From the NCBI GenBank assembly GCA_038870975.1, contig JAVZJD010000001.1, forward strand, positions 160,001 through 224,000: a stretch of DNA of 64,000 nucleotides. The letters run 5' to 3'. How positions within the stretch are numbered: the first letter of the stretch is position 1; the number at the start of each line of letters is the position of its first letter. The DNA is from Candidatus Bathyarchaeia archaeon (GTDB lineage Archaea; Thermoproteota; CALKCG01; B24). This document shows positions 1 through 64,000 of the stretch, one piece after another. The notes under the pieces were generated by a model. It made no database searches. It was not told where the DNA came from and was given only the letters and a program-made list of their open reading frames with translations. The position numbers were made by a program, and so were the translations under genes.

Positions 1-161
1 AATCAGGGTTCTAAGATTAGAGGATTTAACAAAAACCTTTCTAATTTAAAAAGTTGAAATGGAAGCACCATACATCAATATATGGCATCCGACAGGTATT
101 CTACAGAATAATCTTGACTAAGTTTAACTAAGCTACCTCTCCCATGAGGAGAATGAATTCC

Positions 162-1502
162 TCAGAAAAATGTAAGCTTTCTTTGATGTAGAACCTGTTT
201 AAGTAAAGTGCTTTTACGTATCCATACATCCCTCGGTATACTAAGTTTAGAGAATAGGTATTCAAGAGCGTCTTCAAGCTTGTTGAACTTTAGAGGAGGC
301 CTTCTAAGGGCATTTCTAACGTTTTCCCTAACCTGCCAGACGCCGACTGGCATTATATACCCTGGATGCGCCTCCCTAAGTACCAATATTGAGGCTTGAC
401 GTCGTTCTGCAACAAGCCTTTCCGTGACAGCAAGTCTAGCTGCATAGTAGCATCCACCCATGTCAGCATATGTAGTCCTCCCATAGAAGCCTTCATAATC
501 ACCAAACATAACTACTCTATCTCCCCGAGGATTCCAGACGGTTCCTGGATACCACGCTTCTATGCTTTCATAACTCCAAGCGTCTGGAATCATAAGTATT
601 TCAAACCTATTATCTAAGTAGTCAGATTCATACACCCTATATTCGTTTATAATCGGGTTTTCTCTAACATTTTCCATTAAAGCATTTGAAATTATACTAT
701 CAACAGCCGTTATACTCCATCTAGTCGGTACAAGTCTTCTACGTTTATACTCTCCAAAGACTCCTACGCTGAAGGCCCTCTGGATTTTGGAAACAGGCAC
801 ACTATTCTTATAAAGCTCTAAAACAGCGTCCGAAGCTTTCAAATCGTAGTCATTATAGGCTTTTTCAATCCTGTAATCTATTTTGAGAGAACCAATTTTA
901 AGCGACTCCACTGGAGCTGAGGCCCCGAAAGGCTGAACTTCATCATCAACTAGAAAAACGCCACTCGGCTTCCTTCTGAAAAACATCTCGACTTCAACTG
1001 GCAGGTTTGAAATTGCTAAATCTCTAACTTCATCTAGAAGTCTATTCGAGCCGATTGGCTGATCAACTCTAACCTTAAAATTGCCTCTAATGAGACTCAA
1101 TCTGATTTCAGCGATCTCATCTATAGACTTTCCAAACCAAAGCTCAGGGGTATCCATTATAGAGGTGTCTCCATGAACTGGAGGAGTTAAAGGTCCAACG
1201 AATACGTATGGATATCCAAATCTACCCACGAATACAGAGGGTGGACTTGACCCATCTAGATTCAAACCTTTGATTTTAACCAGAGTTTTAACATAGTGGT
1301 AGAGCCTCACAATTATTGGACATCTAGATTTGCCACATAGCATTCTAGCCCCCTTACATAGAACGCACAAACTACCGTTCGGAACTTTATAAGAAATATC
1401 CACCTCACTCGGATTCAACTCAGCTATCAGCTTAGGTTCAGCTATAAGATTTGCAAGGTCTAAGCCAAATTTAGACCTTGAAAACACTGTAACTTTACCC
1501 AT
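162..1502 (-). CDS. nreA: Nre-family DNA repair protein (PCNA-interacting)
   Basis: N-terminal CxxCKG..LCG...CP Zn motif, GSSPPSVFVG..GYP, RLVPTRWSITAVD, GGCYYAARLAV; C-terminal PIP-like QRKLTFF. Confidence 0.9.
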   Translation of the reverse strand: MGKVTVFSRSKFGLDLANLIAEPKLIAELNPSEVDISYKVPNGSLCVLCKGARMLCGKSRCPIIVRLYHYVKTLVKIKGLNLDGSSPPSVFVGRFGYPYVFVGPLTPPVHGDTSIMDTPELWFGKSIDEIAEIRLSLIRGNFKVRVDQPIGSNRLLDEVRDLAISNLPVEVEMFFRRKPSGVFLVDDEVQPFGASAPVESLKIGSLKIDYRIEKAYNDYDLKASDAVLELYKNSVPVSKIQRAFSVGVFGEYKRRRLVPTRWSITAVDSIISNALMENVRENPIINEYRVYESDYLDNRFEILMIPDAWSYESIEAWYPGTVWNPRGDRVVMFGDYEGFYGRTTYADMGGCYYAARLAVTERLVAERRQASILVLREAHPGYIMPVGVWQVRENVRNALRRPPLKFNKLEDALEYLFSKLSIPRDVWIRKSTLLKQVLHQRKLTFF

Positions 1503-1552
1503 TCTTCCACTGGAGAATATTATAATAGGTATGTGTAAAGCCCTTTAAATGT

Positions 1553-2686
1553 TCACTGCTGTTTTTCAAAGTCTTCGAAGCTCATAATTTTAAGATCCTT
1601 AGGCTTCTTAGTGATGTCTGAGATTCTACAACCTATTAGTAGGCTTATACCTTTCTCAGAGGCTATATCTACAATTCTCTGGGTAATAACGCCGTCGAAT
1701 ACCACTGCCATAACACCATCCATGTTTTTAAGCTCTTCCGCTAGACTGCTTACAGGTATTCGTGCAACAACATCCATATTGCTGTTAAAGAGTACAGCCT
1801 CTAGACTATTTCGGAGCTCTTCAATTGTTGCCTTAATACGATCCATGGGGATGGTAAGCTCAGCTGTTTCAGTAGGAGGTTTTTTAGCTTTATCAAGTAA
1901 CTCCAAAATCTCTTTAGGTGTTAAATCTTCCACTTCCATATTGGGCGGTGCTCTAACAACATACGTTATTGGGATCGTTTGCATAAGCTCTTTGAGTATC
2001 AGATCTCCGCCTCTATCTCCATCCAAGAATACTGTAACCTCCTTCTTCGTCTTCGCAAGTTTTATAACGCTTTCAGGTATCTTAACACCCTCAATTGCTA
2101 TAACGTTTCTTATTCCAGCTCTGAGTAAAGCTAAAACATCCGCACGCCCCTCAACTATGATTATAGAGTCCGAAGATTTTACATCTGGTCCTGCTGGTAG
2201 TTCCTCAGGACCGTATTTGACAACTTCATACTCTCTAGATTCTTCTAGGAGTTTCTTAAGTAACTTCTCCGTGTCAGATGCTAATTCCATATCCCACTTT
2301 CTCAAGATTTCACGAGATCTTTCAATTATACGTTTTCTCTTAATTTCCCGTAAATCTTCAATTTTCTCTAAAGATACTTTAGCATTGCAAGGTCCAATCC
2401 TCTCAATACTTTCAAGTGCAGCGGCTATAAGTGCAACCGAGGCTCTGTCTAAGCTGGTTGGAATTATTATCCTACCCTGTGTTTTATCCTGTTTAGTGGA
2501 TAGCTGGATTTCTATTCTACCTATCCTACCAGTTTTCTGCAACTCTCTAAGCTCAAGCTCAGGTCCGAAAAGCCCCTCAGTCTGGCCGAATATGGCACCT
2601 ACTACATCAGGTTTTTCAACAATTCCATCCACTTCAAACTTAGCGTAAATAACATATTTAGTTGTTCCAGGTTGAGTTTGCTCCAT
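1553..2686 (-). CDS. dnaG: Archaeal DnaG (DnaG-type primase / exosome-associated TOPRIM protein)
   Basis: VEKPDVVGAIFGQTEGL, LRELQKTGRIGRI, TOPRIM IIVEGRADV and FLDGDRGG. Confidence 0.95.
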   Translation of the reverse strand: MEQTQPGTTKYVIYAKFEVDGIVEKPDVVGAIFGQTEGLFGPELELRELQKTGRIGRIEIQLSTKQDKTQGRIIIPTSLDRASVALIAAALESIERIGPCNAKVSLEKIEDLREIKRKRIIERSREILRKWDMELASDTEKLLKKLLEESREYEVVKYGPEELPAGPDVKSSDSIIIVEGRADVLALLRAGIRNVIAIEGVKIPESVIKLAKTKKEVTVFLDGDRGGDLILKELMQTIPITYVVRAPPNMEVEDLTPKEILELLDKAKKPPTETAELTIPMDRIKATIEELRNSLEAVLFNSNMDVVARIPVSSLAEELKNMDGVMAVVFDGVITQRIVDIASEKGISLLIGCRISDITKKPKDLKIMSFEDFEKQQ

Positions 2687-2772
2687 GACTTACAACACCT
2701 CAAACTTTTTAAGCCTTCATAAAATATGAATAAGCCAACATATTAAGATTTCAGGTTTTTTAATTTTTAATA

Positions 2773-3861
2773 CTAAAACTCTGAAAAACGGTTAAAAGGC
2801 GACGTTATAAATAGACCTATGAGAAAACCAGCTACCATATCTGAAAACCAATGGTTTCCGAGAGCTAAAGCTTCAAAAACTGTTAAAACAGACAACGCGT
2901 AGATAGAACCAGACAACCATTTAGAGGAATTGTAAAAGAAACCCGTAAAGGTGCCAGCCCATGTAGCATGATTGCTTGGAAAACTATAATCTTGCTTGAT
3001 TGCAGTCGGTGGCCTATGTCTCCTGAAGGAATTCTTAATACAGCTAACTAGTGTGAAAGTACTAAGCGTAAGCGTTGTCAGAATTAGAATACCATTCAGT
3101 TTTCCACGTTTAATTAGCGTGAAAAAAGCGATTGCAAAATACGTCAGAGGTAGAATCGTATCGAAAATTACAAGCAAAGGTGTGAGAGAGCTTACTGGGG
3201 TGTTTAACCATAGTTCTCTTATGGTTAAATACATGGAGATATCTAGTCCTTCTATAAGATTCTTTAGAGTTAAGTTTAAGCCTATATGTTTAGAGCCATA
3301 AGTGAGCATACCTGCAGTAAGCGGTACTGATACATTATCATCGATCTTAAGAATCAAAGCTTCTACTATGCTAGAGGCTGAACATGCTACAAGTACAGTA
3401 TAGGGTTCATAAAAAAGGCTCACGGCTAATGTAGCTAATGTGAAGCCCGCTAGAGATGTTTTAATTCGCCAGAGATTTTTTGAATCCTTCGGTACTCCAA
3501 TCCTTAGAATACCAGTAAATCCATCACCTAAACCAGTTATCAGCACAGCTATTGACGCCTCTTCAAATGGTAAAACGCCCATTAAAACCAATACGGATAG
3601 GCCCAAGAATAATGGAGACTTTGCTATGCACCTTTTTTCTCTATTATTGAGTAAATGTCTATAGAGCTTAGTTAGAGGTGTCGTAAAGCCTTTAAGTCTC
3701 ATGTATTCGTTCAGGAGATACGTCATTAATAGGGTAGCTGAAAGAAGCGAACCCAAGGTGACGCCGAAGACGCCGTATATGATTACTGATGCTATACATA
3801 AAGTTATGTGGACGGCCTCCCTTAGAAATTTATATAGTACATCGGCTACTTCATCCTTCAA
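2773..3861 (-). CDS. Membrane fusion protein: SEC59/phytol-kinase-like CTP-dependent polyprenol kinase + PAP2-family phosphatase
   Basis: N-half REAVHI, GLGDG, KTSLAG, VEAL..IDDNVSVP; C-half KNSFRRHRP, SFPSNH, LGNHWFSD; multiple TM segments. Confidence 0.7.
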   Translation of the reverse strand: MKDEVADVLYKFLREAVHITLCIASVIIYGVFGVTLGSLLSATLLMTYLLNEYMRLKGFTTPLTKLYRHLLNNREKRCIAKSPLFLGLSVLVLMGVLPFEEASIAVLITGLGDGFTGILRIGVPKDSKNLWRIKTSLAGFTLATLAVSLFYEPYTVLVACSASSIVEALILKIDDNVSVPLTAGMLTYGSKHIGLNLTLKNLIEGLDISMYLTIRELWLNTPVSSLTPLLVIFDTILPLTYFAIAFFTLIKRGKLNGILILTTLTLSTFTLVSCIKNSFRRHRPPTAIKQDYSFPSNHATWAGTFTGFFYNSSKWLSGSIYALSVLTVFEALALGNHWFSDMVAGFLIGLFITSPFNRFSEF

Positions 3862-3867
3862 AGTATT

Positions 3868-4287
3868 TTACTCACCCATCACTTGGACTACTACCGTTCT
3901 ATTTCTTGGATGCGTATCAGCCTCTACGAATATTATAGACTGCCACATACCAAGGAGAAGCTTACCATCCATTACAGGCACGGTTTTAGATGGGTTTATG
4001 AGTATAGATCTCAGATGGGAATGTGCATTCACGGGATGCTCATATATTCCTTTTTTAGGGGCTAAACGTTCAAGAAGGGCTTCAAAGTCTCTGAGCAAGT
4101 CTGAAGTATATTCATTTAATGTTATAAGCGCCGTAGCATGAGGGGCAAAAATGTGGACTAAACCATTTCTAACTCCGGATTTTCTGACAATATCGGCTAT
4201 TCTATCTGTCAAATCTATGAAGTCTACTTCCCCTTTAGTGTTAAATCTTATCGTTTCGACATATACTCTCAAACCTTTACTGTTCAT
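3868..4287 (-). CDS. YjbQ/UPF0047 family protein
   Basis: HATA..TLNE, NAHSHLRS, LLLGMWQSIIFVE.D. Confidence 0.85.
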   Translation of the reverse strand: MNSKGLRVYVETIRFNTKGEVDFIDLTDRIADIVRKSGVRNGLVHIFAPHATALITLNEYTSDLLRDFEALLERLAPKKGIYEHPVNAHSHLRSILINPSKTVPVMDGKLLLGMWQSIIFVEADTHPRNRTVVVQVMGE

Positions 4288-4434
4288 AATTTTTAATATT
4301 TACCGTTTGACACTTTAACTTTAACTCTTCAAATCGATCTCTGCCAACACTCCATTTTCACCACACACTTAATACGTCAAGATTTATATTGTTCTAATCT
4401 CTCCACCTATAGATAGCGGGAGGTCTGGTCTTAA

Positions 4435-4749
4435 CTGGGCAAGAGAAAAGTCATCAGCGAAGAAGAAATTAAAACTCTTGTACTACCTAGTCCAGGTGAA
4501 GTTTTAGGAATAGTTGAGAAGCTCCTCGGCTACGATAGGCTTGTCGTTCGATGCGTAGACGGACATACAAGATTGTGTAGAATTAGAGGAAAGATGAAGC
4601 GTAAAGTTTGGATTAAAGAGGGTGATGTAGTGCTCGTTTCACCTTGGGATTTTCAATCCGATGCTAGAGGAGATGTGACATGGCGTTACACGTATAATCA
4701 AGTAGACTGGCTTGCCAAAAATGGATACATTCCTCAAGACTGGGTGTAG
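4435..4749 (+). CDS. eif1a: Translation initiation factor aIF-1A (104 aa, CTG start; absent from ORF track)
   Basis: Manual translation: (L/M)GKRKVISEEEIKTLVLPSPGEVLGIVEKLLGYDRLVVRCVDGHTRLCRIRGKMKRKVWIKEGDVVLVSPWDFQSDARGDVTWRYT...; SD GGGAGGT at 4418-4424; upstream of rio1 as usual in archaea. Confidence 0.95.
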   Translation: MGKRKVISEEEIKTLVLPSPGEVLGIVEKLLGYDRLVVRCVDGHTRLCRIRGKMKRKVWIKEGDVVLVSPWDFQSDARGDVTWRYTYNQVDWLAKNGYIPQDWV

Positions 4750-4775
4750 AGAGTAGATTGTAGAAGGTTTGTAAT

Positions 4776-5567
4776 TTGGAGAAAGAAGATTTTCTTAAAC
4801 ATGAGAAGAAACTTCTTCTTAGAGAAAAGAGATATATAGTTGAACAGCTTTTCAAAGTTAAACGCTCTGAAGAATATGAGGCTCTTGAGGAAGTTTTCGA
4901 TAAGCCTACTCTTTTAACTCTCTATAATATGATTAGACAGGGAACGATCTCTGAAATATATGGTGCTATTAAGGCTGGAAAGGAGAGTAAAATATTTTGG
5001 GCAAAGGGTCCGGAGAATGAAGACTTAGCTGTGAAAATCTACCTGACAGTCGCATCCGAGTTTAGAACAGGTATGCTTATGTATATAGAGGGTGATCCGA
5101 GGTTTAAAAACGTAAAGAGGGATCGGCGGGGACTTATTTATCAGTGGGCTCTAAAGGAATTTAAAAACCTTAAAGAAGCTTACGACTGCAATATAAGAGT
5201 GCCCAAACCTGTTACGGTTAAAAATAACATTTTAGTTATGGAGTTCATAGGACATAAAGGTGTACCAGCCCCACTTATAAAAGACGTTGAAATAAAAAAT
5301 CCAACAAGAATTTACAAGATGATACTGAACGACATTAGAAAGCTGTATAGGGAGGCTAAACTCGTCCATGGAGACCTCAGCGAATACAACGTCATGTATT
5401 GGAAGGGCTTACCTTACATGATAGATTTATCACAGGCGGTTTCACTCGACCATCCTCTAAGTCATGAGTTTTTGAAGAGGGATATTAAAAACATTAACAG
5501 GTTTTTTAGAAGACTAGGAGTTGATACTTTAGATGACGACGAGCTCTATGAATGGATAATTTCTTAA
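4776..5567 (+). CDS. rio1: RIO1 serine/threonine kinase
   Basis: GKESKIF, AVKIY, LVMEFIG, LVHGDLSEYN, IDLSQAV; conserved aIF1A-rio1 order. Confidence 0.93.
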   Translation: MEKEDFLKHEKKLLLREKRYIVEQLFKVKRSEEYEALEEVFDKPTLLTLYNMIRQGTISEIYGAIKAGKESKIFWAKGPENEDLAVKIYLTVASEFRTGMLMYIEGDPRFKNVKRDRRGLIYQWALKEFKNLKEAYDCNIRVPKPVTVKNNILVMEFIGHKGVPAPLIKDVEIKNPTRIYKMILNDIRKLYREAKLVHGDLSEYNVMYWKGLPYMIDLSQAVSLDHPLSHEFLKRDIKNINRFFRRLGVDTLDDDELYEWIIS

Positions 5568-5599
5568 TCTTTTTCTTAAAGTATAAATAATAATTAGTT

Positions 5600-7027
5600 T
5601 TGAAGGGGGAAAGTTTGGACATCAATTCCACACAACCTTCTTTTGGAACCGCTGGGATAAGGGGGATAGCTAATAGGGATTTAACTCCCCAGTTAGCTAT
5701 TAAAATCGGCCTTTGCATGGCTAGATACCTTGGAGCCGATAGACGTGTTCTAGTTGGTAGAGACACTAGAGTATCATCTGATATGATTGCAATGGCCGTT
5801 ATATCTGGTCTCCTAAGCGGAGGATGCAATGTTGAAGACTTAGGAATTGTTGCAACACCAGCTTTATCCTTCGCGATTAAAACGTTAAAAGCAGATGGAG
5901 GGGTTATGATAACCGCATCCCATAATCCGCCTGAGTGGAACGGAATTAAACTATGGAATTCCGATGGAACGATATTCACAAGAAGGCAAGATAGGGAAAT
6001 TGAGGAGCTACTATATGATTATGAGGGCTATCATGTATCTTGGAGTAGAATAGGTAGTTTTAGGAGGATAGAGGGCATTCCAGATCTCTATGTGAGGGCG
6101 ATTTTGAGTAGAATAGATGTAGAAACTGTGAAAAGTAGAAACTATAGTGTTGTCTTAGATTGCGGAGGTGGAGCGACATGCTTCTCCTCTCCAAAATTAC
6201 TGAGAGAGTTAAACTGTGAGCTTACTACTCTGGGCTGTGAACCAGATGGTTTTTTCAGATTAAGGAAACCCGAACCCAGACCTGAAAACTTAACGAAGCT
6301 TATGGAGGTTGTCAAGTCTACATCGTCAGACTTGGGAATTGCACACGATGGAGACGGAGATAGGACTTCATTCGTTGATGAAAACGGCAATTACATTCAA
6401 GGAGATAAGATATTGGCACTCATATGCTTGAATTACCTTAGAAACAAGCCTAGAAGCGTGATTGTTACAACCATAATAACGAGCAATGTGGTATTCGACG
6501 TTGCTGAGAAAATCGGAGCTAAAGTGGTTTTGACACCTGTCGGAGAATCCTGCGTCGTAGAGAAGATGAAGGAAACTGAAGCCGAAATAGGCGGAGAGGA
6601 AAACATAGGTTTGATTGTTAAAGATTGGGTTTGGAGTAGAGAAGGCCTATATGCTGCAGCTTTAGTTTTAGATATAATGGCCAGGGAGAAACGCCCACTT
6701 TCTCAACTCATAAGCGAACTACCGAACTATGAACAGGCTAAAATGAGCGTGAAATGTGATGAAAACATTTATTCACGTATTAAGCATGAAGTAATTAGAG
6801 TTGTAAAAGAAATGTTACCAAGGGACTATGATAAAATCATCACCATAGATGGAATTAAAGTCTACTATGGACGAAGCTGGATATTGATAAGACCATCTGG
6901 TACAGAACCACTCTTCAGAGTTTTCGTCGAAGCAGAAGATAAGACAACACTTGAGAAATTTAAGAAGATTGCTATAGAGGCTACTAACAGTGCTATTCAA
7001 GAACTTTCTGAAAAATTACAGAATTAG
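5600..7027 (+). CDS. Phosphoglucosamine mutase / phosphohexomutase (PGM/PMM family)
   Basis: FGTAGIRG, ITASHNP phosphoserine loop, DGDGDR metal loop, RPSGTEP. Confidence 0.9.
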   Translation: MKGESLDINSTQPSFGTAGIRGIANRDLTPQLAIKIGLCMARYLGADRRVLVGRDTRVSSDMIAMAVISGLLSGGCNVEDLGIVATPALSFAIKTLKADGGVMITASHNPPEWNGIKLWNSDGTIFTRRQDREIEELLYDYEGYHVSWSRIGSFRRIEGIPDLYVRAILSRIDVETVKSRNYSVVLDCGGGATCFSSPKLLRELNCELTTLGCEPDGFFRLRKPEPRPENLTKLMEVVKSTSSDLGIAHDGDGDRTSFVDENGNYIQGDKILALICLNYLRNKPRSVIVTTIITSNVVFDVAEKIGAKVVLTPVGESCVVEKMKETEAEIGGEENIGLIVKDWVWSREGLYAAALVLDIMAREKRPLSQLISELPNYEQAKMSVKCDENIYSRIKHEVIRVVKEMLPRDYDKIITIDGIKVYYGRSWILIRPSGTEPLFRVFVEAEDKTTLEKFKKIAIEATNSAIQELSEKLQN

Positions 7028-7063
7028 TAAAGCTAAATTAGAAGCTCTTATAGTAATTTAATC

Positions 7064-7393
7064 GGGGGTGGCGGGTTAAGGATCGGGGAGCTAGCCCTGC
7101 CCTGTAACCCGAAACGGGCTATATGCGGGGATCCGTTAACCATCAAAGGCGGCAGCCTGAACAGCCAGATGAGGTTTCACAAGCTAACAATGAGGCTTCG
7201 TCTCGTAGGGCTCGGTTGGAGACAGCCTCCTTGAAGGAGGGGGTGGAGTCTCTCCACCGCCGAACCGGGTCAGGCCGGGAACGGAGCAGCCCTAAGGCGG
7301 GCAACCGAGCGTTTGCGAGGGCGCGGGGTTGAGAAGGCTTGTGAAATACTCGGGCTGGGAGGGTGTCCACTTTGATGGGATGCCGCCATCCCC
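7064..7393 (+). ncRNA. ffs: Signal recognition particle (7S/SRP) RNA
   Basis: GC-rich; 5' GGGGUGGCGG pairs with 3' CCGCCAUCCCC; Alu UGUAACCC motif; helix 8 GGGUCAGGCCG-GGAA-CGGAGCAGCCC; helix 6 can form a GAAG tetraloop. Confidence 0.93.
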
Positions 7394-7397
7394 TCTT

Positions 7398-8465
7398 TTA
7401 AGATATCGGGTATCTTAAAATTGCTACGATCCCTCCTAAACCAAGTATTCTATCGTTTTCAAGCCCTGAAGATATGAATACTACTTCACCTTTTCTCTGC
7501 TCAACTTCTCTTATGGCTTTGAGAAGTTCGTCTAATTCCCCATTTGATAGGTTTTTCAAAAGCCTTTCAGAAACTAAAAGTCTCTTTATGGCACCTGTTG
7601 AGGAAAGGTCTTTAATAGGTTTAATTCCATATGTGACCATGTTAGGTTTTTCTGAGAGAGTTTTAAACGCTTCATCCAAGAGTTTGGCCTCGTATATTAG
7701 GCGAATTTCGCCTAAATAGTTTTCTATTAAGCCAGATCTTAAAGCTTCATAAACTCCCGAGACACCTCCAACACTAACTTTACCAGTTTTTACTCTACCT
7801 TTAAATTGCGATTCTTTATTTAGATAGTCGGCCAATTTCTCGTATAAAAAGCCTGGACCTACGACTAGAATAAAAACCTCTTCACTAAAACTTAACCTAC
7901 TGAGGGTCTCTGAAATTGCTTTTAAGTTCTCTCTGACATTATTCTCCCATTGTCCCTTGTTTCTTTTACCTGGAATTTTAAGGGGAATCTCTGCTTTAAT
8001 ATCCAATCCATGTTCTCCAACAACCGCTATACAACACTCGTCTCTATCTATGGACACGACTACTATGCTTCTGCTTTTAGTTGATTTAGCCCTTTCGAGC
8101 CTTTCAAGCTCATTCGGGAGCCACTTATCTTTAAGCAGAAGTATTGGCTCACCTATCTTAAGATTGATGGAGTGGTGTCTGCCCTTTAGACCTTCTACAT
8201 CTTTAGAGTCTTCAATAATCCCGTAGATTTTCAGACGTTTAACGTACAAGTCGAGCTGAGCGGCTTCAACTCTAAGTCTAATATCTAAGCTAACCCTAGA
8301 TCTTCCTTCAACTTCACCCATAGAACTTCTGATCTTCACAATCCTACTGGTTCTAGCCTCTACTAAGTCACCGGGGCTCAGTATATTCACCAAATGCCAT
8401 AAGTCATCGATATTTTCAGGCACAAGCATGACGCCTTCTTTAAGGTTTAAGTTTAAAATCTTCAT
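7398..8465 (-). CDS. pelA: Pelota / Dom34 mRNA surveillance protein
   Basis: PENIDDLWHL..I..GD.V.A.T.R N-terminus; eRF1-like domains; LGGIVAILRY C-terminus. Confidence 0.9.
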   Translation of the reverse strand: MKILNLNLKEGVMLVPENIDDLWHLVNILSPGDLVEARTSRIVKIRSSMGEVEGRSRVSLDIRLRVEAAQLDLYVKRLKIYGIIEDSKDVEGLKGRHHSINLKIGEPILLLKDKWLPNELERLERAKSTKSRSIVVVSIDRDECCIAVVGEHGLDIKAEIPLKIPGKRNKGQWENNVRENLKAISETLSRLSFSEEVFILVVGPGFLYEKLADYLNKESQFKGRVKTGKVSVGGVSGVYEALRSGLIENYLGEIRLIYEAKLLDEAFKTLSEKPNMVTYGIKPIKDLSSTGAIKRLLVSERLLKNLSNGELDELLKAIREVEQRKGEVVFISSGLENDRILGLGGIVAILRYPIS

Positions 8466-8506
8466 TCTGTATAATGTAAAAAAGTCATTTCCTAATAAGA
8501 GTTGAT

Positions 8507-8953
8507 TTGGAATTGAACAATTTAGTAATCAGAACAGTTAAAGATGGGGATTTAAAAAGTATTTATCTTATTGAACGACTTTCGTTTGAAAGACCATACC
8601 CATCTTCATATCTCGAGACACTTGCATACTTAAGCCCTGAAACATTTCTAGTGGTTTCCTTAAACGGTTCCATAGTAGGATATTCTGCATCTGTTTTAAG
8701 AGGCTCTGAAGGACACATAATCTCTATAGCTGTCCATCCAGATTATAGAGGCATCGGTATAGGTGAGAAACTTCTAAGGGAGAATATTAAAAGACTTAAA
8801 GATTCAGGCGCCAAAAGAGTGGTTCTCGAAGTTAGAATAGACAATATTCAAGCTTTAAAGCTTTATCAGAAACTCGGCTTCAAAATCGTTAAAACCTTAA
8901 AAAACTACTATTGGGATGGGGCCGACGCTTATAAGATGGTTTTAAACGTTTAA
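8507..8953 (+). CDS. RimI-like GNAT N-acetyltransferase
   Basis: GHIISIAVHPDYRGIGIG, LEVRIDN..A..LY..LGF, YY.DGADA. Confidence 0.85.
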   Translation: MELNNLVIRTVKDGDLKSIYLIERLSFERPYPSSYLETLAYLSPETFLVVSLNGSIVGYSASVLRGSEGHIISIAVHPDYRGIGIGEKLLRENIKRLKDSGAKRVVLEVRIDNIQALKLYQKLGFKIVKTLKNYYWDGADAYKMVLNV

Positions 8954-9022
8954 TCTTTAAAATAGAGTTTGCAATTCTTAAGAAGCCTTTTATATACTTC
9001 AACAAGAAAATATTACTTCAAT

Positions 9023-9889
9023 ATGTCCGTTAAAGTTTCAGCAGTCGATTTCCATGTTCATCCGGTCGTAATAGAAGAGGCTCTTCCAGTAGATAGATAT
9101 CTGGAGAAAAAAGTTAGAGAAGTATATCACATAGGTACAGCTATACAACCTTTAGATGCGCTTATAAAGATGTTGAAGGCCGCAGGGATAGATAAAGCTG
9201 TTCTACTTTCAATAGCCACACTGGAAGATACTATGCCTCCTAACGAATCTATTAAAACTCTTGTAGAGAAGGGTAAGGGTATGTTTATAGGTTTTGCTGG
9301 CTTAAACCCAGCTAAGGGAGATGAGGCTATAGATGCACTGGAGAAGGCTCATTCAGAAGGATTTAAAGGTGTTAAACTTTATCCGCCACTTCAAGGTTTT
9401 AAACCAAACGATAGAAAACTCTACACGTTCTATGAAAGGGCTCAACATCTAAATATGCCGTTACTATTCCACACGGGAGTTTCATGGATTAGAAGAGTAG
9501 AACTAGCCCACTGCCACCCTCTTGAAATTGAAGACGTAGTAGTGAACTTCCCCGACCTTAAAGTGATCTTGGCACATATGGGTTTTCCATGGGTTTGGGA
9601 GGCTGCCATGATCGCTGTAAAATACGAAAACGTTTACTTGGATTTGAGCGGAGTTTTTACTGGAACACCTAAAGAGCACATATTCTACGTCTTTAACAAG
9701 ATTTTAACACCAGGTTTTGTTTCACGTTTTCTTGCAGATAAGATAGTCTTCGGATCCGACTGGCCTAGGATGGAGCCTTTTAAAATGGCTGAAGCCGTTC
9801 GAAGTCTGCCCATTGAGAAATCGGTGATAGATAAGATTATGAGACTAAACGCTCTGAGGATTCTAGAGATAGAGGAGGAGTTGACATGA
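9023..9889 (+). CDS. Amidohydrolase family protein (Amidohydro_2)
   Basis: DFHVH, GVKLYP, FHTG, LAHMG, FGSDWP; ATG at 9023 preferred to the TTG ORF start at 8969. Confidence 0.8.
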   Translation: MSVKVSAVDFHVHPVVIEEALPVDRYLEKKVREVYHIGTAIQPLDALIKMLKAAGIDKAVLLSIATLEDTMPPNESIKTLVEKGKGMFIGFAGLNPAKGDEAIDALEKAHSEGFKGVKLYPPLQGFKPNDRKLYTFYERAQHLNMPLLFHTGVSWIRRVELAHCHPLEIEDVVVNFPDLKVILAHMGFPWVWEAAMIAVKYENVYLDLSGVFTGTPKEHIFYVFNKILTPGFVSRFLADKIVFGSDWPRMEPFKMAEAVRSLPIEKSVIDKIMRLNALRILEIEEELT

Positions 9890-10317
9890 GAGTCTTTACG
9901 AAGACTATAGATGTCATTTCCGAGAAGCCCACACACCTCATAAACTTATCGAATGAAGTTTGCAATATCTTAAAAGAGAGCCGTATCAAAGATGGACTTG
10001 TACATGTTTATACTATGCATACTACGACAGGGTTAACTATAAACGAAGACGAGCCTGGCTTGGAACAGGATATTCCAAAGTTCCTCTCCACGCTTATTCC
10101 AGAAGAGGGCGATTACTACCATCACCACTATTTCGCTAAGGATGGTAGACTTGCCGTAAATGCCTGGGCCCACATAAGGGCTAGCTTACTCGGAGGGCAT
10201 CTCACAATTCCAGTCGTGGATGGAAAACTTTTAATTGGGTCTAGACAGAATATCTATCTCGTCGAGCTCGACGGGCCACAAAGAAGACGAGTGGTCGTAC
10301 AGGTTATGGGCGAGTAA
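9886..10317 (+). CDS. YjbQ/UPF0047 family protein (second copy)
   Basis: HTTTGLTINE, NAWAHIRASL, ELDGP. Confidence 0.85.
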   Translation: MRVFTKTIDVISEKPTHLINLSNEVCNILKESRIKDGLVHVYTMHTTTGLTINEDEPGLEQDIPKFLSTLIPEEGDYYHHHYFAKDGRLAVNAWAHIRASLLGGHLTIPVVDGKLLIGSRQNIYLVELDGPQRRRVVVQVMGE

Positions 10318-10328
10318 AATTTGTCGGG

Positions 10329-11282
10329 GTGAGGTTTTTGCCCGATGTGATAACCCTTGGAGAGCCGCTTGTAGAGTTCATAGATAAAAATAAAAGGGGA
10401 AGTTTCACACAACTCACTGAATTTATAGGGCCTTTTCCAAGCGGTGCACCAGCAATATTCGCAGATGCTGTAGCTAGACTCAAAGTCTCATCAGCTTTAA
10501 TAGGAGTTGTTGGAAAAGATGAATTCGGCATACTTTTATTAAATAGACTCAGAAGCGATGGAGTCGACATATCACATATGAGAGTCGCTGAAAACTATAC
10601 AACTGGAACTGCTTTTGTAACATATTCACCTTCTGGAAGCCGCAAGTTCATCTTCCACTTAAGACACGCTGCAGCTGGACAGCTTTCACCCGAAGACGTA
10701 GATGAAGCATTTATAAAGTCCGCCAAGTTTCTTCACATAATGGGCTCTGCTCTATCGTTAAGTCAATCTAGCAAGGAGGCCTGTTATAAGGCACTAGAAG
10801 TAGCCGTCGAACACGGCGTTAAAATTTCATTAGACCCAAATATTAGACCCGAACTTCTTAACGTGGAGGAAATCAGACGAATATGTAAACCAGTTCTCGA
10901 TGGAGCCTATCTTGTACTACCCAGTGGGGAGGAAGCTATGATGCTTACAGGTGGAAAGTCTCCCGACGAGGCTTGTAAAATGCTTATAGACATGGGGATT
11001 AAAATAGTTGGACTAAAAAGAGGGGCGGAAGGTTCTACTATTTATACCGAAGAGCAGGTAATACAAATACCAGCTTTTAAAGTTGAAGAAGTTGAGCCTA
11101 CTGGAGCTGGAGACATTTACGACGGCGCCTTTATAGTCGGTTTGATAAATGGATGGCCTTTAAATAAAGTCGGCTTATTTGCAAACGCTGCTGGTGCCAT
11201 ATCTGTCACAAGAATCGGTCCCATAGATAGCTGCCCATACCTAGAAGAAGTTGAAAAATTTATTTCATCAGGACGATTATAA
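10329..11282 (+). CDS. PfkB-family sugar kinase
   Basis: SGAPAIFA, GKDEFG, DPNIRP, EPTGAGD signature. Confidence 0.88.
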   Translation: MRFLPDVITLGEPLVEFIDKNKRGSFTQLTEFIGPFPSGAPAIFADAVARLKVSSALIGVVGKDEFGILLLNRLRSDGVDISHMRVAENYTTGTAFVTYSPSGSRKFIFHLRHAAAGQLSPEDVDEAFIKSAKFLHIMGSALSLSQSSKEACYKALEVAVEHGVKISLDPNIRPELLNVEEIRRICKPVLDGAYLVLPSGEEAMMLTGGKSPDEACKMLIDMGIKIVGLKRGAEGSTIYTEEQVIQIPAFKVEEVEPTGAGDIYDGAFIVGLINGWPLNKVGLFANAAGAISVTRIGPIDSCPYLEEVEKFISSGRL

Positions 11283-11306
11283 GTTCAATTCAATTAAAGT
11301 AAAGTT

Positions 11307-11507
11307 ATGGTGATAGTTTTGACTTCAAAACTTAAAATAGGCTACATAGTTTTATCGGCATTAGTTATCATTCTATCATTTCATTTAATGCTTTGGGATA
11401 GCAATCTGCCATATTTTGTTGCGCTACTTTTTATTGGCTTAGGAATACTCGTAGCTATAGCTGTCTGGTATGGAATTGTTCGACCGCTTTCTAAGGATAT
11501 GGATTAG
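11307..11507 (+). CDS. Small two-TM membrane protein, hypothetical
   Basis: 66-aa ORF with two hydrophobic helices filling the gap between genes. Confidence 0.55.
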   Translation: MVIVLTSKLKIGYIVLSALVIILSFHLMLWDSNLPYFVALLFIGLGILVAIAVWYGIVRPLSKDMD

Positions 11508-11532
11508 CTGAGAGAAAACTTTATATTATCCA

Positions 11533-12081
11533 TTGTTGGATAATTATCCAACAATGGAAACAAAAAGACTGGCGTTAATATCTACCTTAACCGCGTTAGC
11601 TGTAGCGTCAAGGATTGTTTTATCGATCCTCCCAAATATTAAGTTAAACTCGTTTCTTACGATGACGGCAGGTATTCTAACAGGTCCCTACAGTGGTTTT
11701 CTAATAGGTGCTTTATCTATGCTGATCTCAGATGTATTATTCTTCGGTTTAGGGTTTTGGAGCCCTATAACAGCCTTCTTTATGGGTTTAAACGGTTTTC
11801 TAGCAGGCTTATTCTGGCATAATAAGAGCCAACTATCTAGGCTGGAGCTAGCCTCTGGAGGCCTCCTTCTTACGGTTTTCTACGACTTAGCTACTTCCAT
11901 ATTCACTATGATACCTTTTGTTAAATCTAGCGTTTTACTTTACACGGTTTTAATCGGTCTTTTTATTCCATCACCATATCCCATGGGTCCTGCCCATGAA
12001 CTTACTACATCCCTTCTCATGGGCACTCTTGCACCACCCATAGTACGATCTGTCAGGAGGAGTGGATTTGGGGAAAAGTAG
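11533..12081 (+). CDS. ECF transporter S component (CbrT-like, possibly cobalamin)
   Basis: ALAVASR...PNIKL....MTAG...GP..GFLIG.LSM.ISD..FG.G.W; about 6 TM; start may be 11554. Confidence 0.7.
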   Translation: MLDNYPTMETKRLALISTLTALAVASRIVLSILPNIKLNSFLTMTAGILTGPYSGFLIGALSMLISDVLFFGLGFWSPITAFFMGLNGFLAGLFWHNKSQLSRLELASGGLLLTVFYDLATSIFTMIPFVKSSVLLYTVLIGLFIPSPYPMGPAHELTTSLLMGTLAPPIVRSVRRSGFGEK

Positions 12082-12535
12082 ATTTTTAATGGCGTTGGTC
12101 TTAGCTTTAGCAGTATGGGCAATAGTGGCTTCAAGCATAGCAGTCTACTACTACTCAGAATACGTCAAGACTACATCTCTTCTGGAGAATCTGGAGGCTT
12201 CATTAGAAAGCTTAGAAGCTTCAACAGTTAAAGTAAATGTCATCATAGACTATGGAAATAATACTATTCAAGAGTTTAGAGATGTTATTCTAGATGTTAA
12301 GGGAGCAACGGCTTTGAACGCTTTAATGGTAGTGGCTAGAGTTGAATACACCGTATATCCATTTGGCATATTCGTTGATTCAATAAATTGCGTTGAAAAC
12401 TCTAGAGAGCTTAACTGTTGGTGGCTTTACAGTATTGTAAAGTCTAATGGCGAAGAGATTTCACCAGAAGTTGGAGCAGACCAATATAGAGTTTCCAATG
12501 GCGACACAGTAGTATGGCGATATACAAAGTTTTGA
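12062..12535 (+). CDS. Membrane-anchored DUF4430 (transcobalamin-C-like) protein
   Basis: N-terminal TM, then IDYGN, GIFVDSIN, WWLYS, VGADQY.V..GD.V.W.Y. Confidence 0.7.
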   Translation: MDLGKSRFLMALVLALAVWAIVASSIAVYYYSEYVKTTSLLENLEASLESLEASTVKVNVIIDYGNNTIQEFRDVILDVKGATALNALMVVARVEYTVYPFGIFVDSINCVENSRELNCWWLYSIVKSNGEEISPEVGADQYRVSNGDTVVWRYTKF

Positions 12536-12544
12536 AGAATACCT

Positions 12545-13264
12545 CTATTTTTTTCTTTTCGAAAGATCATCTACAGTCAACCATTTTACGTATTTTAAAA
12601 TGTTAAGTCTCTTAAGAGTCTGAAACTGCCAATCGTATGCACCTATGCTACTTAGTATATGTCCATCAGATACTGGTGTGAGCGTTACATCAGTTTCTAT
12701 ACATGCTTTTATAAACTCGTCTGATGGACTTTTATGATTTGCGTTAAGCTCTATAGCTATTGAATTTTCACGGGCCTCCTCACAGACCTCATAGATAAGT
12801 TCTATTGGAAGATTAATATTCTGCATATTCACATAAGTCGGATGTGCTAGTACATCGAACCAATTACTCCTCAAAGCCCTTACCATAATGTCTCGGTAGG
12901 ATTCCACAGAAGACTTTACATATGGAAGATTATGCAGAGCCCCGATAACTACATCTAACTTCTTCAGTAACCTTCGGCTCAACTCAGGTTCCCCATCGAG
13001 TTTTATATCGACTTCTAGACCAGTTAACACTGTTAAACCCGTAGAATTGGATTCCCTTAGAGTTAGAATTTTCTCGATATACTTTTCAAAACCAGCTTCT
13101 AATACATGCCGCGCATGGTCTGTTATAGCTATCACTTCTAGACCCTTTAAAGTAGCCGCTGTTATGTTACCTAGCACGGTAGTGTCTACACTACACTTGG
13201 AAAACTCACTATGTGTATGAATATCTGTCCTAGGCAGAGGGGCGTAGGGCCACTTCATTAGCAT
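12545..13264 (-). CDS. PHP-domain phosphoesterase
   Basis: DIHTHS, AITDH, GLEVD, LAHP, SDGH. Confidence 0.85.
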   Translation of the reverse strand: MLMKWPYAPLPRTDIHTHSEFSKCSVDTTVLGNITAATLKGLEVIAITDHARHVLEAGFEKYIEKILTLRESNSTGLTVLTGLEVDIKLDGEPELSRRLLKKLDVVIGALHNLPYVKSSVESYRDIMVRALRSNWFDVLAHPTYVNMQNINLPIELIYEVCEEARENSIAIELNANHKSPSDEFIKACIETDVTLTPVSDGHILSSIGAYDWQFQTLKRLNILKYVKWLTVDDLSKRKK

Positions 13265-13695
13265 TAGCCTCTGTCTCTCAACAGAGGAAGTTTAAACTGT
13301 TGGGAAATCTTGGAAATTAAAGGTTCAAGCTCTTCTAATCCTTTAATCGCTCCACCTAACAGAAGTAGAAGTTTCTTCCTGACTTCTAAATTTATTCTAA
13401 CATTTCGGCTTTTGAGGGCATTATAAAGCCTTGTGGCAAGTTCTTCACCTTCATTATCAAAATCCGTTAAAATTATAATCTGTTCTTCGCTGGATATACT
13501 TTCAACAATAGAATCTAAACTTCGGTTTAATGTTTTAAGTGCTATTATTTTCCCTTCAAAACCTAGCTTCCTAAGAGCGAATTCATCCCTTCTGCCTTCA
13601 ACAATGCAGACACCGTGTTCAGACAGTTCATAGAGTTCTTCAAGGATCGATGTTAAAAGTTCTAGACGTTCATAGGTCCACTTCAACATGGTCAC
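13264..13695 (-). CDS. Small TOPRIM protein (UPF0292 / RNase M5-like)
   Basis: IVEGRRD, ILTDFD.EG. Confidence 0.8.
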   Translation of the reverse strand: MTMLKWTYERLELLTSILEELYELSEHGVCIVEGRRDEFALRKLGFEGKIIALKTLNRSLDSIVESISSEEQIIILTDFDNEGEELATRLYNALKSRNVRINLEVRKKLLLLLGGAIKGLEELEPLISKISQQFKLPLLRDRG

Positions 13696-14774
13696 CTCGT
13701 TATAGCTAAACTCTTCAACCTGATGTAAAGTTCATGCGCTTCAGTTACATGTTCGAAGTATTTTCTAACAGGTTTAAGACACTCATTTAATGATTTAGAC
13801 ACAGCTTTCTTCAAATCTAATGGATGTAATTCTCCCTTGAAGTAGAGGTCTTCAAGCTCCCGATAACTTTTAACTTCAATATCACCACCGTGACGCATTT
13901 CCCTTTCAATCTTAAGAATAAAGCCTGGTTCTGAGAAGAGAATCAGCCTACATATTTCGAGAACTGGGTTATTCTCCACCATTCTAGCTGGACAGTAGGC
14001 TTTCATAATCTTTTTCTCTATTTCATCTTCTTCATCATGTATAAATATGGCCGTTTCAGGCTTAGATTTACTCATCTTAAACTCATATATCATCTCTCCT
14101 TTAACACTTCCCTCCATCCTACCTAAACCAGCTAGACCTATGAGGATAGGAGTATGTAGTGCCACAGGTTTTTTCATGCCAAGTTTATCGGCTACTTCTA
14201 TTGCAAGAACATGCGCCCTCCTTTGATCCATACCACCTAGGCATAGATCAAGGTTGAGGTAGAATATATCTGCTACTTGCATGCATGGATATATGAGCTT
14301 AGAGAAGTCGACAACAGCTTCATCAGTTCTACGTCCCATTATTGTCAAAGCCCTTTTAACCCTATTCAATGTGAGGGACTTTGCTATTTTCAGCACTAGG
14401 CTCCAATAATCTCCTGATGAAACCAACTCATCGGCGTAAACTGTTTGATAACGATTCTTAGGAATTCCTAAAGCCTCTAGACAATGCTCTATGTATGCAG
14501 AGCACAACCTTATGTTTTCCATACTCCCGCCGAGTTTATCGTTTATCCATGCGTGCCATGTAGCTTGAAGGAGAATAGTTTCGACACCAGAGACTATAAG
14601 GTCTTTAAATTTGCGAGCCCATATCATCCATCCAATTGTAAATAAACCAGATGGTTCAACACCTATATAGGCCCTTAAAGGCTCATTTTTTTTGAGAAGA
14701 GAGTCGAGTCGTTCTTCAGTTATAATTTCTTCAAGCCCCCGCTTTATGATGGAACTATTCTTCAATGGTATCAT
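13692..14774 (-). CDS. tyrS: Tyrosine--tRNA ligase
   Basis: AYIGVEPSG, YP.MQVADI, GGMDQRRAH, KMSKS, LHP.DLK. Confidence 0.95.
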   Translation of the reverse strand: MIPLKNSSIIKRGLEEIITEERLDSLLKKNEPLRAYIGVEPSGLFTIGWMIWARKFKDLIVSGVETILLQATWHAWINDKLGGSMENIRLCSAYIEHCLEALGIPKNRYQTVYADELVSSGDYWSLVLKIAKSLTLNRVKRALTIMGRRTDEAVVDFSKLIYPCMQVADIFYLNLDLCLGGMDQRRAHVLAIEVADKLGMKKPVALHTPILIGLAGLGRMEGSVKGEMIYEFKMSKSKPETAIFIHDEEDEIEKKIMKAYCPARMVENNPVLEICRLILFSEPGFILKIEREMRHGGDIEVKSYRELEDLYFKGELHPLDLKKAVSKSLNECLKPVRKYFEHVTEAHELYIRLKSLAITR

Positions 14775-14888
14775 CCTTACTTGGAATGGAAATTGTATCC
14801 AAAATTTATAGGAGAGGTAAACTTAAACTTTTTCATAAACTTAACCCGACTGTTGATTAAAACTTTAAATCCAATTTTAACTTTTGAC

Positions 14889-14999
14889 TAGTGGGTGTCA
14901 GGTTACGCTATATCCCATATGACTAACACCAAGCGTCATAGATAAGGCGTCTACGCCTTACTTAGCTGGCTCTCTCCATATGGGACCTGACACCCACTA
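14889..14999 (-). ncRNA. Putative H/ACA pseudouridylation guide sRNA 1, enclosed in a 15-bp terminal stem
   Basis: Minus strand: lower stem CCCAUAUG/CAUAUGGG + AUA box; pocket GAGAGAG / UGUUAGU; K-turn (UAU bulge, G.A and A.A pairs); apical stem UAAGGCG/CGCCUUA; perfect IR 14889-14903/14985-14999; TTAATAAA about 30 nt upstream. Confidence 0.7.
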
Positions 15000-15020
15000 A
15001 GTTAAATGAAGACCTAGCTT

Positions 15021-15037
15021 TTTATTAAGGATTTTTC
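15021..15037 (-). promoter_or_regulatory. BRE/TATA promoter candidate for sRNA 1
   Basis: Minus strand GAAAAATCCTTAATAAA about 30 nt upstream of the terminal stem. Confidence 0.45.
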
Positions 15038-15120
15038 TTTGAAAACTTTAGACTTGTAGAAGCGTTAATCAATCTAGATTCTATGTGAGGAACTGGAGGC
15101 CTGGGGTACAGCCCTTGGAG

Positions 15121-15195
15121 GCCTGTCCCATGCTTGGGTTAACCCTATCCTCATAGTAAGCCAGACGGCTTCTCAGACGGGTCCGTCAGCATGGG
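15121..15195 (-). ncRNA. Putative H/ACA pseudouridylation guide sRNA 2
   Basis: Minus strand: lower stem CCCAUGCU/AGCAUGGG followed by ACA; pocket GACGG / UAACCCA; canonical K-turn (CUGA with C-UAU-GAGG); apical stem AAGCC-GUCU-GGCUU; begins 4 nt after the pheT stop. Confidence 0.78.
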
Positions 15196-15199
15196 CCCG

Positions 15200-16894
15200 T
15201 TAGGGTTTCTGTCCAAACCCCTTAAGCCTCACAATAGACATCAAGTTTATTTCAAAACCTGCTGAAGGATTTTCAAGTCCAAAGTTTTCAAGAACCTCTG
15301 GATGTATTTCACCTAGAAATCCTAGATTTTCACCAGTTGTAGCCTCTATGAATCCTATTCGTCCTTCTATGAAACTTGGGTGTTCACCAGGTTTTATGTA
15401 AAATTTTACGTCCAGAATCTTAAGTAGAGTATCTACCACGGCTTTAATTTCAGCATAGTCTGCTTCGGAATGTATTGAAACGGCGGCTAGTTTCCTAACG
15501 TTAATGGCTCCTGTTTCAGAATTTTCATCTAAGATTACAACATCATCTACTTCAAATATTCTCTGTGGATACTCTCTATGCCTATTTCTGGACAGTATCT
15601 TCATAAGACATGGCATAAGCCAATTCCTACAAACCGTATATTCAATTGTCTTAGGGTTTTCCAACTCCACGACTGGCTCTGGCTTAACTCTCATCGCTGT
15701 GAATAACTCGTATGGATTTGTTAAGACGTCTGTTATAACCTCTTGAAAACCTAAACCCACCATGACGAGTCTAACTTTTGCTGAAAACCTCTCCATATAG
15801 CTTTCACCACCTCTCGTGAAGACTTTAGGGATTTCTGGCTTTATACGGTCATACCTATATGCTATAGCTACATCCTCTACTAAATCTACTGGATGCATTA
15901 TATCGACTCTATAAGCTGGTACTTTTACTAGGACTTCTTCTTCAGAATATTCAGTAGCATCGTACCTCATCTTATGTAAGAACTCTAAAACTTCACTTAT
16001 AGTTAGCTTTTCGCCGAGAATCTTATTCACAAAGTCTAGGGAAAGTTTTACTTCTTGAATTTTTAAGTCAGGGGATTCGAAAACCTTTCCAAAAGGTGTT
16101 TCAACTGGATATAAGACTTTAACTCTGTATATCTCACCCCCTCTTTCAGCTAGTGAAGTAACAATTATATTCAACACGGAGTTCACTATTTTCCAATCTA
16201 AGCCAGTACAGTCTATGAAGATATTTCTCGTATTTGTATCAACTTTAGTATAATCTGAGTTTATTATAGGGGGCATTGAAAGCACTAACCCTTGTGAGTC
16301 TTCAATGATGGGGTATCTATCGAATCCAGCAAGAATGTATCCGTATTCTAAACCTTTAGGGTGATTTTCTAAAATTTCTTTAAGCGTCATCTCTCTACTG
16401 TGGTCTAAAGGTCTAAATTTGAAGTCTGAAGCTTTAACCGTGTATCTAACTGGAGGCTTGAATTTATCTAAGTCGTGAACTCCAATGGATGCTTTCCTAC
16501 GATTTCTACAGTAGGAAACATGAAGCTTCTCTTGTAGTTGGATGATACTCTTTAAAACCTCCTCGTCCATTGGTATATTTTTTACAACAGCGAATACTGA
16601 ACACGGTCGTATTTCACATACAGCCCTATCAACGTAAACGTTGAAAAAACTTGAATTAACGATATAATGAGGGGCACCTTTACTAAGACCCAAAAAACCT
16701 CTATACGCTCTTGCAAGCCCTTCGGGACTCAGCATGTCTGGTCTATTGGGAAAAATTTCTACTTCAAAGCCTTCACTATCGTCCCGTTCCCAGCCTAGAC
16801 CGATCATGGGGAGTTCATTTCTAAGACGGGTTAATGATAGGGTTAAACCTACAAGCCTTTCAAAATCTTTCAAGCCTACTCTTATCACAGGCAT
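15200..16894 (-). CDS. pheT: Phenylalanine--tRNA ligase beta subunit
   Basis: PNRPDMLSPEGLAR, QLQEKLH...RNRRKASIG.HD, PPIINS, P.YR.DI.HPVD.VEDVAI. Confidence 0.95.
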   Translation of the reverse strand: MPVIRVGLKDFERLVGLTLSLTRLRNELPMIGLGWERDDSEGFEVEIFPNRPDMLSPEGLARAYRGFLGLSKGAPHYIVNSSFFNVYVDRAVCEIRPCSVFAVVKNIPMDEEVLKSIIQLQEKLHVSYCRNRRKASIGVHDLDKFKPPVRYTVKASDFKFRPLDHSREMTLKEILENHPKGLEYGYILAGFDRYPIIEDSQGLVLSMPPIINSDYTKVDTNTRNIFIDCTGLDWKIVNSVLNIIVTSLAERGGEIYRVKVLYPVETPFGKVFESPDLKIQEVKLSLDFVNKILGEKLTISEVLEFLHKMRYDATEYSEEEVLVKVPAYRVDIMHPVDLVEDVAIAYRYDRIKPEIPKVFTRGGESYMERFSAKVRLVMVGLGFQEVITDVLTNPYELFTAMRVKPEPVVELENPKTIEYTVCRNWLMPCLMKILSRNRHREYPQRIFEVDDVVILDENSETGAINVRKLAAVSIHSEADYAEIKAVVDTLLKILDVKFYIKPGEHPSFIEGRIGFIEATTGENLGFLGEIHPEVLENFGLENPSAGFEINLMSIVRLKGFGQKP

Positions 16895-16900
16895 CTTGGC

Positions 16901-18406
16901 TCACCTAATCCAAACTGGCGCATTTCTAAGAAAGTCAAGGTCATTCATGACGAGGTCTCTCATATCTTCAAGACCGTAATTTAGCATTATGATTCTACCT
17001 GGACCTAAACCCCATGCTAAAACTGGTATCTCTCTTCCAAGAAGAGGTTTAACTACTTCTGGCCTGAAGATCCCAGCTCCAGCTAATTCAATCCATTTAT
17101 CCATAGCAGGATAATAAACTTCAACTTCAAGCGAGGGCTCGGTATAAGGAAAATAGGCGGGTCTAAATCTAGCATCTGGAAATCCAAGCTTTTTAAAGAA
17201 TTCTTTAAGATATCCTATGAGGTGCTTCATACTTGCGTTTTCATCAACTACGATTCCCTCGGTCTGATAGAATTCGCAGAGGTGAGTACGATCAGGTTTT
17301 TCATTTCTAAAAACTTTACTTACAGCGAAGAATTTAGCTGGAAGCTCTGCATCCCTGAGAACAGCTAATGTCCTAGCTGATAGACATGTTGTGTGTGTTC
17401 TTAGAAGTGTTTTCTTGGATTCCTCGGGATCCCAATGATAACCCCAACCCCTAGAACCTGTTGTCCATCCGGATTCATGAGTTTCCTCAATCTTTTTAAC
17501 TAGATCTTGATCTTGCAGTCTACCGAATTTAGGAGTCTTAACGTAGAATGTATCTTGCAGGTCTCTAGCTGGATGATCTTGAGGAACGTATAGAGCATCA
17601 TAATTCCAGAAGCATATTTCAAGTATGGGTCCCTCCATCTCCATGAAGCCCATTTCAATCCACACCTGTCTTATGTAGTCTAACACTTCTCTTACAAAGT
17701 TCAGTCTGCCAATCGGTATTCTATAACTTGGAAGTGTAACATCGTACTTCTTAAAAAGAACATTCCTCCATTTACCTGAAACTATTAGTTCTCTAGTTAA
17801 TCTAGAGACTTCTTCTAGGATTTCAACCTCACCTTTTAAAGCCTCTTCTCCAAGGGTACTCAAAGAAATGAATCTAGCGGAAGATTTCTCTATTTTAATG
17901 AGTTTCCTTTCTTTTAGAATATCAATAGCCTCCCTTAATTCCGGAGGGAGGCTACTCATGTAAATTCTACCTTCTGAGGCTATGAGCTCTATGAGTTTTT
18001 CATCAGCACCTTTAAAAGCTTCAGTCAATATTTCTACTTTTCCGGCTTTTACAATACCCCAGCCCTTCTTTTTAAGCCAAGCGAGGCCTATTGGCTTCTC
18101 CCAATCTTCGAGATTTACAAGCTCGGATATGCTTATGACACGTTTGACCCTAGCTTGCTCTACTACACGTCTCTCAGGCAGACCGAGTTTGAAATATCTA
18201 AACCCTTCATCTGTGAGTGTTATAACACTATCTTCTTTCGTTCTTATGCTAAGAAGACCCTTCAAACTCAGGTTTAAAGCTAACGTAAAAACCTTATCCG
18301 AAGGAAGTTTCATTTCCGATGCCACAAGCTCTACAGGTGCATCTTTACCAAGCTTCTCGAGAACCTTAAGGAGCCTTGCCTCATCTTCAGAAAGCCTAAA
18401 CTTCAA
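16901..18406 (-). CDS. pheS: Phenylalanine--tRNA ligase alpha subunit
   Basis: WNYDALYVPQDHPARDLQDTF, LRTHTT, FRNE, YFPYTEPS, GIFRPE. Confidence 0.96.
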   Translation of the reverse strand: MKFRLSEDEARLLKVLEKLGKDAPVELVASEMKLPSDKVFTLALNLSLKGLLSIRTKEDSVITLTDEGFRYFKLGLPERRVVEQARVKRVISISELVNLEDWEKPIGLAWLKKKGWGIVKAGKVEILTEAFKGADEKLIELIASEGRIYMSSLPPELREAIDILKERKLIKIEKSSARFISLSTLGEEALKGEVEILEEVSRLTRELIVSGKWRNVLFKKYDVTLPSYRIPIGRLNFVREVLDYIRQVWIEMGFMEMEGPILEICFWNYDALYVPQDHPARDLQDTFYVKTPKFGRLQDQDLVKKIEETHESGWTTGSRGWGYHWDPEESKKTLLRTHTTCLSARTLAVLRDAELPAKFFAVSKVFRNEKPDRTHLCEFYQTEGIVVDENASMKHLIGYLKEFFKKLGFPDARFRPAYFPYTEPSLEVEVYYPAMDKWIELAGAGIFRPEVVKPLLGREIPVLAWGLGPGRIIMLNYGLEDMRDLVMNDLDFLRNAPVWIR

Positions 18407-18409
18407 AAT

Positions 18410-19540
18410 CTACACTTCCCCGTAAACAATTCTCTTAGCTATTTCGACTGCAGTCTTAAGTTTTTCGTGGTGTTTTTCTAGGAATGCTTCAACGAAGTCG
18501 GCTGCTAACAGTTTGCACTCGCCACAGATTATCCTTCCAGCAATGCAATCTTCATATAATTCCGTAAGTTTACCGCTGAATGGATAGTTAAATTTGAGAA
18601 ATTCATAAACCTTGCATAGGTTTGGATTTCCACCAAATTTCTTCTGCTCTGCAATCGTAGGCTGCCCTCCGGTGAAAGCATTCATGATTTTTCCAGCAGC
18701 GACTTTAGGTGGATCGCCTAAGAATATACAAGTTTCTGGGTCGCTCTTAGACATCTTCTTACCAGCCTTAAGTCCAGATAAATGGACTATTATGAGGGCT
18801 GAGGGGAGTTCAAAGTCGTAGGATAGACGTGCCGCTAAGTCTCTAACGGCTCTTATATGCGGATCTTGTTCAGCTGCAATTACGGTAATCGAGGGCATCC
18901 TCCCTTCATACTCTGGAAGCTGAGGATGAAGAATATCTGCATACTGAAGTAGATTTGCAGCAATCTTACCGATGTCTAAATGCCCATAGATGGCTCTAAA
19001 CGTACTTTCAGTTATCTTTTTAGAAACCTCAAATGCAAATTCGTAGTACCGCCTCTCTTTTCTACTTTGAACATAAACGTCTTTCTCATCCAAGCCCAAT
19101 GCCAATACGTGCGATAAATTTTCAACAGCATATTTCTTAGCTACTTCTAGTGATGGAATCCTGCTGTCGGGTCTACTCACATAAGCATCTATATCGCATA
19201 TGGCAAAATAGTTCCTTCCACCATTATCTTTGAAGAACTTGAATACATCTACGATTATCTTATGACCGAAGTGCAGTTCGCCTGAGGCAGCTATCCCAGT
19301 CATATTTATAAAAGGTCTCTTGGATATAATACGGTCGTATACTTTTTCAAAGTCTCTTTGACCGATGACTATGTTTCTTTCGAAGCTCAAATGTTTAAGA
19401 TTGGATTTAATCTCTTCGGAAATCCTCTTTAGACCAAATTCTGTAAAAAGCTTTTCATAATCTTCTATGACCTCGGAACCCCATGGGTCTATAGTCAAGG
19501 AGACACCATACCCTCTGAAACTTAGGAGTTTACTAAGCAC
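18410..19540 (-). CDS. trpS: Tryptophan--tRNA ligase
   Basis: IDPWG, SGELHFGH, QYADILHPQ, EQDPH.R..RD, KMSKS, AFTGG; real start possibly TTG 19498. Confidence 0.92.
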   Translation of the reverse strand: MLSKLLSFRGYGVSLTIDPWGSEVIEDYEKLFTEFGLKRISEEIKSNLKHLSFERNIVIGQRDFEKVYDRIISKRPFINMTGIAASGELHFGHKIIVDVFKFFKDNGGRNYFAICDIDAYVSRPDSRIPSLEVAKKYAVENLSHVLALGLDEKDVYVQSRKERRYYEFAFEVSKKITESTFRAIYGHLDIGKIAANLLQYADILHPQLPEYEGRMPSITVIAAEQDPHIRAVRDLAARLSYDFELPSALIIVHLSGLKAGKKMSKSDPETCIFLGDPPKVAAGKIMNAFTGGQPTIAEQKKFGGNPNLCKVYEFLKFNYPFSGKLTELYEDCIAGRIICGECKLLAADFVEAFLEKHHEKLKTAVEIAKRIVYGEV

Positions 19541-19701
19541 TCGGATTATTTAAATGTGCCACTTTTTAAAGTATTCAGCCTCTTATAAAAATTCTTACCG
19601 TAGGCGTAAACCATTTTAAACTCCTTAATCTGCAACGAAGTTTAAGAATATTCAATGAAAAACCTTAAGACTCCAATGTGTATAATTTTGAAGGTGATTT
19701 T

Positions 19702-20502
19702 GTGAAGATATACATCCTAACTGATTTAGAAGGCATCGGCTATATCGTTAGAGAAGAGCAAACAAATCCAGGTAGTAGCGAGTATCAGGAGGCCTGCTTA
19801 CTGCTAACCAGAGAAGTCAACGCGGCCATAGATGGTGCATTAGATGGAGGGGCGACGGAGATAATTGTCAACGATTTGCATGGGGCACGTGGTGGCTTCA
19901 ACCTTGTACCTGAGGAATTACATGAGTGTGCTAAGTATGTTGCAGGTGGACCGAGGACCCGCAGAGTAGCTTGTATAGATGAATCTTTCGACTTAGCATT
20001 TATGATAGGTTATCATGCTATGGCTGGCACCCAGGGAGCCGTTCTAGACCATACGATGTCAACTAGAGTTATAGTCGATGCTTACATAAATGATCGTAGA
20101 ATTGGAGAGATAGGGATTGACGCCTCTATACTTGGATATTTCAACGTACCCGTAGGCTTGGTCAGTGGTTGTAGAATGGCTGTAGAGGAAGCTAAGGCAT
20201 TGTTAGGCAACGTTGAAGGGGTGGTTGTTAAAGAAGGGCTTAGCAGAAACTTCGCGGTATGCCTACCTCCCGTAAAATGTAGGAAGCTTATTCGAGAGGC
20301 GGCTAAAAGAGCTATACAAAGGGCGGGAGAGTTTAAACCGTTTAAAGTAAATCCACCGATCACTGTAAAAGTAAAGTATTCTCATCCAAGTTATGCAGAT
20401 ATACAGGCTAGGATTCCAAAAGTTGAACGGGAGGATTCTAGGACCATAGTAGTACGAGGGGAAGACCTATTGGAAGTTCTACACGTATTAGGATGGTATT
20501 AA
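19702..20502 (+). CDS. D-aminopeptidase DppA (peptidase M55 family)
   Basis: KIYI.TDLEG, VNDLHG, IGYHA, LDHT; GTG start after AAGGTGA SD (ORF track start 19678). Confidence 0.88.
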   Translation: MKIYILTDLEGIGYIVREEQTNPGSSEYQEACLLLTREVNAAIDGALDGGATEIIVNDLHGARGGFNLVPEELHECAKYVAGGPRTRRVACIDESFDLAFMIGYHAMAGTQGAVLDHTMSTRVIVDAYINDRRIGEIGIDASILGYFNVPVGLVSGCRMAVEEAKALLGNVEGVVVKEGLSRNFAVCLPPVKCRKLIREAAKRAIQRAGEFKPFKVNPPITVKVKYSHPSYADIQARIPKVEREDSRTIVVRGEDLLEVLHVLGWY

Positions 20503-20681
20503 AGGCTAATCACAGTATGCATTAGTTAACTATCAACCAAGAGGAATATTAGTTAGTAAACCATACCCTATTTTATCTTAAATTTTTACGCGGAAGCGTA
20601 CTGAGGTTCTTTACGCTTGATCAGAATGCGTTAAAAGAATTTAAAGTAGAAGTTTAGAGAAGTAAATATCGAGGGAATTCC

Positions 20682-21608
20682 TTGCCTTCAATTAAGGGAA
20701 GAGATGTAATATCCATAATGGACTTTACAAAAGAAGAGATAGAATATATACTCAGCAAGACTGACGAAATTCAAAGACTTTCACTCGAAAGAAGGGAGCT
20801 ACTTAAAGGAAAGGTAATGGCCATACTTTTCTTTGAACCTAGTACGAGAACTCGAATAAGCTTTGAAGCAGCTATGAAGAAACTTGGCGGAGAAACTGTA
20901 GACATGTCTGAGCCGAAAAGAGCTTCCATAGAAAAGGGAGAAAACTTGACAGACACTATAAGGGTTATAGATAACTATGTGGATGTTATAGTGATTAGAC
21001 ATCCATTAGAGGGATCTGCTAGACTCGCCGCTGAAGTAGCGGAAAATCCAGTTATAAACGGAGGATCTGGAGCTGAAGAACACCCAACACAAGCACTTTT
21101 AGATCTTTACACAATCAAGAGAGAGAAAGGGAGAATAGATGGGTTAACAATAGCGTTTGTAGGAGATTTGAAGTATAGTAGGACTGTACATTCGTTGAGC
21201 ATAGCTTTGACAAATTACAATATCAAAAAAGTGTACTTTATCTCACCATCGATCCTTAAAATGCGTAGGGAAATCCTAGAATACGTTTCAAATAGACTGC
21301 CGATTGAAGAATTAGATGATGTAAGCGATGTAATAGAAGAGGTAGATGTACTTTATGTTACGAGGATTCAGAAGGAGAGGTTTAGCGATATATCTGAATA
21401 CATGAGGGTTAAAGGTAGTTACAAGATCACATTAGACCACGTTAAGAAAATGAAGATGGACGCGATAATAATGCATCCTCTGCCTAGAGTGGATGAGATA
21501 GACTATTCAGTCGATCAGATGCCTCAGGCTAAATACTTTAGACAGGTATACTATGGACTTCTAATTAGAATGAGCTTATTGTCTTTGATACTGGGGGCTG
21601 TAGAATGA
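20682..21608 (+). CDS. pyrB: Aspartate carbamoyltransferase catalytic subunit
   Basis: FFEPSTRTR, HPTQALLD, GDLKYSRTVHS, RIQKER, MHPLPR. Confidence 0.96.
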   Translation: MPSIKGRDVISIMDFTKEEIEYILSKTDEIQRLSLERRELLKGKVMAILFFEPSTRTRISFEAAMKKLGGETVDMSEPKRASIEKGENLTDTIRVIDNYVDVIVIRHPLEGSARLAAEVAENPVINGGSGAEEHPTQALLDLYTIKREKGRIDGLTIAFVGDLKYSRTVHSLSIALTNYNIKKVYFISPSILKMRREILEYVSNRLPIEELDDVSDVIEEVDVLYVTRIQKERFSDISEYMRVKGSYKITLDHVKKMKMDAIIMHPLPRVDEIDYSVDQMPQAKYFRQVYYGLLIRMSLLSLILGAVE

Positions 21609-21877
21609 TGGTTGATGTAAACCTAGACCCCAAGGTTCTCATAAATTTTCTACAAGTGCTATACGGTCTATTAAAAGACGGGTGTACGTATGTTTTCAAA
21701 GCTATTTTAGGAGAGTCTTTCCCAAGATATGGAGAAATCCTAATACCATTAACTGTCTTAACGCTTATCTACTTACTATTAGAGCTGTCAAACGCATTTA
21801 GAAAAGTACTCGGAGTTATACTTGCATTATCTTGGGCGATTTTCATAACGTCACTTTTACTTGAAAAATTTCTATAG
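21605..21877 (+). CDS. Small membrane protein, hypothetical
   Basis: 90 aa, hydrophobic, overlaps pyrB stop by 4 nt. Confidence 0.55.
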   Translation: MMVDVNLDPKVLINFLQVLYGLLKDGCTYVFKAILGESFPRYGEILIPLTVLTLIYLLLELSNAFRKVLGVILALSWAIFITSLLLEKFL

Positions 21878-21882
21878 AAAGG

Positions 21883-22398
21883 TTAAATTATTTTCATAAG
21901 TTCTTCTTTACTCTTCCTGTCAAGCTTTTCATAATTCTCTATTAGGTATAGATTTTCATCAAAGTCAAATATTACTATAGTATTACCAATCCTGAATACA
22001 TTTCTTCTACTTCGTACTTTGAAAGACCTATCTCCCCTATTCGTCTTAACATTACATATAAAGAATTCTCCAGTATATGTTATCTCTTTTATCTTCTCTA
22101 TAAGTGGAATAAAATATTTTTTGTTTATAACATACTCTAAACATTTAATGGAATCTTTATCAAGCATACGAATGTCAGATATTACACACAAGTCTTCTCC
22201 AGAGGATTTTAATCTAAAGATTACATAATTTGGGTTTGATAAGGGGAATGGTTTAATTGGATCAATATCTCTGTACGCCACTCCATCTATGTAAAGGATC
22301 AACGTATCGTTGGAAGTATCATAATCAATTCTCACTCTGCTAGGGTCTATAACCTTAAGAAGTGCTTTTGCATAGTACTCTATACTCGTCATGGACAT
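21883..22398 (-). CDS. DUF1854 domain protein
   Basis: PFPLS.P..Y, YFIP.I.KI..I, V.T.RG...F, I.D...N.Y.I.....LD..S; translationally coupled to the ABC exporter. Confidence 0.7.
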   Translation of the reverse strand: MSMTSIEYYAKALLKVIDPSRVRIDYDTSNDTLILYIDGVAYRDIDPIKPFPLSNPNYVIFRLKSSGEDLCVISDIRMLDKDSIKCLEYVINKKYFIPLIEKIKEITYTGEFFICNVKTNRGDRSFKVRSRRNVFRIGNTIVIFDFDENLYLIENYEKLDRKSKEELMKII

Positions 22399-24524
22399 TA
22401 CACCCGCACTTCAACTGGCTTCTCGAGAAACTGAGTATTCCAAAGTTTAGCGTATAATCCATTTCTTCGAAGAAGCTCTTCGTGCGTCCCAACTTCGACT
22501 ATTTTTCCATTATCTACGACTATTAATCTATCGGCGTCTTTCACAGTGCTGAGTCTATGAGCTATTATTATCGTAGTTCTTCCTCTCGATAACTCATCTA
22601 GAGCCTTTTTAATAGAATCTTCAGTAATAGTATCAACACTACTTGTCGCTTCATCTAAAATCAATATCCGCGGATCAGATATAATCGCTCTAGCAATAGC
22701 TATTCTCTGCTTCTCCCCACCGGACAACATACTTCCACCTTCGCCACACGGCATATCATAACCCAAAGGTTTCTGGATTATGAAATCGTGAGCTGCTGCT
22801 ACTTTGGCCGCAGCTATTATCTCTTCTAAAGATGCATTGGGCTTACCGTAACGTATGTTGTTCGCTATAGTATCATTGAATAATCTAGGTTCTTGACTAA
22901 CTATACCTATTTGTCTTCTAAGACTCTCGAGTCGAATCTTCTTTATATCTATGCCATCTATCAATATTCTACCTTCGTCTACATCATAGAATCTCATGAG
23001 AAGCTTTACAATCGTCGTTTTACCCCCTCCAGTTGGCCCAACAATACCTATCTTTTCACCTGGCTTTATTTCAAAGCTCACATTCTTTAAAACATACATG
23101 TACGGTAGGTAGCCGAAAGAAACATTATCAAATACAACACTACCCTTGATTTTCAGATCTTTACAATCTACTTCATCTCGAATCTTAGGTTCCATATTCA
23201 TAATACTTTGAATTCTTTCAGCAGCAGTACTGGCTCTCTTCATCGGTTCAACCATGCTAACAAGATTCCACACTGGACCATAAAACTGGCTAACGTATGA
23301 AATAAAGGCTGATAAAGTTCCAAGAGTTAAAGTACCTCCTAAAACTTCATATCCTCCAATCCACCAGATCACCGCCGTTCCAACAGACATAACTAGGCCC
23401 AACATTGGAAAGAACTGCAGGTTAAGTTTCGTAGACCTTAAACCTGCTACGATAACGTCACGGAGTTTAAGCTTAAGCTTTTCTTCCTCAGTCTTCTCCA
23501 TAACGTGGGATTTAACCGTTGAAAAACCAGGTATGACATCTACAAGTAAAGCTGATACATCGGCCCATCTTCTCCATTCATAATGGTATACCCATGTAGA
23601 TTTCTTATTGAATAGGAAGACCCCAAGACCGAGTATAGGTAGGGGGATTAAAGCAATTAAGCTTAATCTGGGTTCCAATATGAGTATCATCATTGCTACT
23701 GATGCAAGGGACACTATACTCCTAAGAAGCTGTTCAAGTCCCCATGATAAAAACCAGTTAACCCTACCAACATCATCTGTTATTCTCGATATTAAACGTC
23801 CAGCTTCATAAGTATCTAGTATACTCGGCTGGAAACTCATTATATGGTTAAACATCTTAACCCTTATATCGTACATTGCTTTGAGGCTAACATAGGATAG
23901 ACTGTAACTACGTATTATCCCAAGTATCGTACTTACCACTTGGGTGAGTATTATCGCGATTATTACTTGCGATAGAAGTTCCTTCTTATGCCCTAGGATA
24001 ACGTCATCTATGAGCATTCTCATAAAGTATGGTGGTAAAAGCCCTAAGAAAATACTAGCAATCCCAGTTAATATTCCCATAGTAAGGAGAAATTTATATG
24101 GAGTGACGAATTTTAGAATATACAATATGGGGCCTGTTTTAAGCCTAGGTTTTTCTTCCTTTTCCTCGGAAAGCTCTTCCTGTTCAACCCCTCTTAGAAG
24201 CGTTAGATTTTCTATAAGTTTAACGGCATCTCCAAACTTTTTTCTTAGAGAACGCGAGAATCTTATAATCGAAGTGGTCGAACTATCTTTTAAAACAATC
24301 TTAAGCTCAGCATTTCCAACATAGTCTTCTATTTTGACGGAGCTTATATCCATCAGATTTACTGACTTTTCAACCATAAGATTAGCATCGGTTGTTACTA
24401 CTCTTCTGTCTGTGATTATGAGAAAACTGCGACCAAACATCCCGCTTTTAGTGAGGTCGCTTTCAAAGCATGCAAGAAACTTTTCCCCTTCTTGAAGTAT
24501 ATTTTTAAAGTCCTTATGTTGCAT
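22398..24524 (-). CDS. ABC exporter (TMD + NBD) with extra N-terminal PH-like domain
   Basis: N-terminal ~130-aa soluble domain (ESDL...G.FG), 6 TM, GPTGGGKT, LSGGEKQR, ILDEATS, IAHRLST. Confidence 0.9.
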   Translation of the reverse strand: MQHKDFKNILQEGEKFLACFESDLTKSGMFGRSFLIITDRRVVTTDANLMVEKSVNLMDISSVKIEDYVGNAELKIVLKDSSTTSIIRFSRSLRKKFGDAVKLIENLTLLRGVEQEELSEEKEEKPRLKTGPILYILKFVTPYKFLLTMGILTGIASIFLGLLPPYFMRMLIDDVILGHKKELLSQVIIAIILTQVVSTILGIIRSYSLSYVSLKAMYDIRVKMFNHIMSFQPSILDTYEAGRLISRITDDVGRVNWFLSWGLEQLLRSIVSLASVAMMILILEPRLSLIALIPLPILGLGVFLFNKKSTWVYHYEWRRWADVSALLVDVIPGFSTVKSHVMEKTEEEKLKLKLRDVIVAGLRSTKLNLQFFPMLGLVMSVGTAVIWWIGGYEVLGGTLTLGTLSAFISYVSQFYGPVWNLVSMVEPMKRASTAAERIQSIMNMEPKIRDEVDCKDLKIKGSVVFDNVSFGYLPYMYVLKNVSFEIKPGEKIGIVGPTGGGKTTIVKLLMRFYDVDEGRILIDGIDIKKIRLESLRRQIGIVSQEPRLFNDTIANNIRYGKPNASLEEIIAAAKVAAAHDFIIQKPLGYDMPCGEGGSMLSGGEKQRIAIARAIISDPRILILDEATSSVDTITEDSIKKALDELSRGRTTIIIAHRLSTVKDADRLIVVDNGKIVEVGTHEELLRRNGLYAKLWNTQFLEKPVEVRV

Positions 24525-24637
24525 TCCTTTCTTTTGGAAGAAAGAAAGAGGCTTTTAAACTTTATTGTAGCATATCTTGGTCAAATATTGGGTTAAGAAG
24601 AAAACATTTATACCATTAGATAAGCTGTCATTCTAAT

Positions 24638-25192
24638 TTGAGGACCTACATGACTGAGGCTTACATAAAGGGTGTTAAAATTGAAGTCAAACATGGAAGT
24701 CTTCTAGAACTTGAAGTAGATGCTATTGTAAATCCGGCCAATAGTATGCTTATCATGGGAGGTGGAGTAGCCGGTGCAATTAAACGAGCAGGTGGAGAAG
24801 AAATAGAGAAAGAAGCAGTCAAAAATGCCCCCATTCCAATTGGTAAAGCCATAGTGACAACGGCGGGTAGGCTTAAAGCCAAAAATGTAATACATGCTCC
24901 AACTATGGAAAGACCCGGGCCTACAACAACTGAAAACGTCTATAGAGCTATGTATGCAACTTTAGAATTAGCGCAAAATATGAACTTTAGAAGTATTGCG
25001 ATCCCTGGTATGGGTACAGGTGTTGGAGGACTGTCTCCTAATGAAGCAACTGAAGCTATATTTAAGGCTTTAGAAGAATACTTGAATAGAGGTTTAAAAG
25101 TTAAAAATATAATCTTTGTAGATTTGAATGAAGAAGTTGTTGATGCTTTCAAAAGGGCGCTTAATGAGCTCATAGAGAAATATGGAAAATAG
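24638..25192 (+). CDS. Macro domain (ADP-ribose-binding/hydrolase, Af1521-like)
   Basis: DAIVNPAN, GGGVAGAI, VIHAPT, PGMGTGVGG. Confidence 0.9.
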   Translation: MRTYMTEAYIKGVKIEVKHGSLLELEVDAIVNPANSMLIMGGGVAGAIKRAGGEEIEKEAVKNAPIPIGKAIVTTAGRLKAKNVIHAPTMERPGPTTTENVYRAMYATLELAQNMNFRSIAIPGMGTGVGGLSPNEATEAIFKALEEYLNRGLKVKNIIFVDLNEEVVDAFKRALNELIEKYGK

Positions 25193-25748
25193 GGCGACTA
25201 CTCCTCACTCTATCTGTAGAAGCTAGGGTTTTAATCCTCTCAACCCCTCCAATTTCCTTGATATATTCTGCCACTGGTTCTGGTACTAGTTCTTCCCAAT
25301 TATCACCTGTGGTAATCCTCCTACGTATCTCCGTAGCACTGTAAATCTCACGTCTAAAAAACGGGATTGAAGAAACCTTGAATCTTCCGTCTTCCTCAAA
25401 AAGCCTTCTAGTTAAAGGCTCATTCGTAAAAACTACTTGAAAACTAGGTGTCAATGATACTACGTGCTTAACCCATAAGGAATGCGTATGAATATCTGGA
25501 ATTGGAAGTATTAGAAACTTTTTCCTCTCTATTCCAGCCCACTCTAAAGCTCTGATTATCATAGTTATCCTCTCCCCGGCTGTGAATGGATTTTTTAAAG
25601 AGTGACTATATTGGGAACTTCCTACACCTATTATGATTTCACCAACTCTTTCAAGCATCCATTTAACTGCTTCAAGATGCCCTAAGTGGAAGGGCTGAAA
25701 ACGTCCTATGTAAAGACCTCTAAGAAGAACATTCAATTGCATTTCCAC
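25170..25748 (-). CDS. nadM: Nicotinamide-nucleotide adenylyltransferase
   Basis: GRFQPFHLGH, GSSQ.SH...NPFTAGER, SATEIR. Confidence 0.92.
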   Translation of the reverse strand: MEMQLNVLLRGLYIGRFQPFHLGHLEAVKWMLERVGEIIIGVGSSQYSHSLKNPFTAGERITMIIRALEWAGIERKKFLILPIPDIHTHSLWVKHVVSLTPSFQVVFTNEPLTRRLFEEDGRFKVSSIPFFRREIYSATEIRRRITTGDNWEELVPEPVAEYIKEIGGVERIKTLASTDRVRSSRPIFHISL

Positions 25749-25766
25749 CTTAAAATGGGGAAAATT

Positions 25767-26162
25767 CTACTTGAGGGGAACGTACATGCTAGATCTCGAA
25801 GCACCTATACCTGGGCTCCCGTGTATAACGCGCTTATTCGTATATGCAAATTCTCCAAGTTTATGACCTATCATTTCAGGTATTATCTTAATTGGTGTAA
25901 ACTCCTTCCCATTATGTACAGCTATAGTAAGTCCAACCATTTCGGGAAGTATAACCATGTCTCTGCAATGCGTCTTAATGACTTTAGTAGACCCTGTTTT
26001 AGTGGCCTTCCTAACTTTTTCTAGTAGGGCACTCTGCTCTTTAGATAACCCTCTTAAAAGAGAACGTCTTGCTCTAGACGGCAAGAGCATTATGAATTTG
26101 TCTACGGGCATTTTCCTAAGTTCGTCGATTGTATAGCCCCTGTATGTAAATTCCTTTGGCAT
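25767..26162 (-). CDS. rps19: 30S ribosomal protein uS19
   Basis: [37 protein letters not shown]. Confidence 0.97.
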
Positions 26163-26194
26163 TAAAACACCTAGATACCAGAAGATTAAGCATC

Positions 26195-26206
26195 AATAAA
26201 AGGTTT
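26195..26206 (-). promoter_or_regulatory. BRE/TATA promoter candidate of rps19
   Basis: AAACCTTTTATT 33-44 nt upstream of ATG; identical 12-mer upstream of rpl3. Confidence 0.5.
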
Positions 26207-26290
26207 ACTACTCACGTATCGTCTTCTATGAGAATCAAGGTTGGATGTGGAAGCGGGAAAGATAATCCCATATCTATTGAAATCTGTATT

Positions 26291-28051
26291 CTAAAGAAGC
26301 CCAAAGTTTCTAAGGAGTATTTCTTCGTTGTTTGGAGCTCTTATGAAAATAGGTACGTTTCTACGTTTTGTAGCCTTGTATGATACGAAAAGCCACTCAC
26401 CCACGTCTAATGTTGTAGTTTTCTCAAGCACGTCATAGCTCAAGGAAAACGCATCTGCGATTACCATACGGTCGTAAAACCTAGGAAGAGTGCTTACAAA
26501 GTAACTATGTAGTTGCTGTAGCGCATTAACGTTTAGATGAGCAACACGTTGAGTTGCAAGCCAACAATGGGCTCTATATTTACGTCCCTGTCTCAACAAC
26601 ATTTCAACCGTCCTATTTGAGTCCTCTGTTTTATCTTCGCTTCGAACTCTGTCAGGTATATACTCTTGTGCTTCATCTAAAACTATTAAAACGCGAGAAC
26701 CCAACCCACTTGTCTTCTTAAATAGAAGCAACCTATCTATGAATCTTGAAACGGCTATCCTTGCTTGCACAGGCTCAGGAACATAAACTATGGTAAGTTT
26801 TGGGGCACTCCCACTCCATATGTTAAAAGCAAGTTCTTCAGGTGTCGTTATGGTTCTCTCAAAGGTGGTATGATCGTATTCGACGAATTCCAGTATAGAC
26901 TCTAACTCTGTTCTTAATCCCGCTCTATCGGAAAGGCTTAACGCTAACTTTTTTAAGACATCTAAGAAAATATCACAAGCTTCTTTATCTGCAAGTATTT
27001 CTCTTAAGGGGATGTCCTCTCTTAAACCTTTATTTATAATCAGTAGATTGAGGAGAACACTATAAGCTCTTTTAGCGGCTATAGCACCCGATCTTCCAGA
27101 TTCAAAAGTATTTCTAAGAGAGTTAAGTATATCGTTTAATGTAAGTTCATAAGACTCGAAGATCGATAGAAGTTTTAAACGGTTTTCACTCATAAGCCTT
27201 TCATAGATGATCTCTATAAAACGGCTATCAATTCTCCCCTCAAGTGTTTCAGGTATAACCTGTGATTGTATGAGTCTTTCTAGATTCAATAAACTTCTCT
27301 CAGACACATAAAACTGGCCGTTTTGCAAGACGTCTAAGAAGTGAGTAGAGTATTCACCAGCGACGTCGAAAATGATTACTTTAAGGTCGGAGATAGATTC
27401 CATAGCTCTTCTAACGAGAAATGCAGTTAAGTTAGATTTGCCTACACCCGTGAAACCGAAAACACCCATGTGATATCTGACGAGGTTTACTATATTGATC
27501 TTTAAAGCTATGTTTAAACCTAACAGGAAGCCAACTTCAACACCATTATCATAACTTAGAAACATTTTAACAGCGTCTTCTGAAAGTAGATGTACATACG
27601 CTCCTGTGAGAGGAGATAAGGGGGATTTTACAAACTTCAATTCGCCGTTTTCCACGTCAAGTTTATACCCCGTAGGGACTGCGTATATGTCTATCCAAGC
27701 TTCTTCGCTTTTTCCCCATCCTTCTCTGACTTTATCCAGAAGCTCAAGCCTTATTACCTTAGGCACTGAAGAGTCTATACTAGGCATTTGGAAATGGGTG
27801 GCTTTTAAACCCACTATTTCATATATAAGATAGCTACGCCCTTCTGATGTTTCTCTCTCGATAGCTACAAAACACGGATTGTGAAGTTTATCAAAAACCT
27901 TATAGGAGAACTTCGCCTCTATGCTAGCCAATTGACTTGAGAGAGCTATTTCGCCTTCTCTAAGCCTAGTAGACCTTACAATAGTCTTAACATCTTTTAA
28001 TCTCGCTTCAAATGAGCCATCTATATCGTCGAATAATTTTAATCTATCCAA
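26291..28051 (-). CDS. HerA-like (FtsK/HerA, DUF87) ATPase/translocase
   Basis: HAS-barrel-like N-terminus; H.GVFGFTGVGKS (Walker A), IFDVAGEY, IVLDEAQ (Walker B), RQGRKY, ATQR. Confidence 0.88.
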   Translation of the reverse strand: MDRLKLFDDIDGSFEARLKDVKTIVRSTRLREGEIALSSQLASIEAKFSYKVFDKLHNPCFVAIERETSEGRSYLIYEIVGLKATHFQMPSIDSSVPKVIRLELLDKVREGWGKSEEAWIDIYAVPTGYKLDVENGELKFVKSPLSPLTGAYVHLLSEDAVKMFLSYDNGVEVGFLLGLNIALKINIVNLVRYHMGVFGFTGVGKSNLTAFLVRRAMESISDLKVIIFDVAGEYSTHFLDVLQNGQFYVSERSLLNLERLIQSQVIPETLEGRIDSRFIEIIYERLMSENRLKLLSIFESYELTLNDILNSLRNTFESGRSGAIAAKRAYSVLLNLLIINKGLREDIPLREILADKEACDIFLDVLKKLALSLSDRAGLRTELESILEFVEYDHTTFERTITTPEELAFNIWSGSAPKLTIVYVPEPVQARIAVSRFIDRLLLFKKTSGLGSRVLIVLDEAQEYIPDRVRSEDKTEDSNRTVEMLLRQGRKYRAHCWLATQRVAHLNVNALQQLHSYFVSTLPRFYDRMVIADAFSLSYDVLEKTTTLDVGEWLFVSYKATKRRNVPIFIRAPNNEEILLRNFGLL

Positions 28052-28103
28052 GTTCTACGGTTTAAAATGCACTTTACAAATCCATAAATCTTTCTAAGTT
28101 ACT

Positions 28104-29867
28104 TTAGCCACCAAGTCTCCGGCTTACTTCCAGTATTCTACGTAACTCTCGATAGCTTCTAAAGGTGAACAATCTTCTTCTGGAAGCAAGAGGGGCGAGT
28201 TCAAGTTCGGCTATTGTCCTTAGAGAGCCTTTCATAAATTCAACCTCAACTTTAACAGCTTTATCGGCTAAGTAGAGAAGCTGATTATATCCATAAGCTT
28301 CTAAGACTTCAGCATTATCCATAAGTGACAGCAAATAAAGTATCAAGTCGTCTAGAAAACTACGCTCTTGACCTTCAAAAAATGGTCTAATCGTTACAGT
28401 GCCTCCACCATCCCTAAGGTTAAAAGAGTCCCAAAGTTTATCAAACAATGGATTGAAAGGTCGATCATATAAGAAAACCAGGGAACGGACTGCATTATCA
28501 GCCTCAAGACTCCTAAGCTGGAAGTTTACTCTAACAAACAAAGCTTCTCTAGAGACGACTTTTCTAGCGGGTTTAAATCCTTCAACATTGGAAAAACTGA
28601 TAGTTGTAAAGCATGAGTCGTAGCAGATAGTCCTCCAAGGCGTTTTAATAAATTCATAGTTTAAAGAACTTAAAAGACCTAAGAAACGCCTATTGTTTCT
28701 TATAGATGGAACTGGCTGTTCAGTATTAATAAATCCTTTAAAACACATAAACGGAATTACAGACCTCACGATTTCAGAGGCTTCCGTATCTTTAGCTACA
28801 CCGACTAAGATAATGCGGTTAACCAACGCTCTACGTAAAAGCTCATAGAGTAAAAACAGATTTAGAAGATTTACATCATGAGAGGTCAGCCAGGATTCTC
28901 CGATCTTCAGAGGATAGTCAACACCTTTAAAGATTCTATTAGAAATCTTAATAGATGCCTCGTAGACCCTATCCCAATATCCTAAAACCTCATCTCTCAA
29001 TTTAAGTGTACCTTCAAGTTCGTCGATTATCTTAGACTTAAATGACTTTTCTCTAAGACGGATATGCTTTAAGATTTTCTCAAGCTTTGTTCTGTCTACG
29101 TTTAAAATTCTACACGCTTCTTCTTTAGAGAGTTCACATCTATCGAAAAGTGCTTTAATAAGAGCAAATTCTGCATATGGTTTTCTTGGAGGAACGTAAA
29201 AGCATCTGGGTCCAAGTATGCTAGCAATCCAAATATCTGCGAGTGATATTTTTCCTTTAGTTGTTTCCATAGATATTAATACAGAATCTCTAGAACTGAG
29301 GATTATTCTGGAAGATTTCAGAAGAGAAGGATAAGTTCCAGATAAAGGTCTATCCAGAAGCAGAAGTTTTACTGAAGAGTTTTCAGTGGACTTTAAAGCG
29401 AGAGAAAGCTCGGCCATGGTCATGATAGATATTGGTATAGCTTCAGCAACACGTTGGACTTCATATTCGAAGCTTATAGACATTCCATGTGAAACGTTTA
29501 ATAGGTCTTCTACCCAGAGCGGTATAGCTACTGATGCTGAAAGTTGCAGATCTCTAACTGCATTTTGGGTATCTACAGAAACCCTGTCTTGTCCAATGTA
29601 GAGGGGACACTTATAGCCTGTAGCATAAACGTAGAATAGTAGCAGATCCAAGTGTTCATCGAAATCCATAGAGCCATCTATACCTACTACTGTCCATTCA
29701 CCTTCCCCTATCAACTTCTTAGCGGTCTCCAAACACTCTCTGTAGTTTATACCCCGGAATATCTGCAGGAGACCTTTATGCGTTTTAAGAACTTTAACTC
29801 TATCCTCAAAGAGCTCTACCACTTGTTTTGTTTGAAACCTAAGCTTCTTTGAAGCCTCAGAACTCAT
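28104..29867 (-). CDS. Long NurA-family nuclease with internal HTH-like insert
   Basis: VVGIDGS, LLLDRPL, LVGVAKD, GYNQLLYLADKAVK; adjacent to HerA-like gene. Confidence 0.75.
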   Translation of the reverse strand: MSSEASKKLRFQTKQVVELFEDRVKVLKTHKGLLQIFRGINYRECLETAKKLIGEGEWTVVGIDGSMDFDEHLDLLLFYVYATGYKCPLYIGQDRVSVDTQNAVRDLQLSASVAIPLWVEDLLNVSHGMSISFEYEVQRVAEAIPISIMTMAELSLALKSTENSSVKLLLLDRPLSGTYPSLLKSSRIILSSRDSVLISMETTKGKISLADIWIASILGPRCFYVPPRKPYAEFALIKALFDRCELSKEEACRILNVDRTKLEKILKHIRLREKSFKSKIIDELEGTLKLRDEVLGYWDRVYEASIKISNRIFKGVDYPLKIGESWLTSHDVNLLNLFLLYELLRRALVNRIILVGVAKDTEASEIVRSVIPFMCFKGFINTEQPVPSIRNNRRFLGLLSSLNYEFIKTPWRTICYDSCFTTISFSNVEGFKPARKVVSREALFVRVNFQLRSLEADNAVRSLVFLYDRPFNPLFDKLWDSFNLRDGGGTVTIRPFFEGQERSFLDDLILYLLSLMDNAEVLEAYGYNQLLYLADKAVKVEVEFMKGSLRTIAELELAPLASRRRLFTFRSYRELRRILEVSRRLGG

Positions 29868-30180
29868 TCTTCCAAAAATATGAAATACTCATAATCCTTA
29901 TAAAACGTTTGCCGAAAGCTATACCTTTGGATTAGTTACCAATGGTTTTTATAATCTCCGTTTATTGCAATCCCTCCATGTAATCTATTCGTATTTTCCA
30001 TGAAATTGCATTTTTTAAAAACATTGAATCTTGTTTTTTCAGAAATTTTAGACTTCTAACATTCCATGTAATTTCTAATCTCATGCGACTAATTAAAAAG
30101 GTAGGCTTCGCATACAAACTTCTTTAACGGCGTAATAATCTACAAACTAAAAATACCAGTTAAAATTGTCCTTCTATAGA

Positions 30181-30939
30181 TTATTGAACAGGAGATTTAA
30201 TGGTTTTTCGAACTCTGGCCCCTCTTCCAGCCTTCTTAGCAGCTATAAGTCCAACTTTAGCACCTGGTGGAGCGGTTTTGCTAACCGTTGATGGTTTACC
30301 TGGGTGTTGATGTCTACCACCACCATGTGGATGGTAGACGGCTGCCATAGCGACCCCTCTAACAGTTGGATATTTACGTCCTCTAGCCCTCATTAACTTA
30401 AGCTTTGCACCAGCCTTTAAAAATGGTTTTTCAATTCTACCTCCTCCAGCAACTACACCAATTGTTGCTCTACACATCTCATCTAATACTACAGTTTTAC
30501 CTGATGGCATTTTTACTACAACGCCATTGGATGTGTGCGCTAAAATTACCCCATAACTTCCAGAAGCCCTCAGAAGTTTACCCCCATCGCCGGGGTTTTT
30601 CTCAACATTACATACTATAGCACCATCAGGAATATCTGACAGGAATAGGGTATTTCCAATTTTAAATGAAGCTTTAGGTCCCATTTCGATAACATCATTA
30701 ACACCTAAACCCTCGCACGCAACTACATGATAACGTAAGCTGTTTTCGAGTTCTATTAATGCTAATGGAACGCCTCTGCCAGAGTCGTGGAGAAGATCTA
30801 TAACAACACCCTTAATTGGGCCATTTTCAGGCAAGATCGTTAAAGGTGGATATTTAGAGGGTGAAATTCTCCTATGAGTGGGCGCTGTGAAAGTTTGCGA
30901 GCCTCTACCTCTCCTTTGAACGAGAAGCCTTTTACCCAT
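30181..30939 (-). CDS. rpl2: 50S ribosomal protein uL2
   Basis: MGKRLLVQRRGRG, HDSGRG.P, VRGVAM...HPHGGG.HQH; ATG 30939 with GGTGA SD. Confidence 0.97.
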   Translation of the reverse strand: MGKRLLVQRRGRGSQTFTAPTHRRISPSKYPPLTILPENGPIKGVVIDLLHDSGRGVPLALIELENSLRYHVVACEGLGVNDVIEMGPKASFKIGNTLFLSDIPDGAIVCNVEKNPGDGGKLLRASGSYGVILAHTSNGVVVKMPSGKTVVLDEMCRATIGVVAGGGRIEKPFLKAGAKLKLMRARGRKYPTVRGVAMAAVYHPHGGGRHQHPGKPSTVSKTAPPGAKVGLIAAKKAGRGARVRKTIKSPVQ

Positions 30940-30952
30940 CTTGCAATCACCA

Positions 30953-31249
30953 CTAGAGTATTCCAAGTCTAACCGCTATGTCTGAGGCATTATACTCAGG
31001 GCTAAGTTTTATATATGCTTTTTTACGTCCATCAGGCATTATGACAGTTCTAACTTCAGATACTTTAACGTTAAAAAACCTTTCAAAGGCTTTTCTAATA
31101 TCATTTTTTGAAGCTTTAATGTTAACTATAAAAGTCAATTTATTCTGAGATTCAATCATATTTATAGCCTTTTCTGTCATAAGAGGATATAAAAGAATAT
31201 TAGATAACCATACATTTTCTGCAAATTTCATATCAATACTTTTACTCAT
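30953..31249 (-). CDS. rpl23: 50S ribosomal protein uL23
   Basis: P.MTEKA, NKLTFIV, KKAYIKL. Confidence 0.95.
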   Translation of the reverse strand: MSKSIDMKFAENVWLSNILLYPLMTEKAINMIESQNKLTFIVNIKASKNDIRKAFERFFNVKVSEVRTVIMPDGRKKAYIKLSPEYNASDIAVRLGIL

Positions 31250-32049
31250 GACTTCACCTCTTCTTTCAATATGGACCTTAAAGCAACTATACTAGATCTA
31301 TCCCATATTGTAAGTCTACCAGGATTACCTCCAGGTGCTAAAAGCTCCACATTAATATTTTTAAGCTCAACTACGTCAACACCTGGAATATTTCTAGCAG
31401 ATAGCCCTATACCATTATCTTTAGCCACAATAAGCAGTGGTCCTTTACCGCCCTTATACCTTCTACCTCTCATTTTGCCTTTACCAGCTCTGATTTTACC
31501 TATGCTTTTCTTAACTCTTAAGACGTCATCCCAAATACCTAAACTTTTGAATAGATTGACAACATCTTTCGTCTTCTTTAAAGATTGAATATCATCTACT
31601 ACTACCAGTGGAAAGTATTTTACTTTTTCAATTCTATGTCCTCTAGCCTGAACGTATTCTTTAGATGCCGTAGCAGCTATTGCCGAATTTAACGCCAGAA
31701 GTTTCTCTTTCCTATTCACTTTCTTATAGATGTCTTTTTCAGGTGTAGGTGGATGTGTAACTCTACCACCTACAGCAAAAGGTACAAATGAAGCTCTACT
31801 GGTACCTTTAAGCCTTGGCACTCTTGAAAGACCCCTACCTACACCCAGGTATTCAACTACGTGTCGTTTACCTGCTAATTCATCTCTACCTTTTCTTTGA
31901 AGCCTGTGGGTTTGGAGCGCTACAACAACCTTACGTATTAAATCAGGGCGAATATCCACTGTAAAGGCTTCTGGAGTTTTCACTCTGCCAACAACTTTAC
32001 CATCTAAACCTAAAACTCTTAAGAAACCCTCTGAACCAGTTTTAGACAA
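31246..32049 (-). CDS. rpl4: 50S ribosomal protein uL4
   Basis: IRPDLI, GRG.SRVPR, RAGKGKMRGR, LAPGG.PGRL. Confidence 0.96.
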   Translation of the reverse strand: MSKTGSEGFLRVLGLDGKVVGRVKTPEAFTVDIRPDLIRKVVVALQTHRLQRKGRDELAGKRHVVEYLGVGRGLSRVPRLKGTSRASFVPFAVGGRVTHPPTPEKDIYKKVNRKEKLLALNSAIAATASKEYVQARGHRIEKVKYFPLVVVDDIQSLKKTKDVVNLFKSLGIWDDVLRVKKSIGKIRAGKGKMRGRRYKGGKGPLLIVAKDNGIGLSARNIPGVDVVELKNINVELLAPGGNPGRLTIWDRSSIVALRSILKEEVKS

Positions 32050-32065
32050 GAGCGACCACCCTTCA

Positions 32066-33061
32066 TTAGATTTTTATGTATGTTACTTGTGGCGGCGTTT
32101 CGGGAGTACCCTTATGTAAACGTGCAGCTACTCTGAGTCTTACAAGTCTTTTAACAGGACCAGGCACGCTACCCTTAATTAAGATATAGTCTCCTCTAAT
32201 TACACCGTATCTGGTAAAGCCACCCTCGGGTGTGATTTCCTCCCCCTTCACACCTATCTTTATGATGCGTTTATTATGTTCAATTCTCTGGAAGAAGCCT
32301 AATTGACCCGCTCTCGGAACAGTATGTAAAACCATTGCTGGAGACCAAGGTCCTAGTGTACCAACCTTTCTAACGCCCTTCCTCGACTTGTGAGGACGAC
32401 GTTTTACACCCCACCTTTTTATAACTCCTTGAAAGCCTTTACCCTTAGAAACTGCTGAAACGTCGACATACATTCCCTCTTTTAAGATGCTTCCAGCCCT
32501 GATTTCTTTGCCGAGGATGCTTAGACAGTATTCTAGCCTTTCTTCTATAGAACCCCCTCCGACGCCTATCTCAAATAGTTCAGGCGTCTTTTTTCTAAGA
32601 CCTGAAAGCCGAGGTTGAGTACAAACTAGAACTCTTATTTCTGATACCTTATCAAGATTGCTTTTAATCTTTTTGATCATCTCATCGGTGTTGAATTTCT
32701 CGGGAATTGTAAGAACTCTTTCGATATCTTTGGGAGGCTTTTCAACCCATATTTCGCTAAGTGTCTTTAAACCATAGGGAGTAGTTTCATAACATCTTAT
32801 GGCAATTACATATAGTGGAGGAGCATCCAAAACTGTTACGGGAATGAGTACCTCTTTACCATAATGTGGAGAGCCACGTGTATCATCAATAATTGACACA
32901 TGAGTCATACCTGCTTTGTAGCCAGCAAAACCAAGCAATCTGGGCTTATCATACAGTACACTAGGCCAAAAACTGATTCTCCCAACCATCGACCTAGCCC
33001 TAACTTTAGGAATATATGCTAATGAACCTCTCTTCGGTGCCTTTTTTTTCCTACGACCCAT
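32066..33061 (-). CDS. rpl3: 50S ribosomal protein uL3
   Basis: GFAGYKAGMTH, SKGKGFQG..KRWG, KGSVPGP.KR. Confidence 0.97.
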   Translation of the reverse strand: MGRRKKKAPKRGSLAYIPKVRARSMVGRISFWPSVLYDKPRLLGFAGYKAGMTHVSIIDDTRGSPHYGKEVLIPVTVLDAPPLYVIAIRCYETTPYGLKTLSEIWVEKPPKDIERVLTIPEKFNTDEMIKKIKSNLDKVSEIRVLVCTQPRLSGLRKKTPELFEIGVGGGSIEERLEYCLSILGKEIRAGSILKEGMYVDVSAVSKGKGFQGVIKRWGVKRRPHKSRKGVRKVGTLGPWSPAMVLHTVPRAGQLGFFQRIEHNKRIIKIGVKGEEITPEGGFTRYGVIRGDYILIKGSVPGPVKRLVRLRVAARLHKGTPETPPQVTYIKI

Positions 33062-33113
33062 CCACTAACCCTCGTTCTAAAGAGATACGTGAGAACACAA
33101 CTAGAAGAATTTA

Positions 33114-33125
33114 AATAAAAGGTTT
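33114..33125 (-). promoter_or_regulatory. BRE/TATA promoter candidate of rpl3 operon
   Basis: GAAAACCTTTTATTTAA upstream of rpl3. Confidence 0.5.
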
Positions 33126-33304
33126 TCGTCGACTATTCCCACCTTAATATAAACATCTAACCCTCTTCTCAAGAGAGAGTTTAAACTCTATGTCTTAGAT
33201 ATCTTTATGAGAAATTCCTTTTCCTAAGAATTTTAACCCCAGTTTCCACTATGGATATAATAAAATATTTTATCCAGTTGAAGGTTTTAATATTGATTGC
33301 GTAT

Positions 33305-35902
33305 ATGAATCGACTTATCGTTTATGAGGATAGAAAAACCTGGCAAATATCGTTTCCTTTAGGCGGTATTGGAACTGGTTGCATAGGTTTGGCTGGGAAC
33401 GGGAGATTAATAGACTGGGAGATCTTTAATAGACCCAATAAAGGAGGATTAAACGGATTTTCACATTTTGCTATAAAAGCTGAATCCGATGGAAAAGTGG
33501 TAGACGCTAGAATTTTAAATGGTGACTTGCCACCTCCTTATAATGGAGAGTTCTCTAAACCGCTATTTCAATCATTTGGCTTTGGTCCTCCTAGGGAATA
33601 TATGGCTGGTTTTCCCCACTTCAAGAAAACTAGATTTGAAGGGAGTTTTCCAATAGCGAAAATTGCATTTGAAGACGACAACTTCCCAGGAGAGGTGGAA
33701 ATGACGGCATTCAATCCATTTATTCCACTTAATGATAAAGATTCTAGCTTACCAGCAGCATTCTTTGAATTCAGAATACATAATCCAACCGAGGAAAGAA
33801 TAGCTTATACACTTTGCCTCTCCATCAAAAATCCACTATCTCCAGGTACGACGATAAATACATACGGCGAAGAAGCGGATGTTAAATTCATAAGACTTAG
33901 CTCATCAATACTTAAGGAAGATGACTTAAACTATGGTAATTTAACCATAGCTACAGATGCCTCAGATGTAAGTTATCAAGAGTACTGGTATCGCGGGTCG
34001 TGGTTCGATGAATTAGCCGTATATTGGAGAGATTTCTCCTCACCTGGTAGATTTAGAAATAGACGTTACGATAAATGTAAACCTAACGTTCAAGACCACT
34101 GTTCACTTGCAACCCATTTTCAAGTGAATCCACGCGAAGAAGAAAGCATTAGGTTCATAATAAGTTGGTTCTTCCCGAATTGCTACAATTATTGGAATCC
34201 TGACGAAGAGGGAAAAGTTAAGACTTGGAAGAACTACTACGCCACAGTTTTTAAAGACTCTACAGAAGTAGCCATATACGGACTTAAAAACTGGGTCAGA
34301 CTCTACGGTGAAACGTTAGAATTTAAAGAGGCATTATTCTCCTCAACATTTCCCATTTTCGTAATAGATGCTATATCCGCAAACATTTCCATTTTGAAGA
34401 CTCCAACACTACTACGTTTAGAAGATGGATCGTTATACGGATTTGAAGGGTGTCATCCGTCGTCCGGATGTTGTGAAGGAAGTTGTATGCACGTATGGAA
34501 CTATGCAGTTGCTACAGCTTACTTATTTCCCAACCTCGAACGTTCCATGTTAAACCTCTACTTTAAGTACTGTCAACGTGAAGACGGGAAACTTAGTTTT
34601 CGCCTTCAACTTCCCCTAGGTAGAGGATTATGGAAGTTTCCACACGCAGCAGTAGATGGACAGTTTGGTTGTGTAATTAGAACTTACAGACTCTGGAAAA
34701 TTTTAGGAGATGACCTTTGGTTGAAATCCATATGGGTCAATATTAAGAAAGCAATTGAATACGCTTGGGCTGAAACAAATGAAGATAGGTGGGATTTAAA
34801 CAGAGATGGTGTAATTGAAGGAAGACAACATCATACGCTAGATATGGAGCTTTTCGGTCCGAACTCATGGCTCACTGGGTTCTATCTTGCAGCTCTTAAA
34901 GCAGGGGCTGAAATGGCTAAATATTTGGGAGAAGAAGATAAAGCTGAAGAATATTTCAAAATGTTCATTAAGGGAAGGGAGTGGGTGGACCGGAATCTCT
35001 TTAATGGAGAGTACTATTGTCAGCTTATAGACCTAAACGATAGGAATATTCTTGAGAGATTTAAACAGGTAGATGAGAAAGTTGTAGAGACTTATTGGGA
35101 TGATGAACATTGTGAAATTAAGTATCAGATAGGTGAAGGTTGTGAAATAGATCAGGTTGTTGCCCAGTGGCATGCAAACATATCAGGACTTGGAGAGATT
35201 TTTGATAGGTCAAAAGTTAGAAAAGCGCTTGAAGCCATATACAGACACAATTTTAAAGAGGGCTTAAGAAAATTTGTAAATCCATGCCGTATATTCAGTT
35301 TAAACGACGAGGCGGGCGTTGTTATATGCGAGTGGCCTAGGGAGAAGCGTAAACCTGTAATACCAGTACCCTATGCTGAAGAGACTATGAGTGGATTTGA
35401 ATATGCTGTTTCAAGTCACATGATACAGGAGGGACTAGTCGAAGAGGGATTACGTATAGTGAAGGCTATTAGAGATAGATATGATGGAGAAAAGCGAAAC
35501 CCTTGGAATGAGTTTGAATGTGGGAGTAATTACGTTCGTTCTATGGCGTCTTACGCTCTTCTATTGGCTTTAAGCGGGTTTGAATACAACTTAGTTAGGG
35601 GGTACATTGCTTTTAATCCACGCATTAATGAGAATGGTAGATTTAGATGTTTCTGGTCCCTTGGATGTGGATGGGGAATTTTTGAATCAAATACATCTCA
35701 AGTTTTAATCCAGGTTAAATATGGACAGCTGAAACTCAGGGTATTAAAGTTTCCATTTCTAAAGGGGCGTAAAATCAAGTCCGTCTTAGTGGATGGGACA
35801 ACCGTCAAATTCAAAGAAGAAAACATGGAGATAGTACTGGATAAAGTATACCCCGTTTACAGAGAGCTTGTTATTCAATTCTTAACTAAAGAGTTAGGCT
35901 AA
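33305..35902 (+). CDS. GH116 glycoside hydrolase (GBA2-like beta-glycosidase)
   Basis: FPLGGIGTG, DWEIFNRP, PFIP.N..DSSLP, FEGC, C.HVWNY, DG..EG.QHHTLD, NPWNEFECG..Y.RSMAS; ATG 33305 preferred to ORF start 33251. Confidence 0.88.
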   Translation: MNRLIVYEDRKTWQISFPLGGIGTGCIGLAGNGRLIDWEIFNRPNKGGLNGFSHFAIKAESDGKVVDARILNGDLPPPYNGEFSKPLFQSFGFGPPREYMAGFPHFKKTRFEGSFPIAKIAFEDDNFPGEVEMTAFNPFIPLNDKDSSLPAAFFEFRIHNPTEERIAYTLCLSIKNPLSPGTTINTYGEEADVKFIRLSSSILKEDDLNYGNLTIATDASDVSYQEYWYRGSWFDELAVYWRDFSSPGRFRNRRYDKCKPNVQDHCSLATHFQVNPREEESIRFIISWFFPNCYNYWNPDEEGKVKTWKNYYATVFKDSTEVAIYGLKNWVRLYGETLEFKEALFSSTFPIFVIDAISANISILKTPTLLRLEDGSLYGFEGCHPSSGCCEGSCMHVWNYAVATAYLFPNLERSMLNLYFKYCQREDGKLSFRLQLPLGRGLWKFPHAAVDGQFGCVIRTYRLWKILGDDLWLKSIWVNIKKAIEYAWAETNEDRWDLNRDGVIEGRQHHTLDMELFGPNSWLTGFYLAALKAGAEMAKYLGEEDKAEEYFKMFIKGREWVDRNLFNGEYYCQLIDLNDRNILERFKQVDEKVVETYWDDEHCEIKYQIGEGCEIDQVVAQWHANISGLGEIFDRSKVRKALEAIYRHNFKEGLRKFVNPCRIFSLNDEAGVVICEWPREKRKPVIPVPYAEETMSGFEYAVSSHMIQEGLVEEGLRIVKAIRDRYDGEKRNPWNEFECGSNYVRSMASYALLLALSGFEYNLVRGYIAFNPRINENGRFRCFWSLGCGWGIFESNTSQVLIQVKYGQLKLRVLKFPFLKGRKIKSVLVDGTTVKFKEENMEIVLDKVYPVYRELVIQFLTKELG

Positions 35903-36817
35903 ACCCTCTATCTTTCTGAGTTCAGGATGATCCATCTCCTCATTTTGATACGCGTACGTGAAATCTTTGAGGCTCGTTGCAGCACCTACTAAACCCTTGT
36001 TATTTAACGCTAAAACCGCTATACCATTCTGAAAATTCCTACGATAGAGGGTTTCATGAATAGCTTTCTCACAAGCTTCTTGTGGATCTAATCCCATACC
36101 CATAAGGTCGCATACTCTCTTTGAGAGACAGTAATTCATAGCTATTTCGCCAACTCCGGTTGTAACGGCTCCACCTATCCTATTGTCAACGTATATACCA
36201 GCACCTATTATAGCAGAATCTCCAACTCTACCTGGCAATTTCATGAATAACCCAGTTGTGGAATTCCCTGCCGCCATGCAACCTTGTGCATCTAAAGCTA
36301 TGACGCTTACAGTGCCTTTCCAAGAAGTTCTCATAACCCTGAGAATCTTACCATAAAATGAGTCCTTCTCCAATGGTTCGTGTTTAACCTTCTCAAGTGT
36401 TTCCACAAACTTTTCTCTTACGCTAGGCTTCCAGAAAGATTCCCGTTTAAAACCGCATTTTAAAGCAAATTCTAAAGCACCTTCACCTACAAGGAGTATA
36501 TGCGGCGTAAGCTCCATAACCTTTCTAGCAACAGATATTGGATGCCTTATATGTTTTAAAGCCCCTACAGCGCCGCATTTAAGGGTCTTACCGTCCATTA
36601 TGGACGCATCCAACTCCACCTCACCCTTGAAATTCGGAAGCCCACCTAAGCCGACAGTTAAAACTTCTAAATCGTCTTCTACTACTTTTATGGCTTCTTC
36701 AATTGCGTCAAGGGCTGAACCCCCAGACTTTAAAACAGCAAATCCTTTTGCGACTGCTTTAAATCCGAAATCCCATGTAGCTACTACGGCTTGTTTCATC
36801 GTAATCTGAAAAACCAT
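35894..36817 (-). CDS. Ntn-hydrolase of the glycosylasparaginase / isoaspartyl peptidase family
   Basis: VVATWDFG, VG.GGLPN..G..ELDASIMDG, nucleophile GT(V), KLPGRVGDS, TGVGE. Confidence 0.88.
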   Translation of the reverse strand: MVFQITMKQAVVATWDFGFKAVAKGFAVLKSGGSALDAIEEAIKVVEDDLEVLTVGLGGLPNFKGEVELDASIMDGKTLKCGAVGALKHIRHPISVARKVMELTPHILLVGEGALEFALKCGFKRESFWKPSVREKFVETLEKVKHEPLEKDSFYGKILRVMRTSWKGTVSVIALDAQGCMAAGNSTTGLFMKLPGRVGDSAIIGAGIYVDNRIGGAVTTGVGEIAMNYCLSKRVCDLMGMGLDPQEACEKAIHETLYRRNFQNGIAVLALNNKGLVGAATSLKDFTYAYQNEEMDHPELRKIEGLA

Positions 36818-36842
36818 TTAAACATATTCAGCCTTTTTAAAT

Positions 36843-37808
36843 TTGAGCTTGACTCTTAAGATTCCTAACATAGTATTAGGAGCACAACCTCTACTTGGAG
36901 AATCTTACCAGGGTGAGGAAAAGAATAGAATTTACAAGGCTAGATTTTCGAACGTACAATATACAGTTAAACTTTTACGTAAGGCGTATGAGTACGGTTT
37001 AAACACAATATCTATTATGAGTTTATTGGATAGCGAATTATTCAAGAAGCTTTTAGAGGCCATAAGAATTCTTAAGCGGCAGGGTATTATTTTCCAAGTT
37101 GCACCATGTATAAGTATACCGTTAAGACTTGGAAATTATCCTGTTGATGACTACAGAAGGTGGCTTACTTATTTCCACTATGAGTGCAGATTTTGCGATC
37201 CAAATGAACTAAAGGAGAAGTACTTGAATGACCCTATTCTACTAACAAGGCCAAAGTGGAGAGAGAACTTCCTCCGTATGCTAAAAGAAGGAGAACCATA
37301 TAGGCAGGAAGAGTATGAGAAGATTACAGTTGATTTTAAACTGTTGGAAAGTAAAATTGCTGTCTTTGAAGAATTCGAAAAAGCGTTCATAAATTTAGGT
37401 TCTGAATGCGACTTCTTAGCTATAGCGGGTAGATTGGATATTCTAAACACGATAATTGAATCGTTGAAGGCTAAAGGTTTTAGCTACATCTTTATATCTT
37501 CCCACCATGCTGGGTCTACGATACCGATTATTGAAAACTCGAATTTAAAAGTGGAGGGATATACGACTCCTGTAAACGCCATAGGCGCTTTAATGCTTCC
37601 AACATATGACGAGGCGATGAAAGCCATTAGACCCGTCGCTGAGAAAATAATAGCCATTAAACCTTTAGCGGGAGGAAGGGTGAATCCATATGTAGCTTTC
37701 ACTTTCCTCGTCAATAATAAGATTGAACATTTTATGCTGGGAATGGCTTCATTCGAAGAGCTTAAAGCAGATTTGGAAGCCGCTAGACGTATATTTCAAA
37801 ACACTTAG
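36843..37808 (+). CDS. Conserved hypothetical, aldo/keto-reductase-like barrel
   Basis: IVLG.QP..G N-terminus; IAIKPLAGGR near C-terminus. Confidence 0.5.
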   Translation: MSLTLKIPNIVLGAQPLLGESYQGEEKNRIYKARFSNVQYTVKLLRKAYEYGLNTISIMSLLDSELFKKLLEAIRILKRQGIIFQVAPCISIPLRLGNYPVDDYRRWLTYFHYECRFCDPNELKEKYLNDPILLTRPKWRENFLRMLKEGEPYRQEEYEKITVDFKLLESKIAVFEEFEKAFINLGSECDFLAIAGRLDILNTIIESLKAKGFSYIFISSHHAGSTIPIIENSNLKVEGYTTPVNAIGALMLPTYDEAMKAIRPVAEKIIAIKPLAGGRVNPYVAFTFLVNNKIEHFMLGMASFEELKADLEAARRIFQNT

Positions 37809-37964
37809 ATAGTCTAAGTTTACGCTTTGGAGTTAATTCATTTCCCTCAGAGGTTTTAACGAGTATGATTTTTACGTGTAAGCTTAGATAGGAACTTCTC
37901 CTAGAAACTTTTAAAGGTTGGATTGTTGTTCTAGGCATAGGTTTGAACATAAGCTTGTAGGAAG

Positions 37965-38705
37965 ATGGTGGCATTGAATAGCGCAAAGACCGTTCTAATC
38001 GAGCTCATAAACGTTTGTAAAGAGTATAGAGTGGAAGAAGTGATTACGACAGCTCTTAAGGATGTAAATTTTATAGTACGCGGGGGGGACTTAGTCGCGA
38101 TAATGGGTCCATCTGGTTCTGGCAAAACAACACTCCTTAACATGATAGGACTCTTAGATAGACCTACTAGTGGGACAATTATCTTCGACGGCCAAGATAC
38201 CTCAAAGTTAAGCGATAAGGAACTTGCAAACCTGAGGAATACAAAGCTTGGTTTCGTATTCCAAACCTTTAATCTAATCAACAGACTGACGGTTTTTGAA
38301 AATATAGAACTTCCATTAATACCTAGAGGTACTCCAAGAAATGTGAGGGCTGAAATGGTTAAAGAGGCTCTAGTGAAAGTCGGAGGTGAACTAGACTGGT
38401 TGAAGAAGAAGCCCAATCAACTTTCCGGAGGACAACAGCAGAGAGTTGCTATTGCAAGAGCCATTGTGGGAAGACCTACAGTAATACTTGCAGATGAACC
38501 GACTGGGAATCTAGATAGGATGTCAGCGAAGATAGTCATCAAAACTCTTTTAGAGCTGAATAAAGAAGGACATACGATTGTAATTGTAACACATGACCCA
38601 GAAGTTGCAAATTGCACACAGAAAATCTATGTGATTAGGGATGGAACCATTGTTAACGAATATGAGCCTAATCCAGACGAATCTCTTATTAAGAAGTTGC
38701 CGTAG
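37965..38705 (+). CDS. ABC transporter ATP-binding protein (LolD/MacB-type)
   Basis: GPSGSGKT, GFVFQ.FNL, LSGGQQQR, ADEPTGNLD. Confidence 0.92.
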   Translation: MVALNSAKTVLIELINVCKEYRVEEVITTALKDVNFIVRGGDLVAIMGPSGSGKTTLLNMIGLLDRPTSGTIIFDGQDTSKLSDKELANLRNTKLGFVFQTFNLINRLTVFENIELPLIPRGTPRNVRAEMVKEALVKVGGELDWLKKKPNQLSGGQQQRVAIARAIVGRPTVILADEPTGNLDRMSAKIVIKTLLELNKEGHTIVIVTHDPEVANCTQKIYVIRDGTIVNEYEPNPDESLIKKLP

Positions 38706-38745
38706 GATAAAATTAGTATTCCAACTGCCTAGAGGTGTATAGAAT

Positions 38746-41700
38746 TTGGGAGAGAAATCTACGAAACTGAATTTAATCTCTACGTTGTTTTTAACGACAC
38801 TAGTGTTAACGAGTATTACTTCTCTTAAAACAGATATACATTGTCAGCAGACTGTGTTCAATGTAATTGGAGTAAATGTTAAATCATCCTCAGGTTCATC
38901 AACCATATATCCTGGAAGTAGAAGAGTCAGCTTGAGGATTGAAACAGTCTACCTTGGTGCCGACATAGTAGAGGCAGTAGTAGGATATTTGAAGACTCCC
39001 ATAGGTATAGAGTTTAGTGCTGGAAGCGGTTCATTAGCAGTGGCAAAATTTTTAAATGGTTCCTTTGCATACAGGGTTGCAACTGGAGATTATATAACTT
39101 TCGATTACCTACTAGACATATCAAATTCACTACAACCTAAAACATATGATCTAACTTTGAATATAACCTACCGTTTTGGTCCGCATATTCTATTCGAGGA
39201 GCATAGTATAACTATTCGCATCTCCAGCTATCCCGCTATTTTATTGAGAACCGTCGACGCGTATTTGTCACCAGCCGCCTATCCAGGCTCAAGTGATACA
39301 AACTTCTACATCATGCTGGAGAATGCTGGTGACTCTGCAATAAATTCGGCAAATTTCTATCTTTCAATGCCAAAGGGTTTTACAATAGACAATCCAAGAG
39401 CGACTGTTGGACTGATTAATAAAGGTGAAAGATTTACTCTAACGTTTTCAGGTGTTTCAATACCAATTGGAGCATCAACGGGTACTTACGAAGCTGAAGT
39501 CCATGTGGATGCAAGCATGAGGACGGAAGACGGCGTTACGTATAACGAGGAATCAAAATTCAACGTACAGTTCATTATAACAAGTCCTCCACGTGAAGAC
39601 CCGATACTGATTTCATACATTTCCGTTATGTATCAAGGCAGGGCGGCTCCGCTACTCCCATCAGCAAGAGGAGTCACCATTAGAATTGGTTTAATTAACA
39701 GACTTTCTGACGTTTTAAGCGCTATGAGTATTACTCCCATACTTCCAGATGGAGTAAAGGCAACATCCATCTCTGGAACATACGCCAACGGAATGGGTGC
39801 TGGAGGCTCTTCTTTTATAGACATTACAGTTGATGTGGATCCTAATATAAAACCTGGTCAGTATGATGGTTGGTTAAGTATATCGTATGTTAAAATTGTT
39901 TCCGGAGCTTCCTTCATAGGGTATCAGAACTTGAGGTTTCAAATAGTCGTTGAGAGCTATCATAGCTATGTGCCAGAGCTCGCCATTTCATCTGCCTACT
40001 GGGGTACTCCGAGTCCAAACCCAGTATATGAAAATTCTCGGTATATTCCGTTAACTTTGAGTTTTCTCAACGAAGGACGCTATGATGTAGTTGGAGGTTT
40101 TGTTAACGTAAGCTCAGAATATTTAAGGACTATTAAAGGTTCGGAAACCCTACCGAGCAGGTTAACGCCCGGGTCTTCTGCATCTATCACCTTATACTTC
40201 GACGTAAATACTTCCGTTGAATCTATACCTATTGAAATCTCTGTGGACTACATTTTCGATGAATTCGGTACACATATGGAAGTAAGCCGCAGATTCGTAA
40301 TAATTCTTCCAGTCGAAAAATACCCAGCTTCAGATAGTAAGCTTTCAATAGTCAACTATGGCTGGCAGAACAATTACAGTGTTTTCCCCAGAACAGATAA
40401 TGCAACATATCAAGTGACTATTGCAAATCGAACGCCATTCTCCATAAGTGGTATAAACCTCATACTGAGGCTACCTAAAGGTATGACTTCAAACGGAGGG
40501 AGTGATGCCAATGCCTATGTTGAAGGACCCATAAGAAGTTTAAGCACTTTTTCCGCTTCATTTACAATCTCCGTCGGAGAAGTCCAGCCTGGAAAATATA
40601 GTGGGACTTTGATAGCGGATTTTATGATTTTATCTGGCGGGCCTGGAGTCAGATGTGTTGAAGAGTACAATTTATCTATAAATGTGCTTGATGATAGTCA
40701 AGCGGTTGAGTTTCTAGACAGTAGATGGTATGAGGGGGCGGTCGGACCCAATACCTATGGTGCACATTTGATTATCTCCATGAGAAACAACTACGTAGAT
40801 AGTATGAGAGGCGTCGTTTTAGAATTGAATCTGCCTAATGGCATATTCAATTCGCATGACAACTCATCTTACGTTAAAGTTACTCCGATATCTGTAGGAG
40901 CCACTGGTCTGAATCTGCAGGGACAAATTTCAACTCTAGAGGAGCTCTTAAAAATCTACCAAACTGGAATGCCTCAAAGTTTTTCGAGGGGTGACTTTTT
41001 AATATTCACCATTAATGTTAATATATTTGATTTGAACGTTGGACAGTACATTGCCAAAGGCGGAGTCTCTTACGTGGATCAATGGGGTACTAGAAGGACG
41101 GTGAATATTTCAATTCCAATTACGATTCTAGGAGGGACGAAGTATGTCGAAGTTTATATGAACGGAAGCTTAAACGTGAAAAAACGTTTTACAAATGCGT
41201 CGTTAACATTAGTGAACGTGGGGAGTTCCCCAATGTATAATGTCTATGTAGCAATATTGCCATACCAAGGAGCCGCTATTCTAATACCATCTCCTTCGAT
41301 GGTTTACGTTGAGTATATTGCTCCGAATAGTAAACATGAAATACCAATTACATTAGCGTACAATCCTCTGGGTTCAATAACACAGGCTGGAGGGACAGCT
41401 GTGATCACTTATGGTCCTGTTACATTTAGAATTTCGGTGATTTACAGAGATGCGAGCGGTACTCTTAAAAGTTTTAACAATACTGTGACTGTCATAGTCG
41501 AGCCATTTATAGACCTTCAGATAAGGGAAGTTAAAGCAACTGGGACGGCTTCGACTTCAACAGTTTCAGGTGTTGTTGTAAATTACGGTTCAGCTACAGC
41601 CTATAGAGTTGAGGCTAGCTTTATCGTCAACAATATAAGTAGGTCGACGATTGTTGGAGATGTAGACCCAGGTTCGGAAGTAGCCTTTAGAATAGATATC

Positions 41701-41955
41701 CCAGCTTATAATGAAACGGGAGTGCTACGGATAAGGTATTACAACATTTTCAATGAGTTAACCTCTATTGATACAATTGTAAGAATAGTTCTACGTGAAG
41801 AGGCTATTACACCAGCAGTCCAAGGTGGAGGAGTTGGTGTTGAAACTTGGATAATAGTAGTAGCTGTGACAATATTTTTGACCATTTCAGCACTCCTAAT
41901 ATACAGGTTTTTAAAAGTCCATTCAACTAGTAGAGTTCAACGGGATGCTCGATGA
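38746..41955 (+). CDS. Large secreted, membrane-anchored multi-Ig-domain (COG1361 S-layer-like) protein
   Basis: Signal peptide, repeated beta-rich domains, C-terminal TM; lies between LolD-type ATPase and MacB-type permease. Confidence 0.7.
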   Translation: MGEKSTKLNLISTLFLTTLVLTSITSLKTDIHCQQTVFNVIGVNVKSSSGSSTIYPGSRRVSLRIETVYLGADIVEAVVGYLKTPIGIEFSAGSGSLAVAKFLNGSFAYRVATGDYITFDYLLDISNSLQPKTYDLTLNITYRFGPHILFEEHSITIRISSYPAILLRTVDAYLSPAAYPGSSDTNFYIMLENAGDSAINSANFYLSMPKGFTIDNPRATVGLINKGERFTLTFSGVSIPIGASTGTYEAEVHVDASMRTEDGVTYNEESKFNVQFIITSPPREDPILISYISVMYQGRAAPLLPSARGVTIRIGLINRLSDVLSAMSITPILPDGVKATSISGTYANGMGAGGSSFIDITVDVDPNIKPGQYDGWLSISYVKIVSGASFIGYQNLRFQIVVESYHSYVPELAISSAYWGTPSPNPVYENSRYIPLTLSFLNEGRYDVVGGFVNVSSEYLRTIKGSETLPSRLTPGSSASITLYFDVNTSVESIPIEISVDYIFDEFGTHMEVSRRFVIILPVEKYPASDSKLSIVNYGWQNNYSVFPRTDNATYQVTIANRTPFSISGINLILRLPKGMTSNGGSDANAYVEGPIRSLSTFSASFTISVGEVQPGKYSGTLIADFMILSGGPGVRCVEEYNLSINVLDDSQAVEFLDSRWYEGAVGPNTYGAHLIISMRNNYVDSMRGVVLELNLPNGIFNSHDNSSYVKVTPISVGATGLNLQGQISTLEELLKIYQTGMPQSFSRGDFLIFTINVNIFDLNVGQYIAKGGVSYVDQWGTRRTVNISIPITILGGTKYVEVYMNGSLNVKKRFTNASLTLVNVGSSPMYNVYVAILPYQGAAILIPSPSMVYVEYIAPNSKHEIPITLAYNPLGSITQAGGTAVITYGPVTFRISVIYRDASGTLKSFNNTVTVIVEPFIDLQIREVKATGTASTSTVSGVVVNYGSATAYRVEASFIVNNISRSTIVGDVDPGSEVAFRIDIPAYNETGVLRIRYYNIFNELTSIDTIVRIVLREEAITPAVQGGGVGVETWIIVVAVTIFLTISALLIYRFLKVHSTSRVQRDAR

Positions 41956-43169
41956 ATCCATACATATTATTAGACTTCGTTAGATTATCGTTAAAGGCTT
42001 TAAGTGAGAGAAGGGCAAGGGCTCTTCTAACTACAGTTGGCATCTCTATAGGTCCCCTAGTGTTGGTCATGATGAGTTCCGTTGTAGGAGGGTATTCAGA
42101 CTACATAGTTGAAAGAGTGACATCCCTTGGACAGAATGCGATAGCTATTTTTCCAAGCGAGAATTATAAGTTGGGTGATGAAGAGTTGCAATTCATAAGG
42201 TCCATACCAGAGGTTGCGCGAGCAGAGCCGTTTTATTCGACTCAAGGAATCCTTAAAAGAGGTACTGAAGAAGTGAGGGTTTCAATTTTCGCCATAGATT
42301 ATACATTGCTCTTTGAGGCAATTGGAAGCCTGAAGATAAGCGAGGGGAAAATTCCACCTGAGACTGAGGTACTGTATTGTATAGTCGGCAGGAAAATAGC
42401 ATTCAAAGATAGTGGTGAACAATATTTCACATTGGACGATGTTCTAACGGTAGACATTCCGAAAATAGAAGGTGGAAAGATAACTGGTAAGAAGAGTCTA
42501 AACATGGTTATAGGTGCAATCTTGGAAGAGTATGGCGGAGCATTGATAGCCGACCCCGATTCAACAATCTTTATAAGCCAAGAGGCTGGTAGAAGACTGC
42601 TCGGCATGAAGGATTGGTCGGGAATCTTTGTACTCGCCAGAGACCCGTCGTTTGTTAAGTCGATCGTCTCAACATTAAGAAATAAGTATGAGGATAAGTT
42701 GCGAGTTATAGCATTCAGCGCAATTGCCGAAACAATATCTAGTGTAACTGGTGCGATAAATTTCATAAACTTTTCAACATCACTCTCCGCTTTCGCCGTT
42801 GCAATAGCAGGCACTGCGGCTACGATGATAACGGCTGTCATGGAGAGGACCCGAGAGATAGGTGTGATGAAGGCCATAGGTTATACGAATGGTCAAATCT
42901 TACTCATGATACTCTTAGAGTCAATAATGATGAGTTTAATCGGAGGAATTGTTGGCATCTCTTTGGGAGTACTCGGTGCGCATATCCTATCTTCCAGAGG
43001 GTTTATTATAAGAGGAATAGGATTGACATTCGTAGTAAATCCAAAAATAACTTCAGAATTAATCGCACAGACGCTACTACTAACGGTTGCAGTGGGTTTA
43101 ACTGGAGGAGCCCTACCTGCATATAGAGCATCTAAAATACCACCTATCGTTGCTTTAAGATACGAGTAG
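41952..43169 (+). CDS. ABC transporter permease (MacB/FtsX type)
   Basis: R.LLT..GI.IG, ERTREIGVMKAIG, PAYRAS..P...LRYE. Confidence 0.9.
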   Translation: MNPYILLDFVRLSLKALSERRARALLTTVGISIGPLVLVMMSSVVGGYSDYIVERVTSLGQNAIAIFPSENYKLGDEELQFIRSIPEVARAEPFYSTQGILKRGTEEVRVSIFAIDYTLLFEAIGSLKISEGKIPPETEVLYCIVGRKIAFKDSGEQYFTLDDVLTVDIPKIEGGKITGKKSLNMVIGAILEEYGGALIADPDSTIFISQEAGRRLLGMKDWSGIFVLARDPSFVKSIVSTLRNKYEDKLRVIAFSAIAETISSVTGAINFINFSTSLSAFAVAIAGTAATMITAVMERTREIGVMKAIGYTNGQILLMILLESIMMSLIGGIVGISLGVLGAHILSSRGFIIRGIGLTFVVNPKITSELIAQTLLLTVAVGLTGGALPAYRASKIPPIVALRYE

Positions 43170-43244
43170 AATTCTGGTAAATTAAAGAGTTATTTTAAAG
43201 AGAAAATGAATGGAGGTATTGTCTTGTTTAAATGCCAACACCTA

Positions 43245-44336
43245 TTAAACGTCGTATCTCCTTATCCATTCCCTCTTCTTCTTTAAATAGTAAAGATATG
43301 TTTGATACGAGACTTCCGGTGGACATCTATGGTCCACCATTGGTATATAGCCCCCCTCTTTAAGCAGCGGTGTGAGCCTTTCAAGTTCTTTGTCTATAGC
43401 ATTGCCTCCTGCTATTAAAGCCATTTTATTTACACCACCCATGAGTAGAATTCTATGCCCGTATTCTTCTCTAAGCTCATGTATATTCGTGCAACGCGCC
43501 TCCAAAGGAAACATGCAGTTTATTCCTCCTTTAAGCCACCCGGGAACGAGACGGGTTATATCTCCATCGCAATCAACTATGTTAATTGTAACTCCATACT
43601 CTTTAAGAACATCCGTCACTTTCTTGTATCTTGGAACCATAAATTCTTCAAAATGGCGGACCGATATCAATGGACCCTTATTGTAACACATATCTTCCCA
43701 CCAGGTTGCAAAGTCTACTTTAACGGTTCGTAAAGCTCTTCTAATAACAGCTATCCATAGATTGACTAAGGTATCCATCATCTCGGCAACCCAGTCTGGG
43801 TCTTTGTAAAAAGCGATAGATATCCCCTGGACGCCCATTAGATTTCTAAGCCATCCGTATAGACTGCCGATGCTAATTCCTAGTGGAGCTTCACGCTCTT
43901 TATACGTAGCCGCTATTTCATCCCAGTTTAGCGGGAAACGACCTGGCGTATTCGGGTCGAAGAATGGCTTTAGTTTCTCCCAATCATCCCTGGTTTTTAG
44001 AGGATATTTAATGTAATGGGGTGGAGAGGATGTACTTTTTGTAGCTAAGTATATGCCTCCCATTCCATCGTCAACTAAAACTCTGTCCTTTTCCTCTTTG
44101 ATTATCCTGCTCGGTAGAGGAGGCCAAAATCCCGTTACTACTGGTAGCATATCTATGCAATCCCATCCTTCAAGTCCAAGATACAGTTCAACGTCTCTAT
44201 TGGTTTTCACTTCAAATGGAAGACCTTCTCTATGCCATCTATCGATTGTTTCATTCCAATAACCGAACTCGTAATCTGGAACTCTATCGACTTCTTTAAA
44301 CTGGAAAACCCTATGAAAACGCTCTAAGTGGTTCAA
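43245..44336 (-). CDS. Uroporphyrinogen-decarboxylase (URO-D/MtaA-like) superfamily protein
   Basis: DRVP, WEDMCYN.GP.IS, DCDGD, GG.NK, GGYIP..DH..PP. Confidence 0.8.
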   Translation of the reverse strand: MNHLERFHRVFQFKEVDRVPDYEFGYWNETIDRWHREGLPFEVKTNRDVELYLGLEGWDCIDMLPVVTGFWPPLPSRIIKEEKDRVLVDDGMGGIYLATKSTSSPPHYIKYPLKTRDDWEKLKPFFDPNTPGRFPLNWDEIAATYKEREAPLGISIGSLYGWLRNLMGVQGISIAFYKDPDWVAEMMDTLVNLWIAVIRRALRTVKVDFATWWEDMCYNKGPLISVRHFEEFMVPRYKKVTDVLKEYGVTINIVDCDGDITRLVPGWLKGGINCMFPLEARCTNIHELREEYGHRILLMGGVNKMALIAGGNAIDKELERLTPLLKEGGYIPMVDHRCPPEVSYQTYLYYLKKKREWIRRYDV

Positions 44337-44479
44337 GGGTCACACCATTATAATGACTGTTAGGAAAAGCTAATAAAATCTACTCCAAATCTTAAAGAGA
44401 ATATAACTGAAAATAAAATGTTATATACATAAGTAGAAAAGTATTTAAATAAGAGGAGGATCTGCTTTTACTGAGCTCC

Positions 44480-46819
44480 ATGATGAGGGCGAGGGATGAA
44501 TCGCTAATCGCCATGTTGGTCTTAATAGGTGTAACGCTCTATATAGGGTCTCAACTGTTCTCTGTTAAAGTTCAATGTGCGCCATACTATACAGTTTACG
44601 GTATAGTTGTGGATGAAGCTGGAGTGAAGCTAAGTGGTGTTTTAGTTCAAGTCTATAGTTCAAGCGGAGCATTCATTGACCAGAGTTCCACAGATTCAGA
44701 TGGGTATTTTGCATTGATGTTAGAAAGCGGTCAGCAGTATAAACTCTGTTTTTCAAAAGCAGGTTATGCCAAGGTTGAAAAAACCATCAATGTTGTAGGT
44801 AATATGAACGTGAGCACCATTACTCTACCCAGAGCCTTAAAATTGTACTGCTCGGCCCTAAGATTGGTGGTGAGTTTAGGCAGTAAAATCACCATCCCAT
44901 TCACGGTAAGCAATGAAGGAGATACCCTTGAAACAGTGGAGTTCATCGTGTATAAACCTAGCGACTGGTCTGCGAGGATTTTAGATCAGTATAACCACGA
45001 GATTACAGATATTTATCTACCACCCTCTAGTAAGCAGAATCTCCAGCTGGAGTTATGTACTCCTTCGACGGCATCTGTAGATACGGAGTATGGCATAGCG
45101 TTAGCAGCTATTGGAACGTTAAAATGTTATTTAACAATAACGGTATACGTCAAGCCGCCTGTTACAGTCTCTGGTAGACTGGTAGATGAAATGGGTAATG
45201 CTGTGGAAAATGCAATAGTAGACGTATATTCTTCCGATGGTTTCCTCGTTAAAAGCGCGACCAGTGGGATGGCTGGATATTTTACAATTGAATTAGGGTC
45301 ATCTAATAGCTACATGCTTTATTTCTCAAAACCAGGCTATGTTAAATATACCAAAAGCATCATGCTGGGGGATGAAAACTTAGATTTAGGCGAAATAGTA
45401 CTACAGAGGAAAATACAATTGTACAGTTCTACTCTAGAGCTAACAGTCGAACCTGGTAGGAGGCTATCCATTCCATTTACGATTAAAAACAGTGGAGAAG
45501 ATTATGAAACAGTGAAACTTTCAACGGAAAACCCTGAAGATTGGATTATACGAACCTTAACTCAGAATAATAGAGAAGCCTCAAGGTTTATATTGTCACC
45601 CAAAGAAAATTTGAATCTCCAACTTGAAGTTACAGTACCGTCTACCGTTTCTATTGGAGAATATACACTTAGATTAATAGCCACCAATTCAATAAATTCC
45701 TCGCTAGAGTTCAAAGTTAAAATACAACCTCTAAGTGAAAACATTGTATTCTGCCAGTTTCCAGGAAAAACTGTCACGCCTGGGAATACCGCTAAATTTC
45801 AAGTGAAGATCAAGAACCCTACAGATGTGGAGCAGAGGTTCAGCATTTCCATTAATCCACGACCGCCAGGTTGGGGGATATCAGTTAAAAGCAGTAGCGG
45901 TGAAGCCATATCAGATATAATGTTGGATGGCGGTGGCTCCGCTGACTTAATTGTTGAAGTATCAACACCTTCAAACGTAAACGACGGAGAATACAACTTC
46001 CTATTCACAGCTAAATCTCAAACTATATCCGGAGAACTGCTTATACGGTTAATAGTAGAAAGACCAAAACCATGCATCGAGTTAACGGCAGTACCACCCT
46101 ATCTTGACGTTTATGCGGGATCTAGCGCCCGATTTAAGATTAAAGTATCCAATACTGGAGGATATGACCAGCTACTGAATCTCACTGCTGAAGAAATACC
46201 TGATGGTTTAAGGGTTTGGTTTGAAGACGCAAATAAACAGGAGATTACGAGAATATATGTTGAAACTGGTAGCTCGAAAGAATTCTACGTAGCTGTTTCC
46301 ACACCCAAGGAGTATAAGTTAGGCCTGTACAGTTTTACAGTCTCAGTAGCCGATCTAAACGTGAGAAGTACAACAGATTTAACTTTAAATGTAATAGGAC
46401 TGTATAGGATCACTATAACCACTACAAACTTTTACACTTCGTTGAGCGTTGGAGGGGAAACGACATTTGATGTTACCGTTAAGAATGCTGGTACCCAAGA
46501 AATTACGAATGTTAGAGTCGTCGCTGTAACTGGAAGCATACCTGATGGATTTACTGTTGATGTTACGCCCAGTTATACGTCTTCTCTGAAGGCGGATGAA
46601 GACTACACGTTCACCGTAACTATTAAAACGGAGGCGGATGTTAATGCAGGTAATTACTACATCGATTTTAACGTTCTATCGGATCAAGCCGAATCTAAGA
46701 CGTTTACATTGAGGGTTGAAGTTTTCCATGGAACGAGTTGGATCATCTACGGAGGAGCCCTCATCGTGGTTGCTGTAATCGGTTTATTAGTAGTATATAG
46801 GAAGATTGGAAGGAGGTGA
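44480..46819 (+). CDS. Secreted, membrane-anchored protein with carboxypeptidase-regulatory-like and NEW3 Ig-like domains
   Basis: Signal peptide, tandem beta-sandwich domains, C-terminal TM + RKIGRR. Confidence 0.75.
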   Translation: MMRARDESLIAMLVLIGVTLYIGSQLFSVKVQCAPYYTVYGIVVDEAGVKLSGVLVQVYSSSGAFIDQSSTDSDGYFALMLESGQQYKLCFSKAGYAKVEKTINVVGNMNVSTITLPRALKLYCSALRLVVSLGSKITIPFTVSNEGDTLETVEFIVYKPSDWSARILDQYNHEITDIYLPPSSKQNLQLELCTPSTASVDTEYGIALAAIGTLKCYLTITVYVKPPVTVSGRLVDEMGNAVENAIVDVYSSDGFLVKSATSGMAGYFTIELGSSNSYMLYFSKPGYVKYTKSIMLGDENLDLGEIVLQRKIQLYSSTLELTVEPGRRLSIPFTIKNSGEDYETVKLSTENPEDWIIRTLTQNNREASRFILSPKENLNLQLEVTVPSTVSIGEYTLRLIATNSINSSLEFKVKIQPLSENIVFCQFPGKTVTPGNTAKFQVKIKNPTDVEQRFSISINPRPPGWGISVKSSSGEAISDIMLDGGGSADLIVEVSTPSNVNDGEYNFLFTAKSQTISGELLIRLIVERPKPCIELTAVPPYLDVYAGSSARFKIKVSNTGGYDQLLNLTAEEIPDGLRVWFEDANKQEITRIYVETGSSKEFYVAVSTPKEYKLGLYSFTVSVADLNVRSTTDLTLNVIGLYRITITTTNFYTSLSVGGETTFDVTVKNAGTQEITNVRVVAVTGSIPDGFTVDVTPSYTSSLKADEDYTFTVTIKTEADVNAGNYYIDFNVLSDQAESKTFTLRVEVFHGTSWIIYGGALIVVAVIGLLVVYRKIGRR
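44585..45730 (+). repeat. Internal tandem duplication (about 190 aa x2) in the NEW3 protein; boundaries approximate
   Basis: TVYGIVVDE..VYSS.G..GYF....FSKAGY..IPFTVSNEG vs TVSGRLVDE..VYSS.G..GYF....FSKPGY..IPFTIKNSG. Confidence 0.75.
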
Positions 46820-46825
46820 AAACAG

Positions 46826-47770
46826 ATGAGTTATGCGATTGAAACACACGATTTAACGAAGATCTATAAATCTGAGGGGAAGACTGTAGTAGCTGTAGAC
46901 CATTTAAACCTAAAGGTTGAGAGAGGTTTGGTTTTCGGATTACTCGGTCCTAATGGTGCTGGAAAAACAACGCTAATTATGATGTTAACTGGGTTAACCC
47001 TTCCAACGAGTGGCTCGGGTAAAGTCCTCGGATACGACATAGTAAAAGAGTCATTGCAAATAAGGAGGAAAGTTGGGCTACTGCCAGATCCATTCGGCTT
47101 CTATGACCATCTTACGGCTGAGCAAAATCTAGAGTATATTGCGGCATTAAACGATATGCCTAAAGCTGAAAGGAGAAAACGCATTGAAGAAGTATTGACG
47201 ACAGTTGGATTGTATGAGGTTAAGGATAGGAAGGTTGGAGGTTTTTCTAGGGGAATGAAGCAGAGGCTTGGAATAGCTCAAGCTCTAATTAAAGACCCTG
47301 AGCTTTTAATATTCGATGAACCTACCGCTGGATTAGACCCAGAGGGAGCTAGAGCTTTCAGAGAACAGGTTGCTAAACTCAGTAAAGAGGGGAAGACCAT
47401 AATGCTCAGTACGCATCTGCTTTTTGAAGTGGGGCCTCTCTGTAACTTCATAGCTGTAATAAACCAAGGTAGATTGATAGTTCAGGGGAAGGTTAGAGAG
47501 CTCATAGAGAAAATGATGGCTGAAGAGGGCTATAAGATTCGTGTTAAAGTCGCCGGAAGTATACAGCCGCTGATCGCAAGTATAACACAGCTTAATGAAG
47601 TAAGTGAGGTTAAACGTGAAGACGACACAGTACTTATAAGAGCTAGTAGAGATATTAGGTCTGAGATAAGTAAGACTGCGTTAAGTCTTGGATTAGAGAT
47701 TTCAACCCTCCAAATAGAAGAGCCGACATTGGAGGATCTATTTATGAAATATTATAAGGGGGAGGTGTAG
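46826..47770 (+). CDS. ABC-2 type ATP-binding protein
   Basis: GPNGAGKT, FSRGMKQRL, DEPTAGLDP. Confidence 0.92.
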   Translation: MSYAIETHDLTKIYKSEGKTVVAVDHLNLKVERGLVFGLLGPNGAGKTTLIMMLTGLTLPTSGSGKVLGYDIVKESLQIRRKVGLLPDPFGFYDHLTAEQNLEYIAALNDMPKAERRKRIEEVLTTVGLYEVKDRKVGGFSRGMKQRLGIAQALIKDPELLIFDEPTAGLDPEGARAFREQVAKLSKEGKTIMLSTHLLFEVGPLCNFIAVINQGRLIVQGKVRELIEKMMAEEGYKIRVKVAGSIQPLIASITQLNEVSEVKREDDTVLIRASRDIRSEISKTALSLGLEISTLQIEEPTLEDLFMKYYKGEV

Positions 47771-47773
47771 AAT

Positions 47774-48712
47774 ATGCCTAGCACACTCACAGTAGCGTTA
47801 AAGGAATTTTCCGATATAGTGAAGGGGAGACGATTCATAGTACTGGTAATCGTCTTCGGTTTACTGCTCACGGTGGCTATAGCATCAGTCTATCTCACAG
47901 TAATGCAGAACATAAACATACCTGGGATTGCCATGCCTCGAGGTTTCTTAGGTAGAGCGGCGTATACACTAATCACGATGATGTCATATTTTGCACCAAT
48001 AATAGGTTTAGCACTTGGTTTCGATGCTATATCGGGTGAGAAGGAGAAGGGTACGTTAAAGATCGTCCTCGCTCAACCTGTATACAGGGATATCGTTATA
48101 AACGGAAAATTCCTTGCAGCCCTTCTAGCAGCTTCTCTGGCAATACTTATAGCGTCTATCGTAAACATAGGAGGCGTTGCGTTTATCCTAGGTGTTACAC
48201 CCACGGGTGAAGAAGTCGCTAGGCTAGTCTTATTCATGGCATTCTCCATACTCTTCGCTATGACGTACTACAGCATAGCAGTATTATTATCGACTATTTC
48301 GAAGAGGACTGCGCAAAGTATGATTATTGGAGTCGTATTGTGGGCAATCTTCACTTTTGTCATACCTATAATAGCCTCCTTAGTCGCCTTCACAATTAGA
48401 CCAATCCGTATTGGCCAAAATATGACTAGAGAGGAGATGCAACGATTTATGGAGGAACTGAGAAGCCGTACAGCTATAACGGAAACTATAAACAGTTTCA
48501 CACCAAACTACCACTTCAGCAGAATCGCATATTACATCCTGAATGTTTATACTGGAGCGGCCATTGGACCTAGAAATCCCATAGAGACTAGGAACATCTC
48601 CATAATGGAGGGGTTAACATTGGCATGGCCTAATATTCTGGTACTAGTGCTGGTTACAGCCATAGCATTCATTGCGTCATACACGATATTTATGCGGCAA
48701 GAAATACGATGA
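47774..48712 (+). CDS. ABC-2 type permease
   Basis: LGFDAISGEKEKGTL, PV.R...I.GK; about 6 TM. Confidence 0.88.
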   Translation: MPSTLTVALKEFSDIVKGRRFIVLVIVFGLLLTVAIASVYLTVMQNINIPGIAMPRGFLGRAAYTLITMMSYFAPIIGLALGFDAISGEKEKGTLKIVLAQPVYRDIVINGKFLAALLAASLAILIASIVNIGGVAFILGVTPTGEEVARLVLFMAFSILFAMTYYSIAVLLSTISKRTAQSMIIGVVLWAIFTFVIPIIASLVAFTIRPIRIGQNMTREEMQRFMEELRSRTAITETINSFTPNYHFSRIAYYILNVYTGAAIGPRNPIETRNISIMEGLTLAWPNILVLVLVTAIAFIASYTIFMRQEIR

Positions 48713-49128
48713 GGCGGTTGGTCTACCCTTTTTTGCATAATCCTCTACTTCTCGGTGAAATTTTAAGGGGAAAATCCAAGTAACGAGAGGTATTTATTCT
48801 TTTCCTCGAAACAATTATGGATACGGCTTCCACCAAATCTTAATACTGTGGTAAGAATGATACTTAACCCTAATGGTATGATTACCTTCTTAGGACATTA
48901 ATCTACATCTAGACTTGATGCTCCAGAGAACCCAGTTTGAACTGGGGAGTGTAGAATCATTAACCAACTAACCGCTTATACGCTATAAACATCGTATAAC
49001 GACCGTAATCGCGTTTTAATATGCAACGCTTTTTACGTCTATATTCCCGAAAGTATGTAACTCCTTAATTACAGCATACTGCAAATTTATACCTGTTATT
49101 CGAGTATAGATATTGAGGTTGAAAACCG

Positions 49129-50202
49129 ATGGGTGAACGCGTAAGATTTGGATATGTGGGTTGCGGCTTTATGGCTCAGAAGGTGCATATTCCAAATTTC
49201 AAAAGTATACCTGAATGCGAATTTCTAGCTATAGCGGAAATTAGGGAAAAATTAGGGAGGAAAGTTCAAATGAGGTATGGAATTCCACGCTTCTATAGAA
49301 GCCATTTAGAGCTGGCCGACGACCCAGATATAGATGCAGTAGGTGTCTCAGCGCATTTCGCATTGCAGGGTGAAATAGCAAGAGACCTATTAAACGCTGG
49401 GAAGCACGTATTCATGGAGAAACCTATGGCGGTCTCAATCGAACAGGCTGAGAGAATACTTACTACAAGTAAAGCCAAAAAGAGCCGGCTAATGGTTGCC
49501 TATATGAAGCGTTATGATGCTGGAAATGAGCTAGTTAAAAACCTCATATCTAATTTTACCAAGACTAACGAACTTGGAAGAATAATCCTAGTTCGAAACC
49601 ACGGTTTCTGCGGTGAATGGATATGCAACATAGATACACCTATGGAGACGACTGATGAAAAACCACCTGAACCTCCGATTATAAAGCCTAAATGGCTACC
49701 AGATGAATATCTAAATTCATATATAGGCTATCTACAACAGTACACGCATAACGTTAATCTGTTAAGATGGTTCCTCGACGCAGATGATAAAGTAGTCGTA
49801 AAATACGTAGACTTCGATGGAGATGGAATGACTGGCATAGTGATTTTTAACATGAATGGTATAAGAGCAACCATTGAATCTGGTCAAATGTCACACTATC
49901 GATGGGATGAGGTGACTGAAGTATACTTCCAACACGGCTGGATAAAGACTTGGGCACCTCCATTACTACTAAAGAATACTCCAGCTGAAGTAGAGGTGTA
50001 TAAAGCTGGTGGAATCCAAGAGTTTATACGTCCTATACCTAAACCGATGTGGACATGGTCTTATAAACGAGAGGCAGAACACTTCATACATCGTATATTG
50101 AGTGGAGAGCCATTTCGCTCATCCGGCGAAGATGCTCTAATCGATGTTAGAGTTCTTGAGGATATTTACATTTTATATTTGAAGAGTAAAGGAGTACTTT
50201 AG
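49129..50202 (+). CDS. Gfo/Idh/MocA family NAD(P)-dependent oxidoreductase
   Basis: VGCGFMA..VH, GKHVFMEKP, AYMKRYD. Confidence 0.88.
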   Translation: MGERVRFGYVGCGFMAQKVHIPNFKSIPECEFLAIAEIREKLGRKVQMRYGIPRFYRSHLELADDPDIDAVGVSAHFALQGEIARDLLNAGKHVFMEKPMAVSIEQAERILTTSKAKKSRLMVAYMKRYDAGNELVKNLISNFTKTNELGRIILVRNHGFCGEWICNIDTPMETTDEKPPEPPIIKPKWLPDEYLNSYIGYLQQYTHNVNLLRWFLDADDKVVVKYVDFDGDGMTGIVIFNMNGIRATIESGQMSHYRWDEVTEVYFQHGWIKTWAPPLLLKNTPAEVEVYKAGGIQEFIRPIPKPMWTWSYKREAEHFIHRILSGEPFRSSGEDALIDVRVLEDIYILYLKSKGVL

Positions 50203-50456
50203 AGGCGCTTACCCATAATTTATCTTACCTTTTCATGGATTAATAGTCATTTATTTTCCACTTCTGAATTTTCTTGAAAATCCTAATAAATCGTTCATGG
50301 TTTTACGATATCTCCATAGATTATTGTAAATCTCAAAAGCAGAATTTTTCTAGGCTTAGATATGGTACCTATAGGACATTTTAAGCCGTTTTGTAAAAAA
50401 TCTTCGAAAACCTTAAAAGTGTAAAATTAGATTTTGCTTTTAAAAGTGAGTATGAG

Positions 50457-50948
50457 TTGGGATTAGACTTTATTTTTAGAAATTTTAGACCTCAGGACTT
50501 GGATGCAGTTATGCATATAAATTTAACGTGTCTACCCGAAAACTATACTCCTTCGTTCTACATGAGCCACTATGAAAGCTTTCCAAGAGCTTTCTTTGTC
50601 GCTGAAATAAACAATAGGGTTATAGGCTACGTGATGTCAAGAGTTGAGAGGGGGATGTCCAACCATAAACCGATAAGCATAGTTAAGAAAGGCCATATAA
50701 TCTCTATAGCTGTTCTACCAGAGTATAGACGTAAAGGTGTTGGAAGATCACTTATGATAAACTCTCTGAAAGGACTTAAAGAATATGGCGCTGAGGAATG
50801 TTATCTCGAAGTCCGTGTTTCAAATACGCCAGCCATAAACCTATATAGAAGCTTAAACTTTGAAATTATCCGTGTAATTAAAGGGTATTACTTAAATGGA
50901 GAAGACGCCTACCTTATGAGCAGAAAATTGGACTCATTAGACATTTAA
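50457..50948 (+). CDS. Protein N-terminal acetyltransferase (Ard1-like GNAT)
   Basis: INL.CLPENY, GHIISIAV.PEYRR.G.G, LEVRVSN, YY.NGEDA. Confidence 0.88.
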   Translation: MGLDFIFRNFRPQDLDAVMHINLTCLPENYTPSFYMSHYESFPRAFFVAEINNRVIGYVMSRVERGMSNHKPISIVKKGHIISIAVLPEYRRKGVGRSLMINSLKGLKEYGAEECYLEVRVSNTPAINLYRSLNFEIIRVIKGYYLNGEDAYLMSRKLDSLDI

Positions 50949-51047
50949 CTCTTTTCTCTATCCTAGGTTAAGCGGTTGAAAATTGTTACTATCAATATTT
51001 AAATGAGGAAAATGCTTTTCAGACAGCGAAGGAGAGTATAGGTACAT

Positions 51048-52220
51048 GTGAAACGCAACTGGATAACAGGTGTATATTTAGCTTTTATTTTTTCAAACTT
51101 AGGCTATTCACTATGGTATTCCCTACTCCCCATATACCTTAGAGGGCTTGGATTTGAAGCATGGCAGATAGGCTTTGTGTTTTCCCTTTTGAATTTAGCA
51201 ACGAGTTTATCCTACTTAACGTTAGTCTCATTTTCAGAAATTGTTGGTAGAGGGAGAACACTTATCATAGGCTTCGGTATGTCAGCTGCAGTACTACTAG
51301 TATTGGCATTTATAAAAAATCCATTCTGCATAGTTGCTTTGATTATCTTATACAGTCTCCTAGGGGGTTTGAAGACGCCGGTGGGTGAAGCAACTATAGC
51401 AGACATGGGTAGAAGTTTAGGATTCTCGCTATCAATATTCTACCTAGCGACTACGGCAGCAAGTATAGTTGGTTCTGCTCTTTCAGGCTATCTGGCTATG
51501 TCTTTGGGTTTTTCGATGCTTTTCATAATAGCAGGGGTTTTAACGGTTTTCTCAGTGACATTTATAGTTTTCACGTATGATTACTCTAAGAGATACTCTA
51601 AAATATCAAGCCAAACTCTAAAAAGGTCCTTTGAAAACATAAGATTAATGCTCTCAGATAAAACCATGGTGAATTTTACTACTGCTTTGATTTTCCATAG
51701 TTTAGGTTTCTCCATGATAAATCCGTTGGTTCAGCTTTACGCTAAGGAGGTTTTAAACTTCGACGAGCAGAGTATAGGTATAGTAATGGCTATGTGGAAT
51801 ATGGGGCTTTTACTAGCACAAATACCATCAGGTGGACTTACAGACAGATTCGGAGGGATGGCAATGTTAGCTGCACATATAACTCTTTCATCTGCCTCTT
51901 GGATTTTCTACTGTCTATCGAAGACATGGGGTGAGACCATATTTTCAGCTTTCATACTTGGAGTTGTAGGGGCTTTAGATATGCCTGCTAGAAGAAGTGT
52001 AATAGTTCAGCTCAAGAGACATATTGACTCCGCCTCTATCATAGGATATATAGATGCTCTAACAAATTTGACTTTCACATTGGGCTCATCTTTGGGGGGA
52101 GTACTATGGAGCACTTTGGGGTATAGCATGCCATTCATAGTAGGATCGGTTGTAAATATGTTTGCTTTAATCCCACTCATAACTCTTATCTCATCGAGAA
52201 GAGAATACTCTAGTATTTAG
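51048..52220 (+). CDS. MFS transporter
   Basis: About 12 TM; G.LTDRFG motif in second half. Confidence 0.85.
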   Translation: MKRNWITGVYLAFIFSNLGYSLWYSLLPIYLRGLGFEAWQIGFVFSLLNLATSLSYLTLVSFSEIVGRGRTLIIGFGMSAAVLLVLAFIKNPFCIVALIILYSLLGGLKTPVGEATIADMGRSLGFSLSIFYLATTAASIVGSALSGYLAMSLGFSMLFIIAGVLTVFSVTFIVFTYDYSKRYSKISSQTLKRSFENIRLMLSDKTMVNFTTALIFHSLGFSMINPLVQLYAKEVLNFDEQSIGIVMAMWNMGLLLAQIPSGGLTDRFGGMAMLAAHITLSSASWIFYCLSKTWGETIFSAFILGVVGALDMPARRSVIVQLKRHIDSASIIGYIDALTNLTFTLGSSLGGVLWSTLGYSMPFIVGSVVNMFALIPLITLISSRREYSSI

Positions 52221-52229
52221 GGGACTGGT

Positions 52230-53576
52230 ATGGAGCTATTAATATGCGGTGGAAGCGTAGTTACAATGAGCGAAAAAGGCATAATTAGAGAGGGCGCTAT
52301 ATTAGTTGATGAAGATAGAATAATTGAAGTAGGTAAGTGTGAAGACGTTAAACGTAGAAGCCCGAGAGGCTGTGAAAAGTTAAATGCTAAAGGTAGAATT
52401 GTTCTGCCGGGACTTATAAATACACACCATCACTTAGCCATGAGTCTTCTTAGAGGGTATGCTGACGATATGCCTCTAAAAGAATGGCTTGAGGAAAAAA
52501 TATGGCCTGTAGAGTCGCTTATGACTAGTAGAGATATTTACCTTGGTGCAAAGCTTACGGCAGTCGAATCTGCACTTGGGGGATGTACAACAGTGAATAC
52601 CATGTACCACTATTCGACTGAATTTAATGAAGCTAAGGCAATAGCTGAAGTCGGTATTAGAGGAGTTGTTGGACATGTATGTTTCTCTTGGCGGAAAAAT
52701 GAAGATCTGAAACTCACAAGATCGTTGGTTGAAATGTGGCACGGGGCTGAAAATGGTAGAATAAGGGTTAGCGTAGATCCACACGCTCCTTACACTGTAG
52801 ATCCAAATTATATGGTTGAACTTTGGAATACTACATTAGAATTAAACGAAAAGTTTGGAGAGAAGGGATCGATTATATCGCATATACACTTGGCTGAGAC
52901 CGTGGATGAAGCTGATAAAGTTAGAAGTATGTTCAACGTCGACGTGGGTAATGGGGTCGTAGAATACCTCGATAAACTTGGAGTTTTAAGTGGGTTAACG
53001 TTAGCCGCACACTGTGTCCATCTTTCAGAAAGAGATATAGCAATACTATCTCATAGGGGTGTTAAAGTTTCCCACAACCCTATTTCAAACCTCAAACTCG
53101 GCTCGGGTATAAGTCCAGTACCTAGGCTTTTAGAGGCTGGTGTAAAAGTCGGCCTTGGAACAGATAGTGTATGTTCAAACAATAGCTCCGATATGTTTGA
53201 AACTATAAAGTTTGCAGCTCTAATACATAAAGGTGTACATATGAACCCGTCTATTATGAGCGCCTGGAAGGTTTTACAGATGGCTACTATAGATGGAGCT
53301 AAAGCATTAAACTGGGATTGTGAGATAGGTTCTATAGAGCCTGGAAAGAAGGCAGATATAGTGGTGGTTAATGTTATGAAACCACATACAATACCTATGT
53401 ACAGCGAGGTGAGCCATTTGGTCTACACGGTAAAGAGTAGCGATGTTGAAACAGTTATCGTAGATGGGAAGATTATCGTAGAGAATCGTGAGATCAAGAC
53501 CGTTAAAATCGAGGAATTGATGGAGGAATTTTTAAAAGCCAGAGATAGTCTTATAGAGAGAGCTGGCGTGAAATAA
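52230..53576 (+). CDS. Amidohydrolase, MTA/SAH deaminase-like
   Basis: PGLINTHHH, PHAPYT, HIHLAET, AAHCVH, HNP.SNLKL.SG, LGTD. Confidence 0.82.
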   Translation: MELLICGGSVVTMSEKGIIREGAILVDEDRIIEVGKCEDVKRRSPRGCEKLNAKGRIVLPGLINTHHHLAMSLLRGYADDMPLKEWLEEKIWPVESLMTSRDIYLGAKLTAVESALGGCTTVNTMYHYSTEFNEAKAIAEVGIRGVVGHVCFSWRKNEDLKLTRSLVEMWHGAENGRIRVSVDPHAPYTVDPNYMVELWNTTLELNEKFGEKGSIISHIHLAETVDEADKVRSMFNVDVGNGVVEYLDKLGVLSGLTLAAHCVHLSERDIAILSHRGVKVSHNPISNLKLGSGISPVPRLLEAGVKVGLGTDSVCSNNSSDMFETIKFAALIHKGVHMNPSIMSAWKVLQMATIDGAKALNWDCEIGSIEPGKKADIVVVNVMKPHTIPMYSEVSHLVYTVKSSDVETVIVDGKIIVENREIKTVKIEELMEEFLKARDSLIERAGVK

Positions 53577-53723
53577 CCATAGCTAATGGCCGCTGACCTG
53601 TTTAGAAGTTCGATGAAATTGCTTGATTTTTGTTTAAAAATGGTGGAATTGACCGATTTTAAGTACAAATAAATAAATAAAAAAGTATATATTTTTGTAC
53701 ATCCACATGAATTTCTGATTCTC

Positions 53724-53990
53724 TTGAAGACGACGGTTTTCACAACTCCTAATTGTCCGAATTGTAAGCTCTTGAAAGACTTCCTAGAGAAATTGGGGAT
53801 TTCATACGACGAGAAGAACTTACTAGATTTAGATGTTCAAACAGAACTTATAATGATGGATATATTTACTATGTCAGCACCCATTTTGAAAATAGGGAAA
53901 CGTATACTAACATTTAAAGAGCTTTTCGAAGGAGGTAAATTGAATGAAAAATTGATAATTAACGTACTGGAGGCTGAGGAGAATGGTTGA
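53724..53990 (+). CDS. Glutaredoxin/NrdH-like redoxin
   Basis: CPNC active site, thioredoxin-fold cis-Pro motif SAP; overlaps nrdD start. Confidence 0.8.
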   Translation: MKTTVFTTPNCPNCKLLKDFLEKLGISYDEKNLLDLDVQTELIMMDIFTMSAPILKIGKRILTFKELFEGGKLNEKLIINVLEAEENG

Positions 53991-56900
53991 TGTTGTTAAA
54001 CCTCTCCCAATGGTTAGGTCTTCCAGCGGACACTTTATCCCTTGGAATAGGCAGAATATCGTAAACTCTTTACTTAAAGAGACGAAGCTTGCAACTATGT
54101 TCTTCGGCGTTAGACCAATGACTGAAGAAGAGGCCGAATCCATAGCTTTAGAAGTCGAAGCAAAGATAAAAAGTATGGATTTAAAATTCATTTCAGGACC
54201 ATTGATAAGAGAAATAGTTAACACGGTTCTCCTTGAGAAGGGCTCTTTCAACCCTCTATACCGGATATACCGTAATGTTTACACACGTGTTGGAACACCT
54301 GTATACGATGCATATGAAATAGACGTCGGAAAAGGATTTGAAGCAAAGGAAAACGCCAATCTCCAGCCCAACGCAGAAACATCGCATAAGAAGAAGGCTG
54401 ATAAAACATCTAAAGAAGAGTACTTGCTTCTAATGCCGATAGAGCTTGCAGATGCGCATTTGAAAGGAGAAATACACATACACGATTTAGAATATTTTGG
54501 AACAAGACCCTTCTGCCAGGATTGGGATCTCAGATATTTCTTCTATTATGGTTTTATGCCCGATGGTATGGGTATTAAAACCTCTGTAGCCAGAGCCGCT
54601 CAAAGGGCTGAAGTTGCTGTTCTACATTCGGTCAAAGTTTTAGCAGCTGCTCAGACGAATTTCTCAGGTGGAGAAGGTTTCTATAACTATTTGGTCTTCC
54701 TTGCTCCATATGTACGCGGTTTGAATTACGATAACGTTAAACAACTTATGCAGATGATGTTTTACGAGCTAACCCAAATCTATGTAGCTAGAGGGGGGCA
54801 ACCCGTTTTCTCGAATATTCAGATAACTCCCGGTGTTCCGAAACTTTGGGAAGACGTCCCTATAGTGGCTAGAGGAAGAATTGGACCTGATAAATATGGA
54901 GATTATGAAGATGAAGTTAGAATACTTTACAGAGCATTAAATGAAGTAGCACTTCAGGGTGACTACTGGGGCAAACCTTTCAATTTTCCAAAGCTTGAAA
55001 ACGGTATAGTGCCTGAGCTTTTCAACAATGAATATGATGAAGAGTGGCTTTTAGCTCATAAAGTCGTTGCAAAATTTGGCTCACCATACTTCGATAATAT
55101 GATACCTGAGTACAGGGGGTACGGTAAAGGTGTTTCATGTTACCAGTGTCTACCAGGTGATGAACTTGTTGTGGTTAGGAGAAATGGCTCTATCACCGCT
55201 CTTGAAGTCAGAGAAGTGAAAACAGAGGATGAAATACTATCGTGCTCTATGAATTCTTTCAACGTAGAGTTTTCAAGTCCGAAGTCTATGTTGATTAAAC
55301 CATACAATGGCTACATGTACACGTTACAACTCGAAGGAGGTAGGAGGATAAGAGTTACAGAGGACCATCCAATACCTGTACTCAGAAATGGAAAACAAAT
55401 AACAGTCCCAGCATGTGAGGTCAGACTTGGAGACGGTGTATTCATAGTATTAAAGTTTCCAAGAAATACAGTCAATGAAATTAACGTAGATGAAAGTATC
55501 TTATCGTCGAAAGCCAGATACAAACTCCCAGGGAATATAGCAGTTAATAGAGGATTTGCCGAGCTTCTAGGACTCTATTTAGCTAAGGGGGATGCTAAAA
55601 AAGTCCCTAGAGGAGGCATAGTTAGGTTTTCCTTTGGGAAACATGAAGGAGAGCTGGCTGGGTATGTTAAAAAGCTTTTAGAGGACATCTTTCACGTTAA
55701 AGCGCATATATGTGAGTTTAAGACGGCGATCGTCGTTCAAGCTGGTAGCATACAGTTGTATCGTTTTCTAGTTGAACAACTTAAAGTTGGACGCACTTCG
55801 TCAGAGAAGGATGTACCAACAATAGTATTTCAATTTCCAAATGACGCCATATGGGCGTTTCTAAAGGGTGTTTTCAAAGGCGATGGGGGGTTGTTTATGG
55901 GCAAAAACCAGCGGGGTTATAAGACATACAGTTTACAACTACGGCTGTCTTCTAAGAAGGCTTGTCAGAAAATAGTTCTCTTATCTGGATTTGTTGGTCT
56001 ACCGTTAAACTATTATGAACATAGATACGGTATGAATAATAAGAAAATCTACGTATGTAGGTTAACCTCAAGAAGGGCTATCGAATGCTTTATGAGGGAG
56101 GAGCCAGTTGTAAAAGATTCTAGAATCACCTTAAAAGTTAAGAAAATTGACCGTGAGAAGTTTAATGGAATCGTCTACGATCCAGTTGAAATTAAGGGTA
56201 ATCATTTCGTTAATGCTCTTGGAGTTATAACACATAATTGTTGTGCATATAATTTTGTCGATACTCCGGATGGCGACCCCGAGTTTGAAGAAAAACTATA
56301 CTTTGTCGACGGTAAACATTTCAGTATGGGTTCTTGGCAGGTTGTCACTATAAACCTTCCGAGGGCAGCTTATAAATCTAAAGGTGAAGACGATAGGCTC
56401 TATGAGGAGGTTGAAAGACTTATGGATGCTTGCGTAGATGTATTCAAAACCAAGAATCAATGGATGACGCTGATGATTGAAAACAATAGAATACCATTTG
56501 CAACACAGAGGCCAAAAGATCCCGTTACGGGCAACCGGGGACCACCACCTGTGAATTTTGAAGAGCTGGTATGGACGATAGGAATAGTCGGAGTGAATGA
56601 AATGGTTCAATACCATACGGGATATCAACTTCATGAATCCGATGAGGCTGTTAAAGTGGCGGTTAGACTTATACTGGAGATGAAGAAGTATATTAAAGAA
56701 CTCGAAGAGAAGAGTGGCTTTAAACTAGCATTAGCACGTACACCAGCTGAGTCTTGCGCCCAGAGATTGGCTGTCTGCGACTTAATAGACCCAGAGTTTA
56801 AAGACGCTGCTAGAAAAGTCGTTAAAGGCGATTTAGAGGCTACTGAGAGGCTCTTAACTATGGGTGAACGCGATGTACCTATTTACTACAGCAATGGTAC

Positions 56901-57276
56901 CCATGTCTACGTAGGTGCTAGAATACCACTGTTGGAGAGGATGAGGATAGAGAACAAGTTCTTTCCGATTCTAAACGGAGGGAACATGTTCCACATTTGG
57001 CTGGGAGAAGCGACTTCAGACCCTGAGGCTCTTTATAAGTTTACTAAACGTATTGCATTTCAAACTCAAATAGGATATTTCGCATATACTAAAGACTTAA
57101 CGATCTGTGAAGACTGCAATAGAGTTTCAGGTGGATTAAATTCCTACTGTTTAGAGTGCGGTTCGACGAGAGTTAGATGGTGGTCTAGAGTCACTGGATA
57201 CTACCAGGAAGTCAAGGGCTGGAATAGAGCTAAAAGACATGAATTTTTTGAGAGATACAGAGTTTCAATAACCTAG
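53983..57276 (+). CDS. nrdD: Anaerobic (class III) ribonucleoside-triphosphate reductase with ATP cone and intein
   Basis: ATP cone, HIHDLEY, PFC, TINLPR, TPAES, CxxC..CxxC Zn site, glycyl-radical loop SRVTGYY. Confidence 0.93.
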   Translation: MVDVVKPLPMVRSSSGHFIPWNRQNIVNSLLKETKLATMFFGVRPMTEEEAESIALEVEAKIKSMDLKFISGPLIREIVNTVLLEKGSFNPLYRIYRNVYTRVGTPVYDAYEIDVGKGFEAKENANLQPNAETSHKKKADKTSKEEYLLLMPIELADAHLKGEIHIHDLEYFGTRPFCQDWDLRYFFYYGFMPDGMGIKTSVARAAQRAEVAVLHSVKVLAAAQTNFSGGEGFYNYLVFLAPYVRGLNYDNVKQLMQMMFYELTQIYVARGGQPVFSNIQITPGVPKLWEDVPIVARGRIGPDKYGDYEDEVRILYRALNEVALQGDYWGKPFNFPKLENGIVPELFNNEYDEEWLLAHKVVAKFGSPYFDNMIPEYRGYGKGVSCYQCLPGDELVVVRRNGSITALEVREVKTEDEILSCSMNSFNVEFSSPKSMLIKPYNGYMYTLQLEGGRRIRVTEDHPIPVLRNGKQITVPACEVRLGDGVFIVLKFPRNTVNEINVDESILSSKARYKLPGNIAVNRGFAELLGLYLAKGDAKKVPRGGIVRFSFGKHEGELAGYVKKLLEDIFHVKAHICEFKTAIVVQAGSIQLYRFLVEQLKVGRTSSEKDVPTIVFQFPNDAIWAFLKGVFKGDGGLFMGKNQRGYKTYSLQLRLSSKKACQKIVLLSGFVGLPLNYYEHRYGMNNKKIYVCRLTSRRAIECFMREEPVVKDSRITLKVKKIDREKFNGIVYDPVEIKGNHFVNALGVITHNCCAYNFVDTPDGDPEFEEKLYFVDGKHFSMGSWQVVTINLPRAAYKSKGEDDRLYEEVERLMDACVDVFKTKNQWMTLMIENNRIPFATQRPKDPVTGNRGPPPVNFEELVWTIGIVGVNEMVQYHTGYQLHESDEAVKVAVRLILEMKKYIKELEEKSGFKLALARTPAESCAQRLAVCDLIDPEFKDAARKVVKGDLEATERLLTMGERDVPIYYSNGTHVYVGARIPLLERMRIENKFFPILNGGNMFHIWLGEATSDPEALYKFTKRIAFQTQIGYFAYTKDLTICEDCNRVSGGLNSYCLECGSTRVRWWSRVTGYYQEVKGWNRAKRHEFFERYRVSIT
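55147..56238 (+). mobile_element. Intein (364 aa) with LAGLIDADG homing-endonuclease domain in nrdD
   Basis: Block A CLPGD, block B VTEDHP, blocks C/E LLGLYLAKGD and FLKGVFKGDG, terminal THN followed by Cys; exteins join as SCYQ|CCAY. Confidence 0.92.
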
Positions 57277-57303
57277 CAGTATTTCTTTCTGGAGGCTTTT
57301 CCT

Positions 57304-58014
57304 GTGAATATCAAGGGATTTATCGATGTAAGCCTCATAGACTGGGATGGATATGTTGTCTCAGTAATTTGGACACCAGGTTGCAACTTCAGATGCCCAT
57401 TTTGCTTTAATAAAACGCTGGTATTGAATCCAGAATCGCTACAGAATATTCCCGAGGAAACAATCCTAGATTTTCTTGAAGAAAATAAAAATATTCTCGA
57501 CGGATTATGTATAACGGGTGGAGAGCCTACCATTCAAACAGATTTGGACTTATTCTGTTCCAAAGTTAAGAGGCTCGGTTTAAAGGTTAAATTGGATTCC
57601 AACGGTTCAAAACCAGAAGTCCTCAGAAGTCTAATTTTAAACAACCTCGTGGACTTTATCGCCCTAGATATTAAGGCACCCCTTAACCTAGAAAGCTATG
57701 AAAAAGCTTCTGGGGTACGATCTGAAGAATTGATTAAGAAGATTGTGGAGAGTATAAGACTCCTTATGACTTCAGGTGTAGATTATGAGTTCAGGACAAC
57801 TATTGTACCGAGTTTGCACAGCGAGTTTGAAGTTGAGCAAATCTGTAAAGCCATAAGGGGGGCTAAAAAATATGTTTTACAAGCTTACAACCCTAGGGAT
57901 CCTATTGATCCTAGGTTTAAAGACGTTGAAATACCTAGCCGAAGCTTTATGCTTCGACTAGCTGAAATAGCTTCAAAATATGTAGAGAAGGTATCTATTA
58001 GAGGGATATCTTAG
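57304..58014 (+). CDS. nrdG: Anaerobic RNR activating enzyme (radical SAM)
   Basis: GCNFRCPFCFN, ITGGEP, KLDSNG, EFRTT; follows nrdD. Confidence 0.9.
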   Translation: MNIKGFIDVSLIDWDGYVVSVIWTPGCNFRCPFCFNKTLVLNPESLQNIPEETILDFLEENKNILDGLCITGGEPTIQTDLDLFCSKVKRLGLKVKLDSNGSKPEVLRSLILNNLVDFIALDIKAPLNLESYEKASGVRSEELIKKIVESIRLLMTSGVDYEFRTTIVPSLHSEFEVEQICKAIRGAKKYVLQAYNPRDPIDPRFKDVEIPSRSFMLRLAEIASKYVEKVSIRGIS

Positions 58015-59336
58015 GGCAGTATCCTTTCTGGATCTCTAGGTATTAAAGTAGCTTCTCTAATATTCTCGATTTTTAAAATGGTTGAGGTTAGTCTCTCAAG
58101 TCCAGTCCCAGACCCACCATGAGGTGGTACGCCACATTTGAAAAACTCTAGGTAGAAACTTAGGTCTTCAGGATTTAAGCCTTTCTCAATACACTGGTCA
58201 ATTAGCCTATGATATCTATGCTCTCTTTGACCTCCTGTAGTTACTTCTAGACCGCTCCATATGAGGTCGAAAGACCTAGTCCAATCAGGCTCTTCTTCAA
58301 TCCTCATCGTGTAAAATGGTCTAGGCTTCCAAGGGAACTCAGTTAAGAAGAACTGTTTATAACCGTATTCCCTCTCCACGATGTTTGAAAGTTTTCTCTC
58401 ACCTTCTGGGTTTAAATCTTCCATGTAATCTGGTTTAAAGCCTTCAGATTCCAACAGTTTATAAGCTTCACGCATCGGTAATCTCAGTATTGGCGTTTTA
58501 ATAGGTTGTACTTCAACATTCAATATCTCAAGTTCCTCTTTACACTTTTTCGAAACCACCTCACAGACTGAGCTAATCATCCCCTCGACAATCCTCATAA
58601 CATCTTCGTCACTCTCTATGTAACTCATTTCAAAGTCTATGCTTACATATTCGCATAAGTGTCTAGGTGTGTGATGTTTTTCAGCTCTGAAGACAGGTCC
58701 TATTTCAAAGACTTTTTCAAAACCAGCCGCCATGAGCATTTGCTTATAGAATTGGGGGCTTTGGGCTAGGAAGACTTTTCTCCCGAAGTAATCTACGGGG
58801 AAGACGTTGGCACCAGACTCTGTTGCCTGAGCTACGAGTCTAGATGTGTGAACTTCTCTGAAGCCTCGCTCCCTGAAGAAATTATCTAAGGCTTCACAAA
58901 TAGTACTTTGAATTTTAAATATGGCCGCTACTCTTGGATTTCTAAGGTCTAGAAATCTATACCTGAGCCTTTTGTCTAAACCCGTTTTAATTATGTCTGT
59001 TCTGTAGAATTCTATGGCCGGTTGTTCTACAGCTTCGCACAGGACTTCAACACGTCTAGGCTTTAGTTCCAACCCTAATTTAGCAATATCGCTTTGGAAG
59101 GCATAGCCTTCGACGGCAATGACGCTTTCACGTTTAATTTTCCTAAGCAACTCAAATACTTCATCTGGGACCGAGTCTTTCTTAGCGGTGATTTGTATGA
59201 GTCCTGAAGAGTCTCTCAGAATCACGAAAACTATATTTTTTAGATCTCTAACTTCATGTACGAAACCAGCTACCACTACATCTCCTTTGGCCTCTCTAAT
59301 GGAAACCCGTCTCCTAAGATCGATCAAATCAAGCAC
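58011..59336 (-). CDS. aspS: Aspartate--tRNA ligase (archaeal type)
   Basis: OB fold, RLRYRFLDLR, LAQSPQFYKQ, FRAE.H.T.RHL.EY, GG.REH, PPHGG.G.GLER. Confidence 0.95.
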   Translation of the reverse strand: MLDLIDLRRRVSIREAKGDVVVAGFVHEVRDLKNIVFVILRDSSGLIQITAKKDSVPDEVFELLRKIKRESVIAVEGYAFQSDIAKLGLELKPRRVEVLCEAVEQPAIEFYRTDIIKTGLDKRLRYRFLDLRNPRVAAIFKIQSTICEALDNFFRERGFREVHTSRLVAQATESGANVFPVDYFGRKVFLAQSPQFYKQMLMAAGFEKVFEIGPVFRAEKHHTPRHLCEYVSIDFEMSYIESDEDVMRIVEGMISSVCEVVSKKCKEELEILNVEVQPIKTPILRLPMREAYKLLESEGFKPDYMEDLNPEGERKLSNIVEREYGYKQFFLTEFPWKPRPFYTMRIEEEPDWTRSFDLIWSGLEVTTGGQREHRYHRLIDQCIEKGLNPEDLSFYLEFFKCGVPPHGGSGTGLERLTSTILKIENIREATLIPRDPERILP

Positions 59337-59363
59337 ACTCTTGACCCTTATACAATTTGACTT

Positions 59364-59996
59364 TTAACCGCTTCGCTTAATTTGTTTCAATATTGTCTTA
59401 TAATGTTCTTCATCTAATACGCCTAATTGGTAGAGGATTTTTGAAGCCTCTGTTATGGTTAACAGACTGAAAAGCCTTATACCCGATTTATCAAGAGCCT
59501 CTTTTCCACCCTCTTCTCTATCTATTAAGACCACCGCTTTATCTACAATACCACCTTCAGCTCTAACTATAGATGCTGCTCTGAGGATACTTTTACCCGT
59601 TGTTATAAGGTCATCTATAAAAATGACCCTATCTCCAGAATTCAAAACTCCTTCTATGTTTCTACCTGTGCCGTGGGCCTTTGCTTCTTCTCTCACATAG
59701 AGAAATGGCTTTTCAACCCTGAAGGCTATGACAGAAGCGAAAGGTATACCGGCTGTAGGTATGCCAGCTATTCTATCAAAGTTGTCTAGGCCTATACTTT
59801 CCTCGACCATCCTCACGTATATGTCACTTATTTTTTTAAATGCTTCAACATGACTTGGTATAAGCCTTAGATCGATATAGTATGGACTTATTTTACCACT
59901 TGTAAGTTTGAAAACTCCAAACTTCAAAGCTCCAAGTCTAACCAGTACATTGCAGACATATTCTTTGGCTTCGATCTTCCAGCTCAACGTTATCAA
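59364..59996 (-). CDS. pyrE: Orotate phosphoribosyltransferase
   Basis: FKLTSG..SPYYIDLR, FIDDLITTG PRPP motif, IDREEGG. Confidence 0.95.
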   Translation of the reverse strand: MITLSWKIEAKEYVCNVLVRLGALKFGVFKLTSGKISPYYIDLRLIPSHVEAFKKISDIYVRMVEESIGLDNFDRIAGIPTAGIPFASVIAFRVEKPFLYVREEAKAHGTGRNIEGVLNSGDRVIFIDDLITTGKSILRAASIVRAEGGIVDKAVVLIDREEGGKEALDKSGIRLFSLLTITEASKILYQLGVLDEEHYKTILKQIKRSG

Positions 59997-60129
59997 ACTA
60001 GAAGATAGCTAGAAATACTAAATAAACTTAGTACCTTCTTTAGCATCTCAAAGACCATGATGCCCCTAGACTTCAGATAGTGTGGGAAAAAGAAGTTTAG
60101 AATGCTGTATTAAATGCATTTGACGGTCA

Positions 60130-60918
60130 TTAAATTAGACTTTTCAGGTATTTTACACACTTTGGAAGTTCTTTTTCTGGGTCTCCTGGAATTCCACATT
60201 CAAGAGCCATATAGTTCTTATAACCTATTTTCTTCAACGCGGCAAAACTAGATTTGAAGTCTGTATGCCCGTATCCTGGTAATAGACGGTTACTATCTGC
60301 TAGATGTACATGGAGTATGTATCCAGCTGCATCCTCAATACTCCTAGCCAAATCAGCTTCCTCGATGTTCATGTGAAAGAAGTCAGCCATTATCTTCACA
60401 TAGTCTCTCCCAGAGGCTTTACATATGTCAACTGCCTGTTGAAGCCTATTGATGAAGTGGGTTTCGTAACGATTTAAAGGCTCTAAAAGGATATAAGAAC
60501 CGACTTCTTCAGCGTAATCACCAAGTATCTTACATTCTTCTATTAAAACCTGCCTCTCGATATCCCTGACATTCGGATACCACGGATATAAATCTGAGAT
60601 TTTAGGTCCATTAAATGTCGGTACAGTTATAACACCAACACCTCCAAGCTCGGCACAAAGCCTAAGTCTCTCCTTTAACCCCTCAATAGCAATCTCCCGC
60701 GTCCGACGGTCAGCTCCTAATAAATCTCCACCATATCCTGCGCAGACGGTTGAAAGTCTAACCTTTGAAGTACTTAACGCATCTTTGACTTCCTTAAGTC
60801 TCTGAGGTAAGTCACTCCCCCATACTTCTAAACCCTCAAAGCCATATACTTCTATCTTAGCAAGCTTTTCAATTAATGTTTTGCCTGGAGCTAAATTCTC
60901 CTGAATAGCCAACTTCAT
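60130..60918 (-). CDS. Sugar phosphate isomerase/epimerase (xylose-isomerase-like TIM barrel)
   Basis: EPLNRYE, DFFHMNIEE, HVHLADSNR..PG.GH, ALEC. Confidence 0.85.
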   Translation of the reverse strand: MKLAIQENLAPGKTLIEKLAKIEVYGFEGLEVWGSDLPQRLKEVKDALSTSKVRLSTVCAGYGGDLLGADRRTREIAIEGLKERLRLCAELGGVGVITVPTFNGPKISDLYPWYPNVRDIERQVLIEECKILGDYAEEVGSYILLEPLNRYETHFINRLQQAVDICKASGRDYVKIMADFFHMNIEEADLARSIEDAAGYILHVHLADSNRLLPGYGHTDFKSSFAALKKIGYKNYMALECGIPGDPEKELPKCVKYLKSLI

Positions 60919-61189
60919 ATTAACACCATAACTTAATTAAAAGCAGGGATTTATTTAAAATAAACTAAATATACTTCCATACGTACCATCATTTCAACAA
61001 TTGGACACCAACATGTTAGAATATTTGGAGCGGGTTAGGAGATACTCTCGTGCACATCCATCACCTATATAAATAAAATCTGCTTTTTTAAGACATTCCC
61101 ACAGTTTTTCAAATGAGGGGGCAAAATTTCCATAAAATAGAATTAAAACCTAGATCATCTCCCCAGTTTTGTGAATAAAATTGTATGAC

Positions 61190-62242
61190 TTATCTCTTGA
61201 CTGGGTATCTTCCGTATTTTTCAGCTACGATATACATGGTTAATGCGTTTTCAGGAGGTACATACCTGGTTAATACGTTTGTTGTACTCAATATGTACCC
61301 TCCTCCTGGTGCTATTTCCCTTATCAATCTTTTAACCTCCGCTTTAACTTCTTCCGACGCCCCTAAGGGGAGTAGGTAGTCTAAGTCTAGGTTACCCATT
61401 AGGCATATGCGGTCTCCCCACTTCATCTTTATGGAAACTATATCTACACCAGCATTGGGTTGTAGGCTGTGCAACCCATCAAATCCCATATTTACAATAG
61501 CCTCTAAAAGGGGTGTTACATTTCCATCGCAGTGGAATACAATAGGTAAACTGAGCTTATGAGCCAATTTCACTTCTTGAGCTAGATATGGGAATACGAA
61601 CTCCCGTAGGTGGTTTAGAGATATGAATGGACCTTTATCGTAGGCTAGATCGTCGCCTAGAAGTATTACATGCGCACCTGAGTCTGCATACAGCTTTATA
61701 ACCTCTAGCTCGAATCTACATACCTCTTCAACCACTCTTCTGAGCAAATGCGGATGCTTATATAGTGCTTTCACGTAGTTTTCCAAGCCCATTAACGGGT
61801 ATACCGAATCAAAAGCCCCACCCACTTGAGCGAAAACACAGAAATCTGTCCTTTCAGACCATAATCTGACGCTATCTGCTTTGTACAATGAAATATCTGG
61901 CATCTTGAAATCTTTAAAATCCTCAGGATTTGCGAGTCCATGCTTTAAATATGTTCTCGTCTTTCCACTTTCCACCCATTCATTGCCAAAATAGTCTCTG
62001 TATACTGGATAGCCTTTCTCAGTTTTACCGATTACCTCAACTTTAGGTCCACCATTAAGCCCCACGTTTACTAAATCCATCTTCAACAGCTTTCTCACTT
62101 TAATATGCGCTTCAAACCAGTTTCTCAACGGTTCATTCAAAAGGGCGGATACGAGTTCATCGTGTATTTGAAGCTCACCCTTTGGTACTTTATCTGGTTC
62201 CTCAATACTTAAAGCCTTATAAACTCTCTCAACCTTATCCAT
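61190..62242 (-). CDS. Uroporphyrinogen-decarboxylase (URO-D/MtaA-like) superfamily protein
   Basis: EPD.VP, GDDLA...GP..S, FHCDGN, MGNLD, GGGYILS. Confidence 0.82.
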   Translation of the reverse strand: MDKVERVYKALSIEEPDKVPKGELQIHDELVSALLNEPLRNWFEAHIKVRKLLKMDLVNVGLNGGPKVEVIGKTEKGYPVYRDYFGNEWVESGKTRTYLKHGLANPEDFKDFKMPDISLYKADSVRLWSERTDFCVFAQVGGAFDSVYPLMGLENYVKALYKHPHLLRRVVEEVCRFELEVIKLYADSGAHVILLGDDLAYDKGPFISLNHLREFVFPYLAQEVKLAHKLSLPIVFHCDGNVTPLLEAIVNMGFDGLHSLQPNAGVDIVSIKMKWGDRICLMGNLDLDYLLPLGASEEVKAEVKRLIREIAPGGGYILSTTNVLTRYVPPENALTMYIVAEKYGRYPVKR

Positions 62243-62658
62243 TCAATTCATCACGATAGTCGAATTCTAAAATATGACGTTCTTAAACATTATGTTCTCA
62301 CAGCCTCTGGGGAGATTTATGTTACGAGACGGTTTAAAATACAAATCGTGGCTTTATCAGTATTCTTGGTTTATTCGACTGACTTCTATTGCTATTAGCC
62401 TGCATCTGAGGGAAAAATGAAGGGGGCTTTTGAATCCTATCCACCATAGAAAGACTTCGTAAATTCCATCATAAGCTTAAGCAGACAACAGATAAAAGCC
62501 CACTACTACTCAAGATTTTTTTTAACATCAACGAGTATTATTAGACTAAATAGTGTAGAAACCAAGAACATAACCATTCTTTACCCAATTCCAGACTGGA
62601 ATACGCATAAAATACCCCCTAACATTTTTAAATAACGTTTTTCATAGTCAAAAACAGT

Positions 62659-62756
62659 GCCGGGGTAGCTCAGCGGGCTAGAGCGCCAGACTCATAATCT
62701 GGAGAACCCCGAAGCCCAGGGTCCAGAAGCCGAGGGTTCGAAACCCTCCCCCGGCA
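62659..62756 (+). tRNA. tRNA-Met(CAT), elongator type, with a 24-nt intron (62705-62728) at position 45/46
   Basis: Acceptor GCCGGGG/CCCCGGC + A73; D-arm GCTC/GAGC; anticodon arm CCAGA-CTCATAA-TCTGG; T-arm GAGGG-TTCGAAA-CCCTC; TTTAAATA about 30 nt upstream. Confidence 0.92.
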
Positions 62757-63025
62757 TCATCATATACTTCTGGATGAGCCTACTACGCTCCCAAGTGATC
62801 GCATCCTCTTCCTGAGGGGTAAGAAACCTACGCTAGCATACGTATTTGAAAATAGCCTCTATCGTTGAGCTGTCTTTTAAGGTTTCCGGCAGTTTTGCAG
62901 ATTCATTCTTCCTCCTTTAAACTCCCGATTCGTTGTAAGTGGGTGAACGTATTCTTGATACTCCTATATCCAACGCCTTCATAAAAAGGAGCATACTTTC
63001 TGCGTTATTTATATCCATTATAACT

Positions 63026-63970
63026 TTACTTGCAACTTAGAACAGCGTCTCTAATGGCTCTATGGCTTTCCACTATTGGCGCAGCCGTGTTAACAATATA
63101 TGTTTCCAATGATTGGAAGAATTCTCTGAAGAATTTTCGTCTTATTCTTGCTTTACGTTCGTCTTTCACAAGCAGATGCGGATTGCAAAAGTCGACGGAT
63201 TCTACGTAGCGCAATGCTTCATCTGATGAAAGTCTATCGATTATCAACTTATCTTCTGGATCTCGCTTGAGTAGTATAGCCTTCCTTAGGGTTGTCATAG
63301 GTAGGATTTTCTCTTTCCCAACAATCCATCTTATGTTTACAACAGCCCTACCCATGGAGTCAAACTCCGCCCTATCCACAAGCTTTTGATACTCGTTCCA
63401 AACATTAGCAATATCTGCCTGAATATAGAAGTTCTTCTCAGAGGCGAATGCCACGGCTCTATTACCCATCAAGCGGACAAAGAACCAGTCATCTGAGACT
63501 ACTCGTATACCTTCAAGCCTCAGAAGCCCATACGTATGCGTAGTCTTACCTGTCCCCGATGGAGCGATTAAACACACACCCTGCCCATCTATATCTACAC
63601 ATGCACCATGAACGGAGTTTATGTTATGCTCGTCTTCGAGTATATCTCCCGCAATACTCAAAGCTATAGATTTAATCCAACCATAATAATCTATATTGAT
63701 TAGAAACGCCGTCTTGGAAAGCTGGTCGTATAGAACCTGCTGCCTTTCACCAACATCATCTGTAACCACTAGTCTTCCATGGGAACGGATGCTTGCCGAC
63801 ATTGGATAGAAGCTTTCTTCCCAGCGTTCTTTCACATACCTTATATCTGTTAAGAGCTTAATGCAACATCCATATACATCTGCCTTCTCCTCATAAAGGA
63901 AGCGCTCGCCATATTTCCCCATCAACGCATCTTTCTCTTCAATAGAAATCAACTTAACCTCATACTTCAA
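63026..63970 (-). CDS. HPr-kinase/PEPCK-like P-loop protein
   Basis: HGAC.....G..LIAPSGTGKTT and VSDD motifs. Confidence 0.7.
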   Translation of the reverse strand: MKYEVKLISIEEKDALMGKYGERFLYEEKADVYGCCIKLLTDIRYVKERWEESFYPMSASIRSHGRLVVTDDVGERQQVLYDQLSKTAFLINIDYYGWIKSIALSIAGDILEDEHNINSVHGACVDIDGQGVCLIAPSGTGKTTHTYGLLRLEGIRVVSDDWFFVRLMGNRAVAFASEKNFYIQADIANVWNEYQKLVDRAEFDSMGRAVVNIRWIVGKEKILPMTTLRKAILLKRDPEDKLIIDRLSSDEALRYVESVDFCNPHLLVKDERKARIRRKFFREFFQSLETYIVNTAAPIVESHRAIRDAVLSCK

Positions 63971-64000
63971 CCTTAAACCTCCAATGAACCTGCATAGATT

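Follow-up and report, generated by a model that had tools for sequence, protein, structure and literature searches.

The minus-strand element at positions 14999-14889 of the window (the whole stretch of 64,000 nt analysed here) is a genuine small RNA gene of 111 nt, located between pheT and tyrS, that has no annotation in this uncultured archaeon. With a probability that we put at about 0.83, its sequence marks it as a box H/ACA guide hairpin of the Pf7 motif 3/sR-h45 stem-loop 2 family, acting on helix 69 (H69) of the 23S rRNA. This assignment to a known family is based on the architecture, the target, the guide sequence and the neighbouring hairpin, and the element most likely directs pseudouridine (Psi) formation in H69. 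The first-pass annotation, made from the letters alone, had proposed an H/ACA architecture with a target at 1915 and/or 1917 in H69. This proposal is supported by tests against the organism's own rRNA, by conservation and by published homologues, and the earlier sequence and parse agreed with ours letter for letter. Psi1915 and Psi1917 of H69 are modifications found in all three domains, and archaeal guides for them have been described in a few euryarchaea, Ignicoccus and Sulfolobus. The features of the locus are listed in the Table.

Table. Features of the guide RNA gene and its neighbours in the window. WC, Watson-Crick; BHB, bulge-helix-bulge.
Feature	Position	Strand	Remark
pheT, conserved upstream neighbour	15200..16894	-	
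BHB around HP-A	15100..15217	-	5' arm 15217-15202 (last pheT codons); 3' arm 15115-15100
Sister H/ACA hairpin HP-A, canonical ACA	15124..15195	-	fits 23S U2586, 6+5 bp, 14 nt to ACA
TATA-like box, purine-rich BRE-like run before it	15018..15029	-	conserved in 16 class genomes
Closing stem, 5' arm	14985..14999	-	15 WC pairs with 3' arm
P1 lower stem, 5' strand	14977..14984	-	96.8% of cells paired (16 genomes)
5' guide strand GAGAGAG	14970..14976	-	complementary to 23S C1920-C1926
P2 5' strand and D-like half of K-turn (UAAG)	14961..14969	-	UGAG in most relatives
Apical hairpin = canonical stem of K-turn	14943..14960	-	
C-like half of K-turn (3-nt bulge, then GA) and P2 3' strand, 1-nt bulge	14929..14942	-	
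3' guide strand U-GUUA-GU	14922..14928	-	GUUA complementary to 23S U1911-C1914
P1 3' strand	14914..14921	-	class alignment
AUAUA = two overlapping ANA boxes	14909..14913	-	14 and 16 nt from G of GUUA
Closing stem, 3' arm	14889..14903	-	pairs with 5' arm
tyrS, conserved downstream neighbour	13692..14774	-	

Folding of the minus strand gave a minimum free energy of -56.1 kcal/mol (z -7.2), and none of 200 shuffles was equally good. The plus strand folds about equally well (z -8.1), so that folding energy gives no indication of the transcribed strand. Three features assign the element to the minus strand instead: its K-turn boxes, its ANA tail and, in P1 and P2 of the class alignment, 15 G.U cells that would become A.C on the opposite strand. 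A plus-strand transcript was rejected: the TATA reported near 14864 does exist (TTTAAA), but it is not conserved in relatives. The perfect enclosing stem described earlier has a possible 16th pair, U.G; the 8-bp lower stem was likewise found again, and the ANA box said to lie 15 nt from the upper stem is the first of the two.

The K-turn consists of an RA / UGA motif with an invariant flanking G-C pair. Its distal G.A is separated from the guide by 10 nt on the 3' strand, and the K-turn is positioned 9-10 layers above the pocket, as is characteristic of archaeal H/ACA RNAs. The replacement of one G.A pair by A.A is present as first noted, but it is not a defining oddity of the element. Among the 16 class genomes it occurs only in G000 and G001, published descriptors of the H/ACA K-turn allow 'RA', and in a published alignment the homologues from P. 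horikoshii and T. kodakarensis have AA here too.

A first covariance model of the hairpin was built from ten relatives, and a refined model was used for the search of the phylum. The hairpin proved to be single-copy in 16 of the 17 class genomes and the refined model found matches in 44 of 151 phylum genomes, related genomes not being independent samples in these conservation counts. In the alignment of the 16 class genomes, 97.7% of the cells of P1, P2 and the K-turn pair are paired; none of 500 shuffles reached this value, and slid controls of P1/P2 pairing gave 25-44%. Five stem pairs, namely four of the five P2 pairs and one P1 pair, show two-sided changes, confirming covariation of the stems across relatives. 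Outside the stems, GUUAG is kept in 43 of 45 homologues. Three model matches in family f18 (L229, L230 and L232) were excluded from the motif counts, as they have a different pocket, CCUUGAG / GUUCG. Their 5' strand fits 23S 1924-1930, and the guide may have been retargeted to the 3' side of H69 in this family.

The conservation pattern also bears on the idea that the element is a miniature transposable element with the 15-bp arms as terminal inverted repeats. This would account for a perfect inverted repeat in an intergenic position, but the source genome contains only one copy, the locus is the same across classes, and the arms vary freely in sequence with pairing kept, the conserved part being inside. 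Copy number and conservation pattern together practically refute this explanation.

Rfam searches of the window and of two compact phylum loci, in gathering and E-value modes, gave no relevant match to the guide, in agreement with its earlier description as unannotated. The HgcG model (RF00064) had no match in the source genome at E<=10. As its scores in H. volcanii and M. jannaschii likewise fail to reach the cut-off, this model is insensitive outside its seed group. Elsewhere in the window, Rfam places an archaeal SRP RNA at 7069-7388 (+) and a tRNA gene at 62659-62756 (+).

The loop and 3' strand of the source genome's H69 read UAACUCUGA-CUCUCUC, with C1916 and C1926 (E. coli numbering), and the consensus used in the first-pass annotation was wrong for this genome at these two positions. 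When the pocket was scanned against every U in the source genome's own rRNAs and tRNAs, the best site was LSU 2067, which corresponds to U1915 in E. coli numbering. Here, the pocket forms 7+4 Watson-Crick pairs with the organism's own 23S rRNA, UCUGA (1915-1919) remaining unpaired, and the score of 11 compares with at most 9 for other rRNA or tRNA sites. Shuffled pockets matched that score anywhere in the rRNA in 11 of 400 trials, a modest result (p about 0.03). The proposed register of GAGAGAG is thereby improved to seven Watson-Crick pairs, but that of UAGU with ACUA is reduced from four pairs to three, owing to C1916. The distances from U1915 to the first and second ANA, 14 and 16 nt, agree with a spacing of 15 +/- 1 nt between ANA box and target U; in all class members the distance is 14-17 nt.

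That more target bases are left unpaired than in canonical guides, as had been foreseen, is correct: instead of a UN dinucleotide, five bases are open. There is precedent for an unpaired UNN (PMC2377435) and, in Haloferax, for four unpaired bases, UVUN (PMC7075261). Five exceed the four shown to work and are without precedent. The UN dinucleotide would be restored if a single A-U1917 pair formed and G1918-A1919 bulged out. We rejected an alternative in which P2 opens and G1918-U1917 become paired, since P2 covaries with itself. The 3' guide duplex comprises only 4 bp and contributes about 0 kcal/mol on its own, which counts against the H69 reading, and the 3' guide arm has been reported to be the more important one (PMC2377435). 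On the 5' side, two pairing registers are possible because the guide has an AG repeat and the target a CU repeat. Comparison with Pyrococcus suggests that the last G of GAGAGAG may close P2 as a G.U pair, whereas two distant homologues with a shorter repeat favour pairing of this G with C1920 instead. Both registers leave five target bases open.

H69 is nearly invariant within the phylum. Covariation between guide and target is therefore uninformative at this level, and the argument from covariation rests on one cross-phylum contrast, in which both sides have changed: the haloarchaeal GAGGGU faces CCCUC, and here (A/G)AGAG(U/A) faces CUCUC. Families f2-f4 of the class have AGAGU against CUCUC or CUUUC. 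In several relatives the 23S rRNA gene carries an insertion just 3' of H69. Its length is 47 nt in G002 and about 555 nt in both G006 and G007; in G049 and G052 the insertion immediately follows C1924, within the segment facing the 5' guide.

Within the H69 reading, U1915 would be the primary target, since no unpaired U lies further 5' and its distance to the first ANA is 14 nt. By analogy with Haloferax, U1917 is probably modified second. It is rather unlikely, although it deserves consideration, that the H/ACA guide makes only one Psi, either at U1915 as in Pyrococcus or at U1917 as in Sulfolobus, or that it acts elsewhere. Such a restriction would not be unusual, as Pab40 motif 3 has been reported to make only the 1915 equivalent, and S. 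islandicus has the 1917 and 1923 equivalents with no 1915 site. Moreover, AGUC(A/G) in the 3' strand could pair with 1917-1921, the best site with a two-base gap in our scan (score 8.5). However, this register is not conserved outside the class and requires opening of P1, and the alternative rRNA or tRNA sites all scored below U1915.

The two overlapping ANA boxes allow another version of the mechanism, in which the guide shifts its register: GUUA and the first ANA (14 nt) would serve U1915 and UAG(U) and the second ANA (also 14 nt) U1917, with the AG-repeat 5' guide slipping by two on the CU repeat and the closing stem holding the ANANA loop. This would refine the best explanation rather than exclude it, but we consider it improbable. 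ANANA is present in 16 of 16 class members and in 36 of 45 homologues and does not follow the sister hairpin in this class; a canonical ACA is found in most relatives outside this family. All 45 homologues retain a G after GUUA, despite its inability to pair with G1910. In addition, formation of Psi1942 in Haloferax depends on a U or Psi at 1940, as would be expected if an A paired with U1915, and published single-site guides have 14 nt to the ACA, compared with 16-17 nt for dual-site haloarchaeal ones. The 3' guides of the published homologues are C-GUUAGUG in haloarchaea (16 nt to ACA) and GGGU-GUUAC in Pyrococcus (14 nt), and the two ANANA offsets, 14 and 16, are thus those of the single-site pyrococcal and dual-site haloarchaeal guides. 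On the other hand, C1916 limits the shifted duplex to 3 bp after a U.C mismatch, and its fourth base, U, is kept in only 28 of 45 homologues. Haloferax SL2 makes both Psi with one ACA, data that have been read as needing an unpaired UNU, and nine of the homologues have a single ANA. A slightly more doubtful proposal is that the closing stem and the ANANA tail form a module, in which two ANA boxes two bases apart let Cbf5 ratchet from U1915 to U1917 on one substrate. If true, the ANANA ratchet would provide a physical mechanism for dual-site H69 guides, and Cbf5 would work on an internal, clamped ANA loop.

The guide hairpin has a companion. The sister hairpin HP-A, first located through a weak model match, was found in 17 of 17 class genomes on the same strand, in the present window 139 nt upstream of the H69 guide hairpin and thus within the published range of 0-150 nt. 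The gap between the two hairpins is about 20 nt in families f15, f19, f23, f30 and f33, and they are separated in f4 and G008. HP-A is the equivalent of sR-h45 stem-loop 1 and Pf7 motif 2. It is enclosed by a canonical 3-4-3 BHB motif, which was found in none of 300 shuffles in G000 and occupies the same position in 10 of 15 class genomes; these counts come from a strict search, a relaxed one having picked spurious positions in several genomes. The central helix of the motif covaries (ACAG/CUGU, GCGG/CUGC, CCAG/CUGG). The 5' bulge falls within the final codons of pheT, so that cleavage of a read-through pheT mRNA at this point would take away its stop codon and set free an H/ACA RNA of 101 nt, possibly in circular form. 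Genes for the splicing endonuclease are present in the source genome. By eye, the upstream hairpin in f15 and f33 (L185, L220, L222, L231) appears to have a short closing stem of its own, CCCACUG with GGUGGG/AGUGGG after the ACA, and each hairpin may be clamped separately in these families.

The guide has its own TATA-like box, as had been noted from the sequence. It begins 29-31 nt before the closing stem in 12 of the 16 class genomes (29 nt in G000); in the three f4 genomes the distance is 32-35 nt, and the box is conserved at 29-35 nt in all 16. We infer that the guide is transcribed from this promoter on the minus strand. With archaeal promoter spacing, the predicted start site is the 5' end of the closing stem, which suggests that this stem is included in the transcript. 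A scan for bacterial promoters and terminators was uninformative, the host being an archaeon.

pheT and/or tyrS flank the hairpin pair in several classes. In the window, trpS, pheS, pheT and tyrS lie together on the minus strand (13692-19540), and the only large gap between them holds the two guide hairpins. The TyrRS carries EPSGLFTIGW at the expected site of the class I HIGH motif. A K-turn, an AG-rich bulge and a long stem between two synthetase genes, on the same strand as tyrS and 40-220 nt upstream of it in many genomes, could also be taken for a T-box-like cis-regulatory leader of tyrS. We regard this as very improbable. tyrS is on the opposite strand in f4, a divergent arrangement that largely refutes the leader, and is absent from the fetched flanks in several other cases. 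In the window it has a TATA-like run of its own near 14830, the Rfam T-box model gave no match, and the conserved bases of the hairpin are those that pair with rRNA.

The closing stem was found in 16 of 16 class members, where 8-16 bp join leader and trailer. Its sequences are unrelated between genera and families, with pairing kept, including G.U pairs, and in the phylum the duplex formed by the flanks has p<=0.05 against shuffles in 37 of 48 matches. In the family of the source genome it stacks directly on P1 without a 5' linker. It raises the stability at 75 C from -7.9 to -20.4 kcal/mol, a difference of about 12 kcal/mol. The earlier statement that the enclosing stem sequesters both ends of the RNA holds for the ends themselves, but the ANA box and the pocket stay open: in the folding ensemble, the unpaired probability of the ANA box and of the two pocket strands is 0.65-0.90 over the range 37-85 C. 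The 3' tail does not end as a free single strand, since its pairing with the leader begins 7 nt beyond the first ANA. The element departs from the canonical H/ACA features in two respects, the two-base target gap and the free 3' tail. In our literature search, which was a weak one, no description of a closing stem around an archaeal ACA box was found.

The closing stem is also found where the two hairpins adjoin, the H69 guide being the second, and no promoter separates them. It must therefore be older than the separate promoter and cannot serve only to protect a primary 5' end; structurally, it is an ancient component of the guide. On balance, its most likely role is to hold the short P1 together at high temperature and to define or shield the ends. 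That the closing stem belongs only to a precursor, or acts as an off-switch that is cut or unwound before Cbf5 loading, seems doubtful. The direct stacking on P1 would fit this possibility, as would the observation that the single-hairpin guides described so far end in a free ACA tail (PMC7075261), and the BHB around the sister hairpin shows that processing stems exist at the locus. However, no BHB was found at a consistent position around the H69 guide hairpin in the class genomes, and BHB processing of the closing stem was rejected for want of a 3-4-3 motif at a conserved position within it. Furthermore, the ANA loop never has fewer than 4 unpaired bases and can accommodate insertions as long as 41 nt, and the closing stem is retained in the adjoining pairs mentioned above.

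The source genome encodes Cbf5, Nop10, Gar1 and L7Ae. Its cbf5 gene (C2, about 281500, minus strand; L213/L214) is interrupted at the catalytic motif by an intron of 17 nt, which has a BHB-like fold and whose removal yields the catalytic GTLDP. Such cbf5 introns are known in Crenarchaea. In the established mechanism, L7Ae binds the K-turn, and Cbf5, Nop10 and Gar1 bind P1 and the ANA box. By the same scheme, L7Ae would sit on the K-turn of the present guide, and Cbf5 with Nop10 and Gar1 on its P1 and ANA box. The pocket, whose binding is deduced from sequence pairing, would open H69 of the pre-23S rRNA, with GUUA holding U1911-C1914, the AG repeat holding C1920 onwards, and UCUGA looping into the active site. 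The closing stem would join leader and trailer around the hairpin and leave the ANA box in an open loop.

If correctly assigned, the element widens the range of this guide family to uncultured Thermoproteota, where it occupies a conserved pheT-tyrS neighbourhood missed by Rfam. This variant offers a natural test set for the permitted width of the target gap, for whether the ANA box has to be near a free end, and for the use of one pocket on two uridines.

The closest described relative is stem-loop 2 (HP2) of Haloferax volcanii sR-h45, the guide for 23S Psi1940 and Psi1942, which correspond to E. coli 1915 and 1917 (PMC7075261, PMC2584109). In vitro, it modifies both U in sequence from an unpaired UVUN, including UCUG, and the ACA box is needed (PMC7075261). 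It shares with the present guide the target, the 3' guide GUUAGU, a GAUGA-type K-turn, an ANA 16 nt from the guide, a wide unpaired target (UAUG in Haloferax, with UCUG shown to work) and a preceding hairpin for U2586 (E. coli) on the same strand. The present guide differs in its closing stem, the TATA box between the hairpins, the two overlapping ANA boxes and, in the family of the source genome, a 5' guide that cannot pair with A1919; families f2-f4 keep a U opposite A1919 and resemble Haloferax. The alignments with H. volcanii HP2, Pf7 motif 3 and I. hospitalis were compared by eye. Pyrococcus Pf7 and Pab40 motif 3, Archaeoglobus Afu-4 motif 3 and the Ignicoccus hospitalis homologue (HgcG, RF00064; PMC2377435, PMC2584109) have GG-U-GUUA at the base of P2, a G.U or G.A closing pair, 14 nt to the ANA box and 1915 as the target, as found here, but they have a canonical two-base gap and the 5' guide GGGUUA or GGGUCA. 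Unlike the present guide, the Thermococcales homologues belong to a three-hairpin RNA. Sulfolobus islandicus sR148 (PMC11077068), from a crenarchaeon, is also an H69 guide, for the 1917 and 1923 equivalents, but it is atypical in having no lower stem, no ACA and a single 3' guide, whereas the present RNA is a classic full hairpin. The 159-nt H/ACA RNA of Nanoarchaeum equitans (PMC3491384) also has two K-turn hairpins beside the tyrosyl-tRNA synthetase gene, but these are separated only by the ACA. The clamped guide defines no new kind of system, and what sets it apart from the described members is its covarying closing stem, its own promoter, the five-base target gap and the overlapping ANA boxes.
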